DNA of 62,418 nucleotides from a virus (taxonomy: Duplodnaviria; Caudoviricetes): positions 1 through 62,418 of the IMG/VR virus record IMGVR_UViG_3300020043_005056; one strand, written 5' to 3'. Each line of letters begins with the position of its first letter. Positions within the stretch are counted from its first letter, which is position 1. The translations under genes were made by a program, and so were the position numbers. The notes beneath the pieces are model-generated. The model was not told where the DNA came from, did not search any database, and saw nothing but the letters and a program-made list of their open reading frames with translations. This document shows positions 1 to 62,418 of the stretch, one piece after another.

Positions 1-1
1 A

Positions 2-2713
2 GATGAACGTAATTTAGCTAAAGAAATAAGTTCATTAATAAAAAAATCAGGCATTAAAGAACTTACAAATGAACAACTTAAAAACATACTAAAGGTAATT
101 GACAATATAAATAATGGGTATTTACCACACTATGCTCAATTAGTTGTTGAGAAATTAAATTCTATAGAAAACGCTAAAGAATTAGAGTCAGCTATAAATA
201 AAGCAAAACCTTTACCTATATCTAAACTATATTCTAAACCAAAATCTTTAATTACAAAAAAAGATTCTATATTAGAAATGATAAGAAGGAATCCACTATT
301 CAATATAGACCAAGTTTTTGGAGATTTTAAAACAAAAGATATATTTAACTCTATACTAAAAAAGGCTGCTGAGGCTGAGGCTAAATTTACTTCTGAGTTG
401 AAAAATATTCAAGCTAAATTAGAAAAAGCAGAAGAGAATATTGCTAAATCTCACGGGCTTAATCCTAATAAAACTTTAATGTCAAAGTTTAAAATGATGA
501 CATATATGGTTCAACTTGAATATGATTCTAACCCAAATAATAAACAAGTAAATCCTGCGGCAGAATATTTAAAAACTACTATAAAACATATTGATGATGG
601 TAAATCTCAATTTGGAGAACGTGACGCTGAGATGTTGCAAAAAATATATGATAAATATACTGATTCTGAAGGAAATATTGACAATGAAAAATTATATAAT
701 TCACTTAATAACGCTGAAAAAGAAGGTGTTAAAACAATTCGTGAAATAAATGAGTCTTTAAAAGAAAAAGCAGAATACACAGGAGCCATAATTAGAGGGC
801 AAAAAATAAATCCTTTAAATAATTATGTTCATTTAAATGTTCTTCACGAGCATCAACCTAATGACTTAGCTTCAGGTACTTCATTTGCGAATGATTATAA
901 TAATTCAATGAGACCTACTACGAAAGCCAAATCATTAATAGAGAGAACCGGTAAGGTTTCTCCATTGAATTTTGATGTGTTTGCTTCTGCTCAAAGAGGT
1001 TCTAAGTTTGTACTTATGGATTATCATTTAACAGAACCTATTCGTACTGCTCGTAAAACAATGAATAAGGCAATATCTAACTTGGAATCAACAGGTAGGA
1101 TACCTAAAGAAAAAAGAAAAATAGCAAATGCAATTAGCAATGCTCTTGAGGAATCAATTAGTAATCTTATAACAAATAGTTACACTACAACTTCTATTGG
1201 AGATGATGTTATTAATTATATAAGTAAACAAGGTTATCGTTCAGTCCTTGCAGGAACAGGAAGGTTTGCTGCTGAATTTATATCAAATGTTGGTTTTGTT
1301 CTTTTGAGCGACCCTACATCGTTTGTTGAAGGTGTAAAAAATACGGGAGTAATAATGTCTTCAGATGCTCCTGCAATAATGAGTAATGTAAATAGTAAGG
1401 AGATTAATAGAATCTTCCCTACAGATACATTGTCAGGAAGAATGGTAGATACTAACATATTAAGTGAAGTAAGTGGTGTAAAAGGTGGAAAATCTAAAAA
1501 TACTGTAGTTAATAAGATTCAGCAAATTTGGAATTTATCAGGTAAAAAATATACAAATTTAGTTGAATTAAGTGCTGATATATTAATAACGACACCTGAT
1601 AAGGCTATAATGAGACCAATTTGGTTTGGTTCATTCTCTGAAAATTTTAGAAAAATAACAGGGAAAGATATAGATTTTGAAAAAATAGCAGCTAATGACG
1701 AAGTCTATATGGAAGAAAATAAAGATGCTATTGAAAAAGCAAAAAATATTGCTGACGAAAGGTCTGTTATAACAGGAGCAAGTAGTAATGCTTTTACAGG
1801 AATACTTAAAGGAACTAGCAAGCCTGAGCAAAGCAATGCTATAAAAGCTTTTAATAACTTTAATGGATTTATGAGTAAGTTCTTAATCTATGAGTTTGTT
1901 ACTGCTAGAACAGGTATAATGGCTGCTATTGGAAATGGGTCATTAACAAAGAGACAAGGAATTGCTTTATTAGGAGCTGTTACTACTCGTATGACTGTAT
2001 ATAGTTTACTTGTTAAAGCATTAGGAGAAGGAGTAGTTGGACTATTGTTTGATGAAGATGATGATGAAGATAAAAAAGCTCCTAAAGAAGCTGTAGGTCA
2101 AGCGTTAGCATCTTCATTTACATCTATGATTTTTGGTAGAGATTTTGGTAACTCAACAAAAACATTAATAAATTATGGATTAGAACGTGTAAACGAAAAT
2201 TATCTTGACTTTTTAAGAGAAGGAGAATACGACCCTTATAAAGATGCATTACAATATTCAGTAGTACCTGTTGAGAAAAAAGGAAGTCAAACAGATTTAT
2301 CTGATTTCTTATTTAATATGAGTGGGTCTTTTGGTCCTGTTATAAAAACTACTGACTTAGCAGTTAGAAAGTATTTTGAACCTGAGAAAAAAGAACTTGA
2401 AGCTATAGAAAGACAAGAAAAAGAAATAGGTGTTAGAATACCATTAGAAATATTAGGTAATTTAGGTCTTGTTCCTTTATACAAAGAAATTAGAAAATCT
2501 GTAATGAAGGATATATATAAGAAAACTTTAGAGCAACAACTTCTAGGTACTTACGAAAGTAAAGAGCAAATGAAAAAATATAATCCTAAGTTATATGAAA
2601 GAACTTTTGGAGAAGGTACAATGTATGATAGAATTAAAAAAAGAGAAGAAAAAGCAAATTTTAAATTAAAACAGCGTTTAAAAGAAATCAAATCGAGAGA
2701 AAATGAAGATTAA
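2..2713 (+). CDS. 5'-truncated C-terminal part of a giant virion/ejection-type protein (probably continues 57934..62301)
   Basis: Frame of ORF 278..2713 is open without stops back to base 2 (DERNLAKEISS...). Helical, K/E-rich, with late hydrophobic segments. Same strand and character as the gene cut at the right end. Confidence 0.75.
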   Translation, partial: DERNLAKEISSLIKKSGIKELTNEQLKNILKVIDNINNGYLPHYAQLVVEKLNSIENAKELESAINKAKPLPISKLYSKPKSLITKKDSILEMIRRNPLFNIDQVFGDFKTKDIFNSILKKAAEAEAKFTSELKNIQAKLEKAEENIAKSHGLNPNKTLMSKFKMMTYMVQLEYDSNPNNKQVNPAAEYLKTTIKHIDDGKSQFGERDAEMLQKIYDKYTDSEGNIDNEKLYNSLNNAEKEGVKTIREINESLKEKAEYTGAIIRGQKINPLNNYVHLNVLHEHQPNDLASGTSFANDYNNSMRPTTKAKSLIERTGKVSPLNFDVFASAQRGSKFVLMDYHLTEPIRTARKTMNKAISNLESTGRIPKEKRKIANAISNALEESISNLITNSYTTTSIGDDVINYISKQGYRSVLAGTGRFAAEFISNVGFVLLSDPTSFVEGVKNTGVIMSSDAPAIMSNVNSKEINRIFPTDTLSGRMVDTNILSEVSGVKGGKSKNTVVNKIQQIWNLSGKKYTNLVELSADILITTPDKAIMRPIWFGSFSENFRKITGKDIDFEKIAANDEVYMEENKDAIEKAKNIADERSVITGASSNAFTGILKGTSKPEQSNAIKAFNNFNGFMSKFLIYEFVTARTGIMAAIGNGSLTKRQGIALLGAVTTRMTVYSLLVKALGEGVVGLLFDEDDDEDKKAPKEAVGQALASSFTSMIFGRDFGNSTKTLINYGLERVNENYLDFLREGEYDPYKDALQYSVVPVEKKGSQTDLSDFLFNMSGSFGPVIKTTDLAVRKYFEPEKKELEAIERQEKEIGVRIPLEILGNLGLVPLYKEIRKSVMKDIYKKTLEQQLLGTYESKEQMKKYNPKLYERTFGEGTMYDRIKKREEKANFKLKQRLKEIKSRENED

Positions 2714-3123
2714 ACAAATCTAATATACTTTAAAGCTTTTTGTTTGTCGTAGTAAATCATAAGTTCATCATCATTAAAGGAGTTATCACGTGGCGGTCTT
2801 CCACCCCATTTGATTTCTCCTTTTAATTTATCAACCTTTCCATATATTATACCATCTTCGCAAGCCCATATAATTACAGGATTAAGTCTTTTGTCTGTCA
2901 GCTTAACAGCTTTTCTTGCAGCTATAGGTAAAGGATATGCATTATGCATAGTTTTTATTCTACCTTTAACCTCAACGTATGCAATTAGTTTACCTTCTTT
3001 ATTGAATACCTTGTAATCAATATCGTATGGGTCAAGCTTTTTGAACGAACCTCCAAATGTATTTACAAATGTAATTATTGCTTTGTTCTCTCTTTTTAAA
3101 TCCTGTTCTGTTTCAAAAGTCAT
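2710..3123 (-). CDS. PD-(D/E)XK-family nuclease-like protein
   Basis: DIDY...YVEVKGR fits the D...ExK pattern. Confidence 0.55.
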   Translation of the reverse strand: MTFETEQDLKRENKAIITFVNTFGGSFKKLDPYDIDYKVFNKEGKLIAYVEVKGRIKTMHNAYPLPIAARKAVKLTDKRLNPVIIWACEDGIIYGKVDKLKGEIKWGGRPPRDNSFNDDELMIYYDKQKALKYIRFV

Positions 3124-3307
3124 CTTCTTCTGTTGATTTTATTATACACCTTAATTCCATAATTAAAAATTGAGCTTCTTTCTTGACCAATTTAAAATCA
3201 CGGTCAACCAAGCTTTCATAGATACTATCTAATAGCGAATGATATTCATTTATTCTATATGCAATTCGGGAAGCTCTTTGGTCTTCACTATCTTTTTCTT
3301 GGTTCAT
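3113..3307 (-). CDS. hypothetical protein
   Basis: ATG ORF tightly packed in the minus-strand operon. Confidence 0.6.
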   Translation of the reverse strand: MNQEKDSEDQRASRIAYRINEYHSLLDSIYESLVDRDFKLVKKEAQFLIMELRCIIKSTEEDDF

Positions 3308-3316
3308 ACATTACTT

Positions 3317-3811
3317 TTATTTGTTAAACAATGGTAGTATATGATGCTTACATTCGTGAGAATTTGGTAAACGACCTGTTATTTCTTCATACTCTCTTAT
3401 ATAATCAAAAAATTCATCTAAAAGTTTTTCTTTAATTGCTATAGCTTCTTGAAGTTCATTTGTTAATCTCACTACGGTAACATATATATCTATATCTTTT
3501 TTTGTTTGTTCTTTAATAGATTTTTTCTTTTTAATGAAAACATTTTTACAAGCTACATATTTTTCTATTAGTATTCGGTCATAAGTTAGTAAGTATTCTA
3601 TGTTCTTTACATAGTGAATTATGGTAGCGTGGTCTTTTCCTATAGTATTTCCTATTAGTTCGTAACTACATCCATTATCTCTTAAAATTTTAGAATAAAC
3701 TTTACGAGCATCAACCACATCTCTTCTTCTATCTTTAACCTGTAAGTCAACTAAAAATACATCATTAACTATTTTTTTGAGTCCATCTATTTCTTCTTGT
3801 ATTGGTTGCAT
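3317..3811 (-). CDS. DnaA C-terminal (domain IV)-like HTH DNA-binding protein
   Basis: RRRDVVDARKV...SYELIGNTIGKDHATIIHY resembles the DnaA domain IV signature (R..AR......IG..F.RDHTTV.H). Confidence 0.7.
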   Translation of the reverse strand: MQPIQEEIDGLKKIVNDVFLVDLQVKDRRRDVVDARKVYSKILRDNGCSYELIGNTIGKDHATIIHYVKNIEYLLTYDRILIEKYVACKNVFIKKKKSIKEQTKKDIDIYVTVVRLTNELQEAIAIKEKLLDEFFDYIREYEEITGRLPNSHECKHHILPLFNK

Positions 3812-3821
3812 TTGATTTAAT

Positions 3822-4064
3822 TTATAGTGGTTTATACACCTCTGCTTTTACACCGTGCTCTTTTAGTTCTTTTAATCTCCAATCCTGTAAAGGAGATAAC
3901 TTTCCTGTAGGTCCTTTGACTTCATAAAACTCAACATTTGAGTTCTTAGGTATAGCAAGTAAATCAGGAATACCGTTCTTATTAGTCTTAATCAACTTTA
4001 GAACGTAATATCCCTGAGCCTCAAGTTCCTTAATTTTTTTCGATTGTATTTGACTTTCCTTCAT
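3822..4064 (-). CDS. VRR-NUC domain nuclease
   Basis: ESQIQ...GIPDLL...FYEVKGPTGKLSPLQ motifs. Confidence 0.85.
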   Translation of the reverse strand: MKESQIQSKKIKELEAQGYYVLKLIKTNKNGIPDLLAIPKNSNVEFYEVKGPTGKLSPLQDWRLKELKEHGVKAEVYKPL

Positions 4065-4065
4065 T

Positions 4066-4112
4066 TACGTTTTTTACGGAATTGATACGTTTTTTACGAA
4101 ACTGATACGTTT
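4066..4112. repeat. ~20-bp imperfect tandem repeat (about 2.3 copies)
   Basis: Minus strand reads ACGTATCAGTTTCGTAAAAA ACGTATCAATTCCGTAAAAA ACGTA. Confidence 0.8.
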
Positions 4113-4402
4113 GTCTCCTTCATCAACTCGTTAACTGAAAAAGTAATGTGGTTGCACTCTTGAATAAACTCAATAAGTTTATCAAGGTCTTTTTGTTTAA
4201 ACGCAAAACGATTAGCTAAAAACCACGTGTATGGGGAACAACTATCATCAAGGTCAATCTCATTGAGCTGAAAGGCTAATTGCTTTTGAGGAAGTACAGT
4301 CATACTAAACAGTAAAGTATATTCAGTACCTTTTTTTAACCATTTCTCATTTGGTATTTGAATTGGTTTGTTACTGTCATTTATACATAAACACTTTATC
4401 AT
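4094..4402 (-). CDS. hypothetical protein
   Basis: ATGA overlap with the upstream gene; 102 aa. Confidence 0.7.
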   Translation of the reverse strand: MIKCLCINDSNKPIQIPNEKWLKKGTEYTLLFSMTVLPQKQLAFQLNEIDLDDSCSPYTWFLANRFAFKQKDLDKLIEFIQECNHITFSVNELMKETNVSVS

Positions 4403-4686
4403 TTCTTAGTTGATTTACCGTTCTGACCATTTCTTGCTCTATTAGACATCATATTCTCAGTTGTCATACTCCCTGCCTTAGTATGGCTCATATCGAGATT
4501 ATCTCCATTTCCATAGGTTCCCGCATCACGATTAGCTTTATTTAACGCTTGTCGATACTTAACTCTTTTCGGATTGTCTTGATACTTTTTATCGTAAGCT
4601 AACTTCTTAGCTATTCTTTCGGGAGACATCTTTAATTTGTCGTATGATGGATGTTCTCCGGCCATCTTATTTCTTTTACTTGCCAT
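4399..4686 (-). CDS. basic protein with degenerate HNH-like C-terminus (probable start 4686, MASKRNK)
   Basis: A-rich leader before ATG 4686; GDNLDMSH...NRARNG resembles small phage HNH-like proteins; the longer ORF overlaps another gene. Confidence 0.5.
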   Translation of the reverse strand: MASKRNKMAGEHPSYDKLKMSPERIAKKLAYDKKYQDNPKRVKYRQALNKANRDAGTYGNGDNLDMSHTKAGSMTTENMMSNRARNGQNGKSTKK

Positions 4687-4712
4687 TATTTTTTTTTTAA
4701 AAATTATTTGTA

Positions 4713-4720
4713 TATCTTTG
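4713..4720 (+). promoter_or_regulatory. Bacteroidota -7 promoter element, antisense to the operon
   Basis: TATCTTTG matches TAnnTTTG. Confidence 0.5.
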
Positions 4721-4725
4721 AAGCG

Positions 4726-4779
4726 TCTTAAACAACAAGTCAATGGATTCTGATTTCGGTCAAGTCTGTTGACTTTTTT
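4726..4779 (+). ncRNA. putative ~55-nt small RNA ending in an intrinsic terminator
   Basis: AAGTCAATGGA/TCTGTTGACTT stem, inner TGAT-TTCG-GTCA hairpin, T-run; G-U pairs form only on + strand. Confidence 0.5.
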
Positions 4780-4780
4780 A

Positions 4781-4903
4781 TTAGTTATCTGCCTCGTATG
4801 CTTTAGCACACTCTCTGTTACAAAATTCATTTTCTGAGTCTTCTCCGCAGTATCTGCAAGTACACTCTTTTTCTTCGGGTGGGTATTCATTCCAATCTGT
4901 CAT
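4781..4903 (-). CDS. 40-aa Cys-rich zinc-finger-like peptide (not in ORF track)
   Basis: MTDWNEYPPEEKECTCRYCGEDSENEFCNRECAKAYEADN; CxxC...FCxxxC; ATGA-coupled to the helicase stop. Confidence 0.7.
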   Translation of the reverse strand: MTDWNEYPPEEKECTCRYCGEDSENEFCNRECAKAYEADN

Positions 4904-6363
4904 AAATAAAAATCTTTTTTAAAGTGGGCTAACGTGTAGTCCTTCTTCTTAGTTACTGCTTTATAAATCTCTTGTTCTATACCACCTTTAGCAAATATCC
5001 AAAACACTTGGTTCTCTAATCTATCCTTGGTGGTCATTCTATCTTTAGACTGCCAATAACTTGTAGCACTAAAGTCAATATTATAATACACAAGGTACTC
5101 TGCTTTTTTTAAACTTATACCTTCACGCCCACTTACAATTTGTAAAGCTATAGATTTAAAAGTTGAATTAAACTCATCCAAATCGGTTGTCAATTCATCT
5201 CCGAATACTTGTTGCAAAGCTACTAATTCTTCTTTGAATTTATAGAAAATACCAATTTGACATCCCATAAATTGTTCTTGAATAAATTCAGCCTTTGTGG
5301 TATCGATAACCATTGACTTTCCACTCTCAAACTTGACTGTTCCTGAATACAATTGATGTATCTTACTCATCAATTTTACAGGGGTGTCTCCTAATATAAC
5401 CTCTGCCTTACCTGTAATTACTAAATCTCTCTGTAGATTTTTAATCAGCTTATAAGTTGATTCTTTAAGCTCAACCTCAAATATTTCTTCAATAGTTGTA
5501 GCAACGAATCCTGCTTCTGCCTGAGTATAGTTTATCATAAATGGTTCCATTTCCTCAAGTATGGTATACATACCATTAGAGTAATCATTCATTGATAAGC
5601 CATTGATTATTTTAGACTTAACAATTACAAATTTACTACAAAATTTATAAAAAGTTTTGTACTCTCTAAATGGGTTGTTTGGTATTCCATAAACCTGATG
5701 GTACATCTGAGAGTATGACTCAGGAGTTGGGGTTCCTGATAACAATATAACATCTGCTTGTGTTTTATCTATCAACTCTTTTACCTGAACCGCTCTATTA
5801 CTTGGCTTAGGAAACGCACCCATTGAGTGAGCTTCATCGCAAATAATTAAATCCCAATCTATACTATCTATTTTATGTAGGCTCTCATAATTAATAACCT
5901 GCAAATGATAAGGAGGATTAAGCAACTTGTAATCTGATTCAATACTTGATATAGCTTTCTTTTTTGTTATAAATAAAACATTCTCACTGCCTCTTTTTTC
6001 TGCAATCCCAAGACTTGTTAATGTCTTACCTGTACGAACTTCCATAGCAAGGTATAAGAACCAAAATTCTTCTAATATTTCTGTGCCTTTCCTGATTATA
6101 TCGTGTTGGTAATCTCTGAATTTGATTTGATTATTTCTTTCCATATCTTTCTCGTAAAGCTTTTTATAATACTCACAACTATTTGCTATTCTATCTCTAA
6201 CTTCGGAAGGGGCATTGTGCTTAAATGTTTTTAATGTTTTAGCATTCTTACCTCTTCCAATTTTAGTATCTATAGTTTGGAATACAACGCTTCGTAACAA
6301 CTCGCATTGCTTCCACATTTCTTCGTTGTTAAACCCTAAATTTCTTTCGAGTATATCTACCAT
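4900..6363 (-). CDS. superfamily 2 (SNF2/DEAH-like) helicase
   Basis: RDYQ Q-motif, RTGKT, ICDEAH, LSGTP, GREGISL motifs; start at ATG 6363 inferred from overlap with the upstream small gene. Confidence 0.9.
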   Translation of the reverse strand: MVDILERNLGFNNEEMWKQCELLRSVVFQTIDTKIGRGKNAKTLKTFKHNAPSEVRDRIANSCEYYKKLYEKDMERNNQIKFRDYQHDIIRKGTEILEEFWFLYLAMEVRTGKTLTSLGIAEKRGSENVLFITKKKAISSIESDYKLLNPPYHLQVINYESLHKIDSIDWDLIICDEAHSMGAFPKPSNRAVQVKELIDKTQADVILLSGTPTPESYSQMYHQVYGIPNNPFREYKTFYKFCSKFVIVKSKIINGLSMNDYSNGMYTILEEMEPFMINYTQAEAGFVATTIEEIFEVELKESTYKLIKNLQRDLVITGKAEVILGDTPVKLMSKIHQLYSGTVKFESGKSMVIDTTKAEFIQEQFMGCQIGIFYKFKEELVALQQVFGDELTTDLDEFNSTFKSIALQIVSGREGISLKKAEYLVYYNIDFSATSYWQSKDRMTTKDRLENQVFWIFAKGGIEQEIYKAVTKKKDYTLAHFKKDFYL

Positions 6364-6449
6364 ATTAAGTAAAATACTGCTCCAATAATAATCGCTGAAC
6401 ATATCCAAGCGACTATTTCTACTATTATTCTTTCTTGTTTTGGTGTCAT
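6357..6449 (-). CDS. 30-aa single-pass membrane peptide (not in ORF track)
   Basis: MTPKQERIIVEIVAWICSAIIIGAVFYLIW; overlaps both neighbours. Confidence 0.55.
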   Translation of the reverse strand: MTPKQERIIVEIVAWICSAIIIGAVFYLIW

Positions 6450-6670
6450 AATAAATATATTTCTTGTTTAACTTCTATCCAATATTTCCAACATTCGTGA
6501 GGTATATTTGTTTCAAAAATTGTATTGTTTGAAAATAATATCGCTTCAACTGCTATTAATGCACATTTTTTAGCAATATCATCTGCCTGAGGTTCTGTTG
6601 GGTCGTGAACATATGGAATTTCAAACTCCATATCTTTAACTAAGTCTATTGCTTTTTCCTTTGGTGTCAT
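6446..6670 (-). CDS. hypothetical phage protein (MTPKEKA-type)
   Basis: MTPKEKA...AKKCALIAV...YWIEVKQEI pattern seen in phage small proteins. Confidence 0.7.
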   Translation of the reverse strand: MTPKEKAIDLVKDMEFEIPYVHDPTEPQADDIAKKCALIAVEAILFSNNTIFETNIPHECWKYWIEVKQEIYLL

Positions 6671-6748
6671 AACGTGTATGCTAATATTAATATTAATAAT
6701 ATAAAATATGTTACTATTAAAAATAAATTAAAAATTTGTTTTTTCATA

Positions 6749-9172
6749 TTAATTTAGTTTAATCTGTGTGTCATTATCTGCTCTCTTCTTAATAACAATC
6801 CATCTTCCGATATGGTCTCTATCTTCTTCAGGCATAATACCTTCTTTATAAATAGCATAAGATACTAACCACTTGTAGAATTTAGTTCTACTGATTGTCA
6901 TTTTACCTCTTGCTCCATAGTCAGGATACTCATCAACAAAGTTGCTGTACAGCTCATTCTTGTACAATCTTACATTGGTTGGTATTATAGTGCTTCTATC
7001 GTTAGAATCTACCAATCCAACCCATTCTATAAACTCGTGGCAAGTCTCTGCTGATAGCTGTCTAATCTTTAAGTTTACAAACTTAGATTTAACCAATCCA
7101 TTAGATAAATAAAATCTCAAACATCCAATCATATAGTTGTCAAACTCACACCAATCATCATCATTCCAATCTCCAAACATCATCTTACCAAAATCATCTC
7201 TTGGAGTGAAGTTCATTGTATAGTACTGATGTAGTTCTAATTCCCATTTTCGTCTCGCAAATGAGTTCCCTGCGCCTTTTATCGCATAGTTAGTCGTTAT
7301 TGCAACTTTAGGAGATTTACTGAAAGGAATCTTGATAGCATCTTTGTTTTTCTTTTCAAGAGTAAGACCTTCTGTGATAACGCTGAACAATCTCTCGAAA
7401 TCAAAATGCTTCTTAACATCATCAAAACAAAGTATTTGTGTATCTGCCGATACTAACTGATAAGGGAATGACTTCTCAAAGTTGAAAGACTTTCCATCAA
7501 TTACTACAAGCTTTTTCATATTACTAAGCGCGTTCATAACCAATCCCTTTCCTGTTCCTCCTTCAGGGTTATCACTGATAACCTCATCATTAAGAATTAC
7601 TGCCGGGCAAAACGATAAGTTTTTATATCCGTGCTGAAGGAATCCAATCGTACTCTCCATAGTTTTAATCCTGTTCTCATCTCCACCATTGATATTGCTG
7701 ATAAACTTTTTGAAATCACAGTCTCCCGTAACCTCACAAATATTAAAGTTTCTGTCAATCACGTGGTCTTTCCAAACGTATCCACCTAAATCTAAATAGT
7801 CTATTGTAAGTATGCTATCTTTCATAATCTTGACAGCGCAATTTCTGTAGTATAGGTAAGCTGAATCTCTGCTATCTGCAATGAAGTATATCTCTATAGT
7901 TGAAATCATAGAAAGAAAATCATCTCTAAAGAATCTTGTATTGTCTGCGAAGTAATTGTAAACGCTGTAATCATCCAACTCCAATAAGTGCGTAAGCACA
8001 AAGTCTTTAATTTCTTTCTCCGAAGTATGGTCGATGAGGTTGTTAGTAACCTTTACAAACACATAGTTACGACTTCCTTCAGGACAGAACTTATAGAACC
8101 CTGAATCTTCTAAGAATTGTTTGAATAAGATATGCTCAATTTTTATGACTCCTTTATCGTTCTTGGTCCAAAACGTCATCTTGGAATTTTCATCCTCAAC
8201 TTTATTTAAGACTGCATCAATGGTATCGCTATCCAAATTGGAATCTTGTAGTTGGTAGCGAATCTCTTTTTTTGATACGCCTCTTCTTAGCTTTGCACGT
8301 ATCTGATTGATACGCTCTTCGTCTTCGTAGTACTTGGTTCCGAAGTTAGCTGTATGCTTATATGCTGAATCAATCGTAGTAGCTATCTCTCCTATTGAGA
8401 AGTCAGAAGTAGCAAACTGATTTAGTATATATCCTGCAAGGCTTTTGTTTATACCGAAGTCATTGAAAGCCATAGCAAGTATGTAAGCGTTGTGGTTTCT
8501 TTGACCTTCTTGCATTGGGTATTTCTTTTCCCACCACTTAACAAGTATTTCAACAATCTTATTCTCGTCAGATATTGGTATAGTAGCTTGGTCTCTAACT
8601 CTATTTACTTCTGTGTACTCAGGCTCCTCAATCACATCCCAAATAGAAGAGTTCTGATTTATGTAAATTAAGGGGTCATAAGACTCGTAACATACTCGAC
8701 TAAGGTTCTTACTCGTTTTATCGAAATAAGGGCTGTTAAAGTGTCTTTCTAAGCTATTGAAGTAGTTAGTGTGATTATCTGCATCAGCAGGAATCTTAAC
8801 CAATACTTTTAATCCATTTCCTGAAGGGGAAATAAACACAGAGAAAACATATTTGTTTTTAGATATTGTTTCTTTATGTTGTAATAATTCTTTTTGTTTC
8901 TCATACCCATCGAAGTCCAAACAAACAAGTCCTGAGTGTTGATCAAGTGCAGTATCTAATCTTTTTTTGAAAGTACCACTAAAGCAAATAGCCGGTAGTA
9001 ACTTTTTAATCTCATTGCGTTCTGATTTATTCTTCTCTTGTCTGATTCGCTTAACGATGTCTTTGGTAGCACCGGCTCCATCCTTTATTCTATCAAGGAT
9101 AACATTAACATCTCTGAAGAACGGAGTGTCCGTATCGCGTATGTTTTGGAAGATTGTTACGTTGTGTGTCAT
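6749..9172 (-). CDS. primase-helicase (VirE-N/BT4734-like primase, PriCT, P-loop helicase)
   Basis: KKLLPAICFSGTF, CLDFD, FISPSGNGLK, EGQRNH, Walker A GGTGKG, FDDV, TTNY. Confidence 0.85.
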   Translation of the reverse strand: MTHNVTIFQNIRDTDTPFFRDVNVILDRIKDGAGATKDIVKRIRQEKNKSERNEIKKLLPAICFSGTFKKRLDTALDQHSGLVCLDFDGYEKQKELLQHKETISKNKYVFSVFISPSGNGLKVLVKIPADADNHTNYFNSLERHFNSPYFDKTSKNLSRVCYESYDPLIYINQNSSIWDVIEEPEYTEVNRVRDQATIPISDENKIVEILVKWWEKKYPMQEGQRNHNAYILAMAFNDFGINKSLAGYILNQFATSDFSIGEIATTIDSAYKHTANFGTKYYEDEERINQIRAKLRRGVSKKEIRYQLQDSNLDSDTIDAVLNKVEDENSKMTFWTKNDKGVIKIEHILFKQFLEDSGFYKFCPEGSRNYVFVKVTNNLIDHTSEKEIKDFVLTHLLELDDYSVYNYFADNTRFFRDDFLSMISTIEIYFIADSRDSAYLYYRNCAVKIMKDSILTIDYLDLGGYVWKDHVIDRNFNICEVTGDCDFKKFISNINGGDENRIKTMESTIGFLQHGYKNLSFCPAVILNDEVISDNPEGGTGKGLVMNALSNMKKLVVIDGKSFNFEKSFPYQLVSADTQILCFDDVKKHFDFERLFSVITEGLTLEKKNKDAIKIPFSKSPKVAITTNYAIKGAGNSFARRKWELELHQYYTMNFTPRDDFGKMMFGDWNDDDWCEFDNYMIGCLRFYLSNGLVKSKFVNLKIRQLSAETCHEFIEWVGLVDSNDRSTIIPTNVRLYKNELYSNFVDEYPDYGARGKMTISRTKFYKWLVSYAIYKEGIMPEEDRDHIGRWIVIKKRADNDTQIKLN

Positions 9173-9175
9173 TAT

Positions 9176-9346
9176 ATGTCGTTTTAATGTCGTTTTAATG
9201 TCGTTTTTAAATTTATAACTTATTGATTCTCAATACTACTGTCTTTTATGTCAATTATTTTCTTAAAAAACTAAAATAAAAAAATAATAATAATATAAAA
9301 TCTCTATAGTAGTAGTAGAAACAAAGAAAATGGTGTTTTCGACACG
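9176..9346. other. putative replication origin module 1
   Basis: Three tandem ATGTCGTTTT, IHF-consensus site at 9216-9228, AT-rich core, inverted CGACA near 9340; lies directly upstream of the primase-helicase. Confidence 0.5.
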
Positions 9347-9356
9347 CATAAGAGGT

Positions 9357-9380
9357 AAAAAAAGGGGAACTAAATCCCCT
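9357..9380 (-). terminator. intrinsic terminator after the SSB gene
   Basis: AGGGGA/TCCCCT stem followed by a T-run on the minus strand. Confidence 0.75.
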
Positions 9381-9401
9381 ATTTTATACAGGCTTATCCT
9401 T

Positions 9402-9746
9402 TTAGAAAGGTAAGTCATCATCTTCTTCATCTTCTTGAGATTGTTGAGCTTCATTGAATTGATTAGCCATATCTCCATTTAACTTTGGAGCATTGCTTTT
9501 GGCTTCATACTTATCAACTGCACTTTCTTTTTCTTTAGCCTCGAATGTATCGAGGTCAATGTAATAGTTACCACTACGAGCTGTCTTAACCCCGAGGTTA
9601 ACCCAACCATTCTTTTGGTGTTGTTTCATAAAGGCGATAGCCTCTTCAACTTTAATACTAATTCTCCCTACTACGAAGTCAGGGGCTTTCTCGTTTCTTT
9701 TGAATAAGAAACCATCTGCGAAAATCTTTTCTACTTGGTCTGCCAT
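9402..9746 (-). CDS. single-stranded DNA-binding protein-like (start 9746, MADQVEK)
   Basis: Short beta-rich core, acidic tail ending EDEEDDDLPF, follows annealing-protein and exonuclease genes. Confidence 0.75.
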   Translation of the reverse strand: MADQVEKIFADGFLFKRNEKAPDFVVGRISIKVEEAIAFMKQHQKNGWVNLGVKTARSGNYYIDLDTFEAKEKESAVDKYEAKSNAPKLNGDMANQFNEAQQSQEDEEDDDLPF

Positions 9747-9766
9747 TGTAAATGTGTTTTTAGTTT

Positions 9767-9813
9767 GCCTTAGTCTATTTGAATCGAGCACAACCCCCTA
9801 AGGCTGAGGTTGT
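9767..9813 (-). promoter_or_regulatory. H-type RNA pseudoknot in the SSB leader
   Basis: S1 ACAACCUC/GGGGUUGU, one-A loop, S2 GCCUUAG/CUAAGGC, 20 nt before the ATG. Confidence 0.7.
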
Positions 9814-9827
9814 TACCCGATTTATTG

Positions 9828-10559
9828 TTAGTATAAAAATTCGTCAATGAAATAGTTATCGATGTCATCTGATGGATTCTCAGAGAAGTATCTCTGATAC
9901 ATATCGATTGCTCTTGCTACCTTAACCGCGCCACCATCTACAAATTCTTGAGTAGGTTTAAATACGGCAAGAACTCCTGTTACTTTATCAATAACGTAGA
10001 ACACTAAAGGTTTGCCAAATAGTATTTGATATATGTAACATTGGGAATCGTAGTTGTATTTCTTTGCGTTCCATTTGAACTTCTGAACATCACTTGTGGT
10101 CTTTAAGTCGATAACGCAATCCTCTGTTACAATGTCTGCCTTACCTTTCCACATCATACCTTGAATTTCTCCAACGGCAGGAACCTCAAATTGATTGCCT
10201 TTTTTGTATATTTCCTCGTAGAAAACAATATTACTATTGATAATCTTGACAAGACCTTTGACTTCATCAATTTCTTTTTTAAGCAAACAGAATGGTAAGT
10301 TGTTTGCTAAACAGAACTCTTTGTACTCTTTTGTAGTACGCGTACTTACGTCTACAAAAGGAACGTATTTAACTTTATCAGGCTCGAGGATTGACTGATG
10401 AAAGTATCTCCCCTCTGCAAATGCCTTGTTGTCCTCTCGTGGTTTACCAAACTCTTTTGGGTTCTCCAACAAGGTTCCGATATCTGAATTGGAAAGATAA
10501 TTTTTACCAACTCCTCCGTAGTATTCTCTGTCGTCTTTTAATAATTCTAATATATCCAT
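9828..10559 (-). CDS. PD-(D/E)XK exonuclease (RecE/ExoVIII, DUF3799-like)
   Basis: LSNSDI...GRYFHQSILEP...KGKAD...IDLKTT...YDSQCYIY. Confidence 0.85.
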   Translation of the reverse strand: MDILELLKDDREYYGGVGKNYLSNSDIGTLLENPKEFGKPREDNKAFAEGRYFHQSILEPDKVKYVPFVDVSTRTTKEYKEFCLANNLPFCLLKKEIDEVKGLVKIINSNIVFYEEIYKKGNQFEVPAVGEIQGMMWKGKADIVTEDCVIDLKTTSDVQKFKWNAKKYNYDSQCYIYQILFGKPLVFYVIDKVTGVLAVFKPTQEFVDGGAVKVARAIDMYQRYFSENPSDDIDNYFIDEFLY

Positions 10560-11224
10560 TACTCTGTTATTAGTTTAGCGATTTCTTTCTTAAGTGCCGG
10601 GCTGATTTTGTATTTACGAGTCAACTGTTTACCAATTTTCTCCATACCTAATTCTTTGTTGGTAGTAACATATTTAATTACATTGTTCCAATTCTCTGTA
10701 CCTTTCTTAAGGTCAGGAAGTTCTTCTGTTGGCTCTTTCTTAAGATTGATTGCTGATGGTTGAGCCACAGGTGTAGGCTCAGTATCAGGTAAATCTTCTC
10801 CTGCGTAGATATAGATACCCATACCAAACATAGCAAGGTTCTTAACCAAGCATCTCATAAGTGTTTTGTTGATGTCAAACATTGAGGCAGCCTCTACTGT
10901 TTTCTCTCCGTATCTTGTAGTATAATTATACGGTACATTTTTCATAGCTTTGTTTGCTCCATCCATAACAGGTAGCCACATCTCTAACATTTCTCCATTA
11001 ATAACTACTTGTGTCATTACCATATACCCAAGATTCTCGTCATAGATGTATGGTTTTTGAGTAATTGGGTCTTCTATTACTGAATAAGTTGCTTCAGGAA
11101 AAGCTTTCTTAGTTTCACTCCACGCCCACGCCCAACTTAAATAAGTTAGTCCACTTTTCTTTTCTACCTTTGCGTTTACATTGATAGCTGACAATTTCTC
11201 GAATGTCGATTGATTTGATTCCAT
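10559..11224 (-). CDS. Sak3-like (DUF1071) single-strand annealing protein
   Basis: LTYLSWAWAW, LPVMDGANK, INKTLMRCLVKNLAMFGMGIYIYAGEDLP. Confidence 0.85.
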   Translation of the reverse strand: MESNQSTFEKLSAINVNAKVEKKSGLTYLSWAWAWSETKKAFPEATYSVIEDPITQKPYIYDENLGYMVMTQVVINGEMLEMWLPVMDGANKAMKNVPYNYTTRYGEKTVEAASMFDINKTLMRCLVKNLAMFGMGIYIYAGEDLPDTEPTPVAQPSAINLKKEPTEELPDLKKGTENWNNVIKYVTTNKELGMEKIGKQLTRKYKISPALKKEIAKLITE

Positions 11225-11243
11225 TTGATTTAATTTGATTTAA

Positions 11244-11546
11244 TTATATAAAAACTGCTTTCTCTAATTCTCTGATGATAGTTTGGTAATCTCTATCTTC
11301 TTCAAGCTTTGCTTTAACGTTATTGATTCCATTAACGATTGAGTTATGATGGACTGAAGTTCCATTGTCCAACATAAAATGCTTGATTGTTACAAATTGC
11401 ATTTGTCTTTTATGACATAAATAATAAAGCATTTGTCTTGCATCTACTACGTGTCTTTCTTTTGATTTTGAAAATAGAATGTGTCTTTTTATATTAAAGA
11501 TTTCCATTACCTTATCAACATACTGATTGAATACATCTTCTTTCAT
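11244..11546 (-). CDS. second DnaA domain IV-like HTH protein
   Basis: SKSKERHVVDARQMLYYLC...HNSIVNGI; paralog-like to 3317..3811 (shared VVDAR). Confidence 0.6.
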   Translation of the reverse strand: MKEDVFNQYVDKVMEIFNIKRHILFSKSKERHVVDARQMLYYLCHKRQMQFVTIKHFMLDNGTSVHHNSIVNGINNVKAKLEEDRDYQTIIRELEKAVFI

Positions 11547-11568
11547 TTGATTTGATTTAATTAAAAAG

Positions 11569-11576
11569 CAAAGTTA
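11569..11576 (-). promoter_or_regulatory. Bacteroidota -7 promoter for the replication/recombination operon
   Basis: TAACTTTG on the minus strand, 22 nt upstream of ATG 11546. Confidence 0.7.
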
Positions 11577-11617
11577 CAAATAATTATCATAACTTTTACA
11601 ATTTATTTACTTTTTTA

Positions 11618-11971
11618 TTAACACTCACTACACCAAAGTTTCTCTGATATTTTATTCCAAATAGCATTTTCAATATCGTCAAGTACATTACCTTTTATTT
11701 TTGATGTGTATCTAAATGTTCCTGAACTTAGACTCGTTACTTGAATATACTCGCCACCAACATATTGTATAACTTCGCTACAAGAGGCAAGTAAAGCTAC
11801 TGTTGGGTTGTCTTTAAGAAACTCTTCTTTTGGTATAAACTTACCTGATAATCTCCACTCGTTCAATGTGATTGTCCTTCTTTCTAATATACTTGAAAGA
11901 ATTGATAACAATTCCTGATTAGGTTTTTCTTTAGCTAATTCGTTTTCGTAATGTTTTTTTATTGTTCCCAT
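11618..11971 (-). CDS. hypothetical protein
   Basis: ATG ORF in operon. Confidence 0.7.
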   Translation of the reverse strand: MGTIKKHYENELAKEKPNQELLSILSSILERRTITLNEWRLSGKFIPKEEFLKDNPTVALLASCSEVIQYVGGEYIQVTSLSSGTFRYTSKIKGNVLDDIENAIWNKISEKLWCSEC

Positions 11972-11972
11972 T

Positions 11973-12371
11973 TTATATTGTGTTTAATTCTGAATACTTA
12001 ACATAGATAAACCCTTCGTGAGTTATTTTATCTGCTTTTTCCCAACTGTCTCTTGTTATTAATACATCAGTATCTTTAACAAACTGACCATTTATCATTT
12101 GACCTGTCCGTTTGCTTATTACATCGTAAGCTGTATTTAAACATTCCTCAATAGTAAGACCTTGCATCTTGGCTTGTATGATAAGTGTTACCACTATGTC
12201 TCCAATAGCATCTTTAATTTCTTGTTTGTCATCGTTGAGGATGGCATTACATAATTCTGTCAACTCCTCTTGAGTTTTCATTGCTTGTTTGATAGGCGTA
12301 GCTTGTGCTAATATACCTTTCTCTTCTGCCCATACTTCGATGGCGCACTCTAATTCAAAGTAATCTTTCAT
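11973..12371 (-). CDS. MazG-like nucleotide pyrophosphohydrolase
   Basis: KTQEELTEL...IKDAIGDIVVTLII...CLNTAYDVISKRTG. Confidence 0.85.
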   Translation of the reverse strand: MKDYFELECAIEVWAEEKGILAQATPIKQAMKTQEELTELCNAILNDDKQEIKDAIGDIVVTLIIQAKMQGLTIEECLNTAYDVISKRTGQMINGQFVKDTDVLITRDSWEKADKITHEGFIYVKYSELNTI

Positions 12372-12753
12372 AATCTTTTACTGCTTTTTTAATTTCATAA
12401 TAATTTACATTCATCCTGCCTGAATTTATCCTGACAAGTATTGCTCTCGGGATTGCTATTAGATTATCCAAGTGGTCATTGTCTTTGTCTCCATCTAAGT
12501 GGTAGATTATCCAACCATTACGGATTGGTCCATTAGCATCCTCGTACACTTTCTTAGGTCTTCGAACTCTTTTGTTTATTCCGTTGTAAAGATACGCACA
12601 ATCTTTCTTAATTAATTGAACTCCACCTTTCCAACTATAGTGGTCCTTACCTACCATCTCCCCTTTTTTGAACTCGGTTGAGGGGTTGAGGTGTATTCCC
12701 TTAACCCCCGAGTTCCAAGGTTTATGCCCTTTTTTAAAGCATCCACTATTCAT
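12355..12753 (-). CDS. HNH endonuclease with FKKG (NUMOD-like) repeats
   Basis: FKKGHKPWN, EFKKG, WKGG, YHLDGDKDNDHLDNL. Confidence 0.8.
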   Translation of the reverse strand: MNSGCFKKGHKPWNSGVKGIHLNPSTEFKKGEMVGKDHYSWKGGVQLIKKDCAYLYNGINKRVRRPKKVYEDANGPIRNGWIIYHLDGDKDNDHLDNLIAIPRAILVRINSGRMNVNYYEIKKAVKDYERLL

Positions 12754-12925
12754 TTTCTATAAACTTCTGCTCTACAAATTTTAATAAGTTTTCCATAGTT
12801 TCAAAAACGTATGGAATAGGTCTCGCTGTGCCTTGAGCGTAGTGGTCATTTAGGTAAACTGCAAACCCATTTTGCACAGGTTGAATAGTTAGTCTCTCTG
12901 TAATTGGTTGAATATTTTTACACAT
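12746..12925 (-). CDS. 59-aa hypothetical protein (not in ORF track)
   Basis: MCKNIQPITERLTIQPVQNGFAVY...; fills the gap and overlaps both neighbours. Confidence 0.6.
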   Translation of the reverse strand: MCKNIQPITERLTIQPVQNGFAVYLNDHYAQGTARPIPYVFETMENLLKFVEQKFIENE

Positions 12926-13221
12926 TATTCTACATTTTTTAGGTTCATATTCTCTGCTTCATACTTAATACCTTCCCAAACTAATTCGTAAATAGCATCG
13001 TACTGAAGTACTCTGCCTAATACTTTTTGAGCTTGTTCCTCGGTACAATGGTAATTCATTTTAACATCTTCAGTTTGCCAAAGATTGTCCACGAAGTAGC
13101 CATTGTCTTTTAGTAATTGTTTTGCACTTTCGACGTCAAGTTGTTTGATTACTGCATCGAAGTCTCTGCTTACTACATCAAAGTCTTTTACCTCGATGTC
13201 ATTGATTTTGTTTGTGTCCAT
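12925..13221 (-). CDS. hypothetical protein
   Basis: ATG ORF with AAATCAAAT leader. Confidence 0.7.
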   Translation of the reverse strand: MDTNKINDIEVKDFDVVSRDFDAVIKQLDVESAKQLLKDNGYFVDNLWQTEDVKMNYHCTEEQAQKVLGRVLQYDAIYELVWEGIKYEAENMNLKNVE

Positions 13222-13250
13222 TATATTTGATTTGATTAAGTTTAAAAATA

Positions 13251-13392
13251 TGCTTGTCTTTCCAAGCTGTCAGTCTTATTGTAATTTCAGCACTATGAGT
13301 AGAGTATAAACTCTTGAGTGGCGACTGAATTGACCAATGGCATTACAACGACCTACATTACCGACAAGTAAGGATTCTTATAACCGCCACTC
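13251..13392 (-). ncRNA. putative structured cis-regulatory RNA
   Basis: 10-bp stem 13392-13383/13325-13316, possible 7-bp pseudoknot, two further hairpins including GCUUG-GAAAGA-CAAGC. Confidence 0.55.
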
Positions 13393-13395
13393 CTT

Positions 13396-13620
13396 TTAAA
13401 TTGTAATAAGGTTAAACTCCGAGTAGAGTTCAATCTTCTTTCTTGGGTAACGTTTTATCAATGCGTTTAATAGCACCTCGTTATCATATTCTTCATACCC
13501 ATCGCGTTCTGCATTGACGATGGGTGTAATTACTTCTACAATGTCTTCCTCTGTGAGTTCTGTTTGTAGGTAAAAATCTTCTTCTTTGTACCCTGTGGTA
13601 CTTACTCTAAATATCTTCAT
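13396..13620 (-). CDS. small acidic hypothetical protein
   Basis: ORF in the packed early operon. Confidence 0.7.
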   Translation of the reverse strand: MKIFRVSTTGYKEEDFYLQTELTEEDIVEVITPIVNAERDGYEEYDNEVLLNALIKRYPRKKIELYSEFNLITI

Positions 13621-13897
13621 CTCTTAAAAATTTTCTAAATTCATCTGTTAAACCCTTTAGTGCAATACGCATCATCTTATCCTCTATGGCTTTGGTAGCC
13701 AAGAACAATATTATTTCGTAGTCAAGTTTTTCGTGAATTAACTCAGCCATTTGACTTGACTTACTAATAGAGTCGTCGTCTTCATACCTCTGCATAACTC
13801 CTCTAATTAAATAATCTACTTGTTCGCCATCTACTTGACAGTCAATAGCATCTAACACATCTTTTTGTGTGTGGTCGAATTTTAAATGTATTTTCAT
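13607..13897 (-). CDS. hypothetical protein
   Basis: ORF overlapping its neighbours. Confidence 0.7.
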   Translation of the reverse strand: MKIHLKFDHTQKDVLDAIDCQVDGEQVDYLIRGVMQRYEDDDSISKSSQMAELIHEKLDYEIILFLATKAIEDKMMRIALKGLTDEFRKFLRDEDI

Positions 13898-14103
13898 AAT
13901 TTGTCGTTTTTTATAAATCCTACTTCAATTCCTACCTTTGCTCCGTTTTCAAAGATAGTTTTTATTTCATCAAAAGTTTCTATTAGACTCTCAGAATCAT
14001 CACTATGCAATGTGTATAGGTCGAATAATTCCAATGAGAATATGAACTCTGCTTGTTCTTGCGTTACTAATTTCCAAACGAAATTGTCCTGTGTTATTTT
14101 CAT
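13894..14103 (-). CDS. hypothetical protein (probable start 14103, MKITQ)
   Basis: ATG preceded by AAACTATCATCTT, the same leader as at 15794. Confidence 0.65.
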   Translation of the reverse strand: MKITQDNFVWKLVTQEQAEFIFSLELFDLYTLHSDDSESLIETFDEIKTIFENGAKVGIEVGFIKNDKL

Positions 14104-14117
14104 AAGATGATAGTTTG

Positions 14118-14477
14118 TTATAACTCTGCTTGGAATGAACACGAACCACTACCTTCAACACATTCTCGTATCTGTATGCCTAATCCTAAATCGGCATAGT
14201 CTCTTAGTTCTTCATTGGTTACACCTAATCCTACTAATGTTTCATCGTTGTATCCTTGACCTGTCTTAAAGAAGTCTTCAAGTATTGTTTTCTTGTCGCC
14301 TAACTTTTCTTCGATGGTCTTAATCTCCTCATTGATAGCATCTAAATGGTCTTCATTGAAGTAATACTCAATGTAATTAGGCTCTAATTCTTCGCCACCA
14401 AATCTACTTGCGGCATCACTTGACTGAAGGGCAAACCAAAATTTGCCCTGAATATCTCCACTATAATATCTTCCCAT
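14118..14477 (-). CDS. acidic hypothetical phage protein
   Basis: MGRYYSGDIQGKFWFALQSS...CSFQAEL. Confidence 0.75.
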   Translation of the reverse strand: MGRYYSGDIQGKFWFALQSSDAASRFGGEELEPNYIEYYFNEDHLDAINEEIKTIEEKLGDKKTILEDFFKTGQGYNDETLVGLGVTNEELRDYADLGLGIQIRECVEGSGSCSFQAEL

Positions 14478-14480
14478 TTC

Positions 14481-15047
14481 TTATTTATTTAATTGATTAG
14501 TTAATTGTTCTATTGTTGGCAATACCTTGTTGCCTTCTTCATCTATGACTAAGAAGTCTTGTATGTCTGAAAGACCAATGGTCATCTTATCATAATTGTC
14601 TATGGCAAATTTTAATTTAGCCTTAGTTTTTTCTTCATTAGATAACAAATCAAACATTCGTGCCTTCTTACCGAATACATCCTTGAACATTTTGAATTGC
14701 TCTAACTGAATACATATCTCTCTTTTGTTATCTTCATTGCTGATGTCCAATCCCTTGGCGGCTGTTGTCAATCCACTACTAACCATTGTTGTTATTAGTA
14801 AGTTGAGGTTATTGATTGGCATACCACCCAAAGATATGTGTGATGTCTCATTAATATCCCAATCGTCTAACCCTATGCAGTTGTCGTACTTCGTTCTATA
14901 CACTCGTGCATAAAATGTTATTGTCATTTTTAATGCACCCTTGCGTATATCTATTGTTCCGTAGAACTCAGGGGTTGCTGATAACTTTGCATTGCTTGAT
15001 GTTACTTCTGCATTTTCGTTTGAGAAGTTTGATAAAAAATTTTCCAT
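14481..15047 (-). CDS. hypothetical protein
   Basis: 188-aa ATG ORF. Confidence 0.7.
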   Translation of the reverse strand: MENFLSNFSNENAEVTSSNAKLSATPEFYGTIDIRKGALKMTITFYARVYRTKYDNCIGLDDWDINETSHISLGGMPINNLNLLITTMVSSGLTTAAKGLDISNEDNKREICIQLEQFKMFKDVFGKKARMFDLLSNEEKTKAKLKFAIDNYDKMTIGLSDIQDFLVIDEEGNKVLPTIEQLTNQLNK

Positions 15048-15052
15048 AATTT

Positions 15053-15211
15053 CTAATTGTTTAATTGTTTAATAAATATTTCTGTGTTCTGTTCAAATGT
15101 TAATAGGTTCTGATAATGCTCTTCAAAGCACATCAATTCAAATTCTGAATAGTCTGATGAGTTGAGCATATCTGATACCCAATCCTCGAAGTAATAAATT
15201 TCTTCTTCCAT
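15053..15211 (-). CDS. 52-aa acidic peptide (not in ORF track)
   Basis: MEEEIYYFEDWVSDMLNSSDYSEFELMCFEEHYQNLL...; fills the gap exactly. Confidence 0.6.
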   Translation of the reverse strand: MEEEIYYFEDWVSDMLNSSDYSEFELMCFEEHYQNLLTFEQNTEIFIKQLNN

Positions 15212-15214
15212 AGT

Positions 15215-15520
15215 TTATTTAATTAATGAGTTCATTTTATCTAATAAGAATTTTGTATCTCTTTCAACCATCTTATCCTTTACTAACTTGGATATGACAC
15301 ACTCAAGTTCAAATTTATACCTGCTTATGTTTATTGCACCATAAGATATAGGTTTGCCATCGTGCCAATCTCTTACCTCGTAAAATCTATCTCTTACGTC
15401 TGCTCCGTTATCTTCAGCAAATTTTAATATCTGTGTGGATATGTTATTTGCGAATGATTTTATTTGCTCATCTACTCTGCCTTCAATGAGTTCATCTATG
15501 TGTTTCGTGCTTTTTATCAT
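15215..15520 (-). CDS. hypothetical protein (probable start MIKSTK)
   Basis: ATGA coupling to upstream ORF 15517..15663. Confidence 0.65.
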   Translation of the reverse strand: MIKSTKHIDELIEGRVDEQIKSFANNISTQILKFAEDNGADVRDRFYEVRDWHDGKPISYGAINISRYKFELECVISKLVKDKMVERDTKFLLDKMNSLIK

Positions 15521-15663
15521 AGCTTGATTTTTTTGTACCAAACGATGAAGTTATCTCCACACTCGTTGGCTAATTGATTGCATAGTTTCTTTGCTCTGTA
15601 AAGGGAAGAGGTGCTTGTTAGCACCTCGTTATTATCCCGATAGTTTAAATAGATTGTATACAT
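15517..15663 (-). CDS. 48-aa hypothetical protein (not in ORF track)
   Basis: MYTIYLNYRDNNEVLTSTSSLYRAKKLC... Confidence 0.5.
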   Translation of the reverse strand: MYTIYLNYRDNNEVLTSTSSLYRAKKLCNQLANECGDNFIVWYKKIKL

Positions 15664-15794
15664 CTTTTCTGTGTTTTTAATTGCTGATTGTTTTCATAGA
15701 CAATCCGGTATGCTTTAGTCATACCGTGATTATCTGCCAAGTGAATGCTTTTAATTTTGACAAGCCATTCGTAGAACTTTGTTACGTCTTCCAT
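15645..15794 (-). CDS. 49-aa hypothetical protein (not in ORF track)
   Basis: MEDVTKFYEWLVKIKSIHLAD...; shared AAACTATCATCTT leader. Confidence 0.55.
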   Translation of the reverse strand: MEDVTKFYEWLVKIKSIHLADNHGMTKAYRIVYENNQQLKTQKRCIQSI

Positions 15795-15806
15795 AAGATG
15801 ATAGTT

Positions 15807-16652
15807 TTAAATTGTGTAATCATTTGATATTAAAATATATAATTCCTTAATGTCATCTACATTGTTGAGTGCCATATAAGTCTCTAAGTCATTGAACGAT
15901 GCGTCAGCATTCGGGTCTAATCCGTATATGTCGCATAAGTAATCGTACATATCCCACTCGTCTAAATCCAATAGGTCTGTATCAGATGATTCATCCCACT
16001 CGTCAATCTTATTGTAGTCGAATGAATACGTGGTCTTATCGTAAGTCTTAGTAGTAGCAGCAGGCGTACTTGCGGCTGTCTTACTAACTTTCTGATTGCC
16101 ATAGTACTTGAAGTCATTGTATTGTTTGTATGAGTCGTTTGAGTACCAATTACCATTAGCCCATTTACCTAACTCTTCGTTGATAATAGTGTACTTATCT
16201 TTGTTATCTAAGAAGATTAACTTGCTATATCCTATGTACTCTGATATGAAGAACTTACTCATCTCACACGTGAGGAAGTTATGCTTGAATTTCTTGAGCA
16301 TATCGTTGAACTCGTAGGTATCGGAGAAACTTTTATTACCCAAACCTTTGATAATACCATTGTGTACAAATCCTAAGTCATCATTGACAAGGAATGGATG
16401 TAGGTTGTGCTCTCCGTTGTATCCACTCGTGGCTATCCTGAAGTGTAGCACGATATTGCCGATAGTATTATCGTCACGCAACTCATTGTATTTGTCAACG
16501 TACTCCTCGTAGTCATACGACTTGAATACATTTAACTTGCCATCTTTATTCCATAGAAGACCTGCTCCCATATCATTGTTATCCCAAGAATGTTGAACTT
16601 GTTTTTTAGGTAATCTACCTGCTTTCTTTGTATTTAATATTGCTATACACAT
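15807..16652 (-). CDS. class II glutamine amidotransferase (Ntn, YafJ/GATase_4-like)
   Basis: N-terminal Met-Cys, HFRIATSG, HPF, FVHNGII, SDT. Confidence 0.9.
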   Translation of the reverse strand: MCIAILNTKKAGRLPKKQVQHSWDNNDMGAGLLWNKDGKLNVFKSYDYEEYVDKYNELRDDNTIGNIVLHFRIATSGYNGEHNLHPFLVNDDLGFVHNGIIKGLGNKSFSDTYEFNDMLKKFKHNFLTCEMSKFFISEYIGYSKLIFLDNKDKYTIINEELGKWANGNWYSNDSYKQYNDFKYYGNQKVSKTAASTPAATTKTYDKTTYSFDYNKIDEWDESSDTDLLDLDEWDMYDYLCDIYGLDPNADASFNDLETYMALNNVDDIKELYILISNDYTI

Positions 16653-16657
16653 AATTT

Positions 16658-17872
16658 CTATTTTTTATCTTTGTTAATATCTAATCCTTCAAATTGTCTT
16701 GTAAAATCTATGAACCTCTGCTTAAGTATTAATAACTTTTCGTCAGAGTATGTTTGCTTGAGTAACTTAGTAAACTTAGTATCTACGTTGTAGTATGCCC
16801 TAATGATGTCGTTAGTAGGGTTCTGCAAAATCATCATAAGTAATTTTGTTCGCCACTTTAACGTAGTTATATTGGGTACTGCGCTGATGATACGAAACTC
16901 AACCCTATCGTGATGTATCTTGATAGCTTGGTACTTCTCGTTATCTTCCTCGAGGTCTCTGTTACTCTTACCTTTGGAATAGTTCTTGTCAACCCTACCG
17001 TAGTACAAGGCGTAGAATAGTGGAGTATATCCCTTGAGCTTGTCGAATAGCTGATTGCCATTCAATCCTTTCTCTGATAAGTGGATATGACCACCACATC
17101 TTGGAGATATTTTTGCATTGATGTGTCTAACGAGTACCTTATTGCCTTCAATATGCTCGAAGATTTTATCAATGTTGAACTCGAATGTAGGGCTAATCAA
17201 CTCATAGCCACAGTCGTCACTAAGACTACCATCTCTTTCCTTACGCCACATATGGTCGGTCTCTTCCTCGAAGTCTTGAATGTTGATGCTCTCTAATACA
17301 TCTTCATCTTCTTTCTCAATCTCGTACCCGATACGATACTTGGACTTGCCATCGAAGTTCTTAGTTCGATAGCTACCATTGTGATAACCTCTGACGTATT
17401 CTTCTTTCTCGTCAGGTGGATACGAATAGTACCCATCGCCATCGTGGTAGTACGCATCGTCTTCACTCCATATCTCGCCCTCGTCTTCTACATACACAAG
17501 CTCGTGATAAGATAGCGCATCACTATCGTAGTAGTCGCCACGATAAATATTTAGGTCACAGTTATTTTCTGCCCACCTACGACTATACGTGGTCTCACTT
17601 CTATGCTCATAAACGGTAACTGCTTCGTCATCGCTGAACCAATCGTCTTCTCCGTTACAATAGAAAGCATTGTCTCTATCCAATACATTTCCGTAATAGT
17701 CTTGAACATACTCCTCTCCACCATAGAAACGGTCTCCATTTTTGAACCAATCTCCATTGGCAAAGTCATCAACGGTAATGTACCCGTGCTTGATGCTGTC
17801 AATCGCATACTCTATGCGCTCTCGGTTGTCATCTAATACTTCGTAAAGTACTTTTAATTCTGATAATCTCAT
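16658..17872 (-). CDS. putative amidoligase (COOH-NH2 ligase, Amidoligase_2-like)
   Basis: IGYEIEKE, ERDGSL, YELISP, CGGHIHLS, VEFR; acidic Tyr/Asp-rich N-terminal repeats; adjacent to the GATase. Confidence 0.8.
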   Translation of the reverse strand: MRLSELKVLYEVLDDNRERIEYAIDSIKHGYITVDDFANGDWFKNGDRFYGGEEYVQDYYGNVLDRDNAFYCNGEDDWFSDDEAVTVYEHRSETTYSRRWAENNCDLNIYRGDYYDSDALSYHELVYVEDEGEIWSEDDAYYHDGDGYYSYPPDEKEEYVRGYHNGSYRTKNFDGKSKYRIGYEIEKEDEDVLESINIQDFEEETDHMWRKERDGSLSDDCGYELISPTFEFNIDKIFEHIEGNKVLVRHINAKISPRCGGHIHLSEKGLNGNQLFDKLKGYTPLFYALYYGRVDKNYSKGKSNRDLEEDNEKYQAIKIHHDRVEFRIISAVPNITTLKWRTKLLMMILQNPTNDIIRAYYNVDTKFTKLLKQTYSDEKLLILKQRFIDFTRQFEGLDINKDKK

Positions 17873-17895
17873 AATGTAAAAAATTTAGTTAATAA

Positions 17896-18138
17896 TTATT
17901 CTAAGTTAAAATCAAATACGTGTTGAGTGAGGTGTGAGTTCTCTATTGTGCAATAGACTAAGCTATTCCAATCATAGAAGTCTCTACAATCTTCGGGTGT
18001 TGGTACATCGTAGTAACGATTTACATCTACCCATACGTGAAAGCATTGGAGTAACTTGTTGTAGTCAGTACTCAATACTTCATAGACCTTGTCATATACA
18101 TCGTGGTCTAATTCTTCCTTAAATTCTGTGTAGTCCAT
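17896..18138 (-). CDS. small acidic hypothetical protein
   Basis: ATG ORF rich in D/E/Y. Confidence 0.7.
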   Translation of the reverse strand: MDYTEFKEELDHDVYDKVYEVLSTDYNKLLQCFHVWVDVNRYYDVPTPEDCRDFYDWNSLVYCTIENSHLTQHVFDFNLE

Positions 18139-18140
18139 AA

Positions 18141-18503
18141 CTATTTTTTTAAAGGTTGATATTTTTTAGTGATGATGATTTCTTCCACTACTTCTTCAAA
18201 GTATTTGGCATCCCATAGGTATGGGTAGTTAATGCTATTTCCACCTTCTACTATCTCTATAATAACTTGATGAGTAGGTTCAACACTTCCTATACGAAAT
18301 CCATCTCGTCTATGGTTGAACAAGTCAACTCCATAGATGTCCATTTTTACCATAAAAATCGAGTCGGTAGGTTCGTCAATAACTCCATTCATTCCATTGT
18401 CGCACTCGATGTACAGACCTTGTCCTTCATAGGTAGATTTAATAAATTCGCGTTTGATACGCACGTGTTTGCCTATCAAAGATTGGATTGTTTTTGTTTT
18501 CAT
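18141..18503 (-). CDS. hypothetical protein
   Basis: ATG ORF in operon. Confidence 0.7.
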   Translation of the reverse strand: MKTKTIQSLIGKHVRIKREFIKSTYEGQGLYIECDNGMNGVIDEPTDSIFMVKMDIYGVDLFNHRRDGFRIGSVEPTHQVIIEIVEGGNSINYPYLWDAKYFEEVVEEIIITKKYQPLKK

Positions 18504-18504
18504 A

Positions 18505-18849
18505 TTAGAGTGATAGTTTGTAAATGGTTAATGCCTCGAACTCTCTACTTAATGATGCCTTCTTTTTGTCTTTTGCATCGTACTCTAATTGGTGCATCGC
18601 ACTCTCTTTCTTTTGCCACCAAATGTTGGATATGATGTTGTCATCATTGTCGCTACAACCCCACGATTGTACGTGTGTATTGTCTTTTCTTATTCTGAAT
18701 ATGAATTGAAGTGGGTACTTTGATATTGCACCACCATTCAATTCAATTTCATAGCTAATCTCAAAACCCTCTGCCGTATGCAGGGTCTTGTCTTCGTACT
18801 TGACAAAAGTTAATTTGTCTAACGCATCTAAAAAGTTTTGTGTGTTCAT
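18505..18849 (-). CDS. hypothetical protein
   Basis: ATG ORF in operon. Confidence 0.7.
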   Translation of the reverse strand: MNTQNFLDALDKLTFVKYEDKTLHTAEGFEISYEIELNGGAISKYPLQFIFRIRKDNTHVQSWGCSDNDDNIISNIWWQKKESAMHQLEYDAKDKKKASLSREFEALTIYKLSL

Positions 18850-18851
18850 AG

Positions 18852-19172
18852 TTAATTAAATAATTGATTGATAATAATTTCTCGTATCTCGTATGATGTT
18901 CTTTGAAGCTCTCGCATCTCTCCCTCTATTGCCAAGTAATCAGGACTATAATAAAGAAATTCAGCATTGGCATCTATAAATCTCTTGGTATCATCGTTTT
19001 CATACACCTCTGCTTCTGCATATAGCTCACTTAGTTTGTCGCCTAAGTCCTTCTCGAACTTCATAACGATACCCTTTGCTATGTCTTCGTTTGTAAATAT
19101 GCCTAATGTGGTGCAGTCATAGCCATCGCCACCATCGTGTTCGTACATATTAATTTGATATACTTTCTCCAT
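18852..19172 (-). CDS. acidic hypothetical protein
   Basis: ATG ORF in operon. Confidence 0.7.
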   Translation of the reverse strand: MEKVYQINMYEHDGGDGYDCTTLGIFTNEDIAKGIVMKFEKDLGDKLSELYAEAEVYENDDTKRFIDANAEFLYYSPDYLAIEGEMRELQRTSYEIREIIINQLFN

Positions 19173-19174
19173 AA

Positions 19175-19543
19175 TTATAAGTTTTCTTTTAGTGTGAAAA
19201 ATGCATCTGCTAATCTATCGAAGTAAGTTTCGCAAAACTCTTCTTCGTTGTCTATTGTCATTCCAAAATCTTTGGCGTTCTGTATCATTCTATTATAATA
19301 AAATGGTACAGTCAACACACTTGGCAATCCCGACAACCATTCCGAGAATGCTTTGTTAGCACTACCTAATTGGACTACTCTCCAACCATACTCACTCATA
19401 AATATGTGGAATAGATTGTGTATGTTCACATACAATTCGTGGTCAAAGCCTTTTTCCATTGTAACGCCAAATATATCTATGTTATCTTCATAGCCACTAA
19501 AATCAATGTTGTCGATTATAGTTTGTTCATAAAATGTTTTCAT
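19175..19543 (-). CDS. hypothetical early protein
   Basis: FSEWLSGLPSVLTVPFYY-type segment; ATG ORF. Confidence 0.7.
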   Translation of the reverse strand: MKTFYEQTIIDNIDFSGYEDNIDIFGVTMEKGFDHELYVNIHNLFHIFMSEYGWRVVQLGSANKAFSEWLSGLPSVLTVPFYYNRMIQNAKDFGMTIDNEEEFCETYFDRLADAFFTLKENL

Positions 19544-19547
19544 AATA

Positions 19548-19703
19548 TTAATTGATTAATGATTTGATTATACTTATCTCTATTGTGCCATACTTATTAT
19601 GGACTTTTTGCAGTTCCTTGATTGCCCTCTCAAATTCGGCTGCCGATTTTGGATATTTGTACACTTGCAACCACTTCTGAATGTCTGTTAGCTCTGTTTG
19701 CAT
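19548..19703 (-). CDS. 51-aa hypothetical protein (not in ORF track)
   Basis: MQTELTDIQKWLQVYKYPKSAAEFERAIKEL...; tiles with its neighbours. Confidence 0.6.
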   Translation of the reverse strand: MQTELTDIQKWLQVYKYPKSAAEFERAIKELQKVHNKYGTIEISIIKSLIN

Positions 19704-19704
19704 A

Positions 19705-19851
19705 TTACTTAAATGTTTCGTTATACTTGTTTACCATTGATGCTATGATATTGAACACCACTAAAAACACTAACGCAATTACAAAAGTTCTGTCATTATT
19801 CGCTAACAAAACTATTGATGCGACTATAAAATTTACTGCACCTCTTATCAT
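19705..19851 (-). CDS. 48-aa two-helix membrane peptide (not in ORF track)
   Basis: MIRGAVNFIVASIVLLANNDRTFVIALVFLVVFNIIASMV... Confidence 0.6.
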   Translation of the reverse strand: MIRGAVNFIVASIVLLANNDRTFVIALVFLVVFNIIASMVNKYNETFK

Positions 19852-20024
19852 TTTCTTTTAAATTTAAAATACACTCTTACTATTGATGCTACACATAAAA
19901 TCTCGCACCCTAAAAATCCATACATATAAAATTCGTGGTTCACATTGGAACTACTCATTCCACCAACGGGAATGATAAACATAGCTACAACGAATAGCCA
20001 CGTGCATACAAAAAATGTTCTCAT
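19848..20024 (-). CDS. 58-aa two-helix membrane peptide (not in ORF track)
   Basis: MRTFFVCTWLFVVAMFIIPVGG...GFLGCEILCVASIVRVYF; ATGA overlap with the next gene. Confidence 0.6.
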   Translation of the reverse strand: MRTFFVCTWLFVVAMFIIPVGGMSSSNVNHEFYMYGFLGCEILCVASIVRVYFKFKRK

Positions 20025-20029
20025 CTTAA

Positions 20030-20209
20030 TTAGTTTTTAAATAATAATCGGTTATCTAATCTTCTTTGTAAAATAGCTTTCGCATCTTGGTACGCAACCT
20101 CGTGCAATAACATTACTGCCTTAATTGCTTTTGAATATGATTTGATTTCACATTCGATTTGCTCAATGGCATCTTGCACATTGACTTTTACTTTAATTCG
20201 ATTTCTCAT
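20030..20209 (-). CDS. 59-aa hypothetical protein (not in ORF track)
   Basis: MRNRIKVKVNVQDAIEQIEC...; AAATCAAATCAAATG leader. Confidence 0.65.
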   Translation of the reverse strand: MRNRIKVKVNVQDAIEQIECEIKSYSKAIKAVMLLHEVAYQDAKAILQRRLDNRLLFKN

Positions 20210-20242
20210 TTGATTTGATTTTAATTAACGCAATATTACGTT

Positions 20243-20290
20243 GTGTATAGTGAGGAATTGAACCTCATAAACTATTCCAATAGCTATACA
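20243..20290 (-). ncRNA. minimal tRNA-like element (acceptor stem and T-arm, no anticodon arm)
   Basis: TGTATAG/CTATACA 7 bp; TGAGG-TTCAATT-CCTCA T-arm; short CTATT-GG-AATAG inverted repeat between them. Confidence 0.65.
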
Positions 20291-20361
20291 TTTATTCCAC
20301 CTTATTTTCGTGGGATTTCGCCACAAGCATACAAGGAACTCATTCGCTTAGTTGTATATAT

Positions 20362-20392
20362 AAAAAAGCCACATCTATTATTGACGTGGCTT
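20362..20392 (-). terminator. intrinsic terminator
   Basis: AAGCCACGTC/GATGTGGCTT stem plus T-run on the minus strand. Confidence 0.7.
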
Positions 20393-20395
20393 GGT

Positions 20396-20865
20396 TTGGA
20401 TATCTTTGCGCCTACTATTAAGGCGTACATTTTTTACTATCTTTTGCTTTTTCAATACCTATTCAATAACCTATATGATTTTGCGCACTAACCTTGATAG
20501 CTGTTAGTGTATAGGAATAATTCGCCTTAATTGAATATGTTTGTGCCTTCGGTTTACCGCGTGCCTACACAATAGCCTAAAAATTTAACATAGCTGATAT
20601 GTTTGCCGTACTACTTTTTTAAGGCAATAGGCAAAATGTTTATTTCAGTATTTCACACTTAAGAAACGCATTTCTTAAGAAACGTTGTAAAAATTTTTTT
20701 TTATTTTTTAATGTCGCATTACATCACGGACGCAATAGGGCAAAGAATAAAATCCAATTTTTAACAATCTACATTTTTAACAACGTGCACGGCACGGCTT
20801 GAAAAAAACGTTTTATAGTGCCCGTAGTAATAGCAAATTACAAAAACGATTAATCGTTTACGGGC
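20396..20865 (-). ncRNA. putative large structured non-coding RNA (~470 nt)
   Basis: No convincing ORF; long-range pairing 20396-20414 with 20736-20757; many internal hairpins; multi-stem junction at 20820-20865. Confidence 0.45.
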
Positions 20866-20881
20866 TTTTGAAAATACGAGC

Positions 20882-21292
20882 TTATTTTTTGCTCGTTGGG
20901 TTCACTTGCTTAGTGCACCATTGTAAAAAGTAAAAAGGCGTTAAAAATCCCTTTTTTGTACGTCTCGTTTCAACGTTTGCACGTTGGTACAAAGTTTTAT
21001 CTTTGTTAACCTTACTAATATAATCGAGCATTACGCCTGAAATAACGTTTTCGGTCGTTTGAGTGCCTAAATAAAACTTAATACAAAAACCCAACGTTTG
21101 CGCCTCGGCTTTTGCTTTTGCGTGATTGTTTAAACAATGAATACCATAAAACGATTCGGCACGTTTTTTCTTTTGCTCGGCTTTTTCTTTTAGGCAAATT
21201 GCGTCTAAAATTTTTAACTCGGCTTTTTCTTTGTTGGTTAACGTTTCTTTGTTGGTCAACTCGTTAAATTTAATTTTGTCAACATTTTTCAT
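20882..21292 (-). CDS. first early gene, basic hypothetical protein
   Basis: 136-aa ATG ORF with its own promoter; atypical CG-rich codon choice. Confidence 0.75.
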   Translation of the reverse strand: MKNVDKIKFNELTNKETLTNKEKAELKILDAICLKEKAEQKKKRAESFYGIHCLNNHAKAKAEAQTLGFCIKFYLGTQTTENVISGVMLDYISKVNKDKTLYQRANVETRRTKKGFLTPFYFLQWCTKQVNPTSKK

Positions 21293-21378
21293 AATATTTT
21301 TAATTTAAGTGCCTGATTATCAGGCGATTAGGTCGGCATTATTGCCTAAATTTGCTCGTTTCCTTTACAAATCTTTTA

Positions 21379-21386
21379 CAAATATA
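21379..21386 (-). promoter_or_regulatory. Bacteroidota -7 promoter at the start of the early arm
   Basis: TATATTTG on the minus strand. Confidence 0.65.
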
Positions 21387-21579
21387 GTGAATTAGTATAT
21401 ATAAATAACAAAAAAAGTGATTTTTTTTTAAAATATTTTCTAATTTGTTGAAAATCAAGGCGTTACAGATAAAAAAATTTGTAGTTTATAAGGCGTTATT
21501 ATTATATTCAAGTGCTTAACCTTTGTTTATTAGTACTTTACAAAGGTTTTTAATAGCTTTTAAATAGCTTTTTTACATT

Positions 21580-21818
21580 GGAACCACAAAGGGAACCGAA
21601 CCGAACCAACGAGGAACCAACGAGGAACCGAACCGAATTAATATATATATCATTCTATTATATAATAGTTACCAACGAGGAACCAACGAGGGAACCAACG
21701 GAACGAGGAACGAGGAACGAGGAACGAGGAACCAACGGAACGAGGGAACCGAACCGAACCAACGAGGAACCAACGGAACCAACGAGGGAACCAAAAAGCC
21801 AAAAAAACGGCAAAGGAA
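21580..21818. repeat. modular GGAAC/CGAAC/CAAC/GAGG short-repeat array
   Basis: Two T-free tracts on + strand (21580-21637 and 21671-21818) built from 4-7 nt modules. Confidence 0.9.
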
Positions 21819-21930
21819 TTTTGAAAACGGAACCCCCCCATCGATTTTATTTTCGGTTTCGGTTTGGGTGTCTCGACGTGAAATGGCTGTATAGCCCAAA
21901 CAGTATATACACCTGATAATAAAAAAAACC

Positions 21931-21938
21931 TATCTTTG
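21931..21938 (+). promoter_or_regulatory. Bacteroidota -7 promoter
   Basis: TATCTTTG 25 nt before ATG 21964. Confidence 0.7.
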
Positions 21939-21963
21939 TAGTGAACTTTTAAAATTTCAAAAA

Positions 21964-22200
21964 ATGAAACAACCTTTAAATTTAAAGAACAGTATTTACC
22001 AACAAAAGACCTCAGGTTCTTTTAGTGGGTTGACTGTAAAAGATGGTATGTTGATTAACAACAGACCTGATGGACAGACAGGTATTGCTCAAGCTGCACA
22101 GTTAAGAAAGTCTATTAAGACTGCTGAAAAAATTTCTATTGTAGCGAGAGGAAATGCTATGGCTGAGATGATGGAAGATGAAAGTTGCGATTGCGACTAA
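21964..22200 (+). CDS. hypothetical protein (monocistronic)
   Basis: Has its own promoter and terminator; ends CDCD. Confidence 0.75.
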   Translation: MKQPLNLKNSIYQQKTSGSFSGLTVKDGMLINNRPDGQTGIAQAAQLRKSIKTAEKISIVARGNAMAEMMEDESCDCD

Positions 22201-22220
22201 TAAAATCCATTTACAAAAAT

Positions 22221-22250
22221 AGCGAGGTTCTAATCAATCTCGCTTTTTTT
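22221..22250 (+). terminator. intrinsic terminator
   Basis: AGCGAGGTT/AATCTCGCT stem plus T-run. Confidence 0.75.
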
Positions 22251-22257
22251 ATTATTA

Positions 22258-22460
22258 ATCGACATAACCGGTTATATTTTCTGTTGTTTTTGCGACAACT
22301 TAATTTTTATAACTTATTGATTATTAACTCTTTATTCTTTAAATGTCGATAATGTCAAAAAAGAGTAAGTTTTATAGTCAGAAAAAATATATATATAATA
22401 GTATTTTCTAAGAGAGAGTAGGGAAAACCTAAAATCGACATTCCGACACGATGACACATT
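22258..22460. other. putative replication origin module 2
   Basis: TGTCG/CGACA repeats; 17 bp identical to 9212-9228 at 22306-22322; AT-rich core. Confidence 0.45.
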
Positions 22461-22576
22461 CAGACCGACCACCAAATGATAACATTAATATTATAATTGC
22501 TATAGTTTTGTACATAATTATTGTTCTGCTATCGCATTTTTATCTCAATAGTGGTCTTAATTAGAATTAATTGTAA

Positions 22577-22584
22577 TATATTTG
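22577..22584 (+). promoter_or_regulatory. Bacteroidota -7 promoter of the chaperonin operon
   Basis: TATATTTG upstream of groEL. Confidence 0.7.
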
Positions 22585-22610
22585 CATATAACAATTAAAA
22601 ATCAAATCAA

Positions 22611-24227
22611 ATGTTAGAAAATCAAGGTTATTCTCCAAAAGATTTACAATTTGGAGCAGAAGGAAGGAAGAAATTAGTAAGTGGCGTTGTAAAAATGTCC
22701 AAAGCTGTGAAAGCTACATTAGGTCCGGGAGGTAATCCTGTGCTAATTGAATCTCCAAACCACACTCACGGTATCACAGTTACCAAAGATGGTGTTACTG
22801 TTGCAAAATCAATTGACTTACTTGACCCTTCGGAGAACCTTGCAGTTAAGATGATGAAGGAAGCCGCTGAGAAGACTGCTACTTCGGCAGGAGATGGTAC
22901 AACAACCGCTATTGTCCTTACTGAAGGATTGGTATTGAGTGGTATTGAGCATATAACTGAAGGATTAAACCGGACAGAAGTGTTGAGAAGTATGGTGGAC
23001 ATCAGCGACAAGGTGGTGGACAAGTTACGAAGACGTAGCAAAAGAGTTACAAGCGCGATGTTAGTCGATGTTGCCAGTATATCAGCAAACAATGATAAAG
23101 AGATTGGGAGAATTATTGCAGAGGTGTACAAAGATGTTGGTAAAACCGGTATCGTTACAGTTGAGAAAAGTCAGAACGATGAGACTTATGCTGAGACCAC
23201 AATGGGGTTGAAATTTGATAGAGGGTATTTAAGCCCTATGTTTATAAATGATTCTAAAAAAGATGAGTGCGTATTTGAAGACACTATGGTTATGGTTGCT
23301 GATATGGAGATTACTAATATCCTTCAGATTGAAAATATCCTTAAACCAATTGTACAAGAAGGTAAGAAGTTATTGATTATATCCCCGTGTAATCAGAACT
23401 TGATTAATAGTTTGGCGGCTAATGTTGTCAAAGGACACATTAAAGTATGTGCAGTTGCACCTCCGAGCTTTGGATACAAGCAACACGAACTAATGCAAGA
23501 CATTTCTATCAGTGTTGGAGCTACATACTTCAGTGAAAAGACAGGAGATGATTTGAGTATCATCAACTATGGCGACCTTGGGCACGCTGCTAAGGTAATT
23601 GTTAGTAAAGACAAGACTATTATTATCAAATCTGACCTGAGATTAGACCAAAAAGCGATTGAAACAAGGGTAAATCAGCTATGGGATTCGCATAAAAACG
23701 CCACAAAGAAGCACGAAAAGGACCATTTATTAGAGAGAATTGCCTCTTTAACAGGTGGAATTGGAGTTATTTTTGTTGGTGGACAAACAGATTTAGAGCA
23801 GAAAGAGTTGTACGATAGGGTTGATGACGCTGTTTGCGCGGTACGTTCAGCACTTGAAGAAGGTATTATACCGGGTGCAGGGAAAGCTTTGCTTGAGGAA
23901 TCAGCAGCTTTGGCTATAGATGAGGACAAAAGTCCTGAGTATAATGCGGCTATGATGATTTTGAAGTCAGCACTTATGGCTCCGTTCTTACAGATACTTG
24001 CAAATGCAGGACTGAAAGCAGCAGACATTTACAAAGATGGAATTGCTGAAGGTCAAGGTTACAACTTGAAAACAAGAGAGTATGGAGACTTGATTAAGAT
24101 GGGAGTAATAGACCCATTAAAAGTAACTCGAAGCGCATTACAAAATGCCGTTAGTGTAGCCGTAACAATTCTTAGCACCGATGCAATAATTACGTTAGCT
24201 CGTACTTATGTGCAGGCTGAAGACTAA
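22611..24227 (+). CDS. groEL: chaperonin GroEL (phage-encoded)
   Basis: TLGPGG, VTKDGVTVAK, AGDGTTTA, FDRGYLSP, GVIDPLKVTRSALQNA; no GGM tail. Confidence 0.97.
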   Translation: MLENQGYSPKDLQFGAEGRKKLVSGVVKMSKAVKATLGPGGNPVLIESPNHTHGITVTKDGVTVAKSIDLLDPSENLAVKMMKEAAEKTATSAGDGTTTAIVLTEGLVLSGIEHITEGLNRTEVLRSMVDISDKVVDKLRRRSKRVTSAMLVDVASISANNDKEIGRIIAEVYKDVGKTGIVTVEKSQNDETYAETTMGLKFDRGYLSPMFINDSKKDECVFEDTMVMVADMEITNILQIENILKPIVQEGKKLLIISPCNQNLINSLAANVVKGHIKVCAVAPPSFGYKQHELMQDISISVGATYFSEKTGDDLSIINYGDLGHAAKVIVSKDKTIIIKSDLRLDQKAIETRVNQLWDSHKNATKKHEKDHLLERIASLTGGIGVIFVGGQTDLEQKELYDRVDDAVCAVRSALEEGIIPGAGKALLEESAALAIDEDKSPEYNAAMMILKSALMAPFLQILANAGLKAADIYKDGIAEGQGYNLKTREYGDLIKMGVIDPLKVTRSALQNAVSVAVTILSTDAIITLARTYVQAED

Positions 24228-24429
24228 GAGGTTCATAAGATTTACTGTAATATGGGTGGCGTGTAACCTATCAATACCATTTTGGATGGTAGGGCACGTA
24301 CACCTAACGGTAAATATCTATGAAGATATAAGTGAGATAGTAGCGTCAATGGGAATGAACATAATAGTTGCCATTGGATTTTGGTTAAATTGGAAAGACG
24401 AATCTAAAAATTATGATAAGAGGAATTGA
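24208..24429 (+). CDS. small membrane protein
   Basis: Two hydrophobic segments; overlaps neighbours. Confidence 0.55.
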   Translation: MCRLKTKRFIRFTVIWVACNLSIPFWMVGHVHLTVNIYEDISEIVASMGMNIIVAIGFWLNWKDESKNYDKRN

Positions 24430-24643
24430 TTTTGTAACAATAGAAGTGTATGGATTAAACCAATCCGGTATGGCAGACTTGGAAGAATGTCAAGGATTGT
24501 TGGATGAAAGTCCAATGTTTAAGAACTTCAGAGTTGAAGCATTGAATCATAGAAGGGGAACAGGCTATGTAGATGTAGCATTGTACCCTAAGGATGGGGA
24601 TAAAAGAAAATTTATAGAAGACATAAAAAAGTTTGGGCTATGA
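24413..24643 (+). CDS. hypothetical protein
   Basis: ATG ORF in operon. Confidence 0.65.
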   Translation: MIRGIDFVTIEVYGLNQSGMADLEECQGLLDESPMFKNFRVEALNHRRGTGYVDVALYPKDGDKRKFIEDIKKFGL

Positions 24644-24768
24644 GTACTCTAAAAGAGATATTAGAATCTTTGGAATTTCTAAAGACAAAATATGTAATCG
24701 CAAAAGACTACGAGAGAGCCGCAAGAGTTAGAGAGGTAATTGTAAAAATAAAAGAAAAAATCAAATGA
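24640..24768 (+). CDS. 42-aa UVR (UvrB/UvrC-motif)-like peptide (not in ORF track)
   Basis: MSTLKEILESLEFLKTKYVIAKDYERAARVREVIVKIKEKIK; ATGA-coupled at both ends. Confidence 0.65.
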   Translation: MSTLKEILESLEFLKTKYVIAKDYERAARVREVIVKIKEKIK

Positions 24769-25022
24769 AACCAATTGGAAAATATATTGTCATCAAAAAT
24801 ATTGATGAAGAAATAAAAACAGAATCAGGATTGTTTCTATCGGGAGAAGATGTAAATCAAATGCGCTATAAGCGCGCTATAGTAATTGAGGCAGGAACAG
24901 ATGTTCCTAATATCAAAAAAGATGATGACATCTACTACGATAAAGCGCACGGATTTACGATGATAATTGATGACAAACAATACACGATTATTCGTGAGAA
25001 CGATGTCGTTGTTGTTTTATAA
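24765..25022 (+). CDS. groES: co-chaperonin GroES
   Basis: MKPIGKYIVIK, KTESGLFL, IIRENDVVVVL. Confidence 0.9.
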   Translation: MKPIGKYIVIKNIDEEIKTESGLFLSGEDVNQMRYKRAIVIEAGTDVPNIKKDDDIYYDKAHGFTMIIDDKQYTIIRENDVVVVL

Positions 25023-25431
25023 CTTTGTTCATTTCAATAATCATATCGCGATAAACTTTATCTGAGTACGATACATTTTTATGAAACATTTTATTATATG
25101 AATTACTAACGGGGATTTCTTCCCCGCTTAGTTTTCTATAAATTGTCTGAATCATTCGAGTAGCTTTAATTGTCAATTGGTATAGAGCTTTTTTATTACC
25201 TACTCTACTTCTAAACATTACAATCCAACCTGTTTGTTTAAGTCTGAAAAAACGATTTACATCCCACCCCAAAAGTTCATCAAACTCTTCAAACTTATCT
25301 TTCCCAAAATACTTTTCAGAGTACAGAAACAATAACATATCTAAGTCAGCCTGAGTTAGTTCGTATTTAATTTTTGCGTATTGGCGAATTACTCTCCAAT
25401 ATTTTAGGTAATCATCTTGATTTGATTTCAT
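24988..25431 (-). CDS. winged-helix (MarR-like) regulator
   Basis: LTQADLDMLLFL...RLKQTGWI...LYQLTIKA; the only well-supported minus-strand gene in the late arm. Confidence 0.55.
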   Translation of the reverse strand: MKSNQDDYLKYWRVIRQYAKIKYELTQADLDMLLFLYSEKYFGKDKFEEFDELLGWDVNRFFRLKQTGWIVMFRSRVGNKKALYQLTIKATRMIQTIYRKLSGEEIPVSNSYNKMFHKNVSYSDKVYRDMIIEMNKVIKQQRHRSHE

Positions 25432-25446
25432 TTAAAATAAATTTAT

Positions 25447-25464
25447 TACATTTGTACAAAGTTA
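25447..25464. promoter_or_regulatory. opposed, overlapping -7 promoters
   Basis: TACATTTG (+, 25447-25454) and TAACTTTG (-, 25464-25457), 2 bp apart. Confidence 0.65.
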
Positions 25465-25494
25465 TTGATTATTAATTTATAAAAATTAGAAATT

Positions 25495-25836
25495 ATGCCT
25501 GATTTAAGACCCGGACAATTAAAAAGACTTGGAAGAATATCCGAAAGTAATCCTGAACGAGCTGAAAAAGTTGCTGAAAGAATGGATAAAAGAGCATCTC
25601 GTACAGAAAGAGGTGCAGCTATAGCATCTAATGCTGAAGAAAAAAGAACAGGTGGAAGAGACATAGAAAGAGGCGTGGCTAAATTATATGAAGGTGGAGC
25701 TGAAAACAAAGCAAAAGCTGTTGCAAAAATGAGAGGTAGAGATTATCCATTATCCCCTACTCCTGAACCTTATGGAGATTTTAAAAAATCAAAATCTGAG
25801 CCTATAAATGTAATGCAAGGTAAAATAAATAAATAA
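25495..25836 (+). CDS. small basic protein with DxPLxxTPEP motif
   Basis: RGRDYPLSPTPEP. Confidence 0.75.
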   Translation: MPDLRPGQLKRLGRISESNPERAEKVAERMDKRASRTERGAAIASNAEEKRTGGRDIERGVAKLYEGGAENKAKAVAKMRGRDYPLSPTPEPYGDFKKSKSEPINVMQGKINK

Positions 25837-26048
25837 TGCAAAGACCTGACACACCATTAGCAGCAACACCGGAGCCACAACCTGTTAGTTCAGGATTACA
25901 ATCGGCTCCTCAAATAGGAGGAATGCCTCAGCAAAGAGTTGCTACAAAGTTTGAACAAACTGCAAACAATGCTATAGATAAAATGAAAGTAACAGCACCT
26001 GCTGCACCTGCTGCACCGGCAGCTGCACCTGAAAAACCTCAACAATAG
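25836..26048 (+). CDS. Pro/Ala/Gln-rich protein with DTPLxxTPEP motif
   Basis: RPDTPLAATPEP. Confidence 0.75.
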   Translation: MQRPDTPLAATPEPQPVSSGLQSAPQIGGMPQQRVATKFEQTANNAIDKMKVTAPAAPAAPAAAPEKPQQ

Positions 26049-26053
26049 AAATT

Positions 26054-26365
26054 ATGGGAATCGTAAAAAAAACTAAAGAAGAAAGAAAAGCTGATTCAGA
26101 TAAGGTTTATGACGAAGCTAAAAAAAGGAATGATACTCCTTTAGCAGAAACGCCTGACCCTACTACTCCTGTTACGAATTTAAAATCCGCATTGGCTGAT
26201 ATTAATACAAGAAGTGAAGCGAGACAATCGGCTCAAAATGCATCACAGGCAAAACTTGATGCTGATAGAATAGCAAGAAGCAAAGCAAGAAAATCTATTG
26301 CAGGAGAAGGCTCAAGACTTCACGGATTATCATCGTTTTCAGATAGAACAAGATTAAAACAATAA
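26054..26365 (+). CDS. small basic protein with DTPLxxTPDP motif
   Basis: RNDTPLAETPDP. Confidence 0.75.
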   Translation: MGIVKKTKEERKADSDKVYDEAKKRNDTPLAETPDPTTPVTNLKSALADINTRSEARQSAQNASQAKLDADRIARSKARKSIAGEGSRLHGLSSFSDRTRLKQ

Positions 26366-26390
26366 TTATTAACACAAACACTAAATTAAA

Positions 26391-26555
26391 ATGGCAAAGT
26401 CAAAATCAACAAACAGTTTACCGGCTGCTTCAAAATTAAAAGCACCGGAAGCAGCAGCAAAACCTGCTATTAAAGGAGCTATCAAAGGAGCTGCTAAAGG
26501 AGCTCTTACAGGAGCATTAAAAGGAATTGTTAAAACTGCAATCAAAAAGAAATAA
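26391..26555 (+). CDS. 54-aa cationic (xKGA)n peptide (not in ORF track)
   Basis: MAKSKSTNSLPAASKLKAPEAAAKPAIKGAIKGAAKGALTGALKGIVKTAIKKK. Confidence 0.7.
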   Translation: MAKSKSTNSLPAASKLKAPEAAAKPAIKGAIKGAAKGALTGALKGIVKTAIKKK

Positions 26556-26728
26556 TGGCTAAAGTAAAAGATACTCCGAATTTACCGGGTTCATCTCGTA
26601 TGCAGATGCCGGCTACAAGTGGAAATAATACTCCACTAAAAATTAAAGCTGACAGTAATGGCGTAACTCGTGCAGTTACAAAAGCTGCTTCAGGAAAAGG
26701 AATGGGTGGAAAAAACCCATATTGTTAA
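26555..26728 (+). CDS. 57-aa basic peptide (not in ORF track)
   Basis: MAKVKDTPNLPGSSRMQMP...GGKNPYC; TAATG coupling. Confidence 0.7.
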   Translation: MAKVKDTPNLPGSSRMQMPATSGNNTPLKIKADSNGVTRAVTKAASGKGMGGKNPYC

Positions 26729-26746
26729 TTTTTAAATAAAAAAAAG

Positions 26747-26890
26747 ATGGCTAAGAAAAAAGCAGAAGATGCTACTACTGATGAATCAGTAGAAGTAACA
26801 CAAGAAACTGTGCCAAACCCGGATAATGAGATTGTACCTGATGCAACTCCTGCCGGACACGGAAGTAGAGACTTCAATAGTACTGTTTAA
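26747..26890 (+). CDS. 47-aa acidic peptide (not in ORF track)
   Basis: MAKKKAEDATTDESVEVTQETVP...GHGSRDFNSTV. Confidence 0.65.
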   Translation: MAKKKAEDATTDESVEVTQETVPNPDNEIVPDATPAGHGSRDFNSTV

Positions 26891-26897
26891 TAAAAAT

Positions 26898-26941
26898 AAA
26901 CCAAGATTGCCAATAAGATTTTATTAGCAGTCTTGGTTTTT
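26898..26941 (+). terminator. intrinsic terminator hairpin
   Basis: AAACCAAGATTGC/GCAGTCTTGGTTT stem ending in a T-run. Confidence 0.7.
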
Positions 26942-26953
26942 AAAATTAATAAT

Positions 26954-27079
26954 ATGAAAAAAGTAATTGAAAAAGCAAAGCAGTACGAATCTAAGAAATC
27001 ATTAGATGGAAAGATGAAATTCTTAAAAGGTAATGTAGGCAAAACTCCGACTAAAGGATTGTCTATTAAAAAGAAATAA
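26954..27079 (+). CDS. 41-aa Lys-rich peptide (not in ORF track)
   Basis: MKKVIEKAKQYESKKSLDGKMKFLKG... Confidence 0.55.
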   Translation: MKKVIEKAKQYESKKSLDGKMKFLKGNVGKTPTKGLSIKKK

Positions 27080-27080
27080 T

Positions 27081-27419
27081 ATGCCAAAAGATGCGTGTTA
27101 TAAAAAAGTAAAAGCTCAGTATGATGTTTTTCCATCGGCAAGAGCTTCCCAAGCTATTGCTAAATGTAGAAAAGGCTCGGGAGTTGTTAGAAAAACTGAA
27201 GCCGGTACATCTTTAAAAAGATGGGATAAAGAAAAGTGGACTGATACTAAAACAGGTAAGGCTTGCGGTGCAGGAGGTAAAAATGAATATTGCAGACCAA
27301 AAGTAAAAGTATCTTCAAAGACGCCAAAAACTATATCAGAAATAAGTAGTTCTAAGTTGGCTTCTAAGAAAGTAGAAAAATCAAAAGTTGGTATGGGAAA
27401 TCGTGTTTCAAAAGTTTAA
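27081..27419 (+). CDS. basic conserved phage protein
   Basis: DACYKKVK, PSARAS, LKRWDKEKW, YCRP motifs. Confidence 0.75.
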   Translation: MPKDACYKKVKAQYDVFPSARASQAIAKCRKGSGVVRKTEAGTSLKRWDKEKWTDTKTGKACGAGGKNEYCRPKVKVSSKTPKTISEISSSKLASKKVEKSKVGMGNRVSKV

Positions 27420-27441
27420 AAAAATTTAATACCTTTACAAA

Positions 27442-27624
27442 ATGAAATCACAAGGATTAGGAGATACAATTGAAAAGATAACTGCCGCTACAGGAATTAA
27501 GTATGTGGTAGATGCTATTTCGGAAGCAACAGGAAAAGATTGTGGCTGTAGTGATAGAAAAGTTGCTATGAACAATCCTAAACTATTGATTAACAAAACA
27601 TTTTATAAAATAAATCCAAATTAA
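27442..27624 (+). CDS. small conserved phage protein
   Basis: GLGDTIEKIT..TGIK...DCGC..RK. Confidence 0.75.
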   Translation: MKSQGLGDTIEKITAATGIKYVVDAISEATGKDCGCSDRKVAMNNPKLLINKTFYKINPN

Positions 27625-27626
27625 AA

Positions 27627-28133
27627 ATGGCAACTCAAAAATTACAACCATCAAGAGCGTTAGTGGTAATACCATCAAATAATGCAAATATTCCAATTCC
27701 AAATTTATTAGCATCAGGCTCTACAACAAGTGCGGTTACTACTCAATTAATTGATACAAATGCAAGTTTTATTGTAACTGATGCAAATGGAGTTCAACAA
27801 TATAGAGTAAACACAGGAGATGTTATACATTTTCCGGGTACAGCTGCTGTTACTATTGCTCAAGTTATCAATGCCACTACTTTATTATTAAATGTAAGTG
27901 TTTCTTTAGGAAGTGGGGCTGTTTATTCAATATACCAAGAAGGTGCTCAAACAGGATTCAATAATCAAGGATGTGTACTTTATGTTGGAATAGGAGGAAA
28001 TATAAAAGTAACTACAAGCGGTAACGACATACTTACTTTTGTTAATGTTCAAGATGGAACATTTTTCCCAATAAACGTAATTAAAGTTTTTGCAAGCGAA
28101 ACTACTGCTACTAACATTATAGCTCTTTGGTAA
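27627..28133 (+). CDS. head spike base-like structural protein
   Basis: C-terminal LYVGIGGNIKV...FVNVQDGTFFPI..KV..TATNIIALW resembles the RcGTA spike-base family. Confidence 0.55.
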   Translation: MATQKLQPSRALVVIPSNNANIPIPNLLASGSTTSAVTTQLIDTNASFIVTDANGVQQYRVNTGDVIHFPGTAAVTIAQVINATTLLLNVSVSLGSGAVYSIYQEGAQTGFNNQGCVLYVGIGGNIKVTTSGNDILTFVNVQDGTFFPINVIKVFASETTATNIIALW

Positions 28134-28134
28134 T

Positions 28135-30078
28135 ATGCAAATATCCGTAGCAATATTAGTAACAGTCAATACTGCAAAAACTTATGTAGAAAGAATAATA
28201 AAATCTTTTATTGCAAGAGTAAATTCACTTGGCGGTATATTTGAAGCAAAATTGTGCTTAATAACAGCATTAACTGAATTAAATAGTATAGGGTTACTTG
28301 AAAAGGCTTCATTGGTTATAACTCCTAATGCCTATAATACCGGAGTGATATATGATGTAGTTCCAAATACCTCTCTTGGAGATTTGACTGTAGAAAGAGC
28401 TACAACAGGTTCAAGAGTAAATAGTGCACAATTAATTCAAACTGAAGGCATTAATATTCCAAGATTAGATTATTCAAATGGCACTTGTCCAAGTTGGCTG
28501 ATAGAGCCGCAAGAAACTAATATATTTAATTATTCTGAAGAGTTTGATAATCCGTTTTGGATAAAAGGAGCGGTAGGAGGAGTGGCAAATCCTGCTGTTA
28601 CACCAAATGTTTCAATTTCTCCTGATGGAACACTTAATGCTGACCAAGTTGATTTTCCAAGCATAGGTGCAGGTCAAACATCTATAATATTTGTTCCATT
28701 TACTTCAACCGGAGTAAACTACAGTCAAAGTTATTACATCAAAGGGTTAGATGGTACTGAGGTAATTTGGATTACTTATACGCCTGATGGTGTTAACTTT
28801 ATAACTAAGATTTGTAATTTAACAACAGATTGGCAGCGTTTTGACTTGAGTGCTTTAATTCCTATTGGAGGAAGCAACATTACTATTGGTGTAGATACAA
28901 GAGACCCTTTACAAACTATAAGACCTGCTCAAACTATATTTTTATGGGGTGGTCAATTAGAATTAAATGCATACGCCACATCATATATCAAAACTATAGC
29001 AACTACAGTTACAAGAAATTTCGATAAGATTAGTAAAGTTGGAATAAGTAGTTTACTAAATCCAAGTGAAGGAGTATTCTATATTGAAGCAGCCGCACTT
29101 AATCAAACGGACTCAGATTCAAGGTCTTTTAATGTAAATGATGTAATAGGAGATAATTATGTTGCAATTCAATATCAATTAGATGGAGATGTGAGATTTG
29201 ATGTAAGGTCAGGTGTAAATATAAATAGACTTAATATATCGGCTGTAATTGATACTGACTTTAATAAAATTGCTATATCTTGGGGTCCATCAGGTATATA
29301 TGGATATTTGAATGGTGTTCAATATGTAATACCACAATTTCAAGGAACTATACCTTCAATACCTGTTACTTTAACAAGAATATCTTTTTTTAGAGGTTCT
29401 TCAGCAAATATTGCGAACTCATATTTAAAAGAGTCGGCTGTGTTTAAAACTCAATTAACTGATGCCGAGTGTATTTTACTAACAACTAAAGCACCATCAA
29501 CTGTTGTAATTGGAGCTCAAACTTGGACAACAGAGAACCTTCAAGTAGAACATTATCGTAATGGAGATGCTATACCGCAGGTTACTGACCAAGCGACTTG
29601 GGATGCATTAACTACAGGGGCTTGGTGTTATTACGATAACCTAACTGCAAACGGTGTTGTATATGGTAAGTTATATAATTGGTATGCTGTTAATGACCCA
29701 AGAGGGTTAGCCCCCGAAGGATTTCGCATACCATCTTCAGATGAGTTTAATACATTAAGAACTTATTTAGGTGGAGAAAGTGTTGCAGGAGGTAAGATGA
29801 AATCAACAGGTAATGCATTAGTGGGAGATGGACTTTGGAGAAGTCCTAATACGGGAGCTACTAACGAAAGTGGATTTACAGCTCTTCCCGCAGGAAGACG
29901 TATTATCGGGTCGTTTACTAATAAAACTGAGATTACTGATTTTTGGAGTTCTACAGGATTAAGTCTTTTTGGTGCTAAAAGTTTCACAATAGATTATAGT
30001 TCGCCTTCACTTTTTAGTCTTACTTTGGGAGAATCTAAGGTAAAAGGTTTTTCAGTACGATTAATAAAAAATACATAA
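28135..30078 (+). CDS. head/tail fibre with C-terminal Fib_succ_major (FISUMP) domain
   Basis: PRLDY...LIEP..TN and WGGQLE..ATSYI.T fibre motifs; IGAQTWTTENL, YGKLYNWYAV, APEGFRIPS, FWSST, GFSVRLIK. Confidence 0.75.
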   Translation: MQISVAILVTVNTAKTYVERIIKSFIARVNSLGGIFEAKLCLITALTELNSIGLLEKASLVITPNAYNTGVIYDVVPNTSLGDLTVERATTGSRVNSAQLIQTEGINIPRLDYSNGTCPSWLIEPQETNIFNYSEEFDNPFWIKGAVGGVANPAVTPNVSISPDGTLNADQVDFPSIGAGQTSIIFVPFTSTGVNYSQSYYIKGLDGTEVIWITYTPDGVNFITKICNLTTDWQRFDLSALIPIGGSNITIGVDTRDPLQTIRPAQTIFLWGGQLELNAYATSYIKTIATTVTRNFDKISKVGISSLLNPSEGVFYIEAAALNQTDSDSRSFNVNDVIGDNYVAIQYQLDGDVRFDVRSGVNINRLNISAVIDTDFNKIAISWGPSGIYGYLNGVQYVIPQFQGTIPSIPVTLTRISFFRGSSANIANSYLKESAVFKTQLTDAECILLTTKAPSTVVIGAQTWTTENLQVEHYRNGDAIPQVTDQATWDALTTGAWCYYDNLTANGVVYGKLYNWYAVNDPRGLAPEGFRIPSSDEFNTLRTYLGGESVAGGKMKSTGNALVGDGLWRSPNTGATNESGFTALPAGRRIIGSFTNKTEITDFWSSTGLSLFGAKSFTIDYSSPSLFSLTLGESKVKGFSVRLIKNT

Positions 30079-30079
30079 G

Positions 30080-30415
30080 ATGGAAATATATAAACTAAAT
30101 TATACTGACAATCAAACTGCAATTGCTGATTTATTAGCAAAAGGAGTTTATGTGGAAGTAGTTTTTGAAGAAGAAACATATTTAGAGTATGGAGAAGGAA
30201 TAGAGTCAGTCGTTGAAATAGGAAAGATAGTTAAAGTTCCGGGCACTTACGATGTTAACTTTAATGTAATTACACCGCCTATTTATTATGATGGATATGC
30301 TTACGATGTAATGTGTCAACAAAAGATTATCTTTGAAAGCGAAATATTCCCTGTGGATTGTAAACATAGTTTTATGGGTTATCCTGAAAATGCGGATGGA
30401 CCTGTATCTGAATAA
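30080..30415 (+). CDS. fibre-associated hypothetical protein
   Basis: ATG ORF directly after the fibre gene. Confidence 0.7.
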   Translation: MEIYKLNYTDNQTAIADLLAKGVYVEVVFEEETYLEYGEGIESVVEIGKIVKVPGTYDVNFNVITPPIYYDGYAYDVMCQQKIIFESEIFPVDCKHSFMGYPENADGPVSE

Positions 30416-30434
30416 TTAAATATAGTAAGTTAAA

Positions 30435-30569
30435 ATGGCAAAGGTTAAACAACAAGAGAGTGCTTATCAAGCAAAACCCAAAAAGTCAGGCGTAGCAGCA
30501 AAGACTAAAACGAGTACCCTAAAATCAAGTAAGAACTACGTTAAATCGTACAAAGGACAAGGAAGATAA
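30435..30569 (+). CDS. 44-aa basic peptide ending YKGQGR (not in ORF track)
   Basis: MAKVKQQESAYQAKPKKSG...KNYVKSYKGQGR; TAATG coupling to the holin. Confidence 0.7.
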   Translation: MAKVKQQESAYQAKPKKSGVAAKTKTSTLKSSKNYVKSYKGQGR

Positions 30570-31000
30570 TGAAATACATAAACTACATAGTGTCATCATT
30601 GATACTTCTATTTGTACCAATTTATGGATTGTTAATAGCTGTGGGTGCGGCAATAATTCTTGATACATTCACAGGTATTTTTAAAAGTGTAAAACTTAAA
30701 GGTTGGAGCAGTATAAGAAGTAGAGTTTTATCAAATATAATTTCAAAAATGGCATTATATGAAGTTTGCATTTTATTTTTATTTGTAATAGATAAGTTTT
30801 TGCTTAATGAGTTTATATTTCATTGGTTTGGATTTACATTTATGTTTACAAAAATATGTGCAATACTTTTAATTTTTATAGAGTTGGTTTCGATAAAAGA
30901 AAATATTGAAGAAACTTTTAATGTAGATATTTGGAAGTTACTTAAAAAAGCATTCCTAAGAGCAAAAGAAATTAAAACAAATGTAAACGATATTACGTAA
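30569..31000 (+). CDS. holin
   Basis: Several TM helices; LDTFTGI, IELVSIKEN motifs; precedes the lysin candidate. Confidence 0.8.
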   Translation: MKYINYIVSSLILLFVPIYGLLIAVGAAIILDTFTGIFKSVKLKGWSSIRSRVLSNIISKMALYEVCILFLFVIDKFLLNEFIFHWFGFTFMFTKICAILLIFIELVSIKENIEETFNVDIWKLLKKAFLRAKEIKTNVNDIT

Positions 31001-31383
31001 TGAAACTAATATTAAAAAGACTACATAGAACAGAGCATTCAACAATAGGAGAACTATATGTTGATGGAAAGTTTGAATGCTACACTCTTGAAGATAAAGA
31101 GCGTGAAGTAAAAATAAAATCAGAAACTGCTATTTCAAAAGGAGAATACAAAGTAATTATAAATCAATCAAATAGATTTAAAAGACTTCTTCCTTTGTTG
31201 TTAAATGTGCCAAATTTTGAGGGGGTGCGTATTCATTCCGGAAATTCCAATCACGACACAGAGGGTTGTATATTAGTTGGAACTACACGTTCAAAAGATT
31301 TCATTGGAAGTTCTCGAATAGCTTTTCAAAGACTATTCAAAAAAATGCAATTAGCAAAAAATATAACTCTAACAATTGAATAA
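31000..31383 (+). CDS. DUF5675-family protein, probable endolysin
   Basis: TIGELY, CYTLE, VRIHSGN..DTEGCILVG; lies between holin and spanin candidates. Confidence 0.75.
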   Translation: MKLILKRLHRTEHSTIGELYVDGKFECYTLEDKEREVKIKSETAISKGEYKVIINQSNRFKRLLPLLLNVPNFEGVRIHSGNSNHDTEGCILVGTTRSKDFIGSSRIAFQRLFKKMQLAKNITLTIE

Positions 31384-31655
31384 TGGCAAAGACAGCAGCT
31401 TGGACAAGAAAAGAAGGAAAGTCTGAATCAGGAGGATTAAATGCTAAAGGTGTAGCAAGTTATAGAGCTTCCAACCCGGGAAGCAAATTAAAAATGGCTG
31501 TTACAACCAAGCCTTCTAAATTAAAACCCGGAAGTAAAGATGCTAACAGAAGAAAGTCTTTCTGTGCTCGTATGGGAGGAATGCCGGGTCCTATGAAAAA
31601 ACCAAATGGAGAACCAACAAGAAAAGCATTATCACTAAGAAAATGGAACTGTTAA
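31383..31655 (+). CDS. basic conserved phage protein
   Basis: GGLNAKG, NPGSKL, RRKSFCARM, LRKWNC. Confidence 0.75.
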   Translation: MAKTAAWTRKEGKSESGGLNAKGVASYRASNPGSKLKMAVTTKPSKLKPGSKDANRRKSFCARMGGMPGPMKKPNGEPTRKALSLRKWNC

Positions 31656-32125
31656 TGAAAAAATATATTTTAATTTTTTTTTCTCTATTGCTATTTTCTT
31701 GTGCTGCAAGAAAAGTAAACGTAGATAAAGTAGATACCGTAGTTAAAACCGACAGTACATCTATAACTAAACAAGAAACTGTAGCAACTCAAGATAACAA
31801 TGTTAGCGTTACGACAGATACTGACGAGTTAGAGATAATCCCAATTGATACTACCAAAGTTATTGAGGTTGATGGTAAGAAGTACAAAAATGTAAAACTC
31901 AGGTATAAAAAAACAAAAAAGGTCTTAGTAGATAACACAAAAATAAAAGTGTCTGAAAAGGTCTTAATTAAAGCCAATGTTAAAAAGGCTGCTTCAGTAA
32001 AAGTATTCAAAAAAGAAATCGATAAAAAAGCTAACTACTCAATTTATTTGTGGTGGCTTTTGATTCTATTACTTATTGCATTGGCATACTATACTTATAG
32101 AAAAATCAATCGAACTTTATTTTAA
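31655..32125 (+). CDS. lipoprotein with C-terminal TM helix, unimolecular spanin candidate
   Basis: MKKYILIFFSLLLFSC lipobox, beta-rich middle, C-terminal YLWWLLILLLIALAYY. Confidence 0.65.
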   Translation: MKKYILIFFSLLLFSCAARKVNVDKVDTVVKTDSTSITKQETVATQDNNVSVTTDTDELEIIPIDTTKVIEVDGKKYKNVKLRYKKTKKVLVDNTKIKVSEKVLIKANVKKAASVKVFKKEIDKKANYSIYLWWLLILLLIALAYYTYRKINRTLF

Positions 32126-32129
32126 AATT

Positions 32130-32666
32130 ATGGCAATATTAAGAAATCTCGGAACTCCATTAGCAAGTACTAATGATGACGAAAACAAAAAACCTGTTAT
32201 CAAAAGAACAGAGGTTAAGAATCCTGATGGGACTACTACGTATAGACAATCTTGGAATAATGAAACTGTAAGAAAACAAATAACATCTTCAAATAAACCA
32301 AGGAAGTTTATAAATAATCCAAATCTTTCAAATGTGAGAAAAAAAGAGACGTCTTCAAAAACAATAACTCCCGGCTCAAGAGAGATTACTACTGCTCCAA
32401 TTCCTAAAGCTGTTGGAAGAACAGATAATGAGATTAAAGCTCCGCCTATTAAAATACAGACTCCTGTTAAACGTTCTACTAGAGAGGATATAATTTATTC
32501 AAAGAGAAAAAAAGAAAACGAGACTAGAGAAGAATTTGATAAAAGAGATAAAGAGGAAGATGAAAGACTGAATAAAAATGCGCTTAAGAACCAAAGAAAG
32601 GGAGATGGAAATGAAGGTAAAATAATGACAGGTAAAAATCAAGGAACAACTTGTAGAAACTGTTAA
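32130..32666 (+). CDS. basic, likely disordered protein (probable start 32130)
   Basis: MAILRNLGTPLAST...; ends CRNC. Confidence 0.65.
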   Translation: MAILRNLGTPLASTNDDENKKPVIKRTEVKNPDGTTTYRQSWNNETVRKQITSSNKPRKFINNPNLSNVRKKETSSKTITPGSREITTAPIPKAVGRTDNEIKAPPIKIQTPVKRSTREDIIYSKRKKENETREEFDKRDKEEDERLNKNALKNQRKGDGNEGKIMTGKNQGTTCRNC

Positions 32667-32679
32667 TAAAAATTTTTCA

Positions 32680-32687
32680 TATCTTTG
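32680..32687 (+). promoter_or_regulatory. Bacteroidota -7 promoter
   Basis: TATCTTTG. Confidence 0.7.
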
Positions 32688-32720
32688 TATAATTAATAAT
32701 CAAATTAAAATTAAATTAAA

Positions 32721-32957
32721 ATGGCAAACGAGCAAGTAACACAGGAAGAATTAACAAAAATCCAAGAATTAAACTCAGAGTTTAATAAAGCAAAAATGGC
32801 TATTGGAGATGTTGAATTACAAAAACTACAAATCTTAAACCACATCGAAGGGTTAAAGATTCAGTTTTCAGCACACGAAAAAGAATTAATTGAAAAGTAC
32901 GGTAAAGATGCTGTAATCAATATCCAAACCGGAGAAGTAACTCATAAAACAGACTAA
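32721..32957 (+). CDS. small coiled-coil protein
   Basis: Heptad pattern; L.EKYG...INIQTGE. Confidence 0.75.
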   Translation: MANEQVTQEELTKIQELNSEFNKAKMAIGDVELQKLQILNHIEGLKIQFSAHEKELIEKYGKDAVINIQTGEVTHKTD

Positions 32958-32962
32958 AAGAA

Positions 32963-34288
32963 ATGGCAAAGATTAGTACATACCCACAACCAACACCTCC
33001 GCAGTTATCGGACTATGTTATTGGAACAGATATTAGTGATTTGTTAATGACAAAGAATTTTCTTTTGTCAGACATAATCACTCTTGCTACAACTACAAAT
33101 CAATTTGTAACAATTGTTGGAGCACAGACAATAACCGGTTCAAAAACATTTGACTACGGTACTACAACAGGTGTTTCGGCTCCTGTAATAATCAACTTGC
33201 CGGCTCAAACTCAGGCTATTTCTCCTGATGCATTACAAATTTACATTAATGGTCAAGTACCAACAAGTACACCCGGTTTTATTGCAGGAGTAAATGTTCA
33301 AGCACATCTTCTTGATAACGTATGTTATTTTGCAGATTTACTTGGAGATTCAGGTTCTTCAACAGGTATTATAATTAATAGTGAGGATTCACATAGTGGA
33401 AACTTTTTAGAATTTAGAAAGAGAATAACATCTCCTTCTTCTAATACTCTTAAATTTAGTGTGGCAAATAATGGAGATGCAACTGCAAATTCATTTATAA
33501 AATTGGGAGGTCTCTCAACTGAATATTTAATGGCAAATGGCTCTACATCAACTATGCCTACACTGCAACAAGTAACAACAGCAGGAGCGACTACAACAAA
33601 TACCATAACAATCACGCCTTCTGTAGGAGATGGAATAGTTATAAATGCAGGGGATGAAACAGGTCTCTATTCTGAAACTACTGATGGAACTTCGGTATTT
33701 GGAAAAGAGTTAGGAAGTGGAATTGGAGTACAAGGAGAGTCTTATGATGGTAATGGTGTATATGGATATTCTTATGATGGCATTGGTGTATATGGACAAA
33801 CCGGCTTTGAAGGTGGAGCGATTGCTGCGGATGGGGGAACTCTTGGAACGGGTGTAAATGTAATTAATGGAGGAATAAATATATTTGGATTAGTAAATCC
33901 TGTAACGGGCTATCAATTAAATTTAAGTCTAAACTCAGCAGCAAAGCCATCTACAAACACGTGGACTATAGCTTCTGATGAAAGAGTTAAAACAAATGTG
34001 AATCCATATACAAAAGGATTAGAAACTATATTAGCTATAAATCCAATTACATACGATTATAATGGAAAGGCAGGTTTTGATTCAACAAGTATTAATAATA
34101 TTGGTATTATAGCACAAGATGTGCTTAATATAATCCCGGAATGTATAAATACTTATAAAGCAAAACTTAATGAGGATGATGAAGAAAAAACAGAATTATA
34201 TAATTTTGATTCTCACGCATTAACTTTTATTTTAATAAATGCTATTAAAGAGTTGAAAGCGGAAATTGAATTATTAAAATCTAAATAA
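32963..34288 (+). CDS. tail fibre with C-terminal intramolecular chaperone (Peptidase_S74)
   Basis: GVYG repeats; SDERVKTNV, GIIAQDV, LINAIKEL. Confidence 0.85.
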   Translation: MAKISTYPQPTPPQLSDYVIGTDISDLLMTKNFLLSDIITLATTTNQFVTIVGAQTITGSKTFDYGTTTGVSAPVIINLPAQTQAISPDALQIYINGQVPTSTPGFIAGVNVQAHLLDNVCYFADLLGDSGSSTGIIINSEDSHSGNFLEFRKRITSPSSNTLKFSVANNGDATANSFIKLGGLSTEYLMANGSTSTMPTLQQVTTAGATTTNTITITPSVGDGIVINAGDETGLYSETTDGTSVFGKELGSGIGVQGESYDGNGVYGYSYDGIGVYGQTGFEGGAIAADGGTLGTGVNVINGGINIFGLVNPVTGYQLNLSLNSAAKPSTNTWTIASDERVKTNVNPYTKGLETILAINPITYDYNGKAGFDSTSINNIGIIAQDVLNIIPECINTYKAKLNEDDEEKTELYNFDSHALTFILINAIKELKAEIELLKSK

Positions 34289-34294
34289 AATGAA

Positions 34295-36268
34295 ATGGCA
34301 AAAATATCTACTTACCCATCAGCAGATGTTCCTTTATTACTAAGCGATAGGCTAATAGGTACAGAAGCTATTAGACCTGTACCATCTCCAACTCCGCTTG
34401 CGACTAAAAACTTTTCGTTAGCGGAGTTGTTGCAATTTTTTCAGAGTCAAATTACTGTTACCACTAACTTACAGGCAGTTCTTAATGCCGGAAATATAGC
34501 TACTCAAAATATAAATTTAACAGGTACAATTGATGCCACATTAATTAAGCCTGTAAATATTGAAGATACAAGCGGAAGTCAGGGTACTGTTTTTCAAGTT
34601 CTTAGCAAAGGAGCTGTAAGTATTACTTGGGCTAATGTGCCTATAGATAATCTTCAAGCTGTATTGAATGCAGGAAATACTGCAACTCAAAACATTACTC
34701 TTATTGGGGATATTACCTCAACAAAAATAATTCCCGGAAATATCCAAGACGATACATCAGCTATTGGAACAACAGGACAATTCCTTTCTAAAACAGCATC
34801 AGGTATAAGATGGGTAAATGCTCCTGTAGCAATAACCCCAACTTTAGGAGATGTTGTAGCTGTAGGGGATACTGCTAATCAAGATATTTTCATAAATACT
34901 TTAAGACTTGGTAGAGGAACAGGAACCGGAGCTAATAACACAGCATTAGGATATTTAGTTTTAGGAGCAAACACTACAGGATTTGCTAATTTAGGTGTTG
35001 GAGCTTTTGCTTTAGCAGGTAATACAACAGCATCAAGAAATACTGCTGTTGGATATGCTGCATTATATACTAATATAAGTGGAAATCTAAATGTTGCAGT
35101 TGGCGGGTTTTCTCAATACATTTCAACAACAGGTATTGCGAATGTATCTTTAGGATATGGAACATTACAAACTAATGTAATTGGTAATTTTAATACAGCA
35201 TTAGGATATAGAACCTTATTAAATAACAAGGCAGATAAAAATACTGCGATTGGAGCTGAGACTATGTTTGTCAATCAAACAGGTACGTTCAATACTGTTG
35301 TTGGTCAAGAGGCGTTAAGAGCAAGTGTTGCAGGAAGTTTTAATTCAATAGTTGGTTGTTTTGCAATATTAAATGCTGAGGCAAGTTATGTGGCAGCTTT
35401 AGGTAGAGATGCCGGTAGATTCTCTTCAGCAGGAAACTTACTAATAGCAAATGAAAGTATATTTATAGGATTCAACTCAAAATCACTAAATACATCTTCA
35501 ATAAATGAAATTGTAATTGGGGCAAATGCTGTTGGACTTGGAGACAATACAGTTGTTTTAGGTAGTGATTTAATAACTAAAACTGCTTTAAAAGGGGATG
35601 TTGGTATTGGAACAACCGCACCAAGTCAAAAATTACACGTTGATGGTAATTTGAGAGTAACCGGAGCTATATACGATTCAAATAACTCTCCGGGAACATC
35701 AGGGCAACTTTTATCTTCTACTGCAACAGGTACTTTATGGCAAAGTAATCCCGGTTATACTTATGGACTTTTTGCTCAAACAGCATTAGGTAATATTATA
35801 ACACCATCTTCAGGAGAAGCTAATCTTCTTGGAACAGGCGTAGGTAGTTTATCTGTTCCTGCAAATGCTTTCAAAGTAGGAGATTCATTTACTGCAAAAA
35901 TATGTGGATATTTAAGTTGTGCAAATAATGAAGATATACATATAAGAGTGGATTCAAATGGTAGTTTAATAGCTGATGCAGGAGTATTTAGGCTAAATAT
36001 TGCTACAAATAAATATTTTGAACTTTCCCTTGATTTTACAGTAACAAAAATAGGTGGATTAGGTGTTGCAGAATTATTTACTAATGGTCAATTTAGTTAT
36101 AATAAAAACGCTAATAGTAACATAGAAGGTAATAATTTTGCAAATATAGATAGTACGATGTTTGATACAACAATAGTAAATAATTTATCTATAACAGCAG
36201 AATGGGTAACATCGAACGTAGCTAATAAAATACAATCACAAAACGCAGTACTTACAAAAGTATATTAG
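34295..36268 (+). CDS. tail fibre / adhesin
   Basis: LQAVLNAGN repeats, NTA(L/V/I)G beta-roll repeats, VGIGTTAP..KLHV. Confidence 0.8.
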   Translation: MAKISTYPSADVPLLLSDRLIGTEAIRPVPSPTPLATKNFSLAELLQFFQSQITVTTNLQAVLNAGNIATQNINLTGTIDATLIKPVNIEDTSGSQGTVFQVLSKGAVSITWANVPIDNLQAVLNAGNTATQNITLIGDITSTKIIPGNIQDDTSAIGTTGQFLSKTASGIRWVNAPVAITPTLGDVVAVGDTANQDIFINTLRLGRGTGTGANNTALGYLVLGANTTGFANLGVGAFALAGNTTASRNTAVGYAALYTNISGNLNVAVGGFSQYISTTGIANVSLGYGTLQTNVIGNFNTALGYRTLLNNKADKNTAIGAETMFVNQTGTFNTVVGQEALRASVAGSFNSIVGCFAILNAEASYVAALGRDAGRFSSAGNLLIANESIFIGFNSKSLNTSSINEIVIGANAVGLGDNTVVLGSDLITKTALKGDVGIGTTAPSQKLHVDGNLRVTGAIYDSNNSPGTSGQLLSSTATGTLWQSNPGYTYGLFAQTALGNIITPSSGEANLLGTGVGSLSVPANAFKVGDSFTAKICGYLSCANNEDIHIRVDSNGSLIADAGVFRLNIATNKYFELSLDFTVTKIGGLGVAELFTNGQFSYNKNANSNIEGNNFANIDSTMFDTTIVNNLSITAEWVTSNVANKIQSQNAVLTKVY

Positions 36269-36285
36269 AGTTTAAATCAAATCAA

Positions 36286-36513
36286 ATGGATATAAGAAAA
36301 ATATCAATCGGACCTGACTATAAAAGTGGTGCAATGCACTACATAGTTGGTCAAAAGATTCTCGGAGATTCAAACGAGATTCATCATATTAAACGACATT
36401 CTGATACAGGAGCCATATTAATTTATATTATTAATAAAAAAGATGAGGTAGTTTTGTGGAAAGAGTTTAACTTTACAATTCCAATTTCAATCGAATTTAA
36501 TATAGACTTTTAA
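36286..36513 (+). CDS. conserved hypothetical protein
   Basis: IRKISIGPDYK..AMHY.VGQ. Confidence 0.75.
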   Translation: MDIRKISIGPDYKSGAMHYIVGQKILGDSNEIHHIKRHSDTGAILIYIINKKDEVVLWKEFNFTIPISIEFNIDF

Positions 36514-37076
36514 TGAAATCTCCATTTTACTTCATAGTTAAGCCTATGAATGGAAAGCGGTATGACAACACAAAAGACATAGGAGTAACTGATTTTATAG
36601 TCAGCACTTCAGAAGAGGACCATAAATTCTCTAACAGATATGCAAAAGTTGTCGAGCTTCCAATAGGCTATTCAGGTCCTATCACAATAGGAGACACCCT
36701 TCTTGTACATCATAATGCGTTTAAGTTTTACAACGATATGAAGGGTCGTCAAAAAAGCGGCAAGAGTTTCTTTAAAGATGATTTATTCTTTATAGAGACA
36801 GACCAATTCTTTTTATACAAAAAAGATTCTGTTTGGAATGCGTATGACAAGTATTGTTTTGTCAGACCAATTGCAGCTACAGATTATTTCATAGATAAAT
36901 TTTGTGTTGAAGAACCTTTAATGGGGCAGATGGTTTATCCAAATGAATACCTTTTAAGCAAAGGAATAAAACAAGGCGATTATGTTTGTTTTTCTCCCGA
37001 TAGTGAATATGAGTTTACTGTTGATGGAGAGAAGCTATATCGTATGTATGACCACCAAATAACAATGAAGCTATGA
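36513..37076 (+). CDS. protein with possible tandem GroES-like folds
   Basis: Two segments resembling GroES strands (ITIGDTLLVHHN; IKQGDYVCF...EFTVDGEKLYRM). Confidence 0.45.
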   Translation: MKSPFYFIVKPMNGKRYDNTKDIGVTDFIVSTSEEDHKFSNRYAKVVELPIGYSGPITIGDTLLVHHNAFKFYNDMKGRQKSGKSFFKDDLFFIETDQFFLYKKDSVWNAYDKYCFVRPIAATDYFIDKFCVEEPLMGQMVYPNEYLLSKGIKQGDYVCFSPDSEYEFTVDGEKLYRMYDHQITMKL

Positions 37077-37639
37077 TAAATATTATAGATGATTTCTTAG
37101 AACCAAATGTATATCAGGAGATTTACGATAATTTATTTCACAATCAATTTCAAGAAGTTGAAGTTGGAGATAAAAAATTTTGGGTTCAATATAGCAATGA
37201 AGAATTTGATAAATACATTATTGAAAAGCTAAGTGTTATAGATGGTGTACAGAGAGAATGTTTATTAGGATTCTTTAGAGTAGCAACTGAAGAGTTTGAT
37301 ACAGATTGGAGAATCCACGCAGATTCAAAAGTAGGCGATATTAGACCTGAAAGAGCACTTGTGCTATATATCTCTCCATCTACAAAAGAAGGGCTCCACG
37401 GAACCGCTTTTTGGAGACATAAAGATGTAGGCTACGAAATGCCTTTAGATGTGTCTAACGAAGAGGCTGATAGGTTTCTTTCAGATGAAGCAAACAACTT
37501 AGATAATTGGGATTTGCATTCTGTAGTTGGTTATAGACCAAATCGTGCTCTTATGTACCCTTCTAATTACTTTCATAGTAAATATCCAAACACGGGTTGG
37601 AAAGAAGGTAGAATGGTATATGTAATGTTTTATAGATAA
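37073..37639 (+). CDS. 2OG-Fe(II) oxygenase-like protein
   Basis: IIDDFL, RIHAD (HxD), LYIS, GTAFW, NRALMY, YFHS, distal R. Confidence 0.75.
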   Translation: MINIIDDFLEPNVYQEIYDNLFHNQFQEVEVGDKKFWVQYSNEEFDKYIIEKLSVIDGVQRECLLGFFRVATEEFDTDWRIHADSKVGDIRPERALVLYISPSTKEGLHGTAFWRHKDVGYEMPLDVSNEEADRFLSDEANNLDNWDLHSVVGYRPNRALMYPSNYFHSKYPNTGWKEGRMVYVMFYR

Positions 37640-37643
37640 TCGT

Positions 37644-37928
37644 ATGACAGCTAAAGAAACAAAACTAAAAATTATTGCTGCCGGACATAAGGCAGTATTA
37701 GAACTTATAAAAGTAGCCGAAGAGTCTATCTTGAATCCTGATATGGAAGGAGATGACTTAGCTGCTGATAAACTAAAGAATGCAGCGGCTACAAAAAAAT
37801 TAGCTATATTTGATGCTTTTGAGATTCTTAATAGAATAGAATCAGAAAAAGAAAGTATTGAAATGGCAGAAAAAGGAGGAAGTAAAACTGATACAAAACA
37901 AGGATTTGCAGAAAGAAGGTCTAAATAG
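37644..37928 (+). CDS. terminase small subunit candidate
   Basis: Helical 94-aa protein directly upstream of and overlapping TerL. Confidence 0.55.
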   Translation: MTAKETKLKIIAAGHKAVLELIKVAEESILNPDMEGDDLAADKLKNAAATKKLAIFDAFEILNRIESEKESIEMAEKGGSKTDTKQGFAERRSK

Positions 37929-40152
37929 TTTATACACTGTAGTCAAGGACTATATACCTAAAAATGCCATTACAAAAAAGAATGGAAATAAATCTTGGGT
38001 ATATGGCTATAACGACCAATACGATGTTGTTGTAATATCTAAAACAGGACAAATAGGAGATATTATAAACATATCAGGTCTTTATATTGCACTGCCTCCA
38101 ACTCCAAAGGATTGCATAAAAAGAAGTACTACAAAATCTGAGCAACATTGGGAAAGAGAGCCCCTTCCGAAACAACTTTCAAGAATACAATCAATATTCC
38201 AATGGAATGAAATGCCATCTGAATTTAAAAACAAATGGGTTGATTATATTGAGAATGAATTTGATTGTAGAGAAAATGGAGTATGGTTTATGAATAATGG
38301 AGTTCCTACATACATAACAGGTTCTCACTATATGTATCTTCAGTGGGCAAGTATTGATATTGGGTATCCTGATTTTAGAGAAGCAAATAGAATATTTTGG
38401 ATTTTTTGGGAGGCTTGTAGGGCTGACCAAAGAAGTTTTGGTATGATGTACTTAAAGATTAGACGTTCAGGGTTTTCTTTTATGTCTTCATCTGAGTGTG
38501 TGAATGTAGGGACCCTTGCGCGTGATGCGAGAGTTGGTATCTTATCAAAAACAGGAGCTGATGCTAAGAAAATGTTTACTGATAAAGTAGTTCCGATTAA
38601 TAGCAGACTTCCATTTTTCTTCAAACCTATTATGGATGGTATGGATAAGCCAAAAACTGAATTGTCTTTCCGTGTGCCGGCATCTAAGATTACAAAGAAA
38701 AATATGTATGACACCGAAAATGAAATCATAGAAGGATTAGATACATCAATAGATTGGAAAAACACAGATGACAACTCTTATGATGGGGAAAAATTACTGT
38801 TATTAGCTCACGATGAAAGTGCTAAATGGACTAAGCCTCAAAATATAAAAGAGAATTGGCGAGTAACTAAAACTTGTTTAAGATTAGGTTCTAAAATTAT
38901 TGGCAAATGTATGATGGGGTCAACCTCAAATGCATTATCAAAAGGGGGTCAGAATTATAAAGATATGTTTGAAGACTCAGTGGTTACAACTCGTAACGCT
39001 AATGGTCAAACAAAAAGTGGATTGTATGGCTTGTTTATTCCTATGGAATGGAATATGGAAGGTTTTATAGATGTATATGGTATGCCTGTATTTAGGACTC
39101 CTGAAGTTCCAATTACAGGAGTTGATGGAGGAATAATTAGTATGGGTGCTATTGACTATTGGGAGAATGAAGTTGATTCACTTAAAAATGATTCTGACGC
39201 ATTAAATGAATTTTATCGTCAGTTTCCAAGGACTGAATCTCACGCATTTAGAGATGAGAGCAAACAGTCTTTGTTTAACCTTACAAAAATATACCAACAG
39301 ATTGACTATAATGATAGTTTGATAAAAGAACACTTTTTGACAAGAGGTTCTTTTCATTGGCAGGATGGTATAAAAGATACGAAAGTTATCTTCACTCCTG
39401 ACTCAAGAGGTAGGTTTTTAGTCAGTTGGACACCGGCAAAACATCTTCAAAACAATGTTCACATTAGAAACGGAATGAAATATCCCGGTAATGAGCATAT
39501 AGGTACATTTGGTTGCGACCCTTATGACATATCCGCAGTTGTTGGAGGAAGAGGCTCTAATGGTTCGCTTCACGGATTAACAAAGTTTAATATGGATGAA
39601 GCTCCGAGTAATGAGTTTTTCCTTGAGTACATAGCAAGACCTCAGACTGCGGAGATATTTTTTGAAGAAGTATTGATGGCGTGTGTGTTCTATGGTATGC
39701 CTATACTTATAGAGAATAACAAGCCAAGGCTTTTATATCACTTTAAAAACAGAGGATATAGACATTACAGTTTAAATAGACCTGATAAACAATACAATAA
39801 ACTCTCAGCCACAGAACGTGAGCTTGGAGGAATACCTAATTCATCAGAGGATGTTAAGCAGTCTCACGCATCAGCCATCGAGTCTTATATTGAAAAACAT
39901 ATTGGTATAGATTTCACAGGAGATTACAGAGATGGAGGAGATATGGGAACTATGCCTTTTACACGAACATTAGAAGATTGGGCAAAGTTTGATATAAACG
40001 ATAGAACCAAATTTGATGCGTCTATAAGTTCGGGATTGGCTATTATGGCTAATCAAAAGCATTTATATATTCCGGAGAAAAAAGATTCAAAAATAAGTAT
40101 TAACTTCGCAAGGTATTCTAATGATGGTTCAATAAGTCAATTAATCAAATGA
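37858..40152 (+). CDS. terminase large subunit (start uncertain: TTG 37858 or 37906)
   Basis: LKIRRSGFS Walker A variant, AHDESAKW Walker B, MGST, GCDPYD nuclease, IENN. Confidence 0.9.
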   Translation: MKWQKKEEVKLIQNKDLQKEGLNSLYTVVKDYIPKNAITKKNGNKSWVYGYNDQYDVVVISKTGQIGDIINISGLYIALPPTPKDCIKRSTTKSEQHWEREPLPKQLSRIQSIFQWNEMPSEFKNKWVDYIENEFDCRENGVWFMNNGVPTYITGSHYMYLQWASIDIGYPDFREANRIFWIFWEACRADQRSFGMMYLKIRRSGFSFMSSSECVNVGTLARDARVGILSKTGADAKKMFTDKVVPINSRLPFFFKPIMDGMDKPKTELSFRVPASKITKKNMYDTENEIIEGLDTSIDWKNTDDNSYDGEKLLLLAHDESAKWTKPQNIKENWRVTKTCLRLGSKIIGKCMMGSTSNALSKGGQNYKDMFEDSVVTTRNANGQTKSGLYGLFIPMEWNMEGFIDVYGMPVFRTPEVPITGVDGGIISMGAIDYWENEVDSLKNDSDALNEFYRQFPRTESHAFRDESKQSLFNLTKIYQQIDYNDSLIKEHFLTRGSFHWQDGIKDTKVIFTPDSRGRFLVSWTPAKHLQNNVHIRNGMKYPGNEHIGTFGCDPYDISAVVGGRGSNGSLHGLTKFNMDEAPSNEFFLEYIARPQTAEIFFEEVLMACVFYGMPILIENNKPRLLYHFKNRGYRHYSLNRPDKQYNKLSATERELGGIPNSSEDVKQSHASAIESYIEKHIGIDFTGDYRDGGDMGTMPFTRTLEDWAKFDINDRTKFDASISSGLAIMANQKHLYIPEKKDSKISINFARYSNDGSISQLIK

Positions 40153-42584
40153 AAAACGTAACAATAGATATTACATCGTCAGCCTTTCCAAGTCAGTTAG
40201 CTACTGATAAGGAGAAAGCATCCCAACAATTTGGACTACAAGTTGGTCAAGCTATTCAGTATGAATGGTTCAGAAAGGATGGAAATAATTGCAGATATTA
40301 TGGTCAATGGAGAGAATTTCATAGACTAAGGTTATATGCAAGAGGAGAACAATCAATTGCAAAATATAAAAATGAATTAGCTATTGATGGCGATTTATCT
40401 TATTTAAACTTAGATTGGACCCCTGTTCCTGTTATTCCTAAATTTGTTGACATTGTTGTTAATGGAATGTCAGACAGGCTATTCAAGGTAAAGGTGTATG
40501 CACAAGATGCTATGTCTCAATCTAAAAGAAGCAAGTATCAAGATATGATTGAGGGGCAAATGATTGCTAAACCTGTTTTAAGTCAAATAAAAGAAAGCAC
40601 AGGATTCGATGCATTTACAATGGACCCTGAGAAACTTCCTGAAACAGATGAAGAGCTTTCTTTATTTATGCAACTTCATTACAAACCTGCAATTGAGATT
40701 GCAGAAGAAGAAGCTATTAATACTATATTTGACGAAAATCATTATAACGATATTCGTTGGAGATTAGATTATGATGCTACAGTACTTGGTATATCCATTG
40801 CTAAACACGAATTTCTACAAGGAACAGGAGTTAAAATATCTTATGTTGACCCTGCAAATGTTGTTTATAGTTATACTGAAGACCCTCATTTTAAAGATTG
40901 TTTTTATTGGGGAGAAATTAAAACTCTTCCTATTAGCGAGTTAATGAAAATTGACCAAAGTCTTACCAAAGAAGATTTACAAGAAATAACTCAATACAGC
41001 CAAGGTTGGTATGATTATTTTAATGTAGCTCAGTTCTATGAGAATAGTGTATTCTCAAGAGATACTTGTACATTGATGTACTTTAATTATAAAACCACAA
41101 AGAAAATAGTTTTTAAGAAAAAAATTCTTGAGAATGGCGGTTCACGAGTTATACCTAAAGATGATACTTTCAATCCTCCACAAGAAATGATGGAAGAAGG
41201 AAATTTTGAAAAAATAGAAAAAACTATTGATGTGTGGTATGAAGGTATTATGGTAATGGGAACTAATATTTTGTTACAATGGAAGTTGTCTGAGAATATG
41301 GTAAGACCTAAATCAGCATCGCAACACGCGCTACCTAATTATGTAGCTTGTGCGCCAAGAATGTACAAAGGAGCTATAGAATCTTTGGTTCGTAGAATGA
41401 TACCATTTGCTGACCTTATTCAAATCACTCATTTAAAATTACAACAAGTAATTAATCGTGTTGTACCTGATGGTGTATTTATTGATGCAGATGGTCTTAA
41501 TGAAGTTGATTTAGGAAATGGAGCTGCTTATAATCCTGAAGACGCTTTAAGACTTTACTTCCAAACAGGTTCGGTAATTGGTAGAAGTTTTACTCAAGAT
41601 GGAGACTTTAACAACGCTAAAGTTCCTATTACTCAATTAAACGCAAATACAGGTGTAGGTAAAACTCAAATGCTTATCACTAACTATAATCACTATATGG
41701 ATATGATTAGAACTGTAACCGGACTTAATGAAGCGCGAGATGGCTCTACTCCTGACCCTAATTCTTTAGTTGGTTTACAAAAATTAGCAGCTTTAAATTC
41801 AAATACAGCTACTCGGCATATACTTGAAGGCGGATTGTTTATTTACCGTTCAATGGCAGAAGCGTTGACTTATAGAATTGGAGATATTTTAGAATATTCT
41901 GATTTTAAAGATGAGTTTATTAATCAAATTGGCAGATATAATGTATCTATTTTAGGAGATATAGCAGACCTTTACATTTATGATTTTGGTATCTTTATTG
42001 AGGTTGCACCTGATGAAGAACAAAAAGCACAGCTTGAAGCTAATGTTCAAATGGCTCTACAAAAAGGAGATATTAATCTTGAAGATGCTATTGATATTCG
42101 TGAGATTAAAAATCTTAAACTTGCTAATCAATTATTAAAAATGAAGCGAATTAAGAAACAAGAACGTGAAGAACAAATGAAAATGCAGCAACAAGCGATG
42201 CAGGCTCAACAACAATTGAAGTCTCAAGAAATGGCAGGTCAAATGGCTATACAGAAGATGCAGACAGAAGTTCAGACTAAAGGTCAGTTAATGCAGATGG
42301 AAGCTGAGTTTAGCATTAGAAAAGTTCAAGTTGAAGCTGAATTAAAATCTCATTTAATGGCAGAAGAGTTTATGTATAATCAAAAACTTCACGATATGGA
42401 AATGGAAACATTAAATGGTCGTGAGAAATCTCGTGAAGATGCTAAAGCTAAACGTATTAGTCAACAAAATACAGAACAATCTAAATTGATAGACCAACGT
42501 AAAAATAATTTACCTCCATTGAATTTTGAATCAAATGAAGATAGTTTAGATGGGTTTGATTTAGCAGAATTTGAACCTCGTTAA
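40149..42584 (+). CDS. portal protein
   Basis: Follows TerL; 811 aa; PVIPKFVD, TGLNEARDG, Q-rich C-terminal coil. Confidence 0.85.
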   Translation: MKNVTIDITSSAFPSQLATDKEKASQQFGLQVGQAIQYEWFRKDGNNCRYYGQWREFHRLRLYARGEQSIAKYKNELAIDGDLSYLNLDWTPVPVIPKFVDIVVNGMSDRLFKVKVYAQDAMSQSKRSKYQDMIEGQMIAKPVLSQIKESTGFDAFTMDPEKLPETDEELSLFMQLHYKPAIEIAEEEAINTIFDENHYNDIRWRLDYDATVLGISIAKHEFLQGTGVKISYVDPANVVYSYTEDPHFKDCFYWGEIKTLPISELMKIDQSLTKEDLQEITQYSQGWYDYFNVAQFYENSVFSRDTCTLMYFNYKTTKKIVFKKKILENGGSRVIPKDDTFNPPQEMMEEGNFEKIEKTIDVWYEGIMVMGTNILLQWKLSENMVRPKSASQHALPNYVACAPRMYKGAIESLVRRMIPFADLIQITHLKLQQVINRVVPDGVFIDADGLNEVDLGNGAAYNPEDALRLYFQTGSVIGRSFTQDGDFNNAKVPITQLNANTGVGKTQMLITNYNHYMDMIRTVTGLNEARDGSTPDPNSLVGLQKLAALNSNTATRHILEGGLFIYRSMAEALTYRIGDILEYSDFKDEFINQIGRYNVSILGDIADLYIYDFGIFIEVAPDEEQKAQLEANVQMALQKGDINLEDAIDIREIKNLKLANQLLKMKRIKKQEREEQMKMQQQAMQAQQQLKSQEMAGQMAIQKMQTEVQTKGQLMQMEAEFSIRKVQVEAELKSHLMAEEFMYNQKLHDMEMETLNGREKSREDAKAKRISQQNTEQSKLIDQRKNNLPPLNFESNEDSLDGFDLAEFEPR

Positions 42585-42602
42585 AATATCAAAAAAATTG
42601 TA

Positions 42603-42610
42603 TAGCTTTG
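42603..42610 (+). promoter_or_regulatory. Bacteroidota -7 promoter of the scaffold/capsid operon
   Basis: TAGCTTTG. Confidence 0.7.
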
Positions 42611-42642
42611 TAAAAAATTAAATCAAATTAAAATCAAATCAA

Positions 42643-43746
42643 ATGGAAATGAAAGTAAGGTTATTAGATGGTATAGAAGAAAAAGGTACGGCTCAAGTTG
42701 AACAAGAATTACTTGAACAACACGAGCAACAATTTCAGAATGTTAATGTACCCGGTCAAGAGCAACTGCAAGAGCAACTGCAAGAGCAAGAGCAACTGCA
42801 AGAGCAAGAAGTTGAATTAAACGAAGAACAAGTTCTTTCATATATTGGGAAAAGATACAATAAGCAGATTAATTCATTAGATGAATTAACAGCTCAAAGG
42901 GAAGAAGCCGAGGCTTTACCTGAAGATGTTGCTGCTTATATGAAATACAAAAAAGAAACAGGAAGAGGATTTGAGGATTTTTTAAGTCTTAAAAAAGATT
43001 TTGACTCAATGGACTCGGAAAGTTTACTTGAACAATATTTATCAGCAACTCAAGAAGGACTTGATGCTGATGATATTGACTCTTTAATGGATGATTATCG
43101 TTATGACGAAGACATTGATGATGAATCACATATAAAAAGAGTTAAGATTGCAACAAAAAAGGCTGTTGCTGAAGCAAAGAAATTTTTTAATTCTCAAAAA
43201 GAAAAATACAAAGTGCCACTTGAGTCAAGTGTTCCGCTTATTTCTGATGAGGAAAGAGAAATCTACGAAAGCTATAAGCAATATACCCAACAAGCTAAGA
43301 CTATTGAAGAGGAGAACGAAAGAAAACGTAATTGGTTTAACCAAAAAACAGATGAGGTATTTAATGGAGAGTTCAAAGGTTTTGAGTTCAATGTTAATGA
43401 TAATCGAATCACTTTCAATCCCGGAGATGCCAATGAGCTTAAAAAAGCACAAGCTACACCTGCAAACTTTATTAATAAGTTTTTAGATGAGCAAGGCTTA
43501 GTTAAGGATGCGGTAGGTTATCATAGGTCATTAGCTGTTGCTATGAATCCTGAGAAATTTGCAAAGTTCTTTTACGAACAAGGACAAGCAGATGCAATTG
43601 ATGGTACTATGAAAGGCATTAAAAATATTCAAATGTCTGCTAATAGAGCACCTGAAATTACAAAATCAACGGAAGGAATGCAGGTAAAAGCGGTAAATCC
43701 TGATTCGGGTAAGAGCCTAAAAATCCGTAGTATAAAAAGAATATAA
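42643..43746 (+). CDS. capsid scaffolding protein
   Basis: Acidic and helical, between portal and capsid genes; CAAGAGCAACTG (QEQL) tandem repeat at ~42757-42808. Confidence 0.7.
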   Translation: MEMKVRLLDGIEEKGTAQVEQELLEQHEQQFQNVNVPGQEQLQEQLQEQEQLQEQEVELNEEQVLSYIGKRYNKQINSLDELTAQREEAEALPEDVAAYMKYKKETGRGFEDFLSLKKDFDSMDSESLLEQYLSATQEGLDADDIDSLMDDYRYDEDIDDESHIKRVKIATKKAVAEAKKFFNSQKEKYKVPLESSVPLISDEEREIYESYKQYTQQAKTIEEENERKRNWFNQKTDEVFNGEFKGFEFNVNDNRITFNPGDANELKKAQATPANFINKFLDEQGLVKDAVGYHRSLAVAMNPEKFAKFFYEQGQADAIDGTMKGIKNIQMSANRAPEITKSTEGMQVKAVNPDSGKSLKIRSIKRI

Positions 43747-43765
43747 ATTTTAAAAATTAATCAAA

Positions 43766-45184
43766 ATGGCAGGTACATTATTATCAAATCCTACTTTTGC
43801 ATTACAGCCAAGTGCTGAGCAAGTAGCATTGCAGACAAATTATATTACTAACTTCAACTTCTTGAATCAGTATCTTCCTGATACTTACGAAAAAGAATTT
43901 GAGCGTTATGGTAATAGAACCATCGCATCATTCTTGAGAATGGTAGGTGCTGAGATGCCTTCAAACTCTGACCAAATCAAATGGGCAGAACAAGGTCGTC
44001 TTCACATTAAATACACCAACATTACTTCTGCGGCAGCAATTAACGCTAACACAGCAACTTTCACAGTAGCTGATTCAGGTGTTACTTACATCGCAATTAG
44101 AATTGGTCAAACAGTTATGATTCAGAACAACACTACAGGTGTATTCAACAAAGCAATCGTAACTGCTGTTCCTTCTGCAACTACTTTTACAGTAGCTTAC
44201 TATGAGGCTACAGGACAAGCATTTGCTGTATCTACAGTTTGTACTGTATTTATCTATGGTTCTGAGTTCAAAAAAGGAACTAATGGAATGATTGGTTCAT
44301 TAGAGTCAGAAGATGATATCTACAGCAACAACCCTATTATCTTAAAAGATAAATATGCGGTTAATGGTTCTGATATGGCTCAAATCGGATGGGTTGAAGT
44401 TACTACTGAAAATGGTGCTACAGGTTATCTGTGGTATTTGAAATCAGAACACGAAACTCGTTTACGTTTTGAAGACTACATCGAAACTGCAATGATTGAA
44501 GCAGTTCCTGCCGCTACCGGTTCGGGTGCTAAAACAGCAGGTATGATGGGGTCTGAAGGTATCTTCTATGTTGTAAACAATAGAGGTAACGTATGGGGCG
44601 GTGGTTCTCCAACTTCTTTGACTGAGTGGGATACAATTGTTTCTCGTTTGGACAAGCAAGGTGCTATCGAAGAAAACGTAATTTTCGTTAATCGTGGATT
44701 GTCTTTTGACATCGACAATATGTTGGCAACATTAAACGGATATAACGGAGTAAATGCTGCCGGTGCTGCATCTTACGGTTTATTCGACAATGACGTTGAT
44801 ATGGCTTTGAACTTAGGTTTCACAGGATTCCGTAGAGGTTATGATTTCTACAAGTCTGATTGGAAATACCTAAACGACCCAACTATGAGAGGTGGATTGA
44901 ACAATGCTGCTGCTACAGCAACAGGTACAATCACAGGTCTTATGGTTCCTGCCGGTTCTACTTCAGTGTACGACCAAATTATGGGTAAAAACGCTAAGAG
45001 ACCTTTCTTACACGTTAGATACCGTGCTTCAGAAGCTGAAGACCGTAGATACAAAACGTGGATTACAGGTTCTGCCGGTGGTGCTCAAACATCTGACTTA
45101 GATGCAATGGAGGTTAACTTCTTGTCTGAAAGATGTGTATGTACTTTAGGTGCGAACAACTTCGTATTATTCCGTTTCGGATAG
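43766..45184 (+). CDS. major capsid protein
   Basis: Position, 472 aa, strongly biased codons (TTC, AAC, ATC, CGT) typical of high expression. Confidence 0.85.
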   Translation: MAGTLLSNPTFALQPSAEQVALQTNYITNFNFLNQYLPDTYEKEFERYGNRTIASFLRMVGAEMPSNSDQIKWAEQGRLHIKYTNITSAAAINANTATFTVADSGVTYIAIRIGQTVMIQNNTTGVFNKAIVTAVPSATTFTVAYYEATGQAFAVSTVCTVFIYGSEFKKGTNGMIGSLESEDDIYSNNPIILKDKYAVNGSDMAQIGWVEVTTENGATGYLWYLKSEHETRLRFEDYIETAMIEAVPAATGSGAKTAGMMGSEGIFYVVNNRGNVWGGGSPTSLTEWDTIVSRLDKQGAIEENVIFVNRGLSFDIDNMLATLNGYNGVNAAGAASYGLFDNDVDMALNLGFTGFRRGYDFYKSDWKYLNDPTMRGGLNNAAATATGTITGLMVPAGSTSVYDQIMGKNAKRPFLHVRYRASEAEDRRYKTWITGSAGGAQTSDLDAMEVNFLSERCVCTLGANNFVLFRFG

Positions 45185-45195
45185 TATATAGTAAA

Positions 45196-45407
45196 GAACT
45201 TTAAATACTATCCTTTGAGGATGGATTTCTACCGCTTTGCGGGAGATTTTCTTTCTCTTTAAGAGGGTAGTTATAAAGTTCCTAATTAGGAATGAGCCGC
45301 TTATAAAAGCTATTTGAGTAAACGGAGCTAAGAATTGTCGAAGGGCAAGGAAGGAGAAACTTCTCTTTTTGTTTAGTCTCTTTAATTAGTCGTAATCTGA
45401 GGCTCAT
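45196..45407 (+). ncRNA. putative two-domain structured RNA after the capsid gene
   Basis: Long hairpin 45196-45281 and branched domain closed by ATGAGCC/GGCTCAT (45292-45407); many G-U pairs on + strand. Confidence 0.55.
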
Positions 45408-45457
45408 ACCTTTTTAAAAAGTAGAAAAAATTAAATTAAATTAAATCAATATTAAAA

Positions 45458-46201
45458 ATGGCAACAACAGTTTCAGTAAACAAAGTTTACAAATTGACAA
45501 TAGGTAATCCACTTTCCTATAGTTTAGCATCAAGAAATCATCCAAGATTCCCACTAATGTGGTTTGATGAAAAAAAGAATCAAAACAGAGCTTTAAGATA
45601 TGCAGTTAATCAGAAGTCTCCTTTCGAGGATGAGCAAGATGGTAACGCAATTCTTGAACCTGTTATTTTTGAAGATGGATTTTTATCTGTTTCAAGAACA
45701 AATCCTGTATTGCAAGAGTTCTTGCACTATCATCCTTTAAACGGAAGAATATTCGTTGAAGTAGATGATGAAAAAGATGCTGCTTCTGAAGTAGAAGATT
45801 TAGATTTAGAGATTGATGCTTTAGTTGAAGCAAGAAAACTTTCTCTTGAGCAAATTGAAACTCTAACAAGAGTTATGTTTGGCAAAGACCCTTCAACAAT
45901 CTCAACAGCAGAATTAAAACGAGATATTTTAGTGTTTGCTAAAAATGACCCAAGAGGATTCTTGGCTACATTGAATGACCCTGAACTACAGTTTCAAGCT
46001 AAGGTTCGTTTATTCTTTGAAGAGAAGTTATTAGCATTACGCAATGGAGATAAAGAGGTTTGGTTCAACACACCAACGAACAAGAAAAAAATGTTGTCAG
46101 TACCATACGGAGAAGACCCTTATGATATGGTAGCTTACTTCTTGTCAAGTGATGATGGGATTGATGCTCTTAAAATGTTAGAGGCTAATTTGCCACAATA
46201 A
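45458..46201 (+). CDS. conserved protein of the capsid operon
   Basis: 247-aa ATG ORF followed by a terminator. Confidence 0.75.
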   Translation: MATTVSVNKVYKLTIGNPLSYSLASRNHPRFPLMWFDEKKNQNRALRYAVNQKSPFEDEQDGNAILEPVIFEDGFLSVSRTNPVLQEFLHYHPLNGRIFVEVDDEKDAASEVEDLDLEIDALVEARKLSLEQIETLTRVMFGKDPSTISTAELKRDILVFAKNDPRGFLATLNDPELQFQAKVRLFFEEKLLALRNGDKEVWFNTPTNKKKMLSVPYGEDPYDMVAYFLSSDDGIDALKMLEANLPQ

Positions 46202-46235
46202 CACAACCGGATTGAGGTGTCCTTGGTCGAAAATT

Positions 46236-46263
46236 AGCACAGATTTATTTCTGTGCTTTTTTT
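46236..46263 (+). terminator. intrinsic terminator
   Basis: AGCACAGA/TCTGTGCT stem plus T-run. Confidence 0.85.
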
Positions 46264-46266
46264 ATG

Positions 46267-46274
46267 TATATTTG
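46267..46274 (+). promoter_or_regulatory. Bacteroidota -7 promoter of the tail operon
   Basis: TATATTTG immediately after the terminator. Confidence 0.65.
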
Positions 46275-46290
46275 TAAAAAGATTTAAAAA

Positions 46291-47226
46291 ATGATAAACG
46301 AAGTTAGAAATACAGTACTATCCGTATTAAATAAAAATAATTATGGGTATATTTCTCCATCAGACTTCAATTTATTTGCTGAAAATGCACAGATGGAGAT
46401 ATTTGAAGATTACTTCAAAAATTATAACAAGGCTATAAATGCTGAAAATGCACGTACTGCCGGAAGTGATTATGCTGAAGTTGAAGGTCCTATAGCTGAA
46501 ACTATCGAAGGTTTTTTAGTTACAAATTATTTATCACATTTAGGCTCAAATAAATACTCAGCACCATCTCTTACTACAACAGGAGATGATGATTATTATA
46601 TTCTTAAAATGCTTTGTCATACAAAAAAATTGACATCAGGAACTACTACAGGAGTATCTTCAAACTTACTTGTAAATTCTGCTGCAACTTTTTTATCCGA
46701 TGGTTTGTCTGTAGGAGATGTTGTTGTTAATGGTAACTCAAGTGCTGTTGCTACAATCACAAATGTATTTTCAAATACTACATTGGTATTAAGTGGAAAT
46801 CTTTTTACAGCAGTAGGTCAGGTCTATAATATTTACTCAAAAGCAGTAAAAGAAGCGGATAAGGTTAGTGTTGGAAAAATAACAATGCTTAACGCATCGA
46901 GCCTAACAAGTCCAACTGAATTTTATCCATCATATACTCTTGAGGGAGAAGTAATTAATTTATTCCCTGATACAATAGATGCTAAAGGAAAAGTTGAATG
47001 TGTTTATTTTAGATACCCTAAAGTTCCAAAATGGACTTATATTACTTTGGTAAGTGGCGAACCGGCTTTTGACCAAACACAACCCGATTACCAAGACTTT
47101 GAACTTCCTTTTTCAGATAATTATATATTAATAATGAAGATACTTCAATATTGTGGTATTTCAATTCGTGAAACTGAAGTTGCTCAATTTGGTATGGTTC
47201 AAGAACAACAAATAAATCAACAATAA
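46291..47226 (+). CDS. tail ring / adaptor-type structural protein
   Basis: NKNNYGYISPSDFNLFA..AQ, YFRYP; position in the tail operon. Confidence 0.6.
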   Translation: MINEVRNTVLSVLNKNNYGYISPSDFNLFAENAQMEIFEDYFKNYNKAINAENARTAGSDYAEVEGPIAETIEGFLVTNYLSHLGSNKYSAPSLTTTGDDDYYILKMLCHTKKLTSGTTTGVSSNLLVNSAATFLSDGLSVGDVVVNGNSSAVATITNVFSNTTLVLSGNLFTAVGQVYNIYSKAVKEADKVSVGKITMLNASSLTSPTEFYPSYTLEGEVINLFPDTIDAKGKVECVYFRYPKVPKWTYITLVSGEPAFDQTQPDYQDFELPFSDNYILIMKILQYCGISIRETEVAQFGMVQEQQINQQ

Positions 47227-47238
47227 AAATAACAAGAA

Positions 47239-48162
47239 ATGGCATATATATCGCAATATGAATATTACGACAATAATGGCAATACACCTCAAGATGCAAA
47301 TTGGGGTTCTTACCAATATGTTAGTTTAGATGATGTAGTCAATAATTTTTTATTGATGTATTCAGGAAACCATTCATTAGTAAATAATGAAGAAAGGTAT
47401 AAAATAATCTTTCACGCAAAAAGAGCCATACAAGAGCTTAATTATGATGCGTTCAAGGAAATCAAGGTATTGGAGTTAAGCGTGGCAGATTCGCTAAGAT
47501 ATGTGTTTCCATCGGACTATGTGAATTGGGTTCGTATTTCTTTATACAAAGATGGTTGGTTAAGACCATTGACTGAAAACATTCAGACTTTGTCTTCAAA
47601 TGCTTACTTGCAAGACCAACAAGGTAATATTTTATTTGACCAACTTGGTAATGTACTTAGACCACAATATTCAGATATTGATTACGATAGATTAATGAAA
47701 CTGAAAAAAAGTATTTACTTGAATCAAGGTAATCAATTTCACGGACAAGAAGGGTGGTTTATGGATGGAATGTGGTATTTTGATTATGGAATTAGTACTC
47801 CATTTGGATTAAATACTGAGACTGCAAATTTTAATCCTACTTTTAATATTGATAAAAAAGCAGGGGTTATAAATTTTGACTCAAGTATGGCAGGAGAACT
47901 TTGCATTCTTGAATATGTATCTGATGGTATGGAAGGAGGGGATAACTCTTTAATCACAGTAAATAAATTATTTGAGCAATACATTTATGCTGCTATAAAG
48001 TATGAAATATTAAACTCTAAGTTTAATGTTCAAGAATATGTAGTAGCACGAGCAAGAAAAGATAGAACTGCTTTGTTAAGAAATGCAAAAATTAGAATAA
48101 GTAACATTCATCCGGGAAGACTCTTAATGAATTTAAGAGGAATGGATAAGATAATCAAATAA
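47239..48162 (+). CDS. tail ring / tubular-type structural protein
   Basis: AKRAIQEL, FPSDYVNWVRI, LEYVSDG. Confidence 0.6.
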   Translation: MAYISQYEYYDNNGNTPQDANWGSYQYVSLDDVVNNFLLMYSGNHSLVNNEERYKIIFHAKRAIQELNYDAFKEIKVLELSVADSLRYVFPSDYVNWVRISLYKDGWLRPLTENIQTLSSNAYLQDQQGNILFDQLGNVLRPQYSDIDYDRLMKLKKSIYLNQGNQFHGQEGWFMDGMWYFDYGISTPFGLNTETANFNPTFNIDKKAGVINFDSSMAGELCILEYVSDGMEGGDNSLITVNKLFEQYIYAAIKYEILNSKFNVQEYVVARARKDRTALLRNAKIRISNIHPGRLLMNLRGMDKIIK

Positions 48163-48163
48163 T

Positions 48164-51100
48164 ATGGCAAATTTCACAAGAAATTTTTTAGCAGGAAGGA
48201 TGAACAAGGTCGTTGACCAAAGAGTTCTTCCTGAGAGTGAGTATGTTGATGCTATGAATGTTAGAATGGGGTCAACAGAAATGTCGGAAGTTGGAGTTAT
48301 TACCAATACAATGGGTAACTTAAACTTAACGACATTGACCTATATTGATGGAACTCAATTAAGTACTCAGGCACGATGTATTGGTGCTGTTGAAGATAGT
48401 GCAAAAGAAACTATATTTTGGTTCGTTCACGACCCTGCATTTACAACTACAGCATCAGGACCAAACTTGACTCAAAAACTTGATTTAGTTGTATCTTATA
48501 ATGTATTGACAAATATACTAACATATCATATCGTTAGTATAAATGATGGTAGCAATGTAAGTACGGTTCTTAATTTTAATAAAACATATCTTATCACAGG
48601 TATTAACTTGATTGATAATCTTTTATTTTGGACAGATGACTACAATGCACCACGTTTTATAAATATAAATAGAAACTACCCTAATCCGGTTGCTAATCTT
48701 GATGTTCTAAATCCTGAGGCTATTCTTGTTATAAAGAAACCGCCAACAGAATCTCCATCTATACAGTCTATAACCACAAGTGGTCAACAAAATTTTTTAG
48801 AGACAAGATTTATTTGTTTTGCCTATAGATATAAATATATAGATGGAGAGTATTCTGCTACATCCCAATGGTCTGCACCTGCATTTGTTCCTAATCAATT
48901 TCAATTCAGTGTAAATAGTATGCTGAATGAAGGTATGACTAACTTTTGCAATACAGCAATTATAAATTTCAATTCAGGAGGACCTCTTGTTGTTGGTATC
49001 GACTTATTGTTTAAGCAATCAGAAAATAATATAATAAAAATTATTCAGCAATTTGACAAAGCTGAAGCAGGATATGCAGACAATCAAGTTTATCAATATT
49101 CATTTAATAACAGTAAAATATTTACCGTACTAAATCAAGCTGAAATTTTAAGGCTATATGATAATGTTCCACGATACGCTAAAGCTCAAACGATTATGGG
49201 TAATAGACTTATGTATGGAAATTACATAGAAGGATATGACTTGATTGATAAAAATGGACAACCAACTAAAATTGAATATTCTACTAATTTAATTACTGAG
49301 GTAATTGGAAATTCTGAACTACCCGATGGACTACAAAATGGAATTTATAATATAGACCCTGCATCTACAGGATTAACAATTAATGATTGCGTTGTAACCT
49401 TTGATTTAGGAACATCTCCATTAGTTGAAGGCTCAGCAATATCTTTAGATGTTACTATAGCTCATAAGCAATGGACAGGATATACGCCTTTTCCTGATGA
49501 GATAACAGATGGAATAGAACTTGTTTTTAGTTTCTTGTTAACTCAAAATTACAATTCCGTATATGAATTAGCAACAAGTCCTCAATTTCAAAATGCAGTT
49601 GGTACTGCTTTAAACATACTTCCTGTATCAACTTCTATAATAGGTCAAGATACATCTTGTAATGGTACTACATTTACAGATTCATTTAATTGTGCATTAC
49701 CTAATAATTTAGGTCTTTCACCTAATACTTTTATAAAAAAAGCAAGTGGAATAAATACTCTTACAAGCACATTACAACCAATAAAAATAATAACATCTCC
49801 TGCAAGTACTGTGATTGGATTTCAGTTTCTTGCTATGGAATATGTTGATGATATAGTTGTTACAACTAAGAGAGCGTATGAGTATTATCAAGTAACTTTT
49901 GCAAGAGCAATTTTTCAAGAAATTGCAAATCCTAGAAGTTTGCATAGTAATAGAGGCTATGAAGTCGGAATAGTATATATGGATGAGTTTAATAGAGCTA
50001 CACCTGCTTTAGTTAGTACCAATAATGCAGAGTTTGTTCCTTGTGGATATGCTCCAAATAAAAATAGTATTCAAGTTATAATACCTGCTACTCAAAGAGC
50101 ACCAAAATGGGCTACACGATACAAGTTTGTAATTAAACCTGATGCTGAAAGGTATGAAACAATTTATAGCAATTTATTTTTTATTAATCCTGAAACAAAT
50201 GAAGCTTGGATTTTACTTGAAGGAGAAAATATGAGAAAAGTTGAAGATGGGGATAGGTTGATTGTAAAAGCAGATACTCAAGGACCTACACTTAATTGTA
50301 CTTATACTACTGTTCTTGAAAAAACTGCTCAAGCAACAGGATTTCTTGAAATACCAACTGAAGCTGACCCAACCGTATTCATTAATATTCCGGCAGGTTT
50401 ATATATAAAGTTGAATCCTAATAGTTTTAATTTAGTACAAACTGAAAATGCTATAATAGCTCCGGGTCAAAAACAACAATGGGCAAGTGGAGGAAATCAC
50501 ACTATAATGTCTTACGATATGAATATTGAAGACCCTGCAAATCCGGGTATGTATATTGATTACAATATACCTGCCGGAAGTAAAATCAATTGGTATGTAG
50601 ATTGGAATAGAGCAGGTGTTGGAGGTCGTTGCGAGCCAAGAGGTTACACATTAGAAAAAGTATACACTTCTACGCAAGATTATGACAATATGTATGAGTG
50701 GTTTATTGGAGATAATATTGAACTTACAATTAATTCGGGTATTGATAAAGGAGATGGAGAAGTTAATCAGTTTGTTCCGGGATTAGGTTCTCAATTAACT
50801 GCTTACGATACAGAGATAAATTTTTGGCAGTTTTACAGAAACCCAACAACAAATCAACTTACTATTAGTTGGAGTAGTACAAATAGTTGTACAGGTAGTA
50901 ATTATAAGTATTCACGTAGAATTTATATAACAGCAAACATTGAAGTGTTTCGTTCAGAAAATACATTAATTTTTGAAACAGAACCTTCTGATGCTTTGCC
51001 TGATGTATTTTTTGAGAACGAACTATCATTTTCTATTGATATAGATGGAAACCACGCAGGTAATATTCAAGACCAAGATATTTCAACAGGAACATCAGCT

Positions 51101-53056
51101 ATAGTCGATACTGAGTTTTTTAATTGCTATTCTTTTGGAAATGGAGCTGAAAGTTATAAGATACGTGATTCTATTTTAGGAAGGTCTTTTAGTTTTGGAG
51201 AAAGAGTAACTACGGTTGCTGCTCAAGACTACAAAGCTGCCGATAGATTTTCTGATATTACTTATAGTGGTATTTTTAATGGAGAGTCAAACATAAATAA
51301 ACTAAATGAGTTCAACTCAGGTTTATCTAATTTTAAACATTGCGAGTCATCATTTGGAGAGATACAACTATTAGATGGAAGAAACACAGATGTTCTTACT
51401 TTACAAGAGGATAAAATATCTTACGTTTTAGCAGAGAAAAATTTATTATCTGATGCAAGTGCCGGAGGGATAATTACAGCTACTCCTGAAGTCTTAGGAA
51501 CGCAAATAGCCCGTACCGAAAAGTATGGTATTAGTTTCAATCCTGAAAGTTATGTTCAGTGGGGTTACGATAGATTTTTTGCAGATGCAAAACGTGGAGC
51601 TGTTATTCAACTAAAGGGAGATTCTGCTCAAAGCGAACAATTAGTTGTGATTTCAGAACAAAATATGAGAACTTGGTTTAGAGATAAATTCAACTCATCA
51701 TTTAGTTATCAAAAACTTGGAGGTTTTGACCCTTATATGAATGAGTATGTATTGGCTATGAACGACCAACAATTACCTTCAAATCCTCAATGCTTGAATT
51801 GCGGAATCAGTCAAACATTCACATTATCTGTAGCTCCTCCTGAGACATCAAAAACATTCACGTATTGTGTTGATTTGGGTCCATTAGTAGGAATAAGCGA
51901 GATAACTTGGGCTTTTGTAAATATAGAATCAGGTGCTACTTTAAATGTAAGTGTAAACTACAATGGAGATTTTTATACCTCAGGTTTTACAAATGTAGAT
52001 GGAAGTTTATTTTTTGATAAAAACAATATTCTTGTTGAGACAGCAGAAATCACTTTAACCTACACAGGAGATATGGTTGTAGATATACTTGCTGATTGTT
52101 GTCAGGCAGAACCAATGACCATAATTGAAGTTGTAGTAACAAATGATTCAGAATCAGGTAGTACTATTCATACTCAATATAGATATACAGATGGAGCTTT
52201 CATAGGACCTCTTCTTCAGAATTTAGTTTTATTCTCAAGCGGAACAGGAAGTCCTCTTATCTCAAGATATAATACAGTTTCAGGTTTTGTAGGTTCAGGC
52301 GGATTCCCTCCTGAAGGAAGTACTATGAGGTTAGCCACAAATCAAATTGTACCTGATAATTATGTTTTTGATATAGCTCAAGATAAGTTCAGATATTTAA
52401 GAAGTTATATATTGTATAATAATAATAATGTAGATATGAATGCTTTATTAATAGCATCTACAGTAGCTACGCCTAATGCAGGTTCAGCTCCATTATATTA
52501 TGCAGATTTTATAGTTCCTGCAAGTTCAAATGGACAATATCTTTATTTAATTTGGGATTTAAGAGATGCTATACCTGCTGAGTTATGTTTTGGAACAAGT
52601 CTTAACGATTCTTGTTGTGATTGTACTTTGGGTAATTATTACCTTAATGCATCGTTTACTACAGCTACTTCTATATTTACAGATATAAATATGACTATTT
52701 TTGCACCAAACGGATTTTACTCAACAGGAGGATTTGTTAGACAATTGGTAGGCGGAGTTTTACTTCCTCAACAACCTTGTAATTCTTGCGGAGTTGAAGT
52801 ATCTTTATGTTTTGGAACGAGTGCTGTTGACGTTTGCTGTAGTTGTGATTTAACGTGTACAACTCCTTATAATTACTACCAAGTAACAAATAATGAGGCG
52901 TTTGATACTACACTTTATTTCTACAATGAACAAGGAATACTTTCGAGTTTACCATTATTAGCTTCAGCAGTAGATGTAGTATATTGTTCTATTGGAGCAC
53001 CTTTTGCTGATACGAGTATAACTATTACTTACATTCAATGCGATTGTATAACATAA
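48164..53056 (+). CDS. tail nozzle / stabilisation-type protein with Cys-rich C-terminal extension
   Basis: GRMNK..D.R..P..EY.DAMN, LFWTD..N.PR.IN, FAYRYKY.DGEYS, GNRLMYGNY, GGFDPY. Confidence 0.7.
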   Translation: MANFTRNFLAGRMNKVVDQRVLPESEYVDAMNVRMGSTEMSEVGVITNTMGNLNLTTLTYIDGTQLSTQARCIGAVEDSAKETIFWFVHDPAFTTTASGPNLTQKLDLVVSYNVLTNILTYHIVSINDGSNVSTVLNFNKTYLITGINLIDNLLFWTDDYNAPRFININRNYPNPVANLDVLNPEAILVIKKPPTESPSIQSITTSGQQNFLETRFICFAYRYKYIDGEYSATSQWSAPAFVPNQFQFSVNSMLNEGMTNFCNTAIINFNSGGPLVVGIDLLFKQSENNIIKIIQQFDKAEAGYADNQVYQYSFNNSKIFTVLNQAEILRLYDNVPRYAKAQTIMGNRLMYGNYIEGYDLIDKNGQPTKIEYSTNLITEVIGNSELPDGLQNGIYNIDPASTGLTINDCVVTFDLGTSPLVEGSAISLDVTIAHKQWTGYTPFPDEITDGIELVFSFLLTQNYNSVYELATSPQFQNAVGTALNILPVSTSIIGQDTSCNGTTFTDSFNCALPNNLGLSPNTFIKKASGINTLTSTLQPIKIITSPASTVIGFQFLAMEYVDDIVVTTKRAYEYYQVTFARAIFQEIANPRSLHSNRGYEVGIVYMDEFNRATPALVSTNNAEFVPCGYAPNKNSIQVIIPATQRAPKWATRYKFVIKPDAERYETIYSNLFFINPETNEAWILLEGENMRKVEDGDRLIVKADTQGPTLNCTYTTVLEKTAQATGFLEIPTEADPTVFINIPAGLYIKLNPNSFNLVQTENAIIAPGQKQQWASGGNHTIMSYDMNIEDPANPGMYIDYNIPAGSKINWYVDWNRAGVGGRCEPRGYTLEKVYTSTQDYDNMYEWFIGDNIELTINSGIDKGDGEVNQFVPGLGSQLTAYDTEINFWQFYRNPTTNQLTISWSSTNSCTGSNYKYSRRIYITANIEVFRSENTLIFETEPSDALPDVFFENELSFSIDIDGNHAGNIQDQDISTGTSAIVDTEFFNCYSFGNGAESYKIRDSILGRSFSFGERVTTVAAQDYKAADRFSDITYSGIFNGESNINKLNEFNSGLSNFKHCESSFGEIQLLDGRNTDVLTLQEDKISYVLAEKNLLSDASAGGIITATPEVLGTQIARTEKYGISFNPESYVQWGYDRFFADAKRGAVIQLKGDSAQSEQLVVISEQNMRTWFRDKFNSSFSYQKLGGFDPYMNEYVLAMNDQQLPSNPQCLNCGISQTFTLSVAPPETSKTFTYCVDLGPLVGISEITWAFVNIESGATLNVSVNYNGDFYTSGFTNVDGSLFFDKNNILVETAEITLTYTGDMVVDILADCCQAEPMTIIEVVVTNDSESGSTIHTQYRYTDGAFIGPLLQNLVLFSSGTGSPLISRYNTVSGFVGSGGFPPEGSTMRLATNQIVPDNYVFDIAQDKFRYLRSYILYNNNNVDMNALLIASTVATPNAGSAPLYYADFIVPASSNGQYLYLIWDLRDAIPAELCFGTSLNDSCCDCTLGNYYLNASFTTATSIFTDINMTIFAPNGFYSTGGFVRQLVGGVLLPQQPCNSCGVEVSLCFGTSAVDVCCSCDLTCTTPYNYYQVTNNEAFDTTLYFYNEQGILSSLPLLASAVDVVYCSIGAPFADTSITITYIQCDCIT

Positions 53057-53070
53057 TTTAATTAAATAAT

Positions 53071-54030
53071 ATGGCAATAAATGCACCATTTTTTTTAGAT
53101 TCCGCTGATTTAGCTACAGCTACAGCGGTATATTTAAACCTTAGTTTAACTAACATAGCTCCTGATGGATTCTATGGAGATGGAACAATAACAAGAGAAC
53201 AATCTTCGGGAGTGCTTTTAACTTCTGAACCTTGTGTTTCTCCTTGTCCTGCGCCTTGTGGAACTTCAATAGGAGGCTCAGGAGGTCAGGGAGTTTATCA
53301 AGTAAATTTAGATGTAGGAAGTACGGAAACAGGAGCAATTATTATTATGTTTAATCCACAATCTGTACCCGATGGTATCAGAGTTACTTACGATGGAGTA
53401 GTATATAATAAATTATCTTCTCCTTCGTTTGGTGCTCTTCAGAGTCCTAATCCGGGGCATTTTACTATTATAGGAAGTTCAGGTGCTACAGGTGCTTGTA
53501 CATCTTGGTTTCCATCAGGTGAGATACAAACAAATACTGTGTTTCTATACAATCCTGCAACATCTACATTCAATAATACAGGAACGACACAAGTAGATAC
53601 AATATCTCCGGCTCCAAATGCTGATTTTTTTATATTATCAGGAACAATGGGTGATTGTATAATGGTAATACCAAAGCCTACAGCAACACCAAGTGCCTTG
53701 TTAATCGAAATAATAGGTCCTTGTGCAGGAACAGGTTGGTCATTTACAGCAGATTGTCCTATATCATTGCCAAGTTTTTTTGCATCACTTGTTCAGCCAA
53801 CAAGTTCTGTTCCTTGTTCTACATTGATAGATTTTGGAACACCTTTATACTTTGCAAAAGTTCATACAGCAGTAGATGCTTTTGTTGGGCTTTATGATTA
53901 TGTATTTTTAGATGAAAATGGACAATTTCCTTTATCTGATGGTTTTTATTTGACAAATAATGTAGCAGTGCCGAACAAAGTAATAGAGGTAGATAACGGA
54001 GTAATAGTAGCAATAACAAACTGTATATAA
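53071..54030 (+). CDS. Cys-containing structural protein
   Basis: Shares an APDGFY module with the C-terminus of 48164..53056. Confidence 0.65.
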   Translation: MAINAPFFLDSADLATATAVYLNLSLTNIAPDGFYGDGTITREQSSGVLLTSEPCVSPCPAPCGTSIGGSGGQGVYQVNLDVGSTETGAIIIMFNPQSVPDGIRVTYDGVVYNKLSSPSFGALQSPNPGHFTIIGSSGATGACTSWFPSGEIQTNTVFLYNPATSTFNNTGTTQVDTISPAPNADFFILSGTMGDCIMVIPKPTATPSALLIEIIGPCAGTGWSFTADCPISLPSFFASLVQPTSSVPCSTLIDFGTPLYFAKVHTAVDAFVGLYDYVFLDENGQFPLSDGFYLTNNVAVPNKVIEVDNGVIVAITNCI

Positions 54031-54032
54031 TT

Positions 54033-54845
54033 ATGAATTATACTTTATCATATAGCGAAGGAGTTGCCGGTTGGGTGTCTTTCTATTCTTATTATCCTGA
54101 TTGGATGATTGGAATGAACAATTATTTCTACACATTCAAAGGTGGGAATCTTTATAAGCACAATGTAAATGCTTCACGTAATACATTCTATCAACCTTGG
54201 TGGACTAAATTGGGTCAACCTGCAAGTGCGTTTACACCAACATCAATAACAAGTGTATTTAATAACGCTGCTCTTGAAAATAAATTATTTAAAACCATTA
54301 ACATAGAAGGAGATGCTCCTTGGGGTGCTACTTTACAAACTGATTTACAAATATCAGGATTTATAGACCAATCTTGGTTTGAGAAAAAAGAAGCGTCTTA
54401 CTTTGCTTATGTTAGAAATAATTCAATAGGAGAATTTGCTCTTAGAAGTTTGAATGGTATAGGTAGAAGTTTTCAAGTTACAGGAGGTACTGTAATTAAA
54501 TTCTCTATCAATCCATTAATATCTATAGGAAACATAATTAGTATTGGAGATTTAGTTTATTTCTTTGACCCTCCTTTGACCACGCCTTTACTTGCGGGGA
54601 AAGTAACAGCAATTACAGTTGATTATCCAAATAACTTAAATCAAATCACAATTACCACCGTAGTTCCGGGAGCTGTAACGGTTCCAATAACTACACAGAA
54701 TGCATATTTCTTATACGTTAAAAATTCTGTAGCTGAATCTCACGGAGTTTTAGGGCACTATTGTACATTTACACTTCAGAATAGTTTTAATAATAAAATT
54801 GAACTATTTGCAGTTGAAGCTAATGTAATGAAAAGTTTCCCTTAA
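54033..54845 (+). CDS. tail structural protein (resembles nozzle C-terminal part)
   Basis: TLSYSE..GWVSFYSY.P, KLFKTINIEG, FEKKE, GVLGHY. Confidence 0.65.
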   Translation: MNYTLSYSEGVAGWVSFYSYYPDWMIGMNNYFYTFKGGNLYKHNVNASRNTFYQPWWTKLGQPASAFTPTSITSVFNNAALENKLFKTINIEGDAPWGATLQTDLQISGFIDQSWFEKKEASYFAYVRNNSIGEFALRSLNGIGRSFQVTGGTVIKFSINPLISIGNIISIGDLVYFFDPPLTTPLLAGKVTAITVDYPNNLNQITITTVVPGAVTVPITTQNAYFLYVKNSVAESHGVLGHYCTFTLQNSFNNKIELFAVEANVMKSFP

Positions 54846-54851
54846 ATTTAA

Positions 54852-54859
54852 TATCTTTG
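54852..54859 (+). promoter_or_regulatory. Bacteroidota -7 promoter
   Basis: TATCTTTG 7 nt before ATG 54867, implying a near-leaderless mRNA. Confidence 0.55.
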
Positions 54860-54866
54860 TATCAAT

Positions 54867-55277
54867 ATGGAATTAGAACTTAGACATCTTTACGATACAG
54901 ATTACGATGAAATTCTTGTAGGATGGTGGAAACAATGGAATTGGGAGCCACCTGCAAAAGATTTTTTACCTGATGATGGCAAGGGTGGTATTATAATTTA
55001 CGATGGAGATATACCAATTTGTGCAGGTTTTATATATGTAACAAATTCAAAAGTAGCTTGGGTAGATTGGATTATATCAAACAAAGAGTATAGAATAAAA
55101 GATAAAAGGAGAGAAGCAATTAAGTTATTAATAGAGTCTCTTACAAATATTTGTAAAAATACAGGAAGCAAATACGGATATGCTTTAATTAAAAATAGAA
55201 GTTTAATCCAAACCTATGAAAACCTTGGTTGGTCTAAAGGGGAAGGATATACAAGTGAAATGATAAAAATATTATAA
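54867..55277 (+). CDS. GNAT-like protein preceding the ejection genes
   Basis: PICAGFIY.TNS..AWVDWIISN...Y..LGW; position analogous to T7 gp13. Confidence 0.5.
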   Translation: MELELRHLYDTDYDEILVGWWKQWNWEPPAKDFLPDDGKGGIIIYDGDIPICAGFIYVTNSKVAWVDWIISNKEYRIKDKRREAIKLLIESLTNICKNTGSKYGYALIKNRSLIQTYENLGWSKGEGYTSEMIKIL

Positions 55278-55278
55278 T

Positions 55279-56085
55279 ATGGGAGTAGCAACAGCAGTAG
55301 CGATAGGGGGATTAGCCCTTTCGGCAGGTACAACAGCGATGTCTTTTGTTCAAGCCGGAGAACAAAAAAGCAAACAAAGAGCAGCAGAAGCAGCGGCAGC
55401 AGCGGCAATGGCTGAAGCGCGTAAAAAACTTCAAATAAATTATACTGATGAATTAGCGGTTAATAAAGAACCTTATGAACTTCAAAGAGAGGCTATGCTT
55501 GCTCAAGGCGCTCAAGCTATTGAAGCAGGTCAAGAGTCGGAAAGAGGTTCTGCTGTTACAGCAGGTAAAGTTCAAATGGCTATGAATGAAGCTCAAGCAG
55601 GTATAAGAACAGCTATGGGAGCTGAAATGACAGACATACAAAAACAACAAATTGCAGAACAAAGTAGATTAAGAGATTTAGGCGTTCAGTTAGACTTAGG
55701 GGAAGCTGAAGGAGCTCAAATGGCAGCACAGAATGCTGAACAAGCAGCTACAGCAGCTACAGCTCAAGGGATACAAGGGCTTGTATCTACAGCTCAACAA
55801 GGATTAAATATGATGCCTTTATATTTTAAAGATAGTTCAACACCTACGGGAGGAACGTCAGCAGGTTCTCCGGGAACCCAAGTAAGTTCAACTGCGGCTA
55901 AATATAGCGGGTCTAGTTTTACACCAATGGATACAGCTCTTAATCCATTAGGATTTAAACCTCAATTTACAGGAGCAAATGGAGTTGTTCCACAAGCTGC
56001 TCCAAAATTTGGAGGAACATTTAATCCAAATACAACCCAAATGTTTCCTACGTATGATGCTTTTGGAAATATAATAAAAAGATAA
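55279..56085 (+). CDS. internal virion/ejection protein 1
   Basis: Gly/Ala hydrophobic N-terminus, Ala/Gln-rich helices. Confidence 0.65.
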   Translation: MGVATAVAIGGLALSAGTTAMSFVQAGEQKSKQRAAEAAAAAAMAEARKKLQINYTDELAVNKEPYELQREAMLAQGAQAIEAGQESERGSAVTAGKVQMAMNEAQAGIRTAMGAEMTDIQKQQIAEQSRLRDLGVQLDLGEAEGAQMAAQNAEQAATAATAQGIQGLVSTAQQGLNMMPLYFKDSSTPTGGTSAGSPGTQVSSTAAKYSGSSFTPMDTALNPLGFKPQFTGANGVVPQAAPKFGGTFNPNTTQMFPTYDAFGNIIKR

Positions 56086-56088
56086 ATT

Positions 56089-57927
56089 ATGGCAGGTACT
56101 TACTATAAATATGTTGAACGAAACGCAGATGCCCAAATAAATTGGGCTGAAGTTGGTAGGGAAGCAAGCGGAATGCTTTTAGAAGTAAACCGAGTGCGCG
56201 AAGAAAAGAAAGAAGCATACAATCAGGCTACTCGTGAGGAGATGAATAACATTATGAATGCTCCTCAAGGCGAAAACCAAGATGCCAATGGCTTTATAAA
56301 TAACTATGCTCACGATATGATTAATCAAATGAAGATTGATGAGGATTTATTTAAAAGAGGTATGTTAAAAGAGAGAGACTATACTTTGAAGAGACAAAAT
56401 AATATGGATGGAACAAAAAGTTTGTTTGAAATCCAAAAATTATACCAACAAAAATACAAAGAGAAAATGGATGGTGTTTTGTCGGGTAAATTACAAGCGA
56501 TGAACATTTTTAATATGAGTATGTCTGAAGGTTATGGAGATTTTAATAATTCAAGAGCAACTATAAACCCTGCTGATGGAACTGTTGGAATCGGTCTAAT
56601 GGAAAATAAAATAATAGATGGAAAATCTGTTCGTGTTCTTTCTAAAAACATAGCGCCTGTAAATGTAATTAGAGGTAAAATTCTTCACGATGTGCCAACT
56701 TTTGATGTTGATGCAGCTACTACTAAAACAGTGACTAATTTTGGTTCTCGTAAAGATGTATTGTATAATGCTGCTACTACATTAGGTGCAGGTACTATTA
56801 CTGAGCTTATGGGTCCTGATTTTTTAGCAACTAAAAAAGACCCTACTACCCAAAAAATAGTATCAGATATGAATATAGCTATTAACGACCAAGTAGGTAG
56901 TTTTTTTGCTGCATCTCCATATAATTTAAGTTCGGTATTAACTGAAAACTTAGGTAAATATAATGCTCAATCTTTTACATTTGATAAAGATGAAGCAGAT
57001 AAAGACCCAAATAAAATACTTGTAAAAGTTGACCCAAATACCCAAATGACCACTCTTGATACCACAGGTAAGAATTACGAAGCACAAAAGAAAGAGGCTT
57101 CTGATTGGGTTAAGAGAGACATATTGAGAAAGATGGACCAAGAAAGAGGTGTTAAAACAACTACTCAAAGTGAATTGCAAGAAACAGCAGAAGCGAAAGA
57201 AAAAGCGGCATCTAAATATAGACCTAAACCTAAAGAAGAAAAAGATGCTGATACAGCCACTAATATGATTGGTAAATTATGGTATGGAAATGACAATCAG
57301 GTAAGTTCATCAATAACTTATTTTAAGGGATTAAAAAATGATAAAGGAGAGGTATTATTTAAAGATATCATAAGAGAGCCTAAAGGAATAACTGTACTTT
57401 TGGCTGATGGAACTAAAGAATATGTTGACTTTTTAGATAAAGATGGAAGACCGAAAACACAAGAAGATTTTATTGCTTCAGTAGGTCCTTTATTAGCAGG
57501 TCAATTAGATGTAAGTAAATCGTTAGAAAAGGGTTCTTATGAAAAAGGCGCTAAATTTAATGCTATATCATACGGGCGAGGAAGTACAATAGAAGAATTT
57601 ACTTTGCCTACTGATGTATTGGCAAAACCATCTCAAGAAGCGGTTTCAGACATCAGTAACGCATTACCTGAAGATTTCACAGCAAAAGACATAGGAGGAA
57701 TTACCGGAAATGAAGTTGAAATTACATCTCCTTTAGGTAAAAAATATATTGTTAAAACAAAGAGAAGTGCTGCGGCAGCAGGTACTATAGCTATGGGATT
57801 AGAAGATTTTATTAGAGCACAACAAAAAGCTATAGAAGAAAAAAGATTAAAATCTGTTAATCCAAAAACTAAAACAACTTCTACAACAACAAACTCTAAA
57901 GGGGTTGGGTCTAAATATAATAAATAA
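56089..57927 (+). CDS. internal virion/ejection protein 2
   Basis: 612 aa, lies between ejection protein 1 and the giant protein. Confidence 0.6.
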   Translation: MAGTYYKYVERNADAQINWAEVGREASGMLLEVNRVREEKKEAYNQATREEMNNIMNAPQGENQDANGFINNYAHDMINQMKIDEDLFKRGMLKERDYTLKRQNNMDGTKSLFEIQKLYQQKYKEKMDGVLSGKLQAMNIFNMSMSEGYGDFNNSRATINPADGTVGIGLMENKIIDGKSVRVLSKNIAPVNVIRGKILHDVPTFDVDAATTKTVTNFGSRKDVLYNAATTLGAGTITELMGPDFLATKKDPTTQKIVSDMNIAINDQVGSFFAASPYNLSSVLTENLGKYNAQSFTFDKDEADKDPNKILVKVDPNTQMTTLDTTGKNYEAQKKEASDWVKRDILRKMDQERGVKTTTQSELQETAEAKEKAASKYRPKPKEEKDADTATNMIGKLWYGNDNQVSSSITYFKGLKNDKGEVLFKDIIREPKGITVLLADGTKEYVDFLDKDGRPKTQEDFIASVGPLLAGQLDVSKSLEKGSYEKGAKFNAISYGRGSTIEEFTLPTDVLAKPSQEAVSDISNALPEDFTAKDIGGITGNEVEITSPLGKKYIVKTKRSAAAAGTIAMGLEDFIRAQQKAIEEKRLKSVNPKTKTTSTTTNSKGVGSKYNK

Positions 57928-57933
57928 AAGAAT

Positions 57934-60900
57934 ATGAACGAAGAAGCAATCCAAGACTCGTATAATGTATTTGTATCACAAGGATATACGAAAAGTATTG
58001 ATGAATATAAAAAATTGATAAATAGTAATCCTGAAGCGCTTAATGACTCTTATAAAGCTTTTGCAAGTCAAGGATACACTAGAAGTATTGATGATTATAA
58101 AGCATTAATGGGTATTGGAACTCAACCTAAAGTAAAAAAAAAAGACGCTACAGAATCTTCTACAAGCTCTCAGGCAAGAGCTATGGTATCGCCATCGGTT
58201 CCTACTTCATCGGTTACACAACCAATTGATGAAGAAGAAGATTATTTTACAGGAAGTTTTGGAAATGTATTAAGAGGATTTGATAATATAGTTCCATTAG
58301 GAATTGGAGACTTTGTAGATGATATGGCGCGTAGTGTTGCATCAGGATACAGACAAGGAGATGTAGCTCAAGCGGCTAACGACTTATTGTTAAAGGGTCA
58401 TAAAGCAACTCCTGAGCAATTACAAAAATTTATAGACGCAAACAAAAACGCTCAACAGATGAAACCATCTGATGAGATGAATGAATATAATAAAATCTAC
58501 GAAGAAGAAGGAAAAGGATTTTGGGGAGTTATCAAAGGATTAGTCAATAATCCAACTGTTATACCTGAGGTATTAACAAGTTCACTTACTTCAATGGCTA
58601 CAAATACCGATGCATTAAAAGCAGGAGTTGCGGCTATCGGAACAGGTGCAGCTATTGGAGCTACTACAGGAGGAACAGCAGGTGCTGTTGCAGGTTCAGT
58701 TGTACCTGTAGCAGGTACTGCGGTAGTTGGAGCAGGAGGTGCTGCTGCGGGGGCTTTAAGTGGCGCAGCATCAGCTGTTCCTTATGCATTTGGTTTAGCA
58801 AGTACTGTAGTTGAAACAGGCGCTACATTTGGAGAGCTTTTGACAGAAGAGTTGGGAGGAAAAGAAATGACAAAAGAAAATGTAAGAGCTATTCTTGAAG
58901 ACCCAAATAAATTACAATCAATTAGAAATAAAGCTATAGCTAGAGGTATAGTAATAGGAACTGTAGATGCTCTCACAGGAAAACTTGCATCAGGAGTAGG
59001 TGCTAAAATACTTTCAAAATCAGCCGCAAAATCAGCTACAGGTGTTGCTACAAGAAAAGCTGTTACTAAATCAGTCGCAACAGGAGCTGCTATTGAATCA
59101 GCAGGAGGGTCTTTGGGAGAATTTTCAGCTAGAGCTGTTACAGGTCAAGATATGGATGTATCTGAGATAGCACTTGAAGGTCTTGCTGAATTACCCGGTG
59201 GTGTTAGGTCAACCATTCAGGCTAAATTTGCCAAACCTTCATACGAAGTAAATGGTCAAAAAGTAACCGCAGAAGATATTGATGAGTTAACAAGAACAAT
59301 GACTCCTGAGCAATTATATGCTACAAAAATTGTAATAAAAAATGACTACGAAGGTAGAATGTTTAAAATACAAGATAAGGTAGTTACTAATTCAGTTAAA
59401 CAACAAGTAAGACAAGCTAACCCTGACCTTAATGAACCAAGTCTAAATGCTATTACTCAATTAGAGAAAGAATTACAAACCTTAGAAGGAAATAAAACAC
59501 AAACAGGTAAAGATAAAGCTTCTCTATTGAGAAGTAAAATCAAAGATATTCAAGAAAATCAATTAGAAGATGAGGTTGCTGCACAAACAATAGAAGTACC
59601 TGTTATTGATGAGAAAAATGGAACATTTTATATTACAAATAAAGAAGGAGTAACAAAAGGATATAAAACAAAAGCAGAAGCAGAAGCTGAATTAGAAACC
59701 CTTAAAACTAAAGATTATGCCGTTCAAGAGCAAACAACAGATGAAAGCGTGTTACGCGCAGAACAACCCGAATTGGAATTGCAAGGAGTGGGCGAAAGAA
59801 ACGCCAAACCTGAAGGAGTTACCGAAGAAACTATCACTACTGAGAAACCGGAAGAAGAAGTAGAACCAAGTATGCCTATAAAAGATGCCATAGCAGATGA
59901 GGTTGGTGTTTATTATTATAACGGAGAAAAAGGTCAGGTAAATTTAGATGGTCAGACAGTTGTGTTTGAAACCAATGATAAACTATTTGATTTAGGCAAC
60001 GTAGAAGAATTATCTGAAAATACATTAGAAGAATTTGGAATTAGCAAAGAACAAGAATTAAACTTAAAACTTAATGATGATAATAGCATTGAGTTAAACG
60101 GAAAGAAGTACAATAATAACTATAGCGACCCTGAATCAGCATTTAGTAAAGACAAAGATGGAAACTATAGTGTTACTCTCGATACCGAGAATGGTCAAAA
60201 AAGAACATTTAGAGGTCAACAAGCAGACCAAATAGTTTACGAAACAAGACTTAAAAACTTTGAAAAAAATGGAACCGAACAACAAATCGAAGAAGCCAAC
60301 GCAGCCGCAGACGAGGCTATCAGAATTGAAACAGAAGTTAGAACAACTTCCCCTGAGCGAAAGGGTAAAAGTGTTAGAAAAGCTAAACAAAGAACTTTAA
60401 AAACAGTTCAAGAGCCTTTAAGTAAAGTCGAGAGAGAACAAATTGCAGCTGAAGAAAAAAGAGTAGCAGATGAAAAAACTCAAGCTGATTTAGAAAAAAG
60501 TCAAACACCTGTTGAGGATTTTGACAATCTTACTCGCTCAGAGAATAAAGCTATTGGAGGAGAAATGGTTGAATTTTCATTTAAGGGTAGTGATGGAGAG
60601 ATTCATAAAGTAAAAACTCTTGTTGATGATGCAACAGGATATGTTGGTCTTACTCAGGTTGATGGAAAAACATTCTCAAGATTTGATAAAGAAGCCGAAG
60701 AATATTATAGAAAATTAAAACAACAAAAAATAGATTCTGAGAAAACTGACGCAGAAACTAAGAAAAAATTACAAAAAGGTAATGTAAAGCAAATAGAAAA
60801 AGATTTAGAAACAACCAAAAGAAGTTATGAGCAAAGAGATTCAGATATTTCTGTTGAGTTTTTTGAATCATTATCAGGAGGTTCTATTACAAGGCAAGAA

Positions 60901-62301
60901 ATCAATGCCGAAATACAAAAAATACCAAGATATAAAGCTGAATTAAAAGCAGAGTATGAAGCTAAAAAAGCTGAATTAGAAAAAAAATTAAAAGAAGCTA
61001 AGAGTAAGTTAGAGCCTAAGACTGAAACTAAAGTTGACGAAGTAAAAGACCTTCTTAATTTAGATACCAAGGACAAAACAAGTCTTAAAAAGGTATCTGA
61101 TTATTTAGACAGGTTGGATAAATCATTGGATATAAACCCTAACGAACTTAATGACGTAACGAGAGTTATGGCTATAGGAACAGCTAAAGCTGTTATCAAA
61201 ACATTAAAAGCTTTAGTTGATGCCGGTATTACTTTACAAGAGGCTATTAGAATTGCATCAGAGACTTATAAATTAAAAGAAGAGCAAATAGTTGAAGCCT
61301 TAGATATTGTTTCTAAATTAAATGAAAACAAAAGCGAGGGCATATCTGAACTTGAACTGAAAGGTTATAACAAGCTATCTAAAATCATAGACAGTGCAAT
61401 TTCAAACGGTAAGACGATAGATAATGTTCTTAACTATATGAATAGGTCAGAAGTATATAAAAGTGCCTCAGATGTACAAAAAGAACTATTGGTTCGTGAT
61501 GTACGTAAAAGATTTGGTTTAAAAGAAAAGTCAGCTCCATCAGTAGCAAAGTTGTTTGGTAAAGTTAAAGATATTACTAAAATAACTATGACTGAAAAAC
61601 AAGGTCTTATAAAACAAATTAAAGATACAGCAAAAGGGGCAAGAGAAGCTGTAAAAGCTTTTAAATTAGCAAGTCAGCAATTAACTAAAGATATTAAAGA
61701 ATTAAAAGAATCAGGTAAAATTACGTCTACTCAATTAGCAAATGTACTTGTTAAATTTAGTAAAGTAAATGTGCTTAATGAAGCGTCTGTGTCTAATTTT
61801 GTTGACTATATGACAAAGGTATTTGCTGATGCAGATTATGTAAATAAAATTGAAACTGCTAAAAGTAATTTAAAAATAGCTAAGAAAAATATCGTTACTA
61901 AGTTAGGTATAGCTGATGGTTTAATCCTTCCATTACAAAGATTGTTCGCAATTAATCCAACAATGATACCGGATGCTTATTTAGGGAAGTATTTAAGCTT
62001 AGTAGATATGTTCGGAAAGAGACAAGCTGTGCTTACTCTTGAAGAAAAATCTCAAATAATAAAAGATGTTCAAGAAATACTTGATGAAATAAATAATGAA
62101 AAATCTTTAGTTGATGAATTGTCTGATAGGTTTAATAACTCAGACAATAAAGTATTTACTGATGGTAAACTTGATTACGCAGCTTCATTAGAGAAAATGC
62201 TTAAAGAGGGAGACATTGACAATGATGATGTCGCACTAATGAAAAAATACAAAAAAGACATTACTCCTAAAGTAGAAAAAAGTGAATTAACAGAAGAAGA
62301 A
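57934..62301 (+). CDS. giant internal virion/ejection protein, N-terminal part (3' end lost at a chimeric junction)
   Basis: Two 31-aa N-terminal repeats, Gly/Ala hydrophobic block, long charged helices; the last 23 aa of the listed ORF are copied from gene 4094..4402. Confidence 0.8.
58134..58229 (+). other. candidate -1 frameshift site (A10) and alternative C-terminus
   Basis: GTA AAA AAA AAA GAC; the -1 frame reads RRYRIFYKLSGKSYGIAIGSYFIGYTTN*. Confidence 0.5.
59717..59863 (+). CDS. 48-aa overprinted gene in the +1 frame
   Basis: MPFKSKQQMKACYAQNNPNWNCKEWAKETPNLKELPKKLSLLRNRKKK; A-rich leader; local codon anomaly in the main frame. Confidence 0.65.
   Translation: MPFKSKQQMKACYAQNNPNWNCKEWAKETPNLKELPKKLSLLRNRKKK
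60269..60400 (+). CDS. 43-aa overprinted gene in the +1 frame
   Basis: MEPNNKSKKPTQPQTRLSELKQKLEQLPLSERVKVLEKLNKEL; A-rich leader; amphipathic helices. Confidence 0.5.
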   Translation: MEPNNKSKKPTQPQTRLSELKQKLEQLPLSERVKVLEKLNKEL

Positions 62302-62418
62302 ATTCAAGAGTGCAACCACATTACTTTTTCAGTTAACGAGTTGATGAAGGAGACAAACGTATCAGTTTCGTAAAAAACGTATCAATTCCGTAAAAAACGT
62401 AAATGAAGGAAAGTCAAA
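62302..62418 (-). repeat. 117-bp exact inverted copy of 4049-4165
   Basis: Base-by-base reverse-complement match; same C-terminal peptide IQECNHITFSVNELMKETNVSVS. Confidence 0.95.

Follow-up and report, generated by a model that had tools for sequence, protein, structure and literature searches.

The giant gene and its N-terminal region

The window, as the whole stretch of 62,418 bases analysed here is called, carries on its + strand a giant virion-protein gene, which covers 1479 codons in the record (57934..62373) and encodes the long isoform in its 0 frame. The gene matches positions 6-533 of the 1686 positions of phrog_32588, a family of unknown function, and no Pfam family was matched. 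Its own 0-frame stop sits at the record end. The stretch at 2..2713 (+ strand) matches positions 884-1682 of phrog_32588 and probably continues the giant gene, which would be cut by the ends of the circularly permuted record. The homologous ORF was found unbroken at the record-end junction in 65 of 68 relatives, and 110 nt of the window (62309-62418) are without homology to 67 nt present in the relative L065. A tblastn search of the phage collection with the C-terminal part of the giant gene gave no match, a search for related loci with the upstream 612-aa protein yielded 2 loci only, and no tape-measure match was found among 14 ORFs scanned in the window. Lysine is encoded by AAA in 86% of cases in the giant gene (139/162). 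With this usage a K-K-K peptide easily gives an A9 run, which counts against reading such a run as a programmed slip site.

The gene begins with an N-terminal module common to both isoforms (57934..58131, + strand). By translation and AlphaFold2 prediction, it consists of two helix-loop-helix repeats of about 31 aa, residues 3-33 and 34-64, with the pattern E-A-x-x-D-S-Y-x-x-F-x-S-Q-G-Y-T-x-S-I-D-x-Y-K-x-L. Residues 1-60 were predicted as four helices with a pLDDT of 79-87. No second copy of the module was found in the window. A Pfam scan of six N-terminal modules gave nothing above cut-off; the module of the window showed a sub-threshold match to the T7 capsid assembly protein PF05396 (E = 0.0095, 16.8 bits versus a cut-off of 27.1), which we treat as a lead only. 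Both the module and the domain after the linker vary between relatives.

The module is followed by a run of ten adenines at 58134-58143 (+ strand), read in the 0 frame as GTA AAA AAA AAA (V-K-K-K); the + strand of the window holds no other run of A≥9. Downstream of it the 0 frame reads DATESSTSSQARAMVSPSVPTSSVTQP. This is the S/T/P-rich linker of the long isoform (residues 71-100, 58144..58233, + strand), predicted to be disordered (pLDDT 30-43 for residues 63-103). The linker overlaps an ORF in the -1 frame, RRYRIFYKLSGKSYGIAIGSYFIGYTTN, at 58143..58229 (+ strand), with 28 codons, a TGA stop at 58227-58229 and no start codon of its own. A slipped product would comprise 70 + 28 = 98 residues. 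An AGCTCT/AGAGCT inverted repeat (58165-58170 and 58177-58182, + strand) lies 21 nt after the run. The initial annotation had described the repeats, the A10 run, the low-complexity 0 frame, the -1 tail and a small hairpin, and all of them were found in place.

Conservation of the A-run

For comparison, 48 relatives were chosen by protein similarity alone (N-terminal region, post-linker domain, C-terminal part), with run and tail ignored. Relatives are non-independent samples, and all counts and tests given here ignore kinship. A run of A9-A12 was present at the same junction, between codons 43 and 89, in 47 of the 48 relatives, L061 being the one without it. Together with the window, 48 run-bearing genes were available, with 9 adenines in 10, 10 in 36, 11 in one and 12 in one; lengths of 7-8 never occurred among the carriers. 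The window and L001-L023 possess exactly one A≥9 run apiece in the first 400 nt. The run survives where the N-terminal module belongs to an unrelated type and where the post-linker domain is replaced (5/5 records lacking that domain). It is also retained where the 0-frame peptide is E-K-K-N (L017), L-K-K-N (L064) or Q-K-K-K (L008), which indicates that the nucleotides are conserved and not the K-K-K peptide. In all 47 run-bearing relatives the run length keeps the 0-frame long ORF in phase beyond the run. The 0 frame is open to the end of the available locus in 47 of 49 genes, while that of L025 stops at codon 132. An in-phase A_AAA_AAA lies inside every run, that of the window included, with A_AAA_AAG in L008.

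A conserved tail in the -1 frame

In the 47 genes with the entire tail inside the locus, the open stretch of the -1 frame covers 16-52 codons (the L024 locus ends 13 codons into its tail), and upstream the ORF is closed by a stop 2-34 codons before the run end. Neither the -1 ORF of the window nor that of 44 of the 48 genes contains an ATG, GTG or TTG. Across relatives the tail carries the motif Y-G-I-x-F-G-x-W-F-[FI]-G-Φ, usually 3-5 codons ahead of the -1 stop. The strict motif was observed in 37 of 48 tails (33 of 43 distinct ones) and a loose version in 44; of the 11 tails in which the strict form fails, those of L014, L016, L020, L021 and L027 are weak. In the window the motif (58182..58217, + strand) reads Y-G-I-A-I-G-S-Y-F-I-G-Y, compared to the family consensus Y-G-I-x-F-G-R-W-F-F-G-Φ, and the tail SYGIAIGSYFIGY represents a divergent copy without Trp. 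A KKK-RR junction precedes the tail, of which SYGIAIGSYFIGYTTN is a stretch. In six-frame translations of 911 kb the motif was found 52 times, always with an A≥9 run no more than 220 nt upstream. A tblastn search of the phage collection with the 28-aa tail gave no match. A complex prediction for four copies of a 32-residue -1 peptide gave an uninformative score of 0.02 (mark 0.32).

The tail had also been claimed to use TAC, ATC, TTC and GGT codons like the capsid gene, and the counts agree with this: TTC 2/2, ATC 4/4, TAC 4/5 and GGT 3/4 in the tail, TTC 17/24, ATC 13/27 and TAC 12/23 in the capsid-like gene at 43766-45184, versus TTC 3/38, ATC 13/86 and TAC 9/41 in the own frame of the giant gene.

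In four analyses of the overlap, variability was highest at the third positions of the -1 frame, which are the second positions of the 0 frame. For the motif block of 21 distinct sequences, entropies of 0.92/0.85/1.20 were obtained at -1-frame positions 1/2/3. The pN/pS values of the motif block (core set in brackets) were 0.57 (0.35) for the -1 frame, 1.04 (1.28) for the 0 frame and 1.33 (1.61) for the +1 frame, with a bias of this test towards the -1 frame, since the block was located by a -1-frame regular expression. When the 0 frame guided the alignment, entropies in the overlap were 0.79/1.25/1.14 at 0-frame positions 1/2/3, compared to 0.58/0.36/1.20 in the next domain; by Wilcoxon test position 2 differed from position 1 (p = 0.03) and not significantly from position 3 (p = 0.58). 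A frame-blind nucleotide alignment of the overlap gave 1.00/1.29/1.03. The contrasts in these two alignments, neither of which was anchored on the motif, are moderate. For 96 further sequences, 24 nt not covered by the search pattern gave 1.25/1.06/1.57 at -1-frame positions 1/2/3. Judged from these values, the substitution pattern is that of a protein-coding -1 frame. Run, open -1 frame, motif and stop position are conserved. The check named in the initial annotation, namely whether the A-run and the -1 peptide are conserved more than the 0 frame, was therefore passed (run in 47/48 relatives, motif and stop conserved, pN/pS 0.57 versus 1.04).

Distribution and probable alternative slip sites

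Searching with the DNA pattern A9...TGGTTYWTYGG, at least 120 matches were obtained. Among the matches listed, 105 qualify as members, with 97 distinct tails, and the -1 stop follows W-F-x-G by 4-5 codons in 68 of these 105. At least 169 distinct motif contexts were found in the DNA examined, at least 150 of them with A≥9 upstream. On this count of matches, the arrangement of run and tail is common to well over a hundred related phages. The cultured Flavobacterium Elemovirus phages carry an A10 run at the same place. The closest cultured relative found has a podovirus name (vB_FspP), and MW202828 is titled Podoviridae sp.; the slip is unmarked in the annotated records MT497017 and MW202828. 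Among indexed sequencing runs no RNA run with this sequence was listed, and the DNA runs share at most 0.14 of the sampled words. A description of the site was not found in the literature on slippage in phage virion proteins, Cellulophaga-phage frameshifts, podovirus internal virion proteins, PRFect, and Elemovirus or Baltic Flavobacterium phages. In the accessible portion of the PRFect paper (PMC10885494) Flavobacter, Cellulophaga and AAAAAAA are not mentioned, and in that of PMC7077304 neither frameshift nor elemo is mentioned.

A pattern for the tail alone gave 103 distinct matches among those listed, 84 of them with A≥9. Tail-bearing genes lacking an A≥9 run numbered 18 (17 relatives and L061), and in 12 of these an in-phase X_XXY_YYZ heptamer lies where the open -1 ORF begins. 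The type G_GGA_AAN accounts for eight heptamers; the others include A_AAA_AAG, A_AAA_AAA and T_TTT_TTA. With a background of 117 in-phase G_GGA_AAN per 513,865 codons, about 0.1 would be expected in the approximately 490 codons of open -1 frame (summed by hand). As heptamers stand in for the run in tail-bearing genes, the trans-frame product appears to be what is kept.

The small hairpin that had been noted about 20 nt downstream of the run is present at 21 nt, but is not conserved: RNAalifold on 38 relatives downstream of the A-run gave 0 pairs. The window's own fold after the run is unremarkable (z = -1.58). On account of its distance, its lack of conservation and this z value, the AGCTCT/AGAGCT hairpin was rejected as a stimulator of the slip. 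For the heptamer-type relatives, the minimum-energy fold shows a hairpin 6-7 nt after the heptamer in 7 of 11; none of these hairpins reaches significance by itself (z between -0.04 and -2.67), and no consensus came out of RNAalifold on the 11 sequences.

Proposed mechanism and rival explanations

The A10 run is very probably a programmed slip site, by which the same gene would also yield a protein of about 98 residues with a conserved tail. Standard decoding would read through A10 and produce the N-terminal module, the disordered linker and more than 1400 (probably about 2400) further residues. In a fraction of expression events the frame would move back by one at the run, and 28 codons of the -1 frame would be read up to the stop. 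The short protein would then combine the two-repeat helical module, the basic stretch KKKRR and the tail with the consensus Y-G-I-x-F-G-R-W-F-F-G-Φ-x-[RK]. The slip itself we infer from the conservation described above. Of the features of a transcriptional slippage site, both a homopolymeric A run of at least about nine and its conservation with the standard frame kept were found. Of those of a canonical -1 site, an in-phase X_XXY_YYZ heptamer and a trans-frame ORF under purifying selection (by pN/pS and position variability, kinship ignored) were found, while a conserved stimulatory structure 5-9 nt downstream was absent. A slip by RNA polymerase, adding one A, is slightly favoured over a ribosomal -1 shift on A_AAA_AAA, as the run is never shorter than 9 among its carriers and no downstream structure is conserved; both may contribute. 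Judging by the heptamer-bearing relatives, these hosts probably permit ribosomal shifting.

The same product could be made by the ribosome alone, if two Lys-tRNAs slipped together by -1 on A_AAA_AAA and RNA polymerase were uninvolved. The in-phase heptamer within every run (A_AAA_AAG in L008), the classical heptamers G_GGA_AAN or A_AAA_AAG at the same place in run-less relatives and the hairpins predicted behind seven of them speak for this explanation. However, such a heptamer needs 7 adenines only, whereas all 47 run-bearing relatives have at least 9, no structure is conserved after the A-run, and the hairpins behind the heptamers reach neither individual significance nor a consensus. A purely ribosomal slip is possible but rather unlikely. 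DNA-level phase variation, in which replication slippage alters the run length so that genomes encode either the giant or the short protein, could draw on the tail-bearing contig L261, where an A8 run places module and tail in one frame (one of the 103 tail-selected matches listed). It could further draw on public protein calls of 53-172 aa with 12 matches, of which six, including the L261 product P0002, fuse the module in frame to the -1 tail, and two are fused to the +1 frame. These short in-frame calls may, however, be homopolymer sequencing errors or RNA-derived assemblies. A run length switching the frame among similar genomes, as at a contingency locus, was not observed: an out-of-frame length occurred in 0 of the 47 run-bearing relatives, 46 of which are open to the locus end. 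Moreover, the heptamer-type relatives cannot phase-vary and still keep the tail, and a genome fixed in the short state would be without its giant virion protein. We consider phase variation improbable.

It may also be asked whether any recoding takes place. If K-K-K were needed in the protein, e.g., as a protease site or charged hinge, the -1 motif would be a side effect of a conserved 0-frame linker; indeed the 0 frame reads K-K-K in most relatives, and the linker has a recurrent S/T-rich look, e.g., S-P-S-x-x-G-S-S. Against this stand the runs retained with E-K-K-N, L-K-K-N or Q-K-K-K, the heptamer-type relatives that keep the tail without K-K-K, the conserved position of the -1 stop and the predicted disorder of the linker. 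In the overlap, the second positions of the 0 frame are the most variable and its pN/pS is at or above 1. This frame-specific substitution pattern largely refutes an origin of the motif without recoding, which we regard as very improbable. A further explanation for the -1 ORF would be a small gene in its own right, overlapping the giant gene and initiated separately. No point supporting it was found; it was rejected for want of a start codon in the -1 ORF, with no ATG, GTG or TTG in 44 of the 48 genes, and a stop closes the ORF shortly upstream of the run end. Its probability is marginal.

Regarding function, we would guess, at low confidence, that the short protein is a virion or assembly partner sharing the docking module of the giant protein and made in fixed proportion to it. 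A more far-reaching reading is put forward tentatively, and we would not bet on it at even odds: across a large phage clade (the one cultured relative found infects Flavobacterium), the short protein may be conserved and essential as a component of the virion or of ejection, with a swappable docking module and a basic, membrane-active aromatic/glycine tail, and made in a set proportion to the giant protein. The slip site of the short protein would have switched repeatedly between the A-run of the RNA polymerase type and a G_GGA_AAG or A_AAA_AAG heptamer with hairpin of the ribosome type. The programmed slip, if true, would give a large group of environmental phages a further protein, widespread and unannotated. 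The family offers a natural comparison of A-runs and classical heptamers for the same product, for which the Flavobacterium Elemovirus phages provide a cultured entry point. Gene callers would miss the short protein, and a one-base homopolymer difference in an assembly would break the giant gene.

Comparison with known systems

The minority slip site G_GGA_AAG corresponds to the heptamer of phage lambda. In the lambda tail assembly chaperones gpG/gpGT, a conserved -1 shift produces two proteins with a common N-terminus in a fixed ratio, according to the consulted part of PMC5009743. Like them, the locus described here would combine a phage structural module with a -1 shift that is conserved. 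However, the shift lengthens the lambda protein, whereas it would shorten the protein here, and the gene matches phrog_32588 and not a chaperone family. Furthermore, among the cultured relatives found the closest is named as a podovirus, and the 14 ORFs scanned contained no tape-measure match. With phrog_32588, no Pfam family and a truncating shift, the locus was not accepted as a tail assembly chaperone G/GT pair.

In the potyvirus P3N-PIPO, polymerase slippage at GA6 gives access to an overlapping ORF, short and conserved, that is embedded in a very large one, as outlined in the same part of PMC5009743. Both cases would share a conserved, start-less ORF nested in a giant one, its access through a one-base slip at an A-run, and a product made of the N-terminal part and a trans-frame tail. 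In contrast to the DNA phage, potyviruses are RNA viruses with their own RNA-dependent polymerase and a eukaryotic host.

Programmed transcriptional slippage sites are used in dnaX (products tau/gamma) of Thermus thermophilus and in IS elements, and E. coli dnaX has a ribosomal -1 frameshift on the slip site A_AAA_AAG. As far as described in the part of PMC1088944 available, T. thermophilus dnaX relies on an A9 run and RNA polymerase slippage, E. coli dnaX reaches the same outcome by ribosomal frameshifting, and selection against A/T runs begins at about nine bases. As in dnaX, one gene would lead to a full-length and a truncated product with a common N-terminus through an A-run or an A-rich heptamer, and different lineages would reach the same product by different types of slip. 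In contrast to dnaX, where only a few residues precede the stop, the phage tail covers 16-52 codons and has its own conserved motif. Moreover, the slip concerns a phage virion gene and lies at about codon 70 of more than 1400, while that of dnaX lies late in the gene, and the phage case is known from its sequence. If the joint reading of an essential short protein with exchanged slip sites is true, this phage gene would be the viral equivalent of dnaX: recoding would have arisen at both levels to serve a single product.

The Giant Gene of the Window and Its A10 Run

The open reading frames (ORFs) of the window included those for a large terminase subunit, a portal protein and virion structural proteins, and its sole DNA similarity to cultured phages was a distant match to the Flavobacterium Elemovirus podophages. 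The giant gene (57934-62373, + strand, 1479 codons) matched phrog_32588, a family of unknown function. Two repeats of about 31 residues (residues 3-64) are followed by an A10 run at 58134-58143 (GTA AAA AAA AAA, read as V-K-K-K), the only run of nine or more A on the + strand of the 62,418-base window. Downstream of it the 0 frame is rich in S, T and P, and the -1 frame reads RRYRIFYKLSGKSYGIAIGSYFIGYTTN up to a stop at 58227-58229. The initial annotation had drawn attention to the codon usage of this tail and to a small inverted repeat; both were found in the window as described, the latter at 58165-58182 (+ strand). For residues 63-103, which take in the 0-frame stretch overlapping the tail, AlphaFold2 returned pLDDT values of 30-43 after a confident four-helix module. 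As modelled, these residues form a disordered linker, a region type able to tolerate a second frame.

The N-terminal module (57934-58134) matched no Pfam family above cut-off; a sub-threshold match to the T7 capsid assembly (scaffolding) protein PF05396 was seen (E = 0.0095, 16.8 bits, cut-off 27.1), and no second copy of the module was present in the window. A T9 run at 31674-31682 lies inside the start of a signal-peptide-like ORF (MKKYILIFFSLLLFSC), and the other three runs of at least nine T on the + strand of the window (4689, 20694 and 21421) look intergenic.

The giant gene was probably cut by the record ends (62309-62418 and 1-2713). The ORF at 2..2713 also matched phrog_32588, in its C-terminal part (positions 884-1682 of 1686), and the giant ORF was continuous at the corresponding point in 65 of 68 relatives. 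At 62309-62418 the window carries 110 nt with a 20-nt tandem-like repeat (AAAACGTATCA..CGT), which account for the stop at 62371-62373 and a +1 offset; the related locus L065 has 67 unrelated nt there. The 110-nt stretch may have arisen as an artefact of the contig end or by local insertion, and the true length of the giant protein is probably about 2400 residues. Three of the 68 relatives (L083, L084 and L085) have a stop in the giant ORF about 130-300 codons upstream of position 2501, before the C-terminal part, so some phages may encode the giant protein in two genes.

Conservation of the Run Among Relatives

Relatives were gathered in three ways, none selecting on the run or the tail: by similarity to the first 572 residues (26 loci, one truncated ahead of the site), with a profile of the post-linker domain (alignment A1; 17 further contigs) and by the C-terminal part of the protein (five records without the A1 domain). 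With GenBank record MW202828 added, the site region was covered in 48 relatives, 47 of which carried a run of at least nine A at codon 43-89. Including the window, 48 run-bearing genes were found with A9 (10), A10 (36), A11 (1) or A12 (1), and the first 400 nt of the window and of loci L001-L023 contained exactly one such run each. The modules preceding the run fell into half a dozen or more unrelated sequence types, and all five records in which the post-linker domain was replaced had the run. The 0-frame peptide at the run was altered to E-K-K-N in L017, L-K-K-N in L064 and Q-K-K-K in L008, with 10, 9 and 10 A, respectively; thus the nucleotides are conserved and not the lysine triplet. In L025 (3001-3400) the giant gene meets a 0-frame stop after 132 codons, and a long ORF picks up again in a different frame. 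This copy is broken or mis-assembled, but both the A10 and the -1 tail (…YGFFIAGWFFGFVRRRVTAK) are preserved intact.

Coding Signal in the -1 Frame

In the 47 genes with a tail wholly inside the locus, the -1 frame was open for 16-52 codons past the run (locus L024 ends 13 codons into its tail). Upstream, this ORF is bounded by a stop 2-34 codons before the end of the run, and in 44 of 48 genes it contained no ATG, GTG or TTG. Using the strict motif [YFW]-G-[IVF]-x-[FCILY]-[GRW]-x-[WYF]-[FC]-[IFAC]-G-Φ at the end of the frame, 37 of 48 tails were positive (33 of 43 distinct ones), and 44 with a looser form; where the strict motif was present, the stop usually followed 3-5 codons later. In the window itself the tail carries a divergent copy of this motif. 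In six-frame translations of 911 kb of DNA gathered before motif-based retrieval the strict motif occurred 52 times, always within 220 nt downstream of a run of nine or more A.

Substitution patterns were compared in four ways. For a 12-codon motif block of 21 distinct sequences, located with a -1-frame expression and biased accordingly, entropy was 0.92/0.85/1.20 at -1-frame positions 1/2/3 and Nei-Gojobori pN/pS was 0.57 (-1 frame), 1.04 (0 frame) and 1.33 (+1 frame). An alignment guided by the 0-frame protein, which has the opposite bias, yielded 0.79/1.25/1.14 at 0-frame positions 1/2/3 of the overlap zone and 0.58/0.36/1.20 in the following domain, 0-frame position 2 being -1-frame position 3. 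A frame-blind nucleotide alignment gave 1.00/1.29/1.03. Finally, a 24-nt stretch directly preceding the search pattern in another 96 distinct sequences showed 1.25/1.06/1.57 at -1-frame positions 1/2/3, and two Gly columns were Gly in 87 and 76 of the 96. We are aware of the fact that relatives are not independent samples and that entropy and pN/pS were not tree-corrected; all four analyses agree that the -1 frame, judged by its substitutions, reads as coding.

The DNA pattern A9-N(20-50)-TGGTTYWTYGG gave at least 120 matches in the viral collection. Membership required that the motif lie in frame -1 relative to a long ORF, that the run be 25-115 codons past the first ATG and that the -1 frame close shortly afterwards; 105 of the matches listed qualified, with 97 distinct tails and many module types. 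Of the others listed, 3 were truncated by the ends of their loci and 12 appear to be chance matches. The tail-only pattern Y-G-I-x-F-G-x-W-F-[FI]-G had at least 103 distinct matches, among them 84 with nine or more A upstream, one with A8 and 18 without such a run. The DNA gathered contained at least 169 distinct contexts of the motif, and a run of nine or more A preceded the motif in 150 of those counted. The cultured Flavobacterium phage vB_FspP_elemoA (L260, MT497017.1 50563-61647) has an A10 at codon ~57 of an 11-kb 'structural protein' gene (0 frame D-P-E-K-K-N), with a 46-codon, aromatic/glycine-rich -1 ORF (…NNWGFGIFCWER) that is only loosely motif-like.

Candidate Slip-Site Types and Possible Mechanism

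Seventeen tail-bearing genes without the run, among the matches listed, were examined together with L061, the sole run-less relative of the protein-anchored sample. An in-phase X_XXY_YYZ heptamer was located at the very start of the open -1 ORF in 12 of these 18: G_GGA_AAG in five, G_GGA_AAT, G_GGA_AAA and G_GGA_AAC in three, A_AAA_AAG in two, A_AAA_AAA in two (one also with G_GGA_AAG) and T_TTT_TTA in one. Loci with G_GGA_AAN or A_AAA_AAG in phase were L061 (2374-2454), L268, L283, L316, L328, L336, L349, L270, L263, L343 and L335. Compared to a background of 117 in-phase G_GGA_AAN in 513,865 codons of long ORFs from the same loci, 8 were seen in the open -1 frame versus about 0.1 expected (roughly 490 codons, summed by hand). 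The remaining six genes all have xxA_AAG at that spot. A hairpin 6-7 nt past the heptamer appeared in the minimum-energy fold of 7 of 11 heptamer genes, each unremarkable individually, and RNAalifold found no consensus structure for the heptamer genes; their tails carry an extra C-x-C stretch. These relatives seem to carry a version of the cassette that relies on classical ribosomal -1 frameshifting. As the tail was kept in run-less lineages through another slip-site type, the trans-frame protein is likely what selection keeps; such alternative sites are hard to explain otherwise.

At the A-run, the same product would result by either known route, whether RNA polymerase adds an extra A or the ribosome slips by -1. 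For this class we lean, if narrowly, to polymerase slippage, because no carrier has fewer than nine A, when a ribosomal heptamer needs seven, and because no conserved RNA structure was found downstream of the run. According to PMC1088944, many bacteria begin to show slippage, and selection against runs, at a length of nine bases, and Thermus dnaX uses an A9 run where E. coli dnaX reaches the same outcome by a ribosomal shift. Ribosomal shifting, for which the heptamer class argues in these hosts, has only slightly less than an even chance of being the mechanism at the A-run as well. Public assemblies do contain run-length variants. In L261 (1056-1349, - strand) an A8 puts module and tail in one frame; among 12 short public protein calls found with this ORF, six are module plus -1-tail fusions (P0002, P0003, P0004, P0006, P0010 and P0013) and two are fusions to the +1 frame (P0005 and P0007). 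Such calls may reflect variation in the DNA, assemblies derived from RNA or errors in homopolymers. As the long frame is in phase across the run in all run-bearing relatives gathered without regard to run or tail, switching of run length at the DNA level is an unlikely main explanation.

Possible Function and Relation to Known Systems

In the tail, basic residues flank an aromatic/glycine core on either side (K-K-K-R-R-Y-G-I-x-F-G-R-W-F-F-G-Φ-x-R/K). As a working guess, the short protein would be a small partner that shares the docking module of the giant protein and is made in proportion to it. No slip is marked in the two annotated records examined, MT497017 and MW202828, and no description of the proposed slip site or its tail was found in the portions of the literature searched. 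The closest analogue of the proposed slip site is dnaX, and other features are shared with lambda G/GT and potyvirus P3N-PIPO. The kind is already known; the novelty lies in the gene family, in a tail that is both long and conserved, and in the exchange of one type of slip site for another.
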